64,000 bases of DNA. Source: Scyliorhinus canicula (Eukaryota). Location of the stretch: the NCBI RefSeq assembly GCF_902713615.1, contig NC_052163.1, positions 84,741,721 through 84,805,720 on the forward strand, written 5' to 3'. Within the stretch, counting starts at the first letter, position 1; the number at the start of each line of letters is the position of its first letter. The position numbers were made by a program, and so were the translations under genes. The notes under the pieces are model-generated. The model was not told where the DNA came from. It did not search any database and was given only the letters and a program-made list of their open reading frames with translations. Below, one piece after another: positions 1 through 64,000 of this stretch.

Positions 1-398
1 GTCTAAATGTATTTACATTAACCCCTTGTGTATTTACAGTGATGCATATCACCACAACCCCCCTTTTATCGTGTTACATATTTTCTGTACAGTGTTAAAG
101 AAAATTGAACAAAAACAGTTAGATAATGAAATGAAATGAAATGAAATGAAATGAAAATAAGTGATACTATGTACAAGTTATGATGACTGTGATGACTATA
201 CAATAGTATCCAAGACCAAATAATAGTTGTGATGACTTTGAGGATAAGACAATACAAAATAAAAGTTATGAGTCCAATAGTTCATGAATTTATATGGTCT
301 GGTATGGAAGTATCAATGGTGATGTTGTCATTCCCTTGTGAACGCCATCAGTGTCCTGATGTTTGGTCATCAGGAGGTGTTCGAGTGTTCAAATCACT

Positions 399-2101
399 TC
401 ATTGACTGATTTGGAGTCTTTTTTTTCCTCGATGCTTATGGTAGCAATTCTTGATGGCATCTGTCCTGAAAGCTGGGTTGCCTGTTGGTAGTGTAGCGAA
501 CGTGAATTGGTAAGATGCACCGTCCTGCCATGGTATGTCATTGTACTGAGCTGAGCAGTAGCAGTGTCCTGCATTTGTAGAGTTGTACCATGTCATACCA
601 GTCGTAGTTCCATTGACGTTGTGTTGGTCGTGCTTGTTGTCGATGCTGTTGCCTTTGGTATGCTTCGTGTCGCTGTCTTTGATATGGTTTTCATAGGTTG
701 TGTTGTTGTATTGGTTGGTTTTGTTGTCGTGTTTGCTGCGCTCAAGGACCACACTCTGTGGATAATATGAGTCCTTCACACAGTTACCCGTGTCAGCATG
801 CTTTGTGGCATCTTCTATTTCCTTGAGCGTGCCGTCACTGAGTTTGTGGCGCTCCCCGTCTGGAGTCATGTCCGGCTTACTTGAATCAGCTTTGGCTTGT
901 GGATGCTCCCCGTCTGGAGTCTGGTCTGTTTCATCTGAGTCAGTTTTGGCTTGTCGATGCTCCCCGTCTGGAGCCCTTTCTGGTGCAACTGAATCAGCTT
1001 TGGTTTCTTGCCGCTCCCCGTCCGGAGTCATCTCAGGTTCACTTGAATCTTCTGAACTTTCATGATGCTCCCCGTCCGGAGTCAAAACATTCAGGAATGC
1101 ATTTGCTTGTGGAGAGGCTCGAGCGAATCAAGTTTGAAGTAACGTGGTGTCACCAAAGTCTCACTGTGATTGTCGAGTGTCTCTGTACACACTAGATGAG
1201 GTCTCTCACGTTGCACATCTGGTATGGGAAGTGGGATGCCGTCGTCACTTGTCTCACATACAGTGGGTAGAGCCTCAGTGTCTTCTTGCTTTGCACAAGA
1301 GCGTGGCAGACTGTCATAGTCTTCTTGCTGTGCACTTGAGCATGGCAGACTGTCATAGTCATTCTGTTGTTCACTTGAGCATGGCAGACTTGCATCGTCT
1401 TCTGCTGGTTGCTCAGAGGAGGTTGCTAGACCCTCATGGTCTTGTTCATGCGGGGACTGCGCTCTGGAGTCTTGCGTTCCTTCCATCGTGGAGTCTGTCC
1501 ACAAGCTCACTGTGGAGGCTTCTGTCACTCCCTCTGTGGAGTCTTGCAGCATTCCCTATGTGGAATCGTGCATTGGTCTTGCTGTGCAGTCTTTCATCGC
1601 TTTCTGTGTGGAGGCTGGGACCCTTCGTGGTGCGTGGACCACTCTCTGTGTGGAGTCGGGGACTCTTTGCGGTGCGTGGACCACTCTCTGTGTGGCAGGA
1701 AGCCGCTCTCTGTGGGCTTGTACCGCTCTCTGTCTCTTGGTGTCAGGCCGCAGCATAATCCCGCACTCACGAGTCGGGATGTCATATATGCTGGGCTGAA
1801 GATCCTCCAATCCGAAGAACTCGTCGTCGGGGTCTTCAATGTACAACACCTCTAGTTGCGGTTTGGATTTGGTACTGGGGTAGCCACCTCCCAAGGCGAA
1901 ATCATCGTCTGAGTCGTAGTCTTCCAAGACCATATCATCATGTTTTGTGTCGGAGCTGGCATTGGGCTCGCGATGTCCAAAGAAGAATTCAAGGTCTGAG
2001 TCATAGTCTTCAAGGACTGTATCATCTCTTTGGGCAGTGCTAACTGCTTGTTGCAGGGTTCTGCAGAGGTTACTTTCAGCTATTGGTAGAATTGCAGGCA
2101 T
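399..2101 (-). pseudogene. Disrupted long acidic, repetitive ORF of element A
   Basis: ORFs 1556-2101 and 1091-1552 are in one frame separated by a single TAG; frameshift into 399-1085; repeats VLEDYDSD, QQEDYDSLP and MTPDGE..SSEPE. Confidence 0.6.
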
Positions 2102-2479
2102 TGTGCTGTCGTTCCAGGTGAAAGAATCTGGTTTAGTGGCTTTAATTTTTTTTTTTGTGTTTTGGGACTTTCCCCTTTAAGTGGCCGTGATCCGGGGCCT
2201 CTGATGTCATGAACCGTGTGATGTAGGTCGTAGGAAGCGATTGCGCATGCACAGATCGCTGCTCCTTTACTTGGGGCCTCTTTCGCAATTGTGCATGCGC
2301 GGCTTCTCACGCATGCGCAAACTGACCTTCCCGTTCTGTGCGCTCTTTGCGCAACTGCGCATGTGCAGCTCCTTTTTCAAGATGGCTGCAAATCAAAAAT
2401 GCAGTTTGTTTCTGCAAGCCTACCTCGTGGTGAGTATTGGCGTCTCTTTTACCTTCTCTTCTTGTATCTCCCTTGCAGA

Positions 2480-2730
2480 ATTCTTGGAGTTTGTCCAGGA
2501 CTGCCTGGAAGTCGCTCTTGTTTTGCCCCTTTGTGTATTTGAAGGTCTGGAGGATTTCAGCTGCTCTTGGACCCGCGATGGTAAGTAGAAGCTTTATATT
2601 CTCTCCATCCGCCACGCCATCTAAGTCGGAATGCCAGGTAGATCTCGAATCTCTGCCTGAATGCACGCCAGTTTTCACTGAGATTGCCTTGGTACCTGAG
2701 CTGCTGTGGAACCGGAATCTCGAACATCAT
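2480..2730 (-). pseudogene. Gypsy gag N-terminal stub (frameshifted) in element A
   Basis: MMFEIPVPQQLRYQGNLSENWRAFRQRFEIYL then, after a frameshift, IKLLLTIAGPRAAEILQTF; resembles the N-terminus of Gypsy gag proteins. Confidence 0.7.
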
Positions 2731-3289
2731 CTTGCCTGGCTGCTGTTGCTGGTTGTCACTGTTTGCTGAGTTGTAACTATATGAATTTAAACAGGTCACT
2801 CCTGGGTACCATGTTTTGTTATGCTCTTGACTTAGCATAAGCTGCTTCCTTGATGTCCACCCTGACAAAGGAAGGTTCAGACTTGGAGATAGCTTTAACA
2901 CATTTATTAAACTGTTAACAATTCTCCTACTTGGATTCTACTCTTATGTTAATCCTGCTATAGCTACTCAGACTGACGAACCAATCTGCTACAATCCAGG
3001 TGGTGGGTGTGATATGTTTCAAATCAACCCTGTGTACTCACTGAGTGTCTCCACTGGAAAGAGGAAGATCATGTGTGCTGTGTCCTTATATATGGGTTGG
3101 TGTAATGCCCTCCTGTGGCAGTGTCACCTCTATGTGTGTCGTGAATGCCCATTGTTCGTGTCCTATCTCACTGGCCTATTGGTTGACTGTCTGTGTGTCA
3201 TGTCTCTGGTGCTCCCTCTAGTGTCTAGCTAGTCTAAGTGTATTTAGATTGACCCCTTGTGTATTTACAGTGATGCATATCACCACATC

Positions 3290-4503
3290 CTGTATATGGG
3301 TGTCCTGGGTGGTTGTGTCCTGTGTGTCAATGTCCTAGGTCAACTGGGACGGGGGCCTGTTGGTGTGGCTGTCCTCCCCGTCGCTGGGTGTGACCGTAGG
3401 GCGTCGCCGCAGTGGCACTGGATGGGGGCGTCGTATGCCTGATGGTCCGGGTCTATCCCTGTCTTGTGGGTGCCTTGGCACTGGGTGGGGGTGTATATGC
3501 CTGACGGTCCTGGTCTATCCCTGTCTTGTGGGCACCCTGGCACTGGGTGGGGGTGTATATGCCTGACGGCCCGGGTCTATCCCTGTCTTGTGGGCACCCT
3601 GGCACTGGGTGGGGGCGTATATGCCTGACGGCCCGGGTCTATCCCTGTCTTGTGGGCACCCTGGTACTGGGAGGGGGGGGGGGGCGTATATGCCTGACGG
3701 TCCGGGTCTATCCCTGTCTTGTGGGCACCCTGGCACTGGGGACGGGGGGGGGGGGGAGCGCTATTCAGGTGGACCCCCTCTGGCCCTCTCACGCTCCTGG
3801 TTGTTACGAGCGCGCTTCTCCTGTGGGGGGCGGAGGGGGGGGGGGGGGGGGGGGGGGTTGTGGGAGGTGACAGAGATAAAGGGCAACAGTGTTATGCGGA
3901 CATATACTTGCAGACCAGCGGTTGTGTGTATGATTTCAGAGGTTCACACCCCATTCTGCCAATGCAGCCTGCATGGATTGGTGCAGCCATGTCGGTTTCA
4001 GCTAGGGCTGTGCCGTCCATCCTGGGGGTTGGGGGGGGGGGGGGGGGACTCACACTGGCTGCCCTGACTAGGTCATTGACCTTATTCTGGTACTGGATGC
4101 TGTTACGGCCACGGCGCTGACGGCCTCTGCCACCTCCCTCCACAGGCACCGGCTGAGCTGTGGTGCGACCCTGCAGCCATGTCCGAGGTACAGGGCCTCC
4201 TTCCTCTGCTGCACTGCATCCAGGAGCGCCTCATTGTCCCGCTCCTGGAACCTCGGCGCTGCGCAGCCGGCGGCCATTTTGCTGGGTCTCCGGTGGTGGC
4301 GTCTTTGTGCTATGACGCCGCGCAGCATCAATGCGGCACGCGCGTCTGTGACAGGTGACGCCATTGCGATTGGGGTCACGCTGCTGCTAGCCCCTTCCTG
4401 GTCGGAGGTTTTGCTGACGTTCTGGGCGGCCCGACACCGGAGTGGTTCGCGCCGCTCTTGCCACCTACGTCGGGCCGTCCAACCAATTGCGGGAGAATCC
4501 CGG
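3290..4503 (-). mobile_element. Harbinger-like transposon relic carrying a Myb/SANT-like gene exon
   Basis: Exon about 4277-4054: MAAGCAAPRFQERDNEALLDAVQQRKEALY..LWREVAEAVSAVAVT / RNSIQYQNKVNDLVRAA, ending at a GTGAGT donor (4048-4053); terminus-like GGGAGAATCC near 4492. Confidence 0.65.
3415..3742. repeat. 62-bp tandem repeat, about 5 copies
   Basis: Unit GGCACTGGGTGGGGGTGTATATGCCTGACGGCCCGGGTCTATCCCTGTCTTGTGGGCACCCT recurring at about 62-bp spacing. Confidence 0.9.
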
Positions 4504-5353
4504 TCCTTAGTTTTGCGAGGTTGTTCCTCAAGGTTTCACTGATGAAACTCTTTAGCCGTGTTTCTCCGTTGGCTGATGCTGAAATTGCGAAACGCGATTG
4601 AGCGGAGAATAGGTTCTGATGCTAATATTGCGGCAGGCGCCTATATGATGCCAAATCACTATTCCCCATCACCTCGACAGAGGCATCAATGCGGTCCGGA
4701 ATGCACGTACAGTAGACACCGTTTGCATATCATTAGCAGGCCTGCCCTGGTATTCGCCGGGGCCTCCGCGATGCTCGGCCTCCAAGGGCTGAGTTTCCAA
4801 TAGCATGGTTCACTTGTGCTTTTAAAAATCGTGAAACTGCCATTGTGGAGAGAGAGGAGGGTTACGGCAAGTGTCCAACATTGCCATAGTTTGCTGACAG
4901 TTACGCCGCTGGCCGGGCAGCTTCTGCCAGGGCCGGGGGAGTAGCGGGAATGGCCAGGTGATGTAGTGATATGCATCACTGTATATACACAAGGGGTTAA
5001 GGTAAATACACTACAACTAAGTAACCACTAGATGAAGCACCAGAGATGTGTATATGTACATAGACAAACAGGAAGTAGCCTCTCTCTCTTCACAGGAATG
5101 GCAGCTGGTGAGCAGGACACAGACAGGCAGCTCATATGTAACATAGTCTAAGCACAGGAGAGAGAACAAACTCATAGAAATAAAGCATCTACTTCAACTG
5201 TAAGACTAAGAGCTTTATTCAGACACAAGGGATAATACATGGTACAAGGATCAGGTGACTTCAGAACACTTATTAGAAACGTTACACAAGATGCAGACAA
5301 AGCACGATCGAAAACAGAAGAAAACACAGACGTGGGGAGACTTCACTGAATCG

Positions 5354-5740
5354 ATGCAACTCGTTGGAACTCCACCACAGCTGAAAACAACCGGTAATTT
5401 AAGTCACAGATGGAAAATCTTTAAACAAACGTTCAAACAGTATATCGTAGCTAATGAGTTGCGCGCCGCCTCAGAAGAAATGAATATAGCACTTCTCCTA
5501 GCAGGACATGAAGTTCGAGAAATCTATAACTGCTTTAATTACTTGAAAGGTGAAGACAACACCAAATTAGAAGTAATGCTTAAAAAATGTGCAGATTACT
5601 GTAACACCAGTAACAATGCTCCTTTAAGACATTCAATGCTCAGAGACCAAATTGCACAGGGGATGAGTGATGCGAAACTCAACCAATCATCAGAACAGAA
5701 AGGTTTAATGCTGGAAATCGTGCTTGTCAAATGCAGATAG
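5354..5740 (+). pseudogene. Gypsy gag N-terminal stub in element B
   Basis: MQLVGTPPQLKTTGNLSHRWKIFKQTFKQYIVANELRAASEEMNIALLL, homologous to the element A stub. Confidence 0.7.
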
Positions 5741-6004
5741 CAAGAAAAAATAACTTTAAGTTTTTAATAAGAAAAAATGGCAAAAAGTTCTTTTCCACGG
5801 GTCTGAAGTAGTTAAAATGGTGTCTGAGCACATTTTAAACTCCCCAGGGAACAAATGACACAAATCTGGGTCTGCGAATGTGCAGGAAACAGGAACTGCA
5901 CATGCGCAATTGAAAAAAATACATTTTGGGCGCAAATCGTTCTGCGCATGTGCAAGCTGCGCATGCGCGGTTTGCGAAAAAGCACACAGTAAAGGAAAAG
6001 TGAT

Positions 6005-7000
6005 TTGCATGCACAATCGATTCCTACGCTTTATGTCATGAGCATCATGACGTCAGAGGCCCCGGCGAGTTTTAAAGCTACAAAATGCAGGTTTTTCACC
6101 TCGAAAGACAGAACAATGCCTGAACTTCTACCAACAGTTGAAAATAACCTCCGCAGCACCCTGGAGCAAGCAGTTTGCACCACCCAAAGTGAAGAGCGCA
6201 ATGTCAAATCCAAAACCAAAGAAGTTGATTTGTTTATCGAGGAATACAACTCAGACATGGCTGAGTTATTCGGATATGATGATCATAAAAGCATCAGCGC
6301 CACGGGTGAAAAGCTCAACACGACTCTACTCATGGTAGATGAATCCAATACCATGATGCAATGGCAGATCATCGATAGATTGGATGACAGCAACCTGTCA
6401 AATACCCAAGAAGAAAACAATGCCACACAGCGAGTACTGAACAACTCCGTTGGGAGAGCACAGATCGACTCCACAGAGAGAACACTGCACAAATCCACAC
6501 AGAGAGCAATGAAAGACTCCACAGAGAGCTCATTGACAGACTCCACAATGGAAGCAACTCAAGAGTCCATAGCAAAGTCCATGCATGGACAAGACCATGG
6601 TCTATCAACCTTATCTGAGCAACTAGCAGCAGACTATGAAAGTCTACCAAGCTCACGTGAACAACAAGAAGACTATGAAAGTCTACCCAGCTTATTTGAG
6701 CCACAAGAAGAAGACTATGAAAGTCTAACCAGCTTATTTGAGCCACCAGAAGAAGACTATGAAAGTCTACCCAGCTCATTTAACCAACAAGAAGACACTG
6801 AATGTCTACCCACTATATGTGAGACAAGTGACGAAGAAATCACAATTCCCAGACAAGATGTGCAAGATCACAGCGAGACTGACAGATCTCAGCTCGTATG
6901 TACAGAAGCACTCAACAATCAAAGTGAAACTACTCTTGAGTCCAGTGAGACCATGTCAATTAAAACCTCATCTACTCTAACCCATCCACAAGAAAATTAA
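6005..7000 (+). CDS. 331-aa acidic repetitive ORF of element B, function unknown; continues disrupted to about 7560 and at 11690-12470
   Basis: Open frame with (Q/E)EDYESLPS repeats; homologous to the element A ORF; expression not shown. Confidence 0.4.
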   Translation: MHAQSIPTLYVMSIMTSEAPASFKATKCRFFTSKDRTMPELLPTVENNLRSTLEQAVCTTQSEERNVKSKTKEVDLFIEEYNSDMAELFGYDDHKSISATGEKLNTTLLMVDESNTMMQWQIIDRLDDSNLSNTQEENNATQRVLNNSVGRAQIDSTERTLHKSTQRAMKDSTESSLTDSTMEATQESIAKSMHGQDHGLSTLSEQLAADYESLPSSREQQEDYESLPSLFEPQEEDYESLTSLFEPPEEDYESLPSSFNQQEDTECLPTICETSDEEITIPRQDVQDHSETDRSQLVCTEALNNQSETTLESSETMSIKTSSTLTHPQEN

Positions 7001-7562
7001 ATCTTTAAGATTTTGACTCCAGAAGAGGGGCATCAAGAAACCAAAGATGATTCAAGTGAACCTGAAATCACGCCAAAAGAGGAGCGCCACGAAATCAAAG
7101 ATGATTCAAGTGAACCTGATATGACTCCAAAAGAGGAGCACCAAGAAATCAATGATGATTAAGTGAACCAGAAATGACTCCAGAAGAGGAGCACCAAGGA
7201 ATAAAAGAGGAATCACATCAACCACAAATGACTGATGTCACCAAGATCAATCCAACATCAGATCATTCACACAATCCTCAAGAAGAAACGCTCAATGAAA
7301 CATCAAATACCACAAAGGATACTGGCACAAATAACTTTGAGAATGACTCAAATTATCCACACGGAACAGTCATTGAGCGCAACAAGAACAATAAAAACCA
7401 CAAGTACAACAGAAACAAGAACAACAACAGCATCAACAAGAAGCACAACAATAACAACAACAAAAACTACAAGCACAACAACAAAAACCACAAGCACAAC
7501 AACAAAAAGTACAAGAACAACAACAAAAACAACAAGAAGCATAACAAAGGCAACAGCAAAAA

Positions 7563-10500
7563 GAGACTTCCGGTGGCGGCGATGACGTAGGAAGCCGCAC
7601 ATTTGGGAGCTCCCGTTTTAAACAGACTTTTCGGCTCTTTTTAGAGCCCAAAACGGAAATTTTTCGACGTCTCCCGGGGGCAGAAGGTGTGCTGATCGAC
7701 TTTCCCCGCAGTCCATGACTCGAACTCGGAGTGGAAAGGGGGAAAAAACGGCAGAAGCTCCCCAGAAAAAACGGGGGAAGGAATCCAAGATGGCGGCCGG
7801 CGGAGCTCCAGAGGAGTGGAAGCAGTGGGCCCTGGAGCAACAAGCTGCTCTCCTGCGCTGTTTTGCAGACTTCAAGGCTGAGGTACTGAGCTCTCTGCAG
7901 GAAACGAACAAAAGGCTCTCGGAGATTCAAACGACCCAGGGTGCTGCCATTAAGAAGTTGCAGACGCAGGCCACTGAACGAGAGGAAGAGGCCGGGATCC
8001 TCGTGAGTAAGGTGGAGGGGCACGAGGCACTCCACAAGAAGTGGCAGGAACGCTTCGAGGAGCTTGATCACCGCATGAGGCGGAAATATCTGCGGATCTT
8101 GGGCCTTACGGAGGGGCTGGAGGGGTCGGACCTGACAACCTACGTGGCTACGATGCTGAACTCGCTAGTGGAGAGGGTTTATGGACCAGATGGGTGGGGT
8201 GGATCCATGGAGGTTTGTGAGGCCGAGGGCACACGAGTACTCTTTCTTCTTCCACATACATAGGGTCTACTCTCGGATAGGCTTCTCCGTGGTGAGCAGG
8301 GGACTGATTCCGAGAGTGGAGGAGGCCGAGTATTCGGCCATTGCAATCTCCGACCACGCTCAGCATTGGATAGAGTTGGAGATGGGGGAGGTGCGGGACC
8401 AGCGCCCGTTGTGGCGGTTGGATGTGGGGTTGTTGGCGGAGAAGGAGGTGTGTAGGAGGGTCCGGGCAAGTATTGAGGGGTACCTCGAGGCGAATGATAC
8501 GGGGGAGGTTCAGGTGGGGATGGTCTGGGAAGCCCTGAAGGCAGTGATTCGTGGGGAGCTGATATCCATCAGGGCACACAGGGAGAGGAGCGAGAGGAGT
8601 GAGAGGGATAGACTGGTGGGAAAGATGCTGGAGGTAGACAGGAGGTACGCAGAGGCACCAGAGGAGGGACTGTTGGGGGAGAGGCGCAGCCTGCAGGCTA
8701 AATTTGATTTGCTGACCACTAGAAAGGCGGAGGCACAGTGGAGGAAGGCACAAGGGGCAGTGCACGAACATGGTGAAAAGGCGAGTAGGATGCTGGCTCA
8801 TCAGCTCCGCAAGCGGGATGCGGCTAAGGAAATTGCTGGAGTGAGAGACAAGAGTGGGAATGTGGTGCGGAAGGGGGTAGAGGTGAATGAGGTCTTCAAG
8901 GATTTTTACGGGGAACTGTACCGGTCGGAGCCAACGGGGGAGAGGAGGGGAATGGAGAGGTTCCTTGACGGGCTTTCTTTCCCGAAGGTGCAGGAGGAGA
9001 AGGTGGAGGGGTTGGGTGCGCCGATTGAGCTGGAGGAGCTAGTTAAGGGGATCAGGCAGATGCAGTCAGGGAAGGCACCGGGGCCGGATGGGTTCCCGGT
9101 GGAATTTTATAAAAAGTTTGTGGACCTAGTGGGCCCCTTGCTGGTGCGGACACTTAATGAAGCGTGGGAAGGGGGGACTTTGCCCCCGACAATGTCGCGG
9201 GCGCTGATCTCGTTAATTTTAAAGAGGGACAAGGACCCCCAGCAGTGTGGTTCATACAGTCCCATATCTCTCCTCAACGTAGATGCCAAGGTGCTGGCAA
9301 AAATCCTGGCCACCAGGATAGAGGACTGTGTGCCAGGGGTTGTGCACGAGGACCAGACAGGTTTTGTGAAGGGAAGGCAGCTGAACACGAATGTGCGGAG
9401 ATTGTTGAATGTCATCATGATGCCGGCGATTGAGGGGGAGGCAGAGATAGTGGTGGCGCTGGATGCGGAGAAGGCCTTCGATAGAGTGGAGTGGGGGTAC
9501 TTATGGGAGGTGTTGGGGAGGTTTGGATTTGGTGAAGGGTTCATTAGATGGGTAAGGCTGCTATATGAGGCCCCGATGGCATGCGTGTCCACGAATGGGA
9601 GGAGGTTGCAGTACTTCCGGCTTTACTGAGGGACCAGGCAGGGTTGCCCCCTGTCCCCCTTGTTGTTTGCACTGGCAATCGAGCCGTTGGCAATGGCGTT
9701 GAGGAATTCAGAGAGGTGGAGAGGTTTGGTGCGAGGTGGGGAGGAACATAGGGTGTCGTTGTATGCCGATGACCTGTTACTGTATGTGGCGGACCCGGTG
9801 GGAGGGTTGCCGGGGGTGATGGAGCTGCTAGCTGTGTTTGGGACCTTTTCAGGTTATAAACTAAATTTAGGCAAGAGTGAGGTGTTTGTGGTTCACCCTG
9901 GAGACCAGGAGGAAGGAATTGGTAGGCTCCCGCTTAGGCGGGCAGGGGAGAGCTTTAGGTACCTGGGGGTGCAGGTGGTCAGGGACTGGGGGACTCTTCA
10001 CAAACATAATTTCACCAGGCTTGTAGATCAGATGGAGGAGGAGTTCAAGAGGTGGGACATGCTGCCATTGTCGTTGGCGGGGAGGGTGCAGTCCGTCAAA
10101 AACACGGTGCTTCCGAGGTTCTTGTTCCTCTTTCAGTGCCTGCCCATCTTTATCCCCAGGGCCTTCTTTAGGAGAGTGACTAGCAATATTTTGAGCTTTG
10201 TGTGGGCACATGGGACTCCGAGAGTGAAGAGGGTGTTCCTGGAGCGAGGGAGGGATAGAGGCGGGCTGGCACTGCCCAACCTTCTGGGGTACTATTGGGC
10301 GGCCAATGTGTCAATGGTGCGTAAATGGGTGATGGAGGGGGGAGGGGCGGCGTGGAAAAGAATGGAGATGGCGTCATGTAGAGGTACGAGCCTGGGTGCC
10401 ATGGTAACAGCGCCATTGCCGCTCTCCCCTAAGAGGTTTACCACGAGCCCGGTGGTGGCGGCGACCCTAAGAATCTGGGGACAGTGGAGACGGCATAGGG

Positions 10501-11685
10501 GGGAAACAGGGGGCTTGATGGAGGATCCATTGGGTGGCAATCATCAGTTCATCCCAGGGAACAGGGATGGGGGATTTAGGGGGTGGCAAAGGGTGGGCAT
10601 CAGTAAATTGAGGGACCTGTTTATTGGCGGGAGGTTTGCGGGCCTGGGGGAACTGGAAGATAAATTTGGGCTTCCCCAAGGGAACATGTTCAGATACTTG
10701 CAGGTAAAGGCGTTTGCTAGGCGACAGGTAGGGGAGTTCCCTTTGCTGCCCTCGCGGGGGACGATGAACAGAGTGCTTTCGGGGGTGTGGGTCAGAGAGG
10801 GGAAGGTGTCTGACATCTATAAGGTAATGCAGGAGGTGGAGGAGTCGTCAGTGGAGGAGCTGAAGGCTAAATGGGAGGAGGAACTCGGGGAGCAGATAGA
10901 GGACGGAACTTGGGCGGATGCCTTGGAGAGAGTCAACTCTTCCTCCTCATGTGCGAGGCTTAGTCTCATCCAATTTTAGGTGCTGCACCGGGCCCACATG
11001 TCCGGTACTGGGATGAGTAGGTTCTTTGGGGGTGAGGACAGGTGCACCAGATGTTCGGGGAATCCAGCGAACCACGCCCATATGTTCTGGGCATGCCCAG
11101 CACTGGAATAATTCTGGAAGGGGGTGGCGGGGGCGGTGTCGAGGGTGGTTGGATCCAGGGTCAAACCAGGGTGGGGACTCGCGATTTTTGGAGTTGCGGT
11201 AGAGCCGGGAGTGCAGGAGGCGAAAGAGGCCGGTGTCCTGGCCTTTTCATCCCTAGTAGCCCGACGAAGGATCCTGCTACAGTGGAAGGATGCGAGGCCC
11301 CCAAGTGTGGAGACCTGGATCAGTGACATGGCGGGATTTATAAAATTGGAAAGGGTTAAATTTGCCATGAGAGGATCAATACAAGGGTTCTATAAACGAT
11401 GGCAGCCTTTTCTGGACTTCCTGGCTCAAAGATAGGTATCTTGGTCAATAGCAGCAGCAACCCGGGGAGGGGGGGAGGGGGGGGTGTGTAAGGGGGGTGT
11501 TCCTTATTGTAGTTTCTATTATGTAACTTAATATTGTGTTAATTTGCGTTGTTGTTAAAATGCTGTGTTGTTCATGGAGGTGGGGCGAACGTTTATGATT
11601 GCTAATATTATTGTTATTTTTGGTATTTTATTATGGTTCGTTGTTGTTTAAATTCAAAATTTTTCATTAAAAATATTTTTTTTAA
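7563..11685 (+). mobile_element. L1-clade LINE, 5'-intact but internally deleted, nested in element B
   Basis: 5'UTR, ORF1 start 7715 (coiled coil, ELDHRMRRKYLRILGL); deletion near 8170 into the endonuclease (SRIGFSV, ISDHA); RT with KAPGPDG, QGCPLSP, YADD (about 9763); C-terminal CxxC..HMFWAC; in-frame TGA at 9627; candidate TSD AAAGGCAACA(G/A)CAAAAA. Confidence 0.93.
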
Positions 11686-12015
11686 AAAGGCAACAACAAA
11701 AACTACAAGCACGACAACGAAAACTACAAGAACAACACCAAAAACAACAAGAACAAGCATAACAAAGGCATCAACAGCAACAACAAGCACGACAAAAACA
11801 ACAAGAACAACAACGGAAACAACAAAGACAAATGGCAAATACAACAACAATGAAACAACAACTTGTACGACATGGCACAACTCTGCACATGAAGGACAAT
11901 GTAACAGCACAACTCAAAACAATGGCAAGAGTACAAACATACCATGGCATGACAATGAATCTCACAAATTCATATTTGCTCCACTACAAACAAGCAAACC
12001 AGCTTTCAAGGCAGT

Positions 12016-12470
12016 TGACATACAGAATCAATACCACAAACACAGAAAAAGTCCAGGTCAGACAACAAAGATGACATACAGAATCAATACCGCAAGCACA
12101 GAAAAATGTCCAGGTCAGACAACATAGATGACACACAGAATCAGTACCGCAAGCACAGAAAAAATGTCCAGGTAAGACAACAAAGATGACATAAAGAATC
12201 AATACCGCAAGCACGGAAAAATGTCCAGGTCAGACAACAAAGATGACATATAGAATCAATACCGCAAACACGGAAAAATGTCCAGGTCAGACAACAAAGA
12301 TGACATATAGAATCAATAACGCAAACATGGAAAAATGTCCAGGTCAGACAACAAAGATGACATATAGAATCAATACCGCAAACACGGACAAATGTCCAGG
12401 TAAGACAACAAAGATGACATATAGAATCAATACCACAAGCACAGAAAAAAAATGTCTAAATCAGACAACA
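12016..12470 (+). repeat. 57-bp (19-codon) tandem array, about 8 copies, in element B
   Basis: Unit TCCAGGTCAGACAACAAAGATGACATATAGAATCAATACCGCAAACACGGAAAAATG encoding CPGQTTKMTYRINTANTEK. Confidence 0.92.
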
Positions 12471-12718
12471 AAGTGATTCGACCATTCGAACACCTCATGA
12501 TGACTTCTTGGTTACTTAAACACAAGAACACTGATGACGTTCACAAAGAAATTACAACATCAACATCATCACTTCAACAACAGAAGAACAAAGCAACTCA
12601 ACGAAACAAATTCATTAAGTTTGGACTCATAAATTGTTTTATTAAGATTGGACTCATAAATATTAATTGGCTTTGTATAATCACCAATATCATCACAGCC
12701 TCTACATATCATCATTTA

Positions 12719-13059
12719 CAGAACAGTACAGCACAGAACAGGCCCTTCAGCCCTCGATGTTGTGCCGAGCAATGATCACCCTACTCAAACCCACGTATCC
12801 ACCCTATACCCGTAACCCAACAACCCCACCCCCCCCCCCAACCTTACTTTTTAGGACACTACGGGCAATTTAGCATGGCCAATCCACCTAACCCGCAAAT
12901 CTTTGGACGGTGGGAGGAAACCAGAGCACCCGGAGGAAACCCACGCACACACGGGGAGGACGTGCAGACTCCGCACAGACAGTGACCCAGCCGGGAACCG
13001 AACCTGGGACCCTGGAGCTGTGAAGCATTTATGCTAACCACCATGCTACCATGCTGCCC
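12719..13059 (-). mobile_element. tRNA-derived HE1/V-type SINE with CR1-like tail
   Basis: GGGCAGC..TGGTTAGC A box, GGTTCGGTTCC B box, central GTGGGTTTCCTCCGGGTGC domain, tail GGCCTGTTCTGTGCTGTACTGTTC. Confidence 0.9.
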
Positions 13060-13380
13060 GTTTTGTACAATTTTCTTTAACAAAGTACAGAAAATATATA
13101 ACAAGAAAAAAGGGGGGATGTAGTGATATGCATCACTGTATATACACAAGGGGTTAAGGTAAATGCACTATAACTAAGTAACCACTAGAGGGAGCACCAG
13201 CGATGTGTATATATACATAGACAAACAGGAAGCAGCCTCTCTCTCTTCACAAGACACAGACAGGCAGCTCAGATGTAACATTGTCTAAGCGCTGGAGAGA
13301 GAACAAACTCATAGAAATAAAGCATCTACTTCAACTGTAAGTCTATGAGCTTTATTCAGACACAAGGAATAATACAGGTG

Positions 13381-13510
13381 GTGAAATGAAATGAAATGAA
13401 AATCGTTTATTGTCACAAGTAGGCTTCAAATGAAGTTACTGTGAAAAGCCCCTAGTCGCCACATTCCGGTGCCTGTTCGGGGAGGCTGGTATGGGAAGCT
13501 GGTACGGAGG
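13381..13510 (-). mobile_element. Partial short tRNA-type SINE with (ATTTC)n tail
   Basis: Matches the 3' half of the copies at 22996 and 28555. Confidence 0.75.
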
Positions 13511-14127
13511 CTGGTGGGCTGTGGAATCGGGGTGGACGGGCATGGAGCACCAATGCCGCAGCCAGAAAGGCAGCCATGCAGATGTGCTTGCCGCTGACAG
13601 GCCACTGTGAATTTAGGGTGGCAGGTTGAATAGGTGCCCCCCAAGCCACCCCCCTAAGTGCCCTCTGGCCCAGCAAACCCATCAGCTGGATGGACACGCT
13701 CCAGCACAACCAATACCATCTTGTTGTCTGGGTAAGTGTGTGTGGGGATTGTAATGTGTATATGCGGCTGCAGCTTGTCAGATTCCCAAGTGACAATCAT
13801 GTACCCGGCGAACCCCACACGTTTTTCATTGGAATCGATTGTGTTCCACGTGGCGATGGTGCTAGCCCTTCCCCAGTTGCTGAATCGATCCAGGTTTGGC
13901 TCCAGTTTTGCGGTCATGAACGTCCATGAATTCTGCTTCGGCGTCAACACTTTGTCTCAGAAATGGAGAATCCCGCCCTTTGTCTTTCCTTCTTGCACAG
14001 ATCACACTGGAACTGATTTCATGCTTCCAGTCATGTGCTCACAGGTCAGCATTAATCAATTGCTATCACTGGGCGCGAATCGCCAGAAACATTTCTCAGT
14101 ATGGTAGCAAGCAGGAATTGCTGCGGG

Positions 14128-15699
14128 CAGTGGCGGACCTACATTTTTGGGGCCCTGAAGCTTGAACTGTTATGGGGGCCCCTTCGCAACCAGAAACAAG
14201 ATCTAGGTAACCACTGTTATCTTCTTCAATGGGGTTGTTCCACGACAGATCACCACAAATTTTTTTAAAATGTAACCACTACATCTCAGATTTTGATTAA
14301 AATTGCTGGACTGGATTATCTCACATGTCAAAGTCACTGGTGTAAATAAAAATTTCCTATGCCTTATAGTTTTCGAGTTATGGGGGGATGAAAATTAGGG
14401 AAATGTTATATACATGCATGATGCATCATAGAATGATGAAATAAAACATAGAAAACATCACAGCCAATATAATCTTTTATTTTAGACACCTATGAGAATA
14501 CATACTACATGGAGCACATTTTACAAAATACTCTTTTTTTCTGTTTTTTCTAGCAAGATATTCATGTACAGTTTTGTCATATGAGAGCTTCCTTGCCACT
14601 TAAGTACTTTTGTGAACTCATTGTTATTCCTCTAGGGTCTTGACCTCTGTTAAAAAGGGGAAAAAATTACATTAGCCACAGCAAAACAGCCAATTTACCG
14701 TGACACTCCACCTTTACAACATCTGTGCTACTGACTCAAACTTTTGGATTGTTGAAATATCTACAACAAAAAATTAATCAATTTTTGTTTTGTGGCTATT
14801 GTCGCATGCTTTGAAAGGAAAAAAAATTAGGCCTACTTTCTGAAAAAGGATTTTTTTTTAAAACCCTTCTCAGAAAGTAAAGCGCCATTTTTTAAAGATT
14901 TATAATAAATAAGCTAAATAGGCTAAACTAGGCTATGTTCAAGCTAGCCTACGCTAGGCTAGACTAAGTTAGACAAGACTAGGCCACCAAAACTCATAGG
15001 CTAAGGTAATGTAAAACAATTTTACCATTATTTGAACACTTTTCATAATAAACACCTGTACTTGTAATATAGTATTAGCCGAGGCTATGCGGTCGTAGCT
15101 TACCTTCCGTTCACCTGTTCATGAAAACAATAGGCTTCGGCTAATCTAACACTATTTCGCCTTTATTACTTACCTTACTCTTCTAAATATAACATTTATC
15201 TTTGCGTCGTGGGTAATTAAAATATTGTATCCTTATGAACACTATATTGAAAAAAATTCTTGTCTAGATCGCTATCACGAGCGCTATCACGTTGAAAATT
15301 CACGTTAGCATTGTGATTGCCTTTTCAACTGCCCCCTTTTTTGTTACGACACGTCATCTACTGTTTATATTTCTGTCATAAATGTTAATAGTGTTTTAAA
15401 TTATTTATAATTATTTTATATTAAATATATTTAGAATGAAACATCCTTCAATTTGAACGTTTTTTTTTCGTTTACGGCTAGCCGACATGATACTTTAATA
15501 ACCTTTTAATTTTTATTTTAACTATTATTTTGTATTGAATTGCACTATATTATTAATATTATCATTTTTTTAAAACCCCTTCTCATACAGTAGACCCAAA
15601 GTTTTTAAGGAATGTGGACTAAAGTCGCTTCTGGGGCCGCTCCGGGATTAGGGGCCCTGAAGCTTAAGCTTCATTAGTTTCATAGTCGATTCGCCCCTG
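14128..15699. mobile_element. Non-autonomous hAT-like DNA transposon, 1572 bp
   Basis: Imperfect TIRs CAGTGGCGGACCTAC / CAGGGGCGAATCGAC (11/15); flanks GCTGCGGG / GCCGCTGG (6/8, degenerate 8-bp TSD); GGGGCCCTGAAGCTT repeated subterminally at both ends; no ORF. Confidence 0.7.
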
Positions 15700-16260
15700 G
15701 CCGCTGGCCTCCCGACGCTCAGCCCAGCGAGACCGGCAACTAAATTCACGTTAACTGGTCCACTTACAAGGCATTACGGGCTTCTCGCCGCAAATGAAGG
15801 CTCGCCAGCTAATTTTCCGGGACCGCGCTCGCCTGCTAACAAGGTCGAGCAGCACTTAGGCTGAACTTGCTCAACCAACCCCAGCTAGCTTGCAATAATG
15901 GCACCGAGGAGACGGGCCCTAAGATTTGGGGGCGCTGATCTGGGGAGGCTCCAAGATGCGGTGGAGGCCAGGGGGGATGTCCTGATCCCCCCAAGGGTCC
16001 TGGAGGGTGAGCCACTGGGCAGCTAGTGCTGCCTGCGTGAGTTGGTGGCTGTGTGCTCGGGGAATATGACCAGGAGGTCTGGCCTACAGTGCCAAAAAAT
16101 ATCAATGACCTACACAGGGCAGCAGGAGTGAGTTAACACCAACACCCCCCATTCCCCCCCAAAGGCAGCATCCAGCCCCCCAACTCCCAATGCAACCCCC
16201 AACCCTCCCTCAACCCACTTCAATCACCCAAACCCTCCCTTCACACCCCTTCCCACCACT

Positions 16261-16609
16261 ATAGAACATAGAACATAGAACAGTACAGCACAGAACAGGC
16301 CCTTTGGCCCTCAATGTTGTGCCGAGCCATGGTCACCCTACTCAAACACACGTATCCACCCTATACCCGTAACCCAACAACACCCCCTTTAACCTTACTT
16401 TCATTAGGACACTACGGGCAATTTAGCATGGCCAATCCACCTAACCCGCACATCTTTGGACTGTGGGAGGAAACCGGAGCACCCGGAGGAAACCCACGCA
16501 CACAGGGGGAGGACGTGCAGACTCCACACAGAGAGTGACCCAGCCGGGAATCGAACCTGGGACTCTGGAGCTGTGAAGCATTTATGCTAACCACCATGCT
16601 ACCCTGCTG
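16261..16609 (-). mobile_element. HE1/V-type SINE
   Basis: Same family as 12719-13059, (TTCTATG)n tail. Confidence 0.9.
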
Positions 16610-16734
16610 CTATGAACCATGCATGTAGCTAACGATGCCCCCTCTGTGTCTGCTCAGAAAAAGCTTCCCATAATCGCCGGGAGAGGGCCCAGACTGGCGG
16701 AGGGGTGCCGTATTTTAGAATTCTCACCTTTTCG

Positions 16735-19220
16735 ATTTCCGGTGGCGGTCATGGAGTGAAAGGTCACATATTTTGCAGCTCCCGCTCATGGTGGTCTTTC
16801 TGTGGCCTTTACGCCGGTTTTCGTAAAAATTTTGCAGGAAAAAGGTGCAGAAGTTAAGAGCAGAAGAGAGTGACCCCGAGTGTATGGAGCTGCGGTCCAG
16901 GAGTGCCCGGGAAAAAGCTAATCAGTTGGTTGAGGCGAGTGGGGAGCGGACAACGTACGCGGAGATGGCGGACGGACAGGGTTCGGCCCTGTCAGCTCAG
17001 TGGTCGGTGGACCAGTTGGTGAGCTTCTGAAATGAGATGTTCACCCAACAGCGGAAGGAAAGTGTGGAGAACCTGGCCCGGGTGGTGGACCCGTTCAAGG
17101 CGGTGGTTGACCGCGTGGAGACGAGACTGACGACCCAGGGACAGGCGATACAGAGGTTGGAGGAGCTGGCAGGGAAGCATGAAGAACAGTCCACCTCGAT
17201 GGCAGCAGAGATTGGGATGCTGCATGACCAGCAGAAGGGACTGGTGGAGAAAGTGGAGGACCTGGAGAACCGTTCTCGGTGGCAGAATATCCGGATTGTG
17301 GGTCTGCCGGAGGGAATCGAAGGATCGGATGTGGGTGATTATGTTGGGATGATGCTGGAGAAGCTGCTTGGGGAAGGTGCATTTGGCCGGCTATTGGAGG
17401 TGGATCAGGCCCACCGCACACTGATGCGCAAGCCCTAGGGAGGTGAGCCGCCGAGGGAGATATTGATACAATTGCATCGGTTCCTGGACAAGGAACGCAT
17501 CATGAGGTGGGCCGGGCAGATGAGGCGATGCACTTGGGAAGATGTCGAGGTTCGGGTGTACCAAAACCTGGGAGCAGAGCTCGCGAAGAGGAAGGCGAGT
17601 TTTAATAGGGTCAAGCTGGCCCTGGACAAGAAGGGCATAAAGTTCGGACTACTGTACCCGGCTCGCCTATGGGTGACCTATGGGGCCCGGGAGTTGTACT
17701 TTGGCTCGGCGGAGGAGGCAGCGGACTTTATGAAGGAGAATGAACTGGCAGGGGAAGAAGGACCTTGAACTTTGATTGAGGAGAACTGAACTACGTTGTG
17801 AAAAACTTTGGGTTTATGTTGTTTGGAATTCTTTCGGGGTTTTTTCCGTTCTTCGGTTCTGGTTCGGGTTAGGTCGGTTTACAGTGCTTTGGGTGTGAGG
17901 GGTGGGTCTTCGTGTTCGGACCTTCGGAGGGATTGTTTGTTTGTTTTTACTTATTGCCTTTGTTTTGACTGTTTGCACTAAGTGCAGGGAGTGGAGAATC
18001 AGTGGGGGTAGGATGCTAAGTGCCATGGGCGGGGGCTGCCAGGCTAGCTGGGCGGGCTAGTTCACAGAAGCAAAGTGGGGGGTGAGCTGAAGATTGATGT
18101 GGGGGGGGAATGGGTGGGGGAGTGGGAGTGGGGGGTTTGGGTGGGGCGGGGGGGACTTTCAAAGTGGAGGAGGAGGAGCGTTGATGCGGGCCAGGGGAGG
18201 TGCGGGATATAGGCCGCAGACTGGCCTAGGAAAGATTATGGCTGATTGGCAGGGGAGGGGTTGGGGTGCTCCCTGACCAGGCTGGTCACGTGGAATGTTA
18301 GGGGACTGAATGGGCCAGTCAAAAGGGCCCGTGTATTCGCGCACTTGAGGCAACTGAAGGCGGACGTGGCCATGTTGCAGGAGACGATTCTGAAGGTGGA
18401 GGGCCAGATTAGGTGAAGGAAGGGGTGGGTTAGGCAGGTGTTCCATTCTGGATTAGACTTTAAAACGAGGGGCTGGCGATCTTAGTTAATAAGCGGGTAG
18501 CATTTGAGGTGGGGAATATAGAAGCGGACCCGGGGGTAGATATGTTATGGTTAGTGGGAAGCTGGAGGGAATGGCCTTTGTGTTGGTAAATATTTATGCC
18601 CCGAACTGGGATGACGTTGAGTTTGTTAAATGGGTATTGGGGAAGATCCCGGACCTAGATTCACATCAACTGATTATGGGGGGAAGATTTCAATATGTTC
18701 CTGGGTCCAAGGCTGGACAAGTTGAGTTCTAGGTCTGGGAATGTATCAGCTATGGCAAAGGAGCTTCGAGAGTTTATGGAACGCATTTGGGGGGGGGGGG
18801 GGGGGGGGGGGTTTATCCGTGGAGATTTGGGAGGCCGAGGAGTAAAGAGTTTGCATTCTACTCCCATGTGCATAAGGTGTATTCCCGGATAGACTTCATT
18901 GTGATGGACAAAACGCTGCTGGCTGAGGTGGTAGATGCTGAATATTCAGCAATTGTGATGTCAGACCACGCCCCACACTGGGTAGACTTGCAAGTTAACA
19001 AGGGAAAGGCCCAGCGCCCGCAATGGATGTTGGATGTGGGGCTGTTGGCAGAGGAGGAGGCGTGTGAGTGGGTGAGGAAGGTCATTCGGGATATATAAAG
19101 ATCAATGACATGGGTGAGGTTTTGGCCGGGATGGTTTAGGAGGCACTGAAGGTAATTATTAGAAGGGAATTCATCTCAATTCAGGCCCATAAGGAGAAGG
19201 CTGATTGGGCAGAGCTGGAC
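16735..19220 (+). mobile_element. L1-clade LINE 5' part (5'UTR, disrupted ORF1, endonuclease)
   Basis: ORF1 LEDLENRSRWQNIRIVGLPEG..VDQAHR; ORF2 LVTWNVRGLNGPVKR, YSRIDF, SDHAPH; stops and frameshifts; 3' part missing. Confidence 0.88.
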
Positions 19221-19224
19221 AAAG

Positions 19225-19553
19225 GTGGCTACTCACCTCCTTGGCTACCATAGTCCTCCTGCCAGACTCACGTTTTAAAAAAGGAGCACTAATCAGCGCC
19301 AGCGTGACCACTTACTGGGGAGGACACTGAAAGACAGGAGGCCGTTGGATATGGGTTCGATCCTGGGAATAGGGATTAAGTGATGATAATTGGTTCCTCG
19401 TCAAGCTACGGTGAGATCCCAATTTCACCTACAGGAGCGGGCCGGTTGCATCGCAAACTGTCTGGCGAGGTTCCCATTTTCCGCCTCTCCCGCTATTCAC
19501 CGGCCTTGTTTCGCTTGAGCTAAAGAACAATGAGGTTGGGGAATCTCGCCCCT
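19225..19553. repeat. Interspersed repeat end (Harbinger-like), homologous to 60140-60490
   Basis: Shared GGCTACTCACCTC..CAGCGTGACCACTT..GGGGAGG..TTGGATAT..GATCCCAATTTC blocks. Confidence 0.55.
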
Positions 19554-20034
19554 TGAGTCATGAATGTTCAAAGAGTCGTGACTCACTCAGGGATCGTATT
19601 TCTTCTCAGGAACAGGACACACTGGGGTCTGTGTTTACATACTGTCTGTCCAAGGCAAAGCAACAGCCATTGCCCAAACACCTACTGTGCCTTGAGTTGA
19701 TAATGATCTCCTATGAGGCAGGGGCTTCCTGATGTCCTGCATCTGCATCCTGTTGTAGAAACTGAATTCCCAGCAAAACTCTAGAAAGCTTCTGTGATGT
19801 CTTTAGTATCTTTGTTACTTAGCCACATTTCCCATCAGGCTACTGTGTCTCATTTGCTTGGTCATATTTCCAGTAGGCTTAGGACCAGGGCTACGACACC
19901 TTAATAAGAACCACAAAAACATGCCCAATACCTGATAATGTGCTGGCAAGGAGGGGGACAATTCAAAAATAGTTCTTAACAATTTCAAAAATGACAACCC
20001 ATGCGATTGTGACTTTCCATCTTCATCCTATTAT

Positions 20035-20220
20035 TTTTTTAATATGTTTCATTCCAAACTCAAACAAGGTTGGATTACAAAAACCACCCACAAACACAAT
20101 AGTTATGCACAGTTTGTAACATTTTTCCCCTTATATCCCCCCACTACCCCAAGTTCCTCCCCCTCTCTGTCCCCAGCACCCCCATCCCTCTCCCCCACTC
20201 CCTCCCCAGCTCCCCCCCCC

Positions 20221-20254
<34 letters not shown>

Positions 20255-21530
20255 CGATAAACAGATCCTTGAACATGGCTAGGAATGGACATCACTGCAC
20301 GTACAAACCTTCCTCTGACCCTCTTAGAGTGAACTTGATCTTCTCCAGACTCAAAAGCCAGTGTAGGTACCCCACTCACACCACCACCCCCAGCAGTGTT
20401 GCCAACCGCTAGTTCAGCCAAATCCCCTGATGAACAATCAGGGAGGCAAAGGCCATCACATCGGCCCCCTTCCCCTCCTGTAGCCCTAACAGCTCCGAAA
20501 CTCCAAAAAATCATCACCGAGGGAACGGCGCTACTTTGAACCCCACTATCTCCGACAGAGCCTTCAACACCGCTTCCCAAACACCCTCCAGTTTCACACA
20601 CCCCAGAACATATGGGCATTGTTCGCCGGCCCCCACCCACACTTCTCACAAAGATCTCCTATCCCAGGGGAAAACCCCCTCATCCGGGTTCGTCTCATAT
20701 GTACCCTGTGCACCTACTTAAATTGAATGCGGCTCATCCTTGCACATGAGGAAGTCGAATTGACTCGATGCGATACCTCACTCCATATCCTCCACCCCAG
20801 CTCGGTCCCCAACTCTTCTTCCCACCTGCTCTTAATCCTTTCCACTAACGTCATCTCCTTCTTTCCCAACCTCCCACAGATGTCTCCGATCTTCCCTTCC
20901 CCCACTCATCTGGAGCTAGCAGCTTTTCCAGTAATGTATACTCCGGTATTGGGGGGAAATGGGCAGGTCTTTCCACACATAATCCCGCACCTATAGGTAT
21001 CTGAACTCTCTCCACTTTGGCAACTCAAACTTTTCCATAAGCTCCACCAAATCTACAAGCCGATCTCCAAGAAATAGATCCCTCACTCGCCCTACCCCTG
21101 CCCTCTGCCACCTCTCATATATCATGCCAATTCCATCTGGGCACAAACCTATGACTCACACACAATGTGGTCAGTACTGACCCCAGCCCCAATTTAAAGT
21201 ACTTCTGTGACTGATTCCAGATCTTTATTGATAACACCACCACCGGGCTATTGGTGTATTTCCCCGGGACAAATGGCATCAGAGCCATTCCCATAGCCCT
21301 TAAACTCAACCCCTTACAGGAGTCCTCCTCCACCCACACCCATTCCGACCCTCTCTGCAGCCACCATTGTCTCACCTTCTCCACATTAGCTTCCCAGTAA
21401 TAGTGCAGCAGATTAGGGAGCTCTAGACCCTCCCACTTGCCTCTTCCTCTACAAAAGGGCCCTGCTGATCCTCAACGTGTTGGCTGCCCAAACAAACACG
21501 GATCTATGTACACGGACACTGAGATCTCTC
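20035..21530 (-). mobile_element. L1-clade LINE 3' fragment
   Basis: RVNSTSSCARMSRIQFK, AHMFW-type C-terminus, G-rich 3'UTR. Confidence 0.8.
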
Positions 21531-21534
21531 TGTT

Positions 21535-22490
21535 CATCCACACTACCAAGAATATTCCTATTAGCCCAGTACTCTGTCTTCCTGTTATTCCTTCCAAAAT
21601 GAATCACCTCACACTTTTCTGCATTGAACTCCATTTGCCACCTCTCAGCCCAGCGCTGCAACTTATCTATGTCCCTCTGTAACTTGTAACATCCTTCCAC
21701 ACTGTCCACAACTCCACCGATTTTAGTGTCATCTGCAAATTTACTCACCCATCCTTCTACGCCCTCCTCCAGGTCATTTATAAAAATGACAAACAGCAAC
21801 GGCCCCAAAACAGATCCTTGTGTTACACCACTAGTAACTGGACTCCAGTCTGAACATTTCCCATCAACCACCACCCTTTGTCTTCTTCCAGCTAGCCAAT
21901 TTCTGATCCAAACTGTTAAATCACCCTGAATCCCATGCCTCCATATTTTCTGCAATAACCTACCATGGCGAACCTTATCAAACGCTTTACTGAAATCCAT
22001 ATACACCACATCAACTGCTTTACCCTCATCCACCTGTTTGGTCACCTTCTCAAAGAACTCAATAAGGTTTGTGAGGCACGACCTACCCTTCACAAAACTG
22101 ACTATCTCTAATCAAATTATTCCTTTCCAGATGATTATACATCCTATCTCTTATAAACCTTTCCAGGACTTTGCCCACAACAGAGGTAAGGCTCACTGGT
22201 CTATAGTTACTGGGGTTGTCTCTACTCCCCTTCTTGAACAAGGGGACAACATTTGCTATCCTCCAGTCTTCTGGCACTATTCCTGTAGACAAAGATGACT
22301 TAAAGATCAAAGCCAAAGGCTCAGCAATCTCCTCCCTAGCTTTCCAGAGAATCCTAGGATAAATCCCATCCGGCCCAGGGGACTTATCTATTTTCACACT
22401 TTCCAGAATTGCTAACATCTCCTCCTTATGAACCTCAAGCCCTTCTAGTCTAGTCGCCTGAATCTCAGTATTCTCCTCGACAACATTGTC
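21535..22490 (-). mobile_element. CR1 LINE RT fragment
   Basis: KSPGPDGIYP, NYRPVSLTS, DFSKAFDKV, QGSVLGP, FADD. Confidence 0.9.
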
Positions 22491-22499
22491 TTTTTCATT

Positions 22500-24420
22500 T
22501 TTGTGTTATTGTTTGTGTTTCAGAATCTCCCGATCTTCATTCCTCGGGCTTTTTACAGCAGGGTGAATGCACTGATTTGGGGGTTTGTTTGGGGGGGTAA
22601 AGCCCCGCGGATGAAGAAGGTGCTGCTGGAGCGGGGTCGAAGTGGGGGGGAGGGGGATGTGGGTTAGCTATTCCGAATTTAATGAACTACTATTGGGCGG
22701 CCAATATAGCCATAGTGAAGAAGAAGGCAGTGGAGGAGGGGTCGGTATGGGAGCAGATGGAGGCAGCCTCTTGTAAAGTCACGAGTTTAGGGGCATTGTT
22801 GACAGCACCTTTACCGTTCTTGATGGCCAGGTACCCCACAAGCCCAGTGATGGTGGCTGCCCTGAGGGTGGGGGGACAGTGGCGGCAGCACCTGAGGCTG
22901 GAAGGGGCCTCAGTTTGGGCACCGATCCATGGGAATGACCAGTCTGTCCCGGGGGGCTGAATGGGGCTTTTCGGGGGTGGCAACAGGCGGGGATGAAAAA
23001 AAATGAAATGAAAATCGCTTATTGTCACAAGTAGGCTTCAAATGAAGTTACTGTGAAAAGCCCCCAGTCGCCATTCCGGCGCCTGTTCGGGGAGGCTGGT
23101 ACGGGAATTGAACCGTGCTGCTGGCCTGCCTTGGTCTGCTTTAAAAGCCAGCTCTTTAGCCCTGTGCTAAACCAGCCCCTAATTGAGCGGTTTGGGGATC
23201 TATTCGTTGGGGGCAGCTTTCCAAGCTTGGAGGGGTTGGTGAAAGAGTTTGGGGTGTCCACAGGGAATGGATTTTGGTATTTGCAGGTGAGGGATTTTGT
23301 CCGGACGCAGGTACCGTTCTTTCCTCACCTGCCGCCCAAGGGGCTGCAGGACAAGGTGGTGTCAAGAACAGGGGTAGGGGAGGGTCATGTGTCAGAAATT
23401 TACAAGGAGTTGATGGATTGGGAGGGAGCCCCGATAGGGGGAGTGAGGCGCACGTGGGAGCTGGGTAGGGAGTTGGAGGCTGGGCTGATGGGAGGAAGCT
23501 CTGAGGAAGGTGAATGCATCCTCGCCATGCGCTAGGCTTAGCCTTATTCAGTTTAAGGCGGTCCACAAGGCGGACATGACGGTGGCCAGGATGAGCAAGT
23601 TTTTTCAAAGGGGTGGAAGATAGGTGTGGATGGTGTGCAGGTGGTCATGTCCATATGTTTTGGGCCTGTCCGAAGTTTGGAGGATTTTGGCAGGGGTTTG
23701 CTGATATTGTGTCAGAGGTCCTGAAAGTGAAGATGGTCACGAGTCCTGAAGTGGCGATCTTTGGAGTGTCAGAAGACCTGGGAGTCCAGGGGGCGCGAGA
23801 GGCCGATGATTTGTCCTTTGCCTCCCTGGTAGCCCAGAGGCGAATATTATTAGAATGGAGGGACTCGGAGCCCCCGAAACCGGGAGTGTGGGTGAGTGAC
23901 CTGGCTGAGTTTCTCAGGAGGGAAAAGATAAAGTTCGCCTTGAGAGGGGGTCTGGAGGGGTTTGCCCGGAGATGACAGCCATTCGTCACCTTCTTTACAA
24001 GCAGTTAAGATGTGAGCAAGGAGGGGGGGGGGGGGGGGGGGGGGGGAGAGAATGAGGAGGTTGGGGAGTTGGGGAGTAGGGGGGGGGGGGATGGTGGGGT
24101 GTTAGGTATTTAGTTGAGTTGGTTATTGAATATATTGCATTATTGAATATATTCAAGAGGTGGCTAGATACAGCACTTGGGGAGAATGGGATCAAAGGCT
24201 ATGGGGAGAAAGCAGGATTAGGCTATTGAGTTGGATGATCAGCCATGATCGTGATGAATGGTGGAGTAGGCTTGAAGGGCCAAAAGGCCTCCTCGTGCTT
24301 CTATCTTCTATGTAACTTTGTATCGATATGTATTTGCAGCCCTGTTGGCTTGTATTGTTTTGTGACTGTGTTTGATGTGTAAATATATAAATGCCTCAAT
24401 AAAAAAGTTTTCAAAAAAAA
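22500..24420 (+). mobile_element. L1-clade LINE 3' fragment with nested SINE (22996-23179) and CR1 tail (about 24170-24315)
   Basis: FQNLPIFIP, NYYWAAN, CGWCAGGHVHMFWACP, ends CTCAATAAAAAAG..poly(A). Confidence 0.82.
22996..23179 (-). mobile_element. Short tRNA-type SINE with (ATTTC)n tail
   Basis: GGGGCTGGTTTAGCAC A box, GGTTCAATTCC B box. Confidence 0.85.
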
Positions 24421-25255
24421 ATAATCCATGGTCCTTCATTGATGGCAGCTTGATGGTGTTTGTTATCTAGCATTTTCTCTTCTTATCCGTCTCTTTATGA
24501 TGGTGATTTTGGTTGTTTAGTATCCTTTCTTTGACCGTGATCGAATCGAGTGCCGCCATTCCTGGGAGGTGGGTGAAAGGTTTAGATCTTCATGGCTAAG
24601 CCCAAATTGTGGGAGGGACATTTGGCTCTCATTCTCCTTTTGGCTTATCTCTTCGCCCCCCCCCCCCCCCCTCCCCCCCCACCCCCCCCCCCCCCACCCC
24701 ACACACTTTTGAAGAGTCTGTCTCCTGATAGTAATGATGGTATGGCGGTCGGATTAGATTTACATGTCCTCGTTTGTGTTGAGGAATGCCCCTTTAGAAC
24801 TATTGTGGTCATGATTTCTTTGTAGTTTTGTTGTGTTGGGTTTATAAGGTACTGACTGGATCCTACAATGGTACAGACAGGTCCCTTATCTGAAAAAAGA
24901 ACATTCTAATGACATTATGGTGCCTCTGGTGTGACGTGAGATGGGGAAATGTGTTTTAGTGCATGCCCGATATTTTTTCTGGTGGATTGTACAATGGCGG
25001 TAGTTAATTTCAAACTATGCTAATTGTCACTTAAACCCCTCGGTGGATAAGCTCCCAGTAACCTGTTATCTTTGAGTTTTTACTCAAACTCCTCCTTCCA
25101 CCCGATCTAGGTCATGTCGTTTCAATGCGTCCCTGCTCAGGGATAAATCCTTTACTTTGTATTTTAAGAAGGAGTTTAAAGCTTTTTTACTCAGTCAACT
25201 ATCTTTCTGATGTGGTGCACCGTTCCATTTTGTGGGAGACTTGCCACTATGCGAG

Positions 25256-25886
25256 TGTGGTGAATGTATTATGACAGCCATTCACCACTGTATTGCATTG
25301 TGCTATGTTGTTGCCCTTGTGGGCTCCACCTATGGGCCATTGTATTGTATTACACCGCATTGTATCATATTGGTGCCCTTGTGGGCTCCTCCCCTGGCTC
25401 CGCCCCCTCAGGGGAGGTATATAGAGCTGCTGCCCTGCAGGCGTCTCTCAGTGCAGAGCAGTCACAGGCATGCACAGTTCTAGCTGATTAAAGCCACTGT
25501 TCACTTCATAGAACATAGAACAGTACAGCACAGAACAGGCCCTTCGGCCCTCGATGTTGTGCCGAGCAATGATCACCCTAATTAAACCCACGTAACCCAT
25601 ATACCCGTAACCCAACAATCCCCCCATTAACCTTACACTACGGGCAATTTATCATGGCCAATCCACCTAACCCGCACATCTTTGGACTGTGGGAGGAAAC
25701 CGGAGCACCCGGGGGAAACCCACGCACACACGGGGAGGACGTGCAGACTCCACACAGACAGTGACCCAGCCGGGAATCGAACCTGGGACCCTGGAGCTGT
25801 GAAGCATTGATGCTAACCACCATGCTACCGTGAGGCCCCGTGAGACCCCTCAACTCTCTCTCTCGTGTGAATTGATGGTCGCATCA
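25256..25886 (+). mobile_element. Gypsy solo LTR with nested SINE
   Basis: TGTGGTGAATGT..TGATGGTCGCATCA; perfect 5-bp TSD GCGAG (25251-25255, 25887-25891). Confidence 0.88.
25508..25838 (-). mobile_element. HE1/V-type SINE inside solo LTR
   Basis: Full tRNA head, central domain and tail. Confidence 0.9.
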
Positions 25887-26289
25887 GCGAGGCAGATGGT
25901 TATTTCCTGTATCGTCAACAAAAGGTGTAGAATGCTGGAAAATCAGCAGTGGTTGGAAGATAGATTGACTGAAAAGGAGGAGAATGGGAAGAACCCCATC
26001 CAGCAGTTATTAATGCAGCTCAGATGGTGCTTAATTCCTTCTTGACTCAGTGAGCTGAGAGGAGTTTAAAGTTTGGGAAGCAAAAATTGTAGGAGTTCGG
26101 GTACAAGCCGAGTAAATACTGGGCTTTTTTGACAGAGAACAGGGCCAATCCTAGGGCTAGCCCCTCTGTACATGATTCCAAGTGTAATGGTTAATTAAAA
26201 CTGTGGACAGTAAGAAAGCACTTAGGGATTTTTACGCTCCGACCAGGAAGGCCCCTGGACCAGGTTGTTTTGTGTGTGAGTTTAACAGG

Positions 26290-26742
26290 GAATTTAAGAG
26301 ATAGAGTGGGGACTCTGGAGCGAAGCGCTGCATAGGGTCAACTCCACCTCCACATGTGCAAGGCTCAGCCTGACGCAACTAAAAGTGGTACATAGAGCCC
26401 ACTTAACAAGAAACCGTATGAGTAGGTTCTTCCCAGAGGTGGAGGACAGATGTGAACGGTGCCAAAGAGGCCCGGCCAACCACGCCCACATGTTCTAGTC
26501 TTGCCCCAGACTTGTGGAGTACTGGACAGCCTTCTTCGAGGCTATGTCCAAAGTGGTGGGGGTGAGGGTGGAGCCATGCCCGATAGTGGCGGTCTTCGGG
26601 GTTTCAGACCAGCCAGATCTATTCCTGGGGAGGAGGGCGGACGCCCTTGCCTTTGCCTCCCTGATCGCCGCCGGAGAATCCTGTTTGGCTGGCGGTCAGC
26701 AGCACCGCCCAGAGCTGCAGACTGGCTGTCCAACCTCTCGGA
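26290..26742 (+). mobile_element. L1 ORF2 C-terminal fragment fused to Gypsy integrase
   Basis: RVNSTSTCARLSLTQLKVVHR, CERCQRGPANHAHMF; abrupt junction near 26742. Confidence 0.8.
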
Positions 26743-27860
26743 CAGAGGGCATCGCCTCGAGCAGGACTACCAGCTACAACCCCAGGGGGAACGGGCAGGT
26801 GGAGAGGGAGAATGCAACGGTCTGGAAGACCGTCCTACTGACCCTCCGGTCCAGGAATCTCTAAGTCTCCCATTGGCAGGAAGTCCTCCCAGACGCGCTC
26901 CACGCTATCAGGTCCCTCTTATGCACAGCGACCAATCAGACCCCTCACGAGCGGCTCTTTAGTTTTTCCAGGGGCACTACCACGAGGGTCTCACTTCCGG
27001 CATGGCTGAAGACACCGGGCCCTGTACTCCTCAGGAAACGATCCCCTTGTAGAGAAGGTGCGCCTGCTTCACTCCAACCCCCAGTACGCCTTTGTCGAGT
27101 TCCCTGACGGCCGTCAGGACACCGTATCCCTCCGGGACCTTGCACCCGCCGGATCCAGCATCCCCTCTATCACTACAGATGCACCCCTCACCCTACACCC
27201 CACCCAGCCGCCCCCTCGGGCTCCCAAGCCCACTAGCTCGCTGCATTGGTACCGCGCAACTCAGCCGCCCCCTCGCGCTCCCGAGCCCACTAGCTCGCTC
27301 CACCTGTTCCGCGCGCCTGCACTGGCTAACCCCCAGCGCCCCCGGTCCCCAGTTGAACCAGACGGGTATGGAGCTCGGACGAGATCTTCCCTGGAGTCCG
27401 CCATCGTACCCCAACCCAGAACACCCGTCCAGCCACCGCAAGAGGCTGCAACCCTGGTGCTCCGCAGATCGCAGCGGACAGTTCGACCACCGGACAGACT
27501 CAATTTATGAACCACCACCCCCGCCGGACTTGATTTTTTTGTAAGGGGTGAATGTGGTGAATGTAACTCCATAATTCACACTGTATTGTATATACATGAG
27601 ACCATGCATTGATAAGCGCAGTTGCGTTGCTCGGCCACTAGGAGGAGTAGCGCTGGGAATGCTTAGGAGTTTGTACAGGGCTCCACCCTTGGCTCCGCCC
27701 ACGACTCCTCCCCCTGGACTGCTGTATAAATACCAATGCTCAGAGCCAGTCGTTCAGTTCATCGAGAGTTCAACGTGGAACAGGCTGGCTCTGTTGTAAG
27801 TAGATTAAAACCACTGTTCATATCTTAAAGCACGTATCTAATGAATTGATGGTTCCATCA
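26743..27860 (+). mobile_element. Gypsy 3' remnant: integrase C-terminal half, PPT, 3' LTR (27553-27860)
   Basis: GIASSRTTSYNPRGNGQVERENATVWK..TPHERLF; PPT TAAGGGGTGAA; LTR TGTGGTGAATG..GGTTCCATCA. Confidence 0.88.
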
Positions 27861-28205
27861 CCCAGAACCAAAGCTCAGGGCACTGCTAGAATAATAATAA
27901 GAGAGCGTCCATTGAGGAGCTGCTCCTGGTGTCTGCTTGTACCAGTTCACACCATAGTTATCATCCATTCCAATGTTACAGTCCAATGTGGCCGTGTTTC
28001 CCGGTGTCACAGTCAGGTCTGGAGGCTGAGTCAGAGTCTGAGACTGTCCATCTGTAAAAGAGCAGAGATTAAACATTATAAATTGACTGTTTAAAAGTGA
28101 TTCCAAGACCTCCACCTGCTGCTGCGGGAGGAGCAGAGTTCAGTGTTTGTACTTACAGCCCAGCCACAGCGCCAGAGAGCAGAAAAAACACAACATCCGC
28201 ATCAT
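27861..28205 (-). pseudogene. Immunoglobulin light-chain V segment (sigma-like), truncated by Gypsy LTR insertion
   Basis: Leader exon 28205-28157 (MMRMLCFFCSLALWLG), GT-AG intron 28156-28052, V exon 28051-27861 (..[61 protein letters not shown]) with conserved first Cys and WYKQ; the next codon is the LTR terminal TGA. Confidence 0.92.
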
Positions 28206-28283
28206 TGCTGCCAGTGAGCTTGCTGCCTCCTTCAGTGAGTGTATCTGTACCAGACTGTGGTAGCAGCTGCCCATTGAACCCAG

Positions 28284-28323
28284 TTATAGAGCCATTCAGA
28301 CCAGGAAGGAACCCCATGCAAAT
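28284..28323 (-). promoter_or_regulatory. Ig light-chain promoter: octamer and TATA
   Basis: ATTTGCAT (light-chain orientation) at 28316-28323 and TATAA at 28284-28288 upstream of the leader ATG. Confidence 0.85.
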
Positions 28324-28554
28324 TAGTGAATTCACACTCACCAATCAGAGCAAGGGTCTGAAACCCCTCCCAATCAGAGTCAGAGATTCAGATTGATGGC
28401 GTGACACCTCAGTCCAGTTAGAGACTGAATTACATTTTAAACAAAATACTTTCTTGTCTGACATTTCTCATTTCCCTTTTATGTTTGTCTGCTTCTTCTG
28501 TCCGATATACCGATCACCCAGCCAGTAACTAGAACTCCCTGCGAGACTACAGTC

Positions 28555-28732
28555 TGAAATGAAATGAAATGAAAATCGCTTATTGTCACGAGTGGGCTTC
28601 AATGAAGTTACTGTGAAAAGCCCCTAGTCGCCACCTGTCTGGGGAGGCTGGTACAGGAATCGAACCGTGCTGCTGGCCTGCTTGGTGTGCTTTAAAAGCC
28701 AGCGATTTAGCCCAGTGAGCTAAACCAGCCCC
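28555..28732 (-). mobile_element. Short tRNA-type SINE with (ATTTC)n tail
   Basis: Same family as 22996-23179. Confidence 0.85.
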
Positions 28733-29544
28733 TGAACCACCCAGTCTGGTGTAACACTCTCAATTTATGAACCTCATTTGTAGAAACCCATATATATATA
28801 TATATATATATAACTTTAGATATATTATATGTAGAAATAATTTATGACAAGAAAATGGCAGAGAAACTAAACCCATTCTTTGTGTCTGTCTCTACGAAGG
28901 AGAAACACAAATAATGAAGAATCAAGGAACCAATGTAAATGAGGAACAGATATTAATATTAGTTTTTAAAAATGCCCCAAGAAACACAGCCTCAATGACT
29001 TCCCCTTTCCTACAGCCCCTCTCAGAATGGAGACCCCTCATTAACCCTTTAGTTTCAATAATCAACAAGGGTCCTGTTTCCATGCCAGTTGGATGGGTGA
29101 GTCTGTGAAAATCCGATTGTTCCCACCCAATAATAGTTTCCCGCCCCGGTGGTAAAACCCAGCCCAGTGTATTGGTGAACCGCCTAAGTTAGCATTTAGA
29201 CAATCTTGCTCTGTTGCCATTGCTTCAATGCTGAGTGAACATGCATAACAGCGAGGGGCTGAAGGTTTAACTAGTTACTGATGTACTAACTTGCTCACCA
29301 TCTGACTATCATCTTCCAATTTGCCATCAAGCAGCTGAAAAAGTAATCAATATAACTATATTGCACTAACTCCTGATTAAGATTCACCATTTCAGTATCT
29401 GTTATTTTCATGGAATCAGAACATTGAGAGCTAATTGAACCTCATGTAAATGTTCAAGGAGAAAGGTTGAAGCTCAACTATATTGAAGATGGCAGCTTCC
29501 GCCAATCAGCTTTCAATATTTCATTGCAGTTTGATACAGCCCAT

Positions 29545-30060
29545 ATCTTTTTATTAAAACAATAAAAAATATACACAAGGCCAAACAGTACAAACACTAA
29601 TTCTGTGTTGGAGAAACAGGGTACCCTCCCCTCAGGACCAATGTACGGGCAGGGGGGGTGGGGGGTTGGGTTGGGGGGGGGGGGGGTGGATACTCTGATT
29701 ATTAAAACAGTTCTCAACACATTTCTCCAAAAACAAATGATACAAGCACTAAACTTTGCGCTGGAGAGACCATATACCCTCACCTCTGTACTAACAGAAG
29801 GGAAAGGAAGGGGGTGTGGTGGGGAGAGAGGGGAAAGGAGGGTGGTGGGGAGGGAGGGAGGGAGTCGGGCTGTTGGTCGAGGGGGACCCAATAGGATACT
29901 GCCTGAACCATCTACAGAGGCAGAAAAGCAAAAGAACCTTCAATTATTATGTGCTAGATTCCAGGAGTCCCCTAGAGGGGGTGAGGGGCAACACAGTGTC
30001 AGGCATGAGTGAGCCCTGCAACCCACTGCAGAGAGGCTCATGAGCCCCCTCTGCTCCCGA
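29545..30060 (-). mobile_element. L1 3' end fragment
   Basis: C-terminal ORF2 remnant, G-rich UTR, TTTAATAAAA tail on minus strand. Confidence 0.6.
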
Positions 30061-30308
30061 CACTGGGCCCGAATCCTCTACCACACTGAGTGCGGAGGGC
30101 GACACGGGCCCACCAACCAACCCAGCTTCCCCGAGTGTGTTAAACTAACAAACAGCTGGGGTCCCAGCAAGAACTGTACAATGTTATTTCAAAGAGAGGG
30201 ACTGTCCAGGACAGAGTCAAATGCAACATATCTTCATTTTACTCCAACATTATGCAAATGTCTTAGTTTCAGCTCCACCCATTTAAGTGACGGACGGACA
30301 CATGACAG

Positions 30309-30637
30309 ATGGTGGTTAGCATAAATGCTTCACAGCTCCAGGGTCCCAGTTTCGATTCCCGGCTGGGTCACTGTCTGTGTGGAGTCTGCACGTCCTCCCC
30401 CTGTGTGCGTGGGTTTCCTCCGGGTGCTCCGGTTTCCTCCCACAGTCCAAAGATGTGCGGGTTAGGTGGATTGGCCATGCTAAATTGCCCGTAGTGTCCT
30501 AAAAAATAAGGTTAAGGGGGGGTTGTTGGGTTACGGGTATAGGGTGGATACGTGGGTTTGAGTAGGGTGATCATGGCTCGGCACAACATTGAGGGCCGAA
30601 GGGCCTGTTCTGTGCTGTACTGTTCTATGTTCTATGT
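30309..30637 (+). mobile_element. HE1/V-type SINE, slightly 5'-truncated
   Basis: Central domain and (TTCTATG)n tail. Confidence 0.9.
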
Positions 30638-31053
30638 TTAAAGAGGCAACCTTTTGTAGCAGTGTGGCCTGCTCAGTTTTGGATCAATATACTTTATAAA
30701 CTACTTGTAAAGAGAAGGAAAATGTAAGAGAAGCATTGCTATCATTAGAGGATAAGGAATTGTTTGATCGGAATTATATTTTGCCTGTAGTCAAAAAATG
30801 GGAAGTTTATTTTGAGAAGCTTAGAGAATGTTGAGTCAGGTCTGACTAAAGCTGCTCTGGTGATACCATTGATGTTGACTGACCCAGAATTGTGCTATAG
30901 GAAACACAGTTCCCGATGTCCATCGTGTCACTCCAATGAGAACTGGCAGCTATTTGGTCCCTCACCTGATGGTCTGTCCCCATGTATCAGTTTTGTTCTG
31001 GTAGGTTTAATGTCAGAAAATTCAGTAATTCAATCAAATCTTTTCCATTAAAG

Positions 31054-31500
31054 TGGCGGCACGGTGGCACGGTGGCTAGCACTGGTGCCTCACGGCGCCA
31101 AGGACCCGGGTTCGATTCCGGGCCCGGGTCGCTGTCCATGTGGAGTTTGCACATTTTTCCCGTGTCTGCGAAGATCTCACCCCCACAACTCAAAGATGTC
31201 TATGGAATCTATGGAAATCCCTGCCCAGTGAAGCAGTTGAGGCTCCTTCATTAAATATTTTCAAGATAAAGATAGATAGTTTTTTGAAGAATAAAGGGAT
31301 TAAGGGTTATGGTGTTCGGGAGGGAAAGTGAAGCTGAGTCCACAAAAGATCAGCCACAATCTCATTGAATGGCGTAGCAGGCTTGAAGGGCCAGATGGCC
31401 TACTCCTGCTCCTAGTTCTTATGTGTAGGGTAGGTGGATTGTCCACGCTAAGTTGCTAATTGGAAAAAAAAAGAATTGGGTACTCTAATTTTTCTTAAAA
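31054..31500 (+). mobile_element. V-type SINE interrupted by a CR1 3' end (31201-31423)
   Basis: SINE breaks at CAAAGATGT and resumes GTAGGGTAGGTGGATT; insert matches the 3' end of CR1 57480-59509. Confidence 0.8.
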
Positions 31501-32635
31501 ACTAATTTTCCATTAATTAAAGATTTTGAAGTTTGAGAGTTGCCTGATTATGGGGTTCTCACATTCTCCCTGTAGGGACATCCCAGTTACCTATGTCCAC
31601 CCAAGTTAGGTGTGGATGTCAAGAGACAACCCTTTATTATTTAAGATATATTGCTGGAGTTTAACCATCTAAATTCAGGTGGTTAAGCAACTCAGTGTAG
31701 TTGAAGGGTCAGACACACAAAGGGTTAACGTGGGACTGAGTACAGAACCGCCCACACAATAATGTTAGAGGAAACATGACCAGCATCTATGGTTCAGTGT
31801 AGTGATGGCCAGAGCTGTATGTAAAAGCAAGCATGGGAGACACTCCTAGCTTGGAGATTTACTATACCAATGTACATTGCTACAGGCAGAAAAGAGACAG
31901 ACAGCTTGCACTGATTTCCTCTTACCACTTATCCGTAAGCAGAAGGTTTTTTGAATTAGTTTTTTAAAATGTGCAGTGGCATGTTTACCCAATCCCTCAG
32001 TTTTTATGATCCAGTATTACCATTAATCCACAGCTAACTGAACTCAGAAGTTAACTCAGAAGTTTTGTTTATTTTACACATTCAAAGCCTGAACAAGGTG
32101 TGTTTGCCATGTCCACTCCACACTCACGTACAGAAAGGTGGGGTGGAGGATAGGAAAAAGAAGAATCTTACGGTCCAAGAACCACCGTCGTTCTGTTTCG
32201 CTTCTTTTTCTGGAGGCTTGTGGCTGGGGAGGGGTGCAGGGAAGTATTTTGTGTTGTGTCGGGGTTTGTTGCACTGTTGTTAGAATGAAAATCGTATTTG
32301 TATCAAAGTATATATATTTTCAACAGATCTGATTGGGGAGGAAAGGGAGAAAGTGATGCAGGTTTAACCGAGTGGTAGGTGTAATGTTCTTATCGGATGG
32401 CCTGATTTATATTACAAGAAGACTTATAGCCAAAGCTATAAATGCTTTATTAACATTAACTGTCGGTCAACTATATACAAAACAGATGAATAACAGTATG
32501 AACATGCACAAGCAACCTCTGTCTTCCAACTCTCCAGTCAGTCTGAGGCCACCTAACTCTAACATTCACTTATATACTAATGAGATTCCTAGTGGTCAGT
32601 CGGTGAATTATAATGTAACCATGATATCACTAATC

Positions 32636-33108
32636 GGGGCAGCACGGTGGCGGAGTGGTTAGCACTGCTGCCTCACAGAGCCAAGGATCCGGGTTCGATC
32701 CCAACTGTCCGTGTGGAGTTTGCACATTCTCTTTTTTTTCACTTTTTTATAAATTTAGAGTACCCAATTATTTTTTTCCAATTAGAGGGCAGCTTAGCAT
32801 GGTCAATCCACCTACCCTGCACATCTTTGGGTTGTGGGGGCGAAACCCACGCAAACACGGGGAGAATGTGCAAACTCCACACGGAAAGTGACCCAGAGCT
32901 GGGATTGAACCTGGGACCTTGGTGCCATGAGACCACAGTGCTAGCCACTGTGCCTCCCCTGCTGCCCCGAGTTTGCACATTCTCCCCGTGTCTGCGTGGG
33001 TCTCACTCCCACAACCTGAAAGGATGTGCAGTGTAGGTGAATTGGCCACACTAAATTACTTCTTAATTGGGAAAAAAAAAGAATTGGGCACTTAAAAAAT
33101 ATTTTTTA
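32636..33108. mobile_element. SINE-in-SINE: minus-strand copy 32732-32968 inside a plus-strand copy
   Basis: 16-bp TSD GAGTTTGCACATTCTC at 32716-32731 and 32969-32984. Confidence 0.88.
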
Positions 33109-33386
33109 AAAAGGTTTAACTGAGTGGGGGCGCAAAAAACGTGCTCCATTTTCCACTGTACCAGAGACCTGCATTAAAATTGCCCCGGGCCATAGATTTT
33201 CTAGTTTGGATATGTTGCAGGCTGTTCCAATCCGATCAACAAGGCTGCAGATGCATTGATTGTGATTTTCCAAAATTCCCCAGAGAATAGTCACAACGGG
33301 TTGAAAGTTAGCAAATGTAACACCACCATTCAAGAAAAGAGAGTGAAGACAGCAACGTAGCCTGAAATAAAACAGGAAAATGCTAG

Positions 33387-34174
33387 TGAGGAATTGAACA
33401 AATGAATGTGATATAAAATAGGATAGTTAGACCATAAAATATGGTCATGTATTTAGCAGTGGCACACGGCTGCATCTTTGTGGGCCTGGCCATCCCTAAA
33501 TGCATGATGGGTAAAATGCAGGGTGCACTGGAACGCCCCTAGAATCTTGGCTGTTAGGATCCACGAGGGTGCAGCGGATGACGGGGTGCTGCAACAAGAA
33601 TTGGCAATGCAGCGACAAATTTTCTTTGAAAAGGGGCCGTAGCTACGGATTGGACCGATAGGTTATCATGAAATGATAAAAAGAGGGAATGAGGAATTGA
33701 ACAAACAAATGTGATATAAAATAGGACAGTTAGTTAGAATAATGTAGAGGATAGAGCCGGTCTGATGGTAGTGAGTTCACAGACAAAGAACAAAGAAATT
33801 GAGCAAAGCATGGCCAGAAAGCGGGGAGGGGAGCCTCGTGCAGAGGATGGTGAAAAAAATGCTGGGTAACAAGAGGCCCATGGTTGAGGAATGCGAAGTG
33901 AGCCAATCAGGATATATGGCCAGGTCAGGAGGTGTATAGGATGACCTATGGGAATCTTGTATGTGAAACTTGATGCCATTTGAATGATATGTGCAGAGAT
34001 CTCTTTGTCTTCGACCTCACTTGGTTCTGGGAGCTTCAGAAGACTGTATGTGTTCTGAATCTCTATAGAGCGGGTCAGCCTTGCAAGTTGTTTAAAAATA
34101 AATAATACTATATCTACAGATCCCTCTCGAGTTTTATTGAGACCAGACTGATGGGTAAAGAACTTAATTTGTCA
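33387..34174 (+). mobile_element. Solo LTR (ERV- or Gypsy-like), 788 bp
   Basis: TG..CA termini, 4-bp TSD CTAG (33383-33386, 34175-34178), CCAAT box, AATAAA near 34098, internal duplication of about 45 bp. Confidence 0.7.
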
Positions 34175-34849
34175 CTAGAATCTATTATTAAGTAAATCTT
34201 AACAAAGCACTTGGAAAGTCAGAATATATCCGACAATGACAACGTGGCTTTACGAAAGAGAAATCGTTTGTGTCAAATTAAGCAAAGCTTTTTGAGATGC
34301 CGTGCAGTAATTTGCTTGCAGGGTTGTTTTGGTGGGTTGTCTGGGCAGTAGTCGAGGATTACAATTCCCAGCCTGTCTGGGAGTTCCACGTAAGTGCCGA
34401 GGGAGGCAACGAGAGACAGGACACACGAATGCTCAGCTTTCAGTGTTCCTCTGCTGCTACGGGATTGGGCAGCATGGCTGCTTAGTAGTGTGACACATAA
34501 CAATGACCATTGGGCCGGGATGTAGCGCAAAATGCTAGCCCATGTGACAATTAGGAGCAAACAAAGAGGATTTGTTCCATGCAGCTAATGTGTTACCATT
34601 AGTTCTATGCTACTGAGGGGCTGGAGCATGGATAAGTCCTTGGAGACATTGACAGCTGACTGCAGCTGAGAATTGGTCCTTCGGGAGGCCCAGATGCTGT
34701 GTCACTCAGCACAACTAAGACTTTGGGCTCCAGGAAGTCCTGGGGCAGTATTAATGAGCTAGAAATTGGGGCTCAGGAAAGCCTCAGAGCAGTATTATTC
34801 AGCACAGCTAGAACTTGGGGCAGTATTTGCTTGGGGCAGAACATGGGCA

Positions 34850-35745
34850 TTGTTGGTTAAGCCAGCATTTTTATTGCACATTCCTAACGGCCCTCGAGCA
34901 AGTTGCAGTGACCTGTCTTTGTGAACCGCTGCAGTCGATGTGGAAAACCCTCAGCACTGTTCAGAAGCGACTGTGAAGGGGTAGCGTTATATTTCCATGT
35001 CAGGATGTGAGTGATTTAAAGGGGTAACTTGCAGTGATGTTCCTATGCATTTGCTGCCCTGGTGATGGAGGGAGTGGATGTTGGAGCTGGTGGATGTTGG
35101 ACCTGGTGGATGGGGTGCCAATCAAGTGGGCTGCTTTGGCCTGAAATGTGTTGGAACTTCTTAAGTGTTGTCGGAGATGAACTCATCTAGGCAAGTGAAA
35201 AGTATCCCATCTCACTCCTGACTTTTGCCTTGAAGATGGACAGGCAGGAGTTGGGGAGTCAGGTGAGTTACTCTGCACAGAATTCCCAGCCTCTGACCTG
35301 CTCATGTAGACGCAGAATTTATACAGCTGGTCTAATTCAGTTTCTGGTCAATTGTAACATCCAGGATGTTGATAGTGGGAGACACTGCAGTGGTAATGCC
35401 ATTGAATGTCAAGGGAAGATGATTAGATTCTCCCTTGCTGCAGACGGTCATTGCCTCACATTTGTCCAGGTCTTGCTGCAATTGTCCAGGTCTTAATGCA
35501 TTTGGACATGGACTGCTTCAGTATCTGCAGAGTCGTGAATGGTAGTGAACATTGTGTTCTCAGCCATGAACATCTCCACTTCTGCCTTATGGTGAAAGGA
35601 AGATCATTGATGAAGCAGCTGAAGATGGTTGGGACGAGGACACTACCCTGAGGAACTCCTGCAGTAATAGCCTGGGACTGAGATAATTGACCTCTAACAA
35701 CCACAGCCATCTTCCATTGGGCCAGGAATGACTCCAAACATTGGG
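34850..35745 (-). mobile_element. L2/CR1-like LINE RT and 3' fragment
   Basis: AGVPQGSVLVPTIFSCFINDLP; 3' end related to 43005-43340. Confidence 0.7.
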
Positions 35746-35749
35746 AGGT

Positions 35750-38320
35750 TTTCCCCGATTCCCTTTGACTCTCCCAGAAAATCGAGGAACGGCTGCCACC
35801 TCCGAGAGAACCCCGCCATGGACCCTCTATGGAAAACTTTATTTTCTCGAGACTGAGAAACCCAGCCATGTCACTAACCCAGGTCTCTACACTCGGGGGT
35901 TTCAAGTCCCTCCACATTAAAAGGATCAGTCCCCGGGCTACCAGGGAGACGAAGGCCAGAACGTCGGCCTTTTTCACTTCCTGAACTCCCAGATCATATG
36001 ACACACCAAAGATCGCGATCTCTGGACTCAGCACCACCCGTGTGTCCAAGATGCCTCAGCAAATACCCGCCAGAATCCCTCAAGAGCTGGGCATGCCCAA
36101 AACATATTGACATAATTGGCAGGGATTCCCGCACACCTCGCGCATTTATCCTCAACCCAGAGAGCTTGCTCATCCTGGTTGCCGTCATGTGTGCCCGGTG
36201 GACCACCTTAAACTGGATTAAGCTACGCCTGGCACATGATGAGGAATTGACCCTATTTAGGGCGCCCTCCCACAGGCCCGCATCCAGCTCCCCACCTGGC
36301 TCCTCCTCACATTTGCCCTTAGGCTCCTCCACTGGGGCTTCCTCCGCCTCCTGAAGTTCCCGGTAGATGTCCGAAACCTTCCCCTCCCCTACCCAGGTGC
36401 CGGAGAGCACCCTATCCTGTATCCTGCGTGGGAGTAGCAGCGGAAATGATATCACCTGTTTTTTCAGAAAGGCGCGTACCTGAAGGTACCTGAATGCATT
36501 TCCAGGAGGCAAACTGAATTTCTCCTCCAGCTCTTTCAGGCTGGGAAAGGTCCCATCTATGAACAGGTCCCCCATCCTTTTAATGCCTGCCCTGTGACAG
36601 CTTTGAAACATTCCGTCTACCTTGTCCGGGACAAATCTGTGATTATTGTGTATTGGGGTCCAGACTAAGACTCCCTCCACCCCCCTGTGCCTTCTCCACT
36701 GACCCCAGATCTTTAATGCCACCAACACCACCGGACTAGAGGAGTAGCGGGCCGGCGAGAACAGCAGAGATGCCATTACAAGTGCCGCATGGCCGGTACC
36801 TTTACATGAGGCCGCCTCTAACCGCTCCCACATCGACCCTGCCCCCAATACCCATTTCCTAATTGTGGCTAGGTTAGCCACCCAACAGTAGCTGCAAAAG
36901 TTCGGCAGCACCAGCCCCCCCCCCCCCCCGGACTGCGCTCCAGGTACAGTCTCTTTACTCGCGGGGTCTTATTTGCCCATGAGTCCCGAGATGATCCTGT
37001 TCACCCGCTTAAAGGACTTAGGGATGAAGTTGGGAAGGCACTGGAAGGCAAACAGAAATCGGGGGGGGGGAACTGTCATCTTAACGGTCTGCACCCTCCC
37101 CGCTAGAGATAGTGGGAGCATGTCCCACCTTTTGAAGTCCCCTCCATCTGCTCTACCAGCCGAGATAGATGAAGCTTGTGGAGGGCATCCCACTTTCATG
37201 CCACCTGTATCCCTAGGTACTGAAAGCTCTTCTCGACCAATTTCAGCGGAAGCTCTCCCAGTCCCTTTTCCTGCCCCTTCACTTGGATCACGAACATCTC
37301 GCTTTTCTTCTCGTTTAGTTTGTACCCCGAGAAATTGCCAAAGTCCTTAAGAATGTGCATGACCTCCCCCATCCCCTCTAGTGGGTCTGAAATGTACAGC
37401 AGATCTTCCGTCTAAAGAGAAACCCGATGCTCCTCCCCCCCCAAACCAACCTCCACCAGTTCTTTGAAGTCCGCAGCGTTATAGCCAGCGGCTCTATCGC
37501 AAGGGCGAATAATAACGGGGGGGGGGGGGGGGGGGGGGGCACCCCTGCCTCGTCCCCCGGAGGAGCCTAAAGTATTCCGACCTCATCCTGTTTGTGCGCA
37601 CACTTGCCACAGGGGCCTGGACCCAACCTATGAACACCTCACCGAATCCAAACCTTCTTAACGCTTCCCACAGGTACTCCCATTCCACCCGGTCAACGGT
37701 TTTCGCCACATCCATTGCCGTCACCACTTCTGCCTCCCCTCCCTCTGAGGGCATCATGATGATGTTTAGGAGCCTCCGCACATTAGAGTTCAATTGCCTG
37801 ACCTTGACGAAGCCTGTCTGGTCCTCCCCTATCACCCCAAGGACGCAATCCTCAATCCTAGCGGCTAAGATCTTGGCCAGCAGTTTGGGGTCTACGTTCA
37901 GGAGCAATATCGGTCTACAAGATACAAACTGTAGCGGATCTTTCTCTCGTTTGAGTGTAAGTGAAATCGAAGCCTATGACATTGTTGTAGGGAGGGTGCC
38001 TCTCTTTGGTCTCATTAAAGGTCCTTAGCAGGAGTGGGCACAGCAGTTCCGAAAATTTCTTGTAGAATTCTAGAGTAGCCGTCCGGACCCAGGGCTTTGC
38101 CCGACATGTCCCCTAAGCCCTTTACCATCTCCTCCAGCTCTATCGGGGCCCCCAGTCCCTCCACCAGATCCTCTTCCACCTTTGGGAACCTGTTGGTCCA
38201 TAAATTGCTTCATCACTCCCCCCCCCCCCCCCCCCCACCGGGCAGGGGCTCTGACTCATACAACTTACCTTAAAACACCCTGAAGACTTTGTTCACCCCC
38301 TCTGGAGTTAGGAGGGTTTG
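35750..38320 (-). mobile_element. L1-clade LINE ORF2, degraded
   Basis: LLNVDPKLLAKILAARIE, DQTGFVK, GTRQGCP, FKRWDMLPLSLAGRVQ, YCWVAN, HMTATR. Confidence 0.88.
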
Positions 38321-38321
38321 T

Positions 38322-40580
38322 GGAAAAGATAGGTATAGTGGACCTGTGGCGTTTTAGGAACCATGGGGAAAGGGAGTACTCTTTTTTTTCTCCCATGTTT
38401 ACATGGTGAACTCAAGAATCAGCCTTTTTGTGGTGATCGGGAGGAGTGGAAGGGGCAGAATACTTTCGGACCATCACCCCACTGGCTGAAAGTTCGGCTT
38501 AGATTGGGACGGGAGCAGAGGCCGGGGTGGAGCCTCGATTCGGGGTTGTTGGCAGACGGTTCTATGATAAGGTGCAGTCAGTGATTAAAGATTATGTACA
38601 GTTGAACCAGAACGGGAAGGTGGCGGTGGCCACATTTTGGGAGGCACTGATGGCAGTGGTCCAGGGAGAGATTAATTTGTTCGAGGCACATGAGGGTAGG
38701 AAAAGGAAGGAGGAGTATAGACGAACAAGATAGTTGAGGTAGATGGGAAGTATTCAAGGGAGTACACCGCGGACGGATTGGTGAGGAGGAAACGGTCTCA
38801 GGGGCATTAGAGAAGGGGGAGCTGCTGTAGACAATGACGCAATCATCACAGATACCAAAGAAGGGGAACGATCCGTTGGAATGTGGATCAATTGTCCTAT
38901 ATCGCTGTTGAATACGGACATGAAAGTTATGGCTAAGTTGGTGGCGGGGAGGATGGAAGTTGTGTCCCGGAAGTGGTCATGGTTACCAGAGAGGTTTCAT
39001 AAAGGGCAGACAGCTCTCTAATAATAAAAGGAAGGTGTTAACTGTGATTATGACTCCACCGAGGTCAGGTACCGGAGTTAGGGGTGTCCATGGACGGGGA
39101 GGTATTTGACCAGGTGAAGTGGCAGCATTTGCTCGAGGTCCTGGAAAGGTTTCGGTCTGGGATGAAGTTTGTGGCGTGTGTGCCTGTTATACGTGGCACC
39201 TGTGACGAGTGTACTGTTTGCGTTAGCTAAAGAACCTCTGGCAATGGCACCTAGGGAGTCGGCAGAATGGCAAGGGATTACGAGGGGGGAGTAGGGAGCA
39301 TCAGGTGTTGCTATATGCAGACGACCTGTTACTGTACTTGTCGGATCCGCTGGAGGATCATGGGTCTGTTGAAGTTGTTACAGAGACAGAGGCAGAAGGG
39401 GGGGCTGGCGTTGCAAAACCTGCTGCACTATGTGGCAAATGTAGAGGTGAGGCGGTGGTGGGGAGGAGACGGGTCAAAATGGGTCAGGATGGAGGAAGAA
39501 TCCTGTCGAGGGTCCAGTGGTACAGTCGACAGTGAAAGTCTGGAACAGCTGAGGCATTTTAGGGTAGAGGGGATGTCGGTGTTGACACCGTTGTGCAAAA
39601 TCCATATATACGGGTAGCTGGGAGAGCAGGGAGGTGAGCAGGTGGTGAAGATTAAGGAGAAGTGGGATGGGGAGCGGATATAAATTGAGACGGGTAAAGT
39701 AAGGCACTACGAAGGCTAAACCTGACCTCCTCGTGTGCAAGAATGATCCTGATACAGTTTAAGGTGGTACATAGGGTGCACATGACTCGGGCAAAAATGA
39801 GTGGGTTCTTCCAGGGAGTGCGAGAAGTGTGGGCGGGGACCAGAAAACCATGCACATTATGTTCTTGGGTTGCAAGAAGTTGGAGAGATTTGGGCCGGGA
39901 GTATTTGTGGCACTAAAGACAGCGGGGGAGGAGGTTGGGCCAGATCCATTGATGGCGATATTTGGGACGTCGGAGAAGCTGGAGCTGATTGAGGGGAGGA
40001 AGGCTGATGTTTTGGCCTTCACCTCTCTGAGCGGCCAGCGAAGAATCCTATTGGAACGGTGGTCAGCAACACCACAGGGGGTGGCGGTCTGGCTGGGAGA
40101 CTTGACTTTCTCCATTTGGAGAGGATCGAATACAAACTGAGAGGCTCAGCAGAGGGCTTTGAGGCAAGGTAGAAGATGTTTGTGGCCATGTTTGAGGAAT
40201 TCAGGGCAGCACGGTGGCACAGTGGGTTAGCACTGCAGTCTCACGGCGCTGAGGTCCCAGGTTCGATCCCGGCTCTGGGTCACTGTCCGTGTGGAGTTTG
40301 CACATTCTCCCCGTGTTTGTGTGGGTTTCGCCCCCACAGCCCAAAGATGTGCAAGGTAGGTGGATTGAACACGCTAAATTGCCCCTTAATTGGAAAAAAT
40401 TAATTGGGTACTCTTAAATTTTTTTTTAATTTAATAAAATGTTTGAGGAATTCTTCGTCAGGGCGGCAGGGGTAGGAAATCTTGTACAAACTGCATATTT
40501 GTGTGTTGGGGAGTGTGTTCCCCGGACTGTTTATGTTTTGTAACCATTTGCATAAGTTTGGAATAAAATACATTAAAAAA
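38322..40580 (+). mobile_element. Heavily deleted L1 ORF2 with nested SINE
   Basis: Endonuclease DLWRFRN remnant, LLYADDLLLY, HIMFLGC, AATAAAA tail. Confidence 0.75.
40203..40438 (+). mobile_element. Short V-type SINE
   Basis: 15-bp TSD ATGTTTGAGGAATTC. Confidence 0.88.
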
Positions 40581-40723
40581 TATATATATTAATTCAGCTC
40601 CCGCAGTATATCACAGATGATACACTGATCATTCTTCAGAGTTGGCTAAACTTTTTTAGCTGATTTAGGAGTCTAGACACAAACCAAGCACAGGGAGGCA
40701 AGGAAATGTTTCCAAACCATAGC

Positions 40724-40729
40724 TTTATT
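40724..40729 (-). terminator. rpl37: rpl37 polyadenylation signal AATAAA
   Basis: About 24 nt after the stop codon. Confidence 0.85.
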
Positions 40730-40752
40730 TGTTGTGCAGATACACTGGTAGT

Positions 40753-48214
<7,462 letters not shown>

Positions 48215-48241
<27 letters not shown>

Positions 48242-48292
48242 TTTCACTGCGCGCCGGAGAGACCGGAAGTGGGCCCTCTCTCCCTTCTTATA
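48215..48292 (-). promoter_or_regulatory. rpl37: Ribosomal-protein promoter: TATA-like, ETS/GABP, TCT initiator, YY1-like
   Basis: TATAAG 48287-48292 (about -31), CTTCCGG 48263-48269, TCTCTCC initiator near 48261, AAGATGG just inside intron 1. Confidence 0.75.
48239..48261 (-). CDS. rpl37: rpl37 exon 1 (5'TOP UTR plus ATG)
   Basis: CTCTCCGGCGCGCAGTGAAAATG|GTGAGT; ATG-only first coding exon, as in mammalian RPL37. Confidence 0.9.
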
Positions 48293-49388
48293 CCTTGACA
48301 CCGGAACTAGTTCATTTCTATTGTTAACCTTTGCTGAATTCCGGTTTCAAATCTGGCACAACCCGACAGTGAACGATAGTTCCTACCTATTCATTTTTCT
48401 GACTGAAATTCGTCGGGTTTTGCAAGTGTGGTTGGCCTTGCAGAATAATTTTTAATACACGAGAGATAGGATTGGAAACTTCAAAATGCACCAAATGCAA
48501 CACTTGTTTCTGAATTGTTAAATTTCTGATTTCCGCAGTTGAGATGAAAGGTCAGCGACCCGAAAAGCATTAATTTTTTTCTCTGACAGATGCTGCCTGA
48601 ATTTATTGCATTTTCTCTTTTTATTTTTGTCCTAAATCCAGCAAATGTGCGTAATATCATGAAATTATGGATCAGAGCTAGGAGGAGGCCATTCGGCCCA
48701 TCTTGCCCATGCCAGCTCATCGAAAGACCTGGGGCGGGATTCTCCGGGGCCCCAGCGGTGCGCTGTTCACTGGCGATGGGATTCTCTTCTCCCGCCCCTT
48801 GTCAATGGGATTTTCCATTGAAGCCACCCCACGCAGCAGGGAAATCCGCTCTGCCAAAGAGAATCCCACGCACGGAGAATTTGGTCCCTGTTCCGTTAAT
48901 CATTCCTCTGTTCATTTCCCTCAGTCCTGCAAATGTTTTGCACTTCAAACATTTAACCAATCACTTTTGAAGGTTAGCCTTGTGTCGGCTTCCATCGCCC
49001 TTTCAAGCGGCGCATTCCAGGCCATAACAACTGGCTGAGTTGAAAAATCTCATCACACCTCTGGTTGTGTTCCCAATTGCCTTAATATGACACTCTTTGA
49101 TTACCAACATTTTTGCCACTAGTAATAGTTTCCCTTAATCATTCTATCATATTCTAAATGGAGCATAACTTCCTGACTCACCAGGGTAAGATTTTTTGGG
49201 GGGGTGGGTTGCCTCAATGGGCAACTCTTGGAAGTTCCCACCTGGATTTATTTCTAGACAATTGCGTTAGGCTGCTAACCACACAAGAACATGATTTTAA
49301 TCGCTAACCTTGGATGGTTCTGTAACTTTTACTCTCATAGTTAGGTGAAAAAAAAAGACTAAATTTAGAGTAACTATTTTAACTATTT

Positions 49389-49734
49389 GGGCAGCACGGT
49401 AGCATTGTGGATAGCACAAATGCTTCACAGCTCCAGGGTCCCAGGTTCGATCCCCGGCTTGGGTCACTGTCTGTGTGGAGTCTGCACGTTCTCCCCGTGT
49501 GTGCGTGGGTTTCCTCCGGGTGCTCCGGTTTCCTCCCACAGTCCAAAGATGTGCAGGTTAGGTGAATTGGCCATGATAAATTGCCTTCAGGGTCCAAATT
49601 GCCCTTAGTGTTAGGTGGGGTTACTGGGTTATGGGGATAGGGTGGAGGTATGGGCTTGGGTAGGGTGCTCTTTCCAAGAGCCGGTGCAGACTCGATGGGC
49701 CGAATGGCCTCCTTCTGCACTGTAAATTCTATGA
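49389..49734 (+). mobile_element. HE1/V-type SINE
   Basis: Full length with ATTCTATG tail. Confidence 0.9.
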
Positions 49735-51907
49735 AACACCCAGATCAGGCCCCAGATGGGACCCAACACCCCAACTCCCCAGGGAACACCCCCCTCAAAA
49801 TCAACCTCCCCCAAAACCAGGAACTCCACCTCCCACACCAGGCAGACCCCACAACATCAACCCCCCCCAAAACCAGGAAACCCCCCACAAAACCAGGAAC
49901 CCTCCCCTTAAAACCAGACAGGCCCCAAACATCAACCCCCCCCAAACCTGGAACCCCACCTCACAAACCAGGCATACATCCCAACATCAACCCACCCCAT
50001 CAAGGTACCCCACCACCCAAAACTACGCCCCCCAACATCCAGCCCCCGCAAACCAGGCACCCCCACCTCCCAAACCAGGTACCGCCCCCCCACCCACATC
50101 AACCTGAGAAAACCAGGCACGCACCCCCCCCCACATCAACTCCCCAAAGCCAGGCACCGCCCCCCCACATCCACCCCCGAAAAACAGGCCCCCACCCACA
50201 TCAACCCCCCAAAACCAGCCCCCCCCCCAACATCCACCCCCAAAAACCAGGCACCCCCCAACATCCACCCCCAAAAACCAGGCACCCCCCAACATCCACC
50301 CCCAAAAACCAGGCACCCCCCAACATCCACCCCCAAAAACCAGGCACCCCCCCAACATCAACCCCACAAAACTAGGTACCGCCCGCCCAACATCAACCCT
50401 ACAAAACTAGGTACTGCCCCCCCCAACATCCAACCCCGAAAACCAGGCATTGCCCCCCCACACCAACCCCCAAAAACCAAGCACCGCCCCCCCCACTTTA
50501 ACCCCCAAAAACCAGGCACCGCCCCCCCCCCCCCCCACATCCACCCCCGAAAACCAGGCATCACCCCCCCCCAACATCAACTCCACAAAACCAGGCACCG
50601 CCCGCCCAACATAGGACCTGCCAGGCCGGCAACCCGCCCCGAACCCAACATTGAACACGCTCCAAACCAGACTTGCCCCCCCAACATTGACCCCTCCCCA
50701 ATCAGGCTCCCCCACCCTGCCAATCAAGCATCCTCCAATCAAGCACCCCACACTCCCTGATCCAAGCACCTCCCCCATCAACCCCCCCACCAAGCACTAC
50801 CCCCCATTAACCTCCCCGACCAAGCTCTACCCCCCATCAACCCCCCCACCAAGCACTACCCCCCATTAACCTCCCCGACCAAACACTACCCCCATCAACC
50901 CCTCCGACCAAGCACAACCCCCTCATCAACACCCCTGACCAAGCACAACACCCCCGACCAAGCACAACACCCCATCAACACCCCCGACCAAGCACAACCC
51001 CCCCATCAACCCCCTGACCAAGCATCCACCAATCAAGCACCCCACACTCCCCGAACCAAGCCCTACCACCCTCATCAACCCCCCCCCCCACACCAAGCAC
51101 CACTTCCCCATCAACACATCAACATCCCCCCCCACCAAGCACCACTTCCCCATCAACCTTGCCAACCCACCACCATCCCCCCCAAAGAACCCCCCAACAT
51201 TTACTCCCCCCAAACAGACAACTCCCTCAGCATAGACATCCCCCATCCAACTAGGCACCCTCCCCCCACCCCCAAAATCGACCAACCCCCCCCCCCCCCC
51301 CGGGCCATGCACGCCCCAACCATTGACCCCCCCCCCAGACATGCCCCCAATATTGTCCCCCCCCCCAGACCAGGCACAGCCCCAACAGTGACCCCCCCCC
51401 AATGCAAAGCAACACCCCTCACCAACATCAACACGCCGGAGCAGGCACCACCGCTCAAACCAGCATCCTCCTTTGAACTAGGCACCCCCAATAACATGGA
51501 CCCCCTCAGATCAGACACCCCCACCAGACACCGCATCCCCCCCCCTCACAAGACACCACCACCCGCCAACAAAGCACCACAGTTCCCCCCACAAGGCAGC
51601 ACCCCTCCAAAAAGGCAATTTCCCTAAACAGGCCCCACCCCGTGCCATCGACACCCCCCCCCCCCAGTCAGGCTCCTGCCCCCAATCAGGCACCACTCCC
51701 CCCATTATCGAGCTCTCAACGAACCAGGCACCTTCCCCCGCAAATAGGCACACCCCCGTCATCAAGCACCTCCCCAACCAAGCATCCCCCCACACCGCAA
51801 CCAAGTACCCCTCCACAACCAAGCACCCTGACCCCAACCAAGCACCCCCTAACTTGCTCCCACAGTCAACCCCAACAGTAACCCCTAAATCAAGCACCTC
51901 ACCCCCG

Positions 51908-51947
<40 letters not shown>
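49735..51947. repeat. 2.2-kb C/A-rich compound minisatellite
   Basis: About 30-bp CAACATCCACCCCCAAAAACCAGGCACCCCC units, then CCAAGCACYACCCCCCATCAACCCC units, ending in poly(C). Confidence 0.88.
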
Positions 51948-51951
<4 letters not shown>

Positions 51952-52918
51952 ATTAAACAGCCTTCTCAACTTCACTTGCATCCTTCAAAGATTACTTCCT
52001 CCACCGTCCAATTGAATTCTATCATCGCGTTCATATTTCCTCTTCCTGTTCTTCCTTTCAAAATGAATCACTTCCCACTGCTCCATATTAAATCTAACCT
52101 GTCCTGTGTGTACACATTTTCAGTCTATGCCCTCCTGAAGTCTGGTGCTATCTTTCTAACCGTTTGCTACATTTCTTAGTAACGGAACATTGCCTGTTAC
52201 AATATAAGTGACTAATAACAACAACTTATATTTATCAAGCACATTCAACAAAGTAACATGTCTCAAGGTCTTCACAGAAATCTGAAGCCATGTGGATTTC
52301 CGGACACACAGAGAGTTCGAGGAAATGTCTTGAAGGAGGAGAAAAAGCTCGAGCAGTCAGGTTTAGGGAAGAAATGCAGAATTGTAAATCTTTGCGACTG
52401 AAAGCACGGCCACCAATGGTGGAATAAGAAGAGATGCTAAAGAGACCAGGATTACTGGAGGACAGTTATCTAGGTAGGTTGTGGGGTTGGAAATTGTTAT
52501 AGTGACAGAGAAGGGGAAGATCTGAAAACAACTGTGAGAATTGTAGGTAATAACCTATTTTTACATATGTGCACATAAATCTCCTGCCAACCTTCTTTAT
52601 CAAGCTCCATCAAAATATCTTTCTAATCCTTTCTCCCTCATCTACCTCCCCCTTAAATATACCTGTGCTAATTGCCTCAACTATTCCCAGTGTTTTCAAG
52701 CTCCACATTCTAACCACTCTATTTGGTTAAGTTAGTTGAGTAGTTTTTCCTGACATCTTTATTGGAGTAACTGTAGTATTTTGCTTTAATTTTAGTCTTT
52801 ATTGGAGTGATGAGTGACTATCTATCGACTGTCCCTACTTTTAAACTCACCACACGTGAGACATTTTCTCTGCATCACTGCTATTAAACTCCTTTCTAAT
52901 CTTAAAGACCTCTATCTG

Positions 52919-53143
52919 GGTGGCGGCATGGTGGTGCAGTGGCTAGCACTGCTGCCTCACGGCGGCGAAGACCTGGGTTCAATCTCAGCCCCGAGTCACT
53001 GTCCGTGTGGAGTTTGCACATTCCCCCTGTGTCTGCGTGGGTCTCACCCCTACAACCCAAAGGTGTGCAGAGTAGATGGATTGGCCATGTTAAATTGCCC
53101 CTAAATTGGAAAAAGAGAATTGGGTATTCTAAATTTATTTTTT
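52919..53143 (+). mobile_element. Short V-type SINE
   Basis: A and B boxes, central domain; TSD-like AAAGAC(C)TCTA(T/C)CTGG. Confidence 0.85.
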
Positions 53144-53549
53144 AAAAGACTCTACCTGGTCAACTCAGCTTTTGATTTGAATCAAGCCCCAGATTGTTCA
53201 ATTTTACCTAGTTTTGGGGCATGATTTAAGAAAAAAGCAGAATCCCGTTTGGGGCAGGTTTAGCAGGGCATTCACCGACACTTGTAGCACCGGGAACAAC
53301 CCAGTAATTGAACCAGACTCTTGCAGGCCTCGGCAGGGCCCACTTTTCTTGATTTCCTGCAGTGAAAAGCTCCACTCTCTCCATTCCCAACATGACCCCC
53401 GAACCCTCCCTACTGCCCCAAAGTACCATTTGGGGGGTCCTTGAGCCCCCCCCCCCCTCCCCCACTCTGCAACCCACCCTCGTAAGGGTAGGTCAGTCCC
53501 GGGCCCAATTCCTGGTGCGGGCAAAATGCCACCTTGGCAATAACAGCCT

Positions 53550-54380
53550 TGATGAGACCATCAATTCACGCGACACATGGTTAGAAGTGAACAGTGGTTT
53601 TAATCGTCTTACGACAGAGCCTGCTTGTGACAAGATGAACTCCAGATGAACTAGCAGGCAGGCTCTCAGCATCAACCTTTATACTTCCGGTTAAGGCTTT
53701 TAAGTCTCTGAGGAATTCTTCTAGCGATTCTGTAGGGCGCTGGCGGCGAGTAGTAAAAACGTGGTGCGCGTAGACCTCATTGATAGGCCTCACGTACATT
53801 CTATCGAGTAGGGCCAGGGCCTCTGTATATGAGCCGGTACAGTTTAGCTGAGTAGATATACGATGACTCACCCTCGCGTGCAGTAGACTGAGTTTCTGCT
53901 CCTCTGTCGTTTCTGGGGTGCTTGCTTCAGCCAGGTAGGCCTTAAAACATCGGAGCCAGTGCGAAAAGATGTCTTTCGCCTCTGCATCCTGCGGGTCGAG
54001 TTCCAGTCGATTAGGCTTGAGGGCTGATTCCATGGTCATTCCTTACTGTTTCTTAAGACGATTAAATTGATGAGACCATCAATTCACGCGACACGTGGTT
54101 AGAAGTGAACAGTGGTTTTAATCGTCTTACAACAGAGCCTGCCTATGACAAGATGAACTCCAGATGAACTGGCAGGCAGGCTCTCAGCATCAACCTTTAT
54201 ACTTCCGGTTAAGGGGAGGAGCCATGGGTGGAGCCAAGGGTGGAGCCCAGTACAAACTCCCGTACACTCCCAGTGCATCTCCCCCTAGTGGCAGAGCAGC
54301 GCAACTGCTCGTGTGCCAAGCTTACCGAGACATAGTACATGTGTAATACAGTGTGAATTACGCTACTGTGATTCACCACA
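53550..54380 (-). mobile_element. Internally deleted Gypsy element (5' LTR 54068-54380, gag start, partial 3' LTR 53550-53696)
   Basis: Perfect 5-bp TSD AGCCT; gag MESALKPNRLELDPQDAEAKDIFSHWLRCF..RRQRPTESLEEFLRDLK; LTR copies differ at 5 of about 147 bp. Confidence 0.92.
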
Positions 54381-54899
54381 AGCCTGTACGGCCGTTAGAT
54401 CATGTTCATAACCTCTCTCTGTCTCACCCCAGAATGAATGTTAAGTGAGGATGGAATCAGCAGACCTGTATTGTTCTTCATGATGGAGAAGTCGCCAACA
54501 CTCGGTGCCCTGATTCACATGCGATCAAAGTGGAGTTGGGTTATTCCTGGATGTCAGTGGAATTGTATCCCAGCAGGAAGAGAGAACATTTTACCTTTAT
54601 CTTCCATACTTTACTGAATAGTGTTCAATATATTAATGATGGGTGGATGTATTGGAGCGGAGGGTAATTAGCATAGGGTTCTTGAGTATTCCATTGTAGG
54701 ATAAAAAAGCTAACATTAAAAGAATAAAGAAAACCAGTCAGCAGATCAAAGGTGACATGACTGAGGATTATCACCTGCAATGCTGTGTTGTTAAATTCAA
54801 TTTGAATCCGCCAGAATCCTGCTCCCAGTCACATACCTCTTCAAACAAGTTCGGGGTGCGATCTATCGATGCAAAGAGACTGGTACTCTCGCGAGATCT

Positions 54900-55100
54900 A
54901 TTTTAAAAAAATACATTTCATTCAGGCATTTTCATAAAAACAAACCAAAGCAGAAGAAAAATCTTACAACATTATAAATAACCAATTTCCACATCCCCTC
55001 CTGCTCCCCACCATTGCCTCCATCTCCCATCCTGCCATCCACATTTTAACCCCCTTGCCCCCCTCACCCCCTTTGCAGACCCCACAATCATCGTTAAAGC
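54900..55100 (-). mobile_element. L1 3' end fragment
   Basis: G-rich UTR and T/A tail like other L1 copies. Confidence 0.5.
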
Positions 55101-56511
55101 TTTTATCTACTTACCACTTAGTAGCATCGATGTCCTGGGTCCTGCATTGCTAAGTAAGTAAAGTAGACTTTAGGAATAAACCACTTTTTCATTTCAGGTT
55201 AAGTTAAGTTATTTTATTATTATATATATATTTTAAAGCTGTAAACACTTTCTTTACAGAAAGGTAAAACAATCTTGCTTCTGGATCCTTTCTGTTGGTT
55301 GAAGGGGCCTTCAGGCCCACCTTGACAATCAATCTTCTTTATAATCTGGTCTCCTTTACACCCCATCTTGACATTTGAAACATAACTATATCATTTGGCT
55401 AATTGTCCCCCCATCCAATTGTACTAACATATATCCCCGATCTTTGTCATTTGTATGCATGTATTTCAATTTTAAATTGTGCACCAAAATCAATTTGTAA
55501 ATGTATCCATATCTCAGACCAGTGTCAATAAGAGTCTTTTTTCTTCCTCATGTCCAATTACCGTGAAACATAGCCATAGCCGCTCAGGAAGGTAACACAA
55601 TCGCTTTCCGTGTGTTCCACTACCTCCAAAGCATTTTACTTCCTTGGGATAGCAGCACCGTAGAAGCTTCCTCATGTCGATCCACAGAATATCCTTACGA
55701 AAGTCAATCACACATGACTTTCCAGACTAAACTCGGCAGGTAAAGTCTGACTCACACATAGACCAGAAACTTCTAATATTCTAGCCTTTGTGCCGGTTAT
55801 AAACTTCTAATATTCCAACCGTTTCTTGGGAACTAGAAACTTCTAATATTCTAGCCCCTACTCTAGCCCCCATTCTGCTCAGCTAGAAACTTCTAATATT
55901 CTAGCCTCACTTTACCTAGAAACTTCTAATATTCTAGGCCTCCACGCTGGATGCCATGGAGAAAGCAAAAAAACCTACTGGGTGTAATTAACACGATGTT
56001 AACACGTTGGGTGCCATGTAGAAAATAAAGCTACCCGCTAGGCGTAATTAACAGAGTTTTAATAAAACATTGGGCGCCATGTTTTGAAAACTCACCACTA
56101 TTCTTAGAATTCCCCCTATACCAAAAAGGGCCAATATTCTAAATGGTGAACAGGGATTCTCACTCCCTGACTCCGATGCAGGCTTCAGTGGGTGCTATTC
56201 AGGTCAAACTATATTTTCAAATTATCCCCCAGTATAACCCATACCTTCACCGAAGATTTTATCTACTTACCACTCAATAGCATTGATGTCCTGGGTCCTG
56301 CATTGCTAAGTAAGTAAAGTAGACTTTAGGAATAAACCACTTTTTCAGGTTAAGTTAAGTTATTTTATTATTATATATATTTTTTAAAGCTGTAAACACT
56401 TTCTTAACAGAAAGGTAAAACAATCTTGCTTCTGGATCCTTCCTGTTGGTTGAAGGGACCTTCAAGCCCACCTTGACAATCAATCTTCTTTAAAATCTGG
56501 TCTTCTTTAGA
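55101..56511 (-). mobile_element. Miniature (TRIM-like) LTR element: 5' LTR 56080-56511, about 720-bp interior, truncated 3' LTR 55101-55360
   Basis: About 255-bp direct repeats at 55101-55360 and 56257-56511; 3' copy starts TGTAAAGG after purine-rich AAGATGGGG; 5' copy ends CA followed by a tRNA-Lys(CUU)-like PBS; TATA-like and AATAAA inside the LTR. Confidence 0.7.
55763..55937. repeat. Five spaced copies of a 22-bp self-complementary motif CTAGAAACTTCTAATATTCTAG
   Basis: Copies at about 55763, 55797, 55833, 55883 and 55916, with unrelated 11-28 nt spacers. Confidence 0.9.
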
Positions 56512-57479
56512 TGTATTCGCTGGTGAACTCGGTTGCTGTGTCCTATCCTTCCCATGTACCGAGCTGTGAGAGCTGGCTCTGCTGGCTGTCCCCTTTCTTC
56601 GGGTTTATATTCTCTTTCGAAGAGTTATTAAGTTTTAACGACTTTATTGTAAATGAGCTTGTTTCACTTTGATTGTTAAAAAGTATCTTTGATGTAACCA
56701 TTTGAATACAACTAATTATTCATTTTGGGCATAACATCACCTCTCAGATCTGATTACAAAATGCTTTGGTTTCAATAGGTGTTACTTCTATTTCTGTGAT
56801 TTCGAATCGTTTAATTTTCCAATTGTCCCCAGCTCATAACTTTGCCTTTGATTTTGACTTTAAATTATGTCTCTCGTAGACAGGTCGTCTCCAAATTTTC
56901 TTTTAATTGACTTGATGTTCGTAGAATTTTACACTTAGAATTGACACCAAATTCGACTGAGCATCATCCATCCTTTCCAGCTGTTTACGAAGAGAGTTTA
57001 TTTCAATTAAGGTGTGAGACTTTGCTTTTAGCTGTATGCTAAAATTTAACTTGGTTATGACTTGAAAGACCTGCCTGTTTTAAACATTCGTCACTTAATT
57101 CAATTGAAACACTCATCTGTGCCTTCCCAGATACTTCCTGAGATAGTTACTTTCAATGAAGGTGTGAGCCATTGTTTTAGCTTACCATCAGGATCCTGTG
57201 TGTTTGATAAGCCTGCTTGTGAGAAAGAATCTGCATTTTATAATCCTGCTCTTTACAGCTGCTATTATCCTTTTGTGGGATCTTTCCCCGTATCCTCTTA
57301 GACCAGATATTGCCAGACTTCCATGTTTCAAATTACACATTTTTCTGTATTTTCAATTACATAAGGAAGACTTTGTGGTGAAACAGTTGAGGAACAGTGG
57401 AGAACCTTCCAAGCGATTTTCACAGTGCTCAGCAAAGGTTTATACCAACAACAAGGAAGGTCGGTAGAAAGAGGGAAAA

Positions 57480-59509
57480 TTGACCGTGGATATCTAAGGA
57501 AATAAGGGAGAATATCAAATTGAAGGAAAAAGCATACAAAGTGGCAAAGATTAGTGGGAGACTAGAGGACTGGGAAATCTTTAGGGGGCAACAGAAAGCT
57601 ACTAAAAAAGCTATAAAGAAGAGTAAGATAGATTATGAGAGTAAACTTGCTCAGGATATAAAAACAGACAGTAAAAGTTTCTACAAATATCTAAAACAAA
57701 AAAGAGTGACTAAGGTAAATATTGGTCCTTTAGAGGATGAGAAGGGAGATTTAATAATGGGAGATGAGGAAATGGCTGAGGAACTGAACAGGTTTTTTGG
57801 GTCGGTCTTCACAGTGGAAGACACAAATAACATGCCAGTGACTGATAGAAATGAGGCTATGACAGGTGAGATGATTGTTGTCACTAAGGAGGTAGTGATG
57901 GGAAAGCTAATGGGGCTGAAGGTAGACAATTCTCCTGGCCCTGATGGAATGCATCCCAGAGTGCTAAAAGGGATGGCTAGGGAAATTGCAAATGCACTCG
58001 TGATAATTTACCAAAATTCACTAGACTCTGGGGTGGTCCCGGCGGATTGGAAATTAGCAAACGTGACACCACTGTTTAAAAAAGGAGGTAGGCAGAAAGC
58101 GGGTAATTATAGGCCAGTGAGCTTAACTTCGGTAGTAGGGAAGATGCTGGAATCTATCATCAAAGAAGAAATAGCAAGGCATCTGGATGGAAATTGTTCC
58201 ATTGGGCAGACGCAGCATGGGTTCATAAAGGGCAGGTCGTGCCTAACTAATTTAGTGGAATTTTTTGAGGACATTACCAGAGCAGTAGATAACGGGGAGC
58301 CAATGGATGTGGTATATCTGGATTTCCAGAAAGCCTTTGACAAGGTGCCACACAAAAGGTTGCTGCATCAGATAAAGATGCATGGCATTAAGGGTAAAGT
58401 AGTAGCATGGATAGAGGATTGGTTAATTAATAGAAAGCAAAGAGTGGGGATTAATGGGTGTTTCTCTGGTTGTCAATCAGTAGCTAGTGGTGTCCCTCAG
58501 GGATCCGTGTTGGGCCCACAATTGTTCACAATTTACATAGATGATTTGGAGTTGGGGACCAAGGGCAATGTGTCCAAGTTTGCAGATGACACTGAGATGA
58601 GTGGTAAAGCAAAAAGTACAGAGGATACCGGGAGTCTGCAGAGGGATTTGGATAGGTTAAGTGAATGGGCCAGGGTCTGGCAGATGGAATACAATGTTGA
58701 CAAATGTGAGGTTATCCATTTTGGTGGGAATAACAGCAAAAGGGATTATTATTTAAATGATAAAATATTAAAACATTCTGCTGCGCAAAGAGACCTGAGT
58801 GTGCTCGTGCATGAGTCGCAAAACGTTGGTTTATAGGTGCAACAGGTGATTAAGAAGGCAAATGGAATTTTGTCCTTCATTGCTAGAGGGATGGAGTTTA
58901 ACATAGGGGGCTTAATGCTGCAATTGTATAAGGTGTTAGTGAGGCCACACCTGGAGTATTGTGTTCAGTTTTGGTCTCCTTACCTGAGGAAGGACGTACT
59001 GGCGCTGGAGGGTGTGCAGAGGAGATTCACGAGGTTAATCCCAGAGCTGAAGGGGTTGGATTACGAGGGGAGGTTGAGTAGACTGGGACTGTACTCGTTG
59101 GAATTTAGAAGGATGAGGGGGGATCTTATCGAAACATATAAAATTATGAAGGGAATAGATAGGATAGATGCGGGCAGATTGTTTCCACTGGCGGGTGAAA
59201 GCAGAACTAGGGGGCATAGCCTCAAAATAAGGGGAAGTAGATTTAGGACCGAGTTTAGGAGGAACTTCTTCACCCAAAGGGTTGTGAATCTATGGAATTC
59301 CTTGCCCAGTGAACAGTTGAGGCTCCTTCATTAAATGTTTTTAAGATAAAGATAGATAGTTGTTTGAAGAATAAAGGGATTAAGGGTTATGGTGTTCGGG
59401 CCGGAAAGTGAAGCTGAGTCCAAAAAAGATCAACCATGATCTAATTGAATGGCGGAGCAGGCTCGAGGGGCCATATAGCCTACTCCTGCTCCTAGTTCTT
59501 ACGTTCTTA
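57480..59509 (+). mobile_element. CR1 LINE, 5'-truncated, RT plus complete 3'UTR
   Basis: ORF 57520-59334 with one in-frame TAG (58834); NSPGPDG, NYRPVSLTS, DFQKAFD, QGSVLGP, FADD; tail CCTACTCCTGCTCCTAGTTCTTACGTTCTTA. Confidence 0.95.
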
Positions 59510-60490
59510 ACACCCTTGTTCACAACCATTATGGCGCCTCTGTCATTTTCTTCCACAATGCGGGCTGACCTCCAATCCCTTGGCCCATCTCTCCAGACAT
59601 GTCCCCCTCCCCATGACGCCCACCCACCCTCCGGCCGAGGACATGTTCTGGATCTGTGTCCCATCCCCTGGTGTTCAGATGTTGGCTGCTACGTGTGTGG
59701 TGTCACCTCCCGCAGTGTTCAGGCACAGTGTTCAGGCATCAAGGTGTGGTGGGATGCTAGGCATTGGTTCCCACATTCTATATGGCCCGTCCATGCACGG
59801 GGGTCCACTTAGGATGTGTGAAGTGTTCACTTCACCATGACTGCCAATTCCCTATTACCAATAGCTTTCAGCCAGAGTCCTCGGCAGTCAGCGAGGTTAT
59901 GGGTGGTCATTGGGGCAGATGGGCAGGGACAACGGTTGCCCCCCAAATGGGTCAGTGCTGCATGGGTTGGCATGGTTGTTCCGCGAACGGTTGCCCCCTG
60001 GTTGCTCCTCCCCATGGCCACCCCCACCCTCCTATGGCGGCCCACCCCTGCGGAAGGTCCCCGTCCCCCACCCAAGGGTCCCCCACCGAGCACTGGTGTG
60101 GCAAGCCCCACACCCCCGCACTCTTTGCCTGTGAGCAAAGATGGCTACTCACCTCATCGGCTCCCCACAGAAGCCCTTCCGCCAGATCCATGTTTTCCAA
60201 AAGGAATACTAATTGGCGGCAGCGTGACCACTTGCTGGGGAGGCCGCTGAATGACAGCAGGCCATTGGATATAGAGTGACTCTCATTAATTGTATGAAAA
60301 TAGGGCTTAAGTTGTGATAATTGGTTTCTCCCCACGCTACGGCAAGATCCCAATTTCGCCTACGGGAGTGGGCCTGTTGCATCACAAGCCGTTTGGCACC
60401 TGGCGCGGTTCTTGTTTTTGGCCTCCCCCACTAATCACTGGCTTTGTTTTGCTTGAGCGAGAGGGTAACATGGCAGGAGGATCACGCCCA
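59510..60490. repeat. Harbinger-like non-autonomous repeat
   Basis: Right part homologous to 19225-19553. Confidence 0.45.
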
Positions 60491-60499
60491 TAGGATATT

Positions 60500-61175
60500 G
60501 ATTTCAGGTCAATGACCTTCCATCGGAACGTGAAGATGTTAGAGATGTTACAAGTTTTAGCAAGTAGAGGTTGGGGAAGGGGAGGTCAGAACTGTTTAAA
60601 TAATAAAAGGGTTGGCAGTAGGACCAGTAAAGAAACAAAAGATCGGTGGAGAGGAGGTATAAGTGACAATAGCAGAATTATTAGCTGCAGCGAGCAGCAG
60701 TCTCTATGACTGTCAATGATAATGCTTTCATTACCTAACTGAATGTGTCTCTATTGATAGACAGCTGGCAAGGAGGCCCACACACCTGGGGTTCGCCTAT
60801 CTCTCTCCACTACATTCATGGGACACAGAAACTGGGTGTCAGATTGCCCCATCTTCCACCTCCCTCCCAGTTATTCTGCTGCAAACACTCTTCTGGACCT
60901 ATTTTTATGTTTCTTTCTTGTCTTGTTATCAAATGCTGTCGCTTTGCGTCATCATTCCATTTATCATTTAATCTCTCTTTGCATTCCACCCTATCACCCT
61001 TCCCTTCATTTTCCCACCCCCACATCCCCCATCCCCACACTTTTCCTTGGTTCTGTATTTGCTTAAAAGCTTTTCCCAGTTCTGATGAAAGCTCATCCAT
61101 TAAAAATGTTAATTGTTTCTCTCGCCGAAGACGGAGTGTTTCCAGCATTCTCTGATTTTGTGTGCAAGACGTGCA
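60500..61175 (+). mobile_element. Penelope-like terminal fragment with degenerate hammerhead core
   Basis: Ends TCTGATGAAAGCTCATC..AATGTTAATTGTTTCTC..CCAGCATT; family assignment is from pattern recall, not alignment. Confidence 0.45.
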
Positions 61176-61178
61176 TAC

Positions 61179-61655
61179 TGTTTTGTTATGCTCTTGATGT
61201 AGCATAAGCTGCTTCCTTGATGTGCAGTCTGACAAAGGAAGGTTCAGACTTGGAGATAGCTTTAACACATTTATTCAACTGTTAACAATTCTCCTACTTG
61301 GATTCAACTCCTATGTTAATCCTGCTATAGCTACTCAGACTGACGAACCAGTCTGCTACAATCCACGTGGTGGGTGTGATGTGTTTCAAATCAACCCTGT
61401 GTACTCACTGAGTGTCTCCGCTGGAAAGAGGAAGATCATGTGTGCTGTGTCCTTTTATATGGGTTGGTGTAATGCCCTCCTGTGGTAGTGTCACCTCTGT
61501 GTGTGTCGTGACTGCCCATTGGTCGTGTCCTATCTTACTGACCTATTGGTTGAATGTCTGTGTCATGATGTCTCTGGTGCTCCCTCTCGTATCTAGCTAG
61601 TCTACGTGTATTTACATTAACCCCTTGTGTATTTACAGTGATGCATATCACCACA
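61179..61655 (-). mobile_element. Solo LTR of the element A family
   Basis: Aligns end to end with 2812-3287; flanks CATAC/CACAC (5-bp TSD, one mismatch). Confidence 0.92.
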
Positions 61656-63199
61656 CACACGTCCATCTACCCCTCACTGGACAATGGTCGTGTGTAGCAG
61701 TCACCCAATCACAGCCCCCGAGCTCTACAGTGGGTATTTCATCATTAAGCTCTTCCCTATAAAATATCAACAGATCTGAGGTGATGTCTTGTGTTCTCTT
61801 CTCATCATAGTCTGTTGTTATTCAATCTCGTCCTGAGAGGCACTCGGTGGAGAGGAGCTGCAGGAAGATTTGTTTCAGAAGCCCATGAAGTGTAATCATA
61901 GTTCCAGTTCAAAGCACCCTAGTTACATCTGTGTTCTCTTTTGTTACATTAAATTATAAAAGCAACAAGCTGAAAATACTGTTCAGGCAGGTTCAGATTC
62001 TAATTAACTCAGAGCTATCAGACTTGTTCAATTGAAAATCCAATTGTTCAAGCTATGAGCAGGAATCCATCACAGACTGTTGATCAGTAGCGCCATTGAC
62101 TAAGCGTTGATAAGTTATATAACGGTCACAGGATGAGACAGGGGAATTAATAATGCAAAACAAGGATATGGGAGAGACTATGAACAAATATAGAAGAGAC
62201 GAAAAACATCCGAGTAACAGGAAACGGTCAGGAGCAAAAGGAGGGAGGAATTTAAAATCATTATTCTCACTGGGGGGAAAGTACCAGGTAACCTGATAAA
62301 GGCTGACAGGATTTGAAGGCCTGCATACTAGGCTCTTAAAAGAAGTGGCTGCAGAAAAAAATGGATGAATTAGTTCTAATTTTCCAAAATTTCTGAATTA
62401 GAAAATGGCAAATGTAATGTCCCGGTTCAGGAAAAGAGGGAGTTTAAAGGTGCGATTTAACAGGCGGGGGGGGGGGGGGGGGAGTCCCGTTTTGGGCACG
62501 TTTAGTGAAGTGTTTCTCGGCGTCTGCAGCGCTGATACCAATCCCACTATTAAAGAGGATTATATTTTATTACGTGCCTCGGTGAGGAATGCCCCAGGAA
62601 TGCGCTTACCATCATTTTTAAATGCCACCCAGATCTCTCGACCCACCAACGTGTCCTCCAGACCCCTCCCCAACGCCCTACCGTACCAATTAGGGGGTCC
62701 TCGAACCCCCTCTTCACCCCACTTCATAAAGGTAGGGCACCTCTGAGCCGATCCACATCATAGGCAAACTGGCTCCTAGGCAGTGCCCTTCAAGCCTGGC
62801 AGTACCAGGGTGGCACCAGGCTGGCAGTGACAAGGTACCACCCTGCCCAGAGCCCAACCAACCGGGTGCATCCGATCACCTGGGAGACACCCCAAGTGCC
62901 ATTATGCCTGGTTCACGTTTGTGGAAACCAGTGTTATACAGAGCCACGGAGCAATCTCCCAGGTGTGGGCATTCAATCCCGAGCATTGGGATTCTCTGAT
63001 GCAGACATATTCAACTTAGCCTAACTGCTCACTTGAATATGTAAATCAGGATCCTGCCCAGTGAGGGTGAGATCAAGGTCGCGAGATCTTGCGAAATCTC
63101 GTTTGATCTCACAAGGCTTCTTGAGTGTCGTAAGCCTAGTGAGATACCTTTCATGAGATTTAAAGGCCTTGTTGCATCACCGAGTCGGGCACGATGAGG

Positions 63200-63760
63200 C
63201 CATTCGATCGCACCCAGAAACTAGGAAACAATAGGCCAGTTAGTCTGACATCTGTCATTGGGAAAACGCCAGGATCCATGACTAAGGAAGCAGTGGCAGG
63301 ACCATTCGAAAATCACAATGCAATCAGGCAGAGTCAACAAGCTTATGAGAAGGAAAATGTGCTGGACAAATTTATTAGAGTTCTTTGAAGATGTAACAAG
63401 CAGGATGGATAAAGTGTTATTTTGGGCGTGTTTGGCAGGGTGATTCCTGCCGGGTTTTTGAGTACGATCCAGAATGGTATTGACCCACCCTTAGTCATTC
63501 CTTTGAAGCTTGGGGAGCTTCTCACTGGAAAATCCCCCACTTAAGGCACAATTTAACTAAATGGGAACAAAGTCCCATAGCGAGCAGGGCAATGCTATTT
63601 AACGCACCCCCGTATTACTAGGTTGACTGCTGGGATGAAGGGGTTGTCTAATGTGGAACTGTTGAACAGATTGGGCCTGTACTCATTTGAGTTTGGAAGA
63701 ATAAAATGTGATCTTACTGAAATATGTGAGCTTCGGAAGGGGTTGATAGGGTAGCTGTGG
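63200..63760 (+). mobile_element. CR1 RT fragments
   Basis: GNNRPVSLTSVIGK and degenerate 3' ORF remnant. Confidence 0.6.
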
Positions 63761-64000
63761 AGAGGGTTAAACTAGGTTGCATTAACCTGACATTTAGAGG
63801 ATTATAACATGATCTGATCAAGGGAAAATGTTGATTGGATTTGGGACAGTAGATATGGATAAATAGTTTCTGCTGGTAAGGGAATCAAATGGATGTCATC
63901 TTAGAGATTGGCCACACAGCGACTAAAACAAGTAGCTTTTTTTGACACAATGCTAAAGTCCAGTGTGCAGGCGGAATGATTACATAGGGCCCTCGAATAA

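What the first reader, a model, noticed from the sequence alone, without database searches (positions are those of the whole stretch)
55938..56081. Miniature LTR element with three tandem CA+PBS(tRNA-Lys) units
Seen (minus strand): CA|TGGCGCCCAATGT (56079-56067), CA|TGGCACCCAACGTG (56016-56003) and CA|TGGCATCCAGCGTGGAGGC (55956-55938), spaced about 60 bp apart by related T-rich TGTTAATTAC(G/A)CC linkers. Established: TGGCGCCCAACGTGGGGC is the tRNA-Lys(CUU) PBS used by foamy viruses and several other retroviruses. The interior is only about 720 bp, with at most a decayed TLIDTG protease-like remnant. Inference: a TRIM-like retroviral derivative with an amplified U5-PBS module, giving alternative priming sites or multiple tRNA-fragment or KRAB-like targets.
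Basis: partly seen in the sequence, partly recalled or inferred. Interest (0 to 1): 0.7.

Follow-up and report, generated by a model that had tools for sequence, protein, structure and literature searches.

The report
Stacked primer sites in foamy-like retroelement
A family of non-coding derivatives of a foamy-like endogenous retrovirus carries three tRNA-primer-site units in a row behind its first terminal repeat, only the first unit marks the repeat end, and the stack likely arose from slips of reverse transcriptase and likely shrank again in younger copies.

Summary
The triplet is real and a family trait: 42 fetched loci carry it, as does a second organism. It is not a TRIM. The window copy is an internally deleted member of a ~6 kb non-autonomous family (LTR ~1.3-1.4 kb, 4-bp TSD) derived from a foamy-like element with one 1788-aa gag-pol frame and a single PBS. 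The first CA is the LTR end (17 of 17 3' LTRs). Unit 3 is the family's own imperfect PBS; units 1-2 carry the tRNA-type base, so they were likely written from the primer tRNA at a misplaced plus-strand transfer and then duplicated. Younger relatives hold two units or one, some with copies of other tRNAs, so the sampled trend is 3 to 2 to 1. 'TLIDTG' is not a protease remnant. The linker's origin is unresolved and no function is shown. Partial or multiple PBS are known in HIV-1, and this scan noted similar stacks in other genomes. New variant of a known kind; interest 0.4.

The parts
56080..57361 (-). 5' LTR, 1282 bp, TG...CA; its end is the first CA of the stack
   Evidence: homologous LTR starts and ends in other copies with 4-bp TSD
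56067..56079 (-). PBS unit 1: 13-nt tRNA-Lys(CTT) complement, inferred priming site
   Evidence: positions 1-13 match in 25-30 of 30 copies, positions 14-18 in 0 of 30; 3' LTRs end here
56017..56066 (-). linker 1 (50 nt) ending in CA; origin unknown
   Evidence: homologous to linker 2, p=0.001
56003..56016 (-). PBS unit 2: 14 nt, fixed mismatch at position 5, tRNA-type base at position 10
55957..56002 (-). linker 2 (46 nt) ending in CA; its 3' part is kept in the younger two-unit family
   Evidence: doublet linker vs linker 2, p=0.001
55938..55956 (-). PBS unit 3: the family's native 19-nt imperfect PBS (wobble at 10, bulged A) with one or two further changes
   Evidence: same tail as 56 of the first 100 LTR-PBS junctions listed
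55762..55937 (-). leader with five ~25-nt hairpin-forming repeats, shared with the autonomous partner
   Evidence: (D19, D20)
55677..55761 (-). rest of leader up to the internal deletion junction of this copy
   Evidence: alignments of 27 of the 29 other copies stop at 55677; none continues into the window's next bases
55361..55676 (-). 3' non-coding stretch with the TLIDTG-reading bases and the polypurine tract (GGGTG junction)
55097..55360 (-). 3' LTR remnant (start TG, internal deletion, truncated; no TSD testable)
   Evidence: 93.9% to 56509-56253 over 262 nt

Best explanation
This is the leader of a non-autonomous, internally deleted derivative of a foamy-like endogenous retrovirus, in which two extra PBS-plus-linker units stand in front of the family's original PBS; the first extra unit likely arose when plus-strand strong-stop DNA carrying a tRNA copy landed out of register, and a tandem duplication likely made the second. 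Shown: the first CA is the LTR end, unit 3 has the family-native sequence, units 1-2 have the tRNA-type base, and two-unit and one-unit relatives are younger or nested. Inferred: only unit 1 primes; the helper is the single-PBS gag-pol element; the short 13-nt PBS leaves the tRNA copy with an unpaired 3' tail, so most progeny keep the RNA-encoded stack (minus strand wins) while some transfers slip and shorten or replace it. Units 2-3 are most likely passengers.
For: LTR end: 17 of 17 triplet copies with a detectable 3' LTR (of 33 with a 10-kb stretch) end at the first CA, none followed by a PBS, 8 of 17 with a perfect 4-bp TSD; 54 of 54 linker matches in fetched loci are followed by a PBS-like unit, none by flank. 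Signature at PBS position 10: unit 1 tRNA-type A in 41 of 42, unit 2 in 36 of 39, unit 3 native G in 37 of 42; the native form is the commonest single PBS (56 of 100 listed rows, counted by eye) and no tRNA gene matching it was found (2 pattern hits, 0 called as tRNA). Partner: 1788-aa frame with RT, tether, RNase H, integrase, best solved relative foamy virus Pol, E 6e-81. Direction: LTR-LTR divergence medians 5.5% (triplets, n=14), 0.9% (18-nt doublets, n=5), 0-0.2% (single-PBS classes, n=15); doublet leaders nest inside the triplet clade (95/85 and 98/82) while their U5 groups outside it with helper-type U5. Fossils of slipped transfer behind the triplet-type LTR end: exact 18/18 tRNA-Lys(TTT) PBS (L142), 17/18 tRNA-Arg(CCT) PBS (L143), and a single LTR plus 15-nt PBS plus 10 nt of LTR end inside a 4-bp TSD (L164); 3 of 16 doublets carry tRNA-matching bases at 19-22, the second RT stop of PMC8599865 (passages). 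Delayed second transfer with tRNA inserts is described for HIV-1 (PMC12657518, passages).
Against: The linker's source was not found: no significant match to U5, inverted U5-PBS, tRNA read-through, or the rest of the element; one of 8 leader comparisons gave p=0.028, not convincing after that many tries. The founding 1-to-3 event is older than every sampled copy, so it is not observed; one 13-nt doublet (L163) could be a pre-duplication form rather than a deletion. Predicted tRNA duplex energy is stronger for unit 3 (-30.7) than unit 1 (-26.5 kcal/mol), so unit 3 can bind tRNA; products primed there may simply fail to integrate. The stack persisted across subclades spanning 1.6-9.4% LTR divergence and is nearly as conserved as its flanks (p-distance 0.091 vs 0.075 and 0.066, with three times the CpG), which fits a retained role as well as neutrality. 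The AU test (p 4e-60) rejects triplets as one clade against all others, not against doublets alone; trees use 340-460 columns and recombining elements.
Confidence: 0.65

Rival explanations
1. The extra units are kept by selection: units 2-3 act as decoys for 3' tRNA fragments or as landing pads that rescue plus-strand transfer, or the linker tunes access to unit 1.
For: Long persistence and flank-level conservation; unit 3 is predicted to bind the tRNA 3' end more strongly than unit 1; imperfect PBS dominate in the partner as in mouse ETn/MusD, where escape from tRNA fragments was proposed (PMC7472051, passages).
Against: The youngest successful relatives have lost units; units 2-3 have a fixed mismatch at position 5, inside a tRNA-fragment seed; folds of three copies share no common structure; extra targets on the same RNA should add silencing (inference).
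Confidence: 0.15
2. Plain DNA-level tandem triplication of a ~60-bp U5-PBS or PBS-leader segment in one founder provirus, followed by divergence.
For: Regular 60-63 bp period; linker 1 and 2 homologous; each linker ends in CA like an LTR end.
Against: Units 1-2 carry the tRNA-type base while unit 3 carries the native one; the linker does not resemble present U5 or leader.
Confidence: 0.15
3. The three units are alternative priming sites in routine use.
For: All three can pair with tRNA-Lys(CTT) in prediction.
Against: 0 of 17 3' LTRs and 0 of 54 linker matches show an LTR ending at the second or third CA.
Confidence: 0.05

Closest known systems
[quoted passage not shown]
   Same: tRNA-Lys PBS, GGGTG at the PPT/LTR border, no Cys-His finger found in Gag, Pol closest to foamy virus Pol among solved structures.
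   Different: The partner has one fused gag-pol frame and no env seen; the triplet family is non-coding; no stacked PBS in the passages read. If the host is a catshark (my guess, untested), the partner may be the ERV-Spuma.0-Sca of PMC10699275 (passages; the word PBS does not occur in its main text; supplements not read).
HIV-1 MAL-type 23-nt insertion (PMC3185550, passages) and HIV-1 revertants with multiple PBS (PMC1084362, passages)
   Same: Extra whole or partial PBS copies downstream of the U5 end; multiple PBS arise in viruses whose PBS does not fit the primer.
   Different: Here three CA+PBS units with a 46-50 nt linker, fixed in a germline family and shared by two organism labels, with the tRNA-type units upstream of the native PBS.
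Delayed or aberrant second-strand transfer in HIV-1 proviruses (PMC12657518, passages)
   Same: LTR end + tRNA-derived sequence joined to a wrong place on the minus strand.
   Different: There the products are defective dead ends with deletions; here one product was amplified in trans and gained units.
Mouse ETn/MusD pair (PMC7472051, passages)
   Same: Non-autonomous element sharing LTR and primer with a coding partner; commonest PBS imperfect, perfect ones recurring across the tree; switch between Lys primers.
   Different: Single PBS; betaretrovirus-like, not foamy-like.
TRIM elements (definition recalled)
   Same: Non-coding, two LTRs, PBS, PPT, TSD.
   Different: TRIMs are under about 1 kb with short repeats; this family is ~6 kb with 1.3-1.4 kb LTRs.

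Membership tests
TRIM | Total length under ~1 kb with short terminal repeats (recalled) | tested here: not met
   LTR 1282 bp in the window; TSD-bounded copies 5.7-6.3 kb, e.g. L036 407-6753
TRIM | Short interior is the amplified family form | tested here: not met
   Typical interior 3.0-3.8 kb; one other short interior (L034) has other breakpoints
Non-autonomous LTR retroelement | Paired LTRs TG...CA, PBS, PPT, TSD | tested here: met
   TSD not testable at the window copy
Non-autonomous LTR retroelement | No coding capacity, coding partner with shared LTR and leader | tested here: met
   Interiors keep about 2.1-2.5 kb of the partner's 7.3 kb in broken pieces; 0 of 8 short frames hit a retroviral Pfam family; partner
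Non-autonomous LTR retroelement | Mobilised in trans by that partner | not testable with these tools
   Inferred from doublets with helper-type U5 and triplet-type leader
Foamy-like ERV (partner) | Pol closest to foamy viruses; tether + RNase H + integrase order | tested here: met
   E 6e-81 to foamy Pol vs 2e-41 to Ty3 and 2e-28 to MLV-type RT; Pfam; nearest database proteins 32-39% identical, named ones from ray-finned fish
Foamy-like ERV (partner) | tRNA-Lys PBS, GGGTG PPT/LTR border, no Cys-His finger | tested here: met
   features from PMC5210030 passages
Foamy-like ERV (partner) | Phylogenetic placement inside the FLERV clade, not with lokiretroviruses | not tested
   No reference-bearing RT tree was built
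Spumaretrovirinae proper | Pol frame separate from Gag; env and accessory genes (recalled) | tested here: not met
   One fused 1788-aa frame; 1.3 kb behind it has no long frame. Works like a foamy-derived retrotransposon; not filed as a foamy virus

The most novel reading that the evidence does not exclude
The stack is a selected device of a parasite-of-a-retrovirus: a short, poorly silenced PBS primes while the downstream units catch the tRNA copy or tRNA fragments, letting the non-coding family replicate for a long period, and the family as a whole is a dated natural record of how tRNA copying and tRNA modification stops rewrite retroviral PBS regions in a foamy-like element.
Probability: 0.15. 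Interest if true: 0.65.

Novelty: new variant of a known kind. Interest (0 to 1): 0.4.

Why it matters
If the reading holds, PBS stacks are heritable scars of second-strand transfer that can be amplified in trans and later trimmed, and this family shows the steps side by side: native imperfect PBS, tRNA-corrected PBS, copies of other tRNAs, 22-nt read-through, and three-, two- and one-unit forms with LTR dates. It gives a germline data set on how often the tRNA-copied versus RNA-copied PBS strand wins (17 corrected vs 56 native among 100 listed junctions), a question usually studied in HIV or MLV culture. It also warns that annotators can misplace LTR ends at inner CA-PBS units. No new function is shown.

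Tried and rejected
Linker as direct U5 copy (p=0.37, 0.99, 0.81), inverted U5-PBS copy (p=0.31, 0.94, 0.58) or tRNA read-through (p=0.17, 0.52, 0.47): none significant. Linker as leader copy: 1 of 8 comparisons p=0.028. Linker elsewhere in the element: within shuffle range (without shuffles). A tRNA gene matching the native PBS: 2 pattern hits, neither called a tRNA; the pattern was exact, so variants could be missed. Shared RNA fold: three triplet copies folded differently. Pfam on 8 interior frames: no retroviral hit. Excess of odd junctions behind triplet-type LTR ends (3 of 14 vs 3 of 93, Fisher p=0.029) is kept only as a hint: two different searches, counts by eye, ages differ. Expression: no RNA holder listed. 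Rows dropped or corrected: L012 was mis-oriented and fixed; L101, L125, L136 were mislabelled as triplets and corrected; L160 (recombinant triplet) was left out of the AU test; 6 'other' rows, L031, L046 and L156 were left out of the U5 tree; L004, L040, L041, L043, L153, L159, L160 were left out of the distance comparison; L004's upstream is not LTR. Paper searches for stacked PBS in endogenous elements (listings only) showed no such title; subscription papers and supplements were not seen.

Full report
Observation. The three CA+PBS-like units are at the stated places on the minus strand, 63 and 60 bp apart. A pattern fitted to them finds 3 matches against 0.03 expected. The two linkers are homologous (p=0.001). 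A genomic tRNA-Lys(CTT) (48 pattern hits; 6 of 6 fetched called by ARAGORN) supplies the reference: unit 1 matches positions 1-13 in 25-30 of 30 copies and never 14-18; unit 2 has a fixed change at 5 and mostly at 9; unit 3 differs at 5, mostly 6 and 10, and has a bulged base.

What the element is. A search of the own genome gave 40 full-length matches among 40 scored of 1241 candidates; 30 of 30 fetched loci have three units (the query held the triplet, so this is biased). A pattern anchored only on the LTR end plus TGG gave 17 hits: 10 triplets, 1 two-unit, 3 with a replaced PBS, 3 LTR ends running into flank. In all, 42 triplet loci were fetched, some of them segmental duplicates. The LTR starts at window 57361 and is 1282 bp; family interiors are mostly 3.0-3.8 kb with no long frame. 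Of 33 triplet copies with a 10-kb stretch, 17 show a 3' LTR end; all 17 stop at the first CA, none is followed by a PBS, and 8 have a perfect 4-bp TSD (start sites were picked by motif, so a chance TSD is possible). All 54 linker matches in fetched loci, the number of genome hits, are followed by a PBS-like unit. The window copy is a deletion derivative: its interior jumps at 55677 to the 3' end, and its 3' LTR is broken. It is therefore not a TRIM. TLIDTG maps 1.2 kb behind the partner's coding frame, not to its protease motif.

The partner. Elements with the same LTR family and leader but one PBS include copies with a single 1788-aa frame and LTR pairs 99-100% identical. The frame holds RT, tether, RNase H and integrase; the best solved relative is foamy virus Pol (E 6e-81); the named nearest database proteins are from ray-finned fish. 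The PPT/LTR border reads GGGTG and no Cys-His finger was found, as in fish foamy-like ERVs (PMC5210030, passages). No env was seen. The triplet family keeps the leader, the start of gag, a 170-bp piece of the protease region, the end of integrase and the 3' non-coding stretch.

A series of PBS forms. A census of LTR-end+TGG junctions gave 241 hits; of the first 100 listed (counted by eye) 56 have a single 19-nt imperfect PBS with the same tail as unit 3, 17 a single tRNA-type PBS, 4 a hybrid, 13 a two-unit form with an 18-nt PBS, 3 a triplet-type 13-nt start, 7 other. So unit 3 is the family's native PBS, not random decay. At position 10, units 1 and 2 carry the tRNA base (41 of 42, 36 of 39) and unit 3 the native base (37 of 42). 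In retroviruses the plus-strand PBS is copied from the primer tRNA and the minus-strand PBS from the RNA (PMC7472051, passages), so units 1-2 are best read as tRNA copies placed upstream of the native site (inference).

Direction. LTR-LTR divergence: triplets median 5.5% (n=14), 18-nt doublets 0.9% (n=5), single-PBS classes 0-0.2% (n=15); Mann-Whitney p=0.002 for triplets vs doublets. On a leader/gag tree of 81 rows the autonomous and non-autonomous lineages split 100/100 and the doublets nest inside the triplets (95/85, 98/82; three rows mislabelled there were corrected). Triplets as one clade are rejected (AU p 4e-60, against all other rows). Doublet U5 falls outside the triplet U5 clade, with helper-type U5, which points to co-packaging and recombination (inference). 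Other shortened forms: L163, L134, L146 (two units); L142 with an exact tRNA-Lys(TTT) PBS and L143 with 17 of 18 to tRNA-Arg(CCT), each TSD-bounded and joined to downstream sequence; L164, one LTR plus 15-nt PBS plus 10 nt of LTR end inside a TSD (a later deletion could also give this). Three of 16 doublets match the tRNA at 19-22, ending where a second RT stop before U54 is reported (PMC8599865, passages). In public runs, contigs of a second organism label in two studies lie across the stack, and joints there show LTR end + Lys(CTT) or Lys(TTT) PBS joined to the leader.

Mechanism. Shown: LTR end at the first CA, native versus tRNA-type units, younger and nested shorter forms, foreign-tRNA replacements. 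Inferred: a misplaced second-strand transfer (as in HIV-1, PMC12657518, passages) put a short tRNA copy and a ~47-nt linker before the native PBS; a tandem duplication made three; unit 1 primes; most progeny inherit the RNA-encoded stack, some slip. Against: the linker's source was not found; the founding event is not sampled; unit 3 is predicted to bind the tRNA end more strongly than unit 1 (-30.7 vs -26.5 kcal/mol), though with only 4 pairs at the primer's 3' end before a mismatch; the stack is nearly as conserved as its flanks.

Known parallels and novelty. A 23-nt partial PBS duplication is natural in HIV-1 MAL-type isolates (PMC3185550, passages) and multiple PBS appear in HIV-1 revertants (PMC1084362, passages). 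Imperfect common PBS with recurring perfect ones are known for ETn/MusD. Four paper searches (listings only) showed no report of a fixed three-unit stack in an endogenous foamy-like family; subscription papers and supplements were not seen. This scan noted similar stacks in other genomes (AI notes, unchecked). The host was not identified by any search; a cartilaginous fish is my guess. Verdict: real, family-level, a new variant of a known kind, best explained as a reverse-transcription scar; interest 0.4.

Noticed in passing
G000 census, (e.g. L124-L133): The young coding subfamily mostly carries an imperfect 19-nt PBS (56 of 100 listed junctions) rather than the tRNA-exact one (17 of 100), with both forms scattered over the tree; departs from a 50:50 strand outcome.
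   Followed up: partly
L164 419-1719 (oriented on the element strand): One LTR + 15-nt tRNA-type PBS + last 10 nt of the LTR inside a 4-bp TSD; possible integrated product of a slipped strand transfer.
   Followed up: partly
L142, L143: Family members whose stack is replaced by a tRNA-Lys(TTT) or tRNA-Arg(CCT) PBS, showing occasional priming by other tRNAs.
   Followed up: yes
L160: Triplet joined to a helper-type LTR end and leader: the stack moved by recombination onto another deletion derivative.
   Followed up: partly
L035, L040, L041, L044: Triplet copies preceded by the 3' non-coding end and PPT of another copy, i.e. tandem or nested arrangements sharing an LTR.
   Followed up: no
window 55762-55937: Five ~25-nt leader repeats that each fold into a small hairpin; copy number varies widely between family members.
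   Followed up: partly
window 53549-53696 and 54067-54214: A 148-bp direct repeat pair, 97% identical, 518 bp apart, just beyond the element; possibly a separate small LTR element.
   Followed up: no
window 49800-51950: C/A-rich minisatellite arrays of 19-31 bp units with strong strand skew.
   Followed up: no
window 6400-7560 and 11690-12470: Codon-periodic repeats (6, 21, 42, 54, 57 bp; CAA-rich) that look like low-complexity coding stretches.
   Followed up: no
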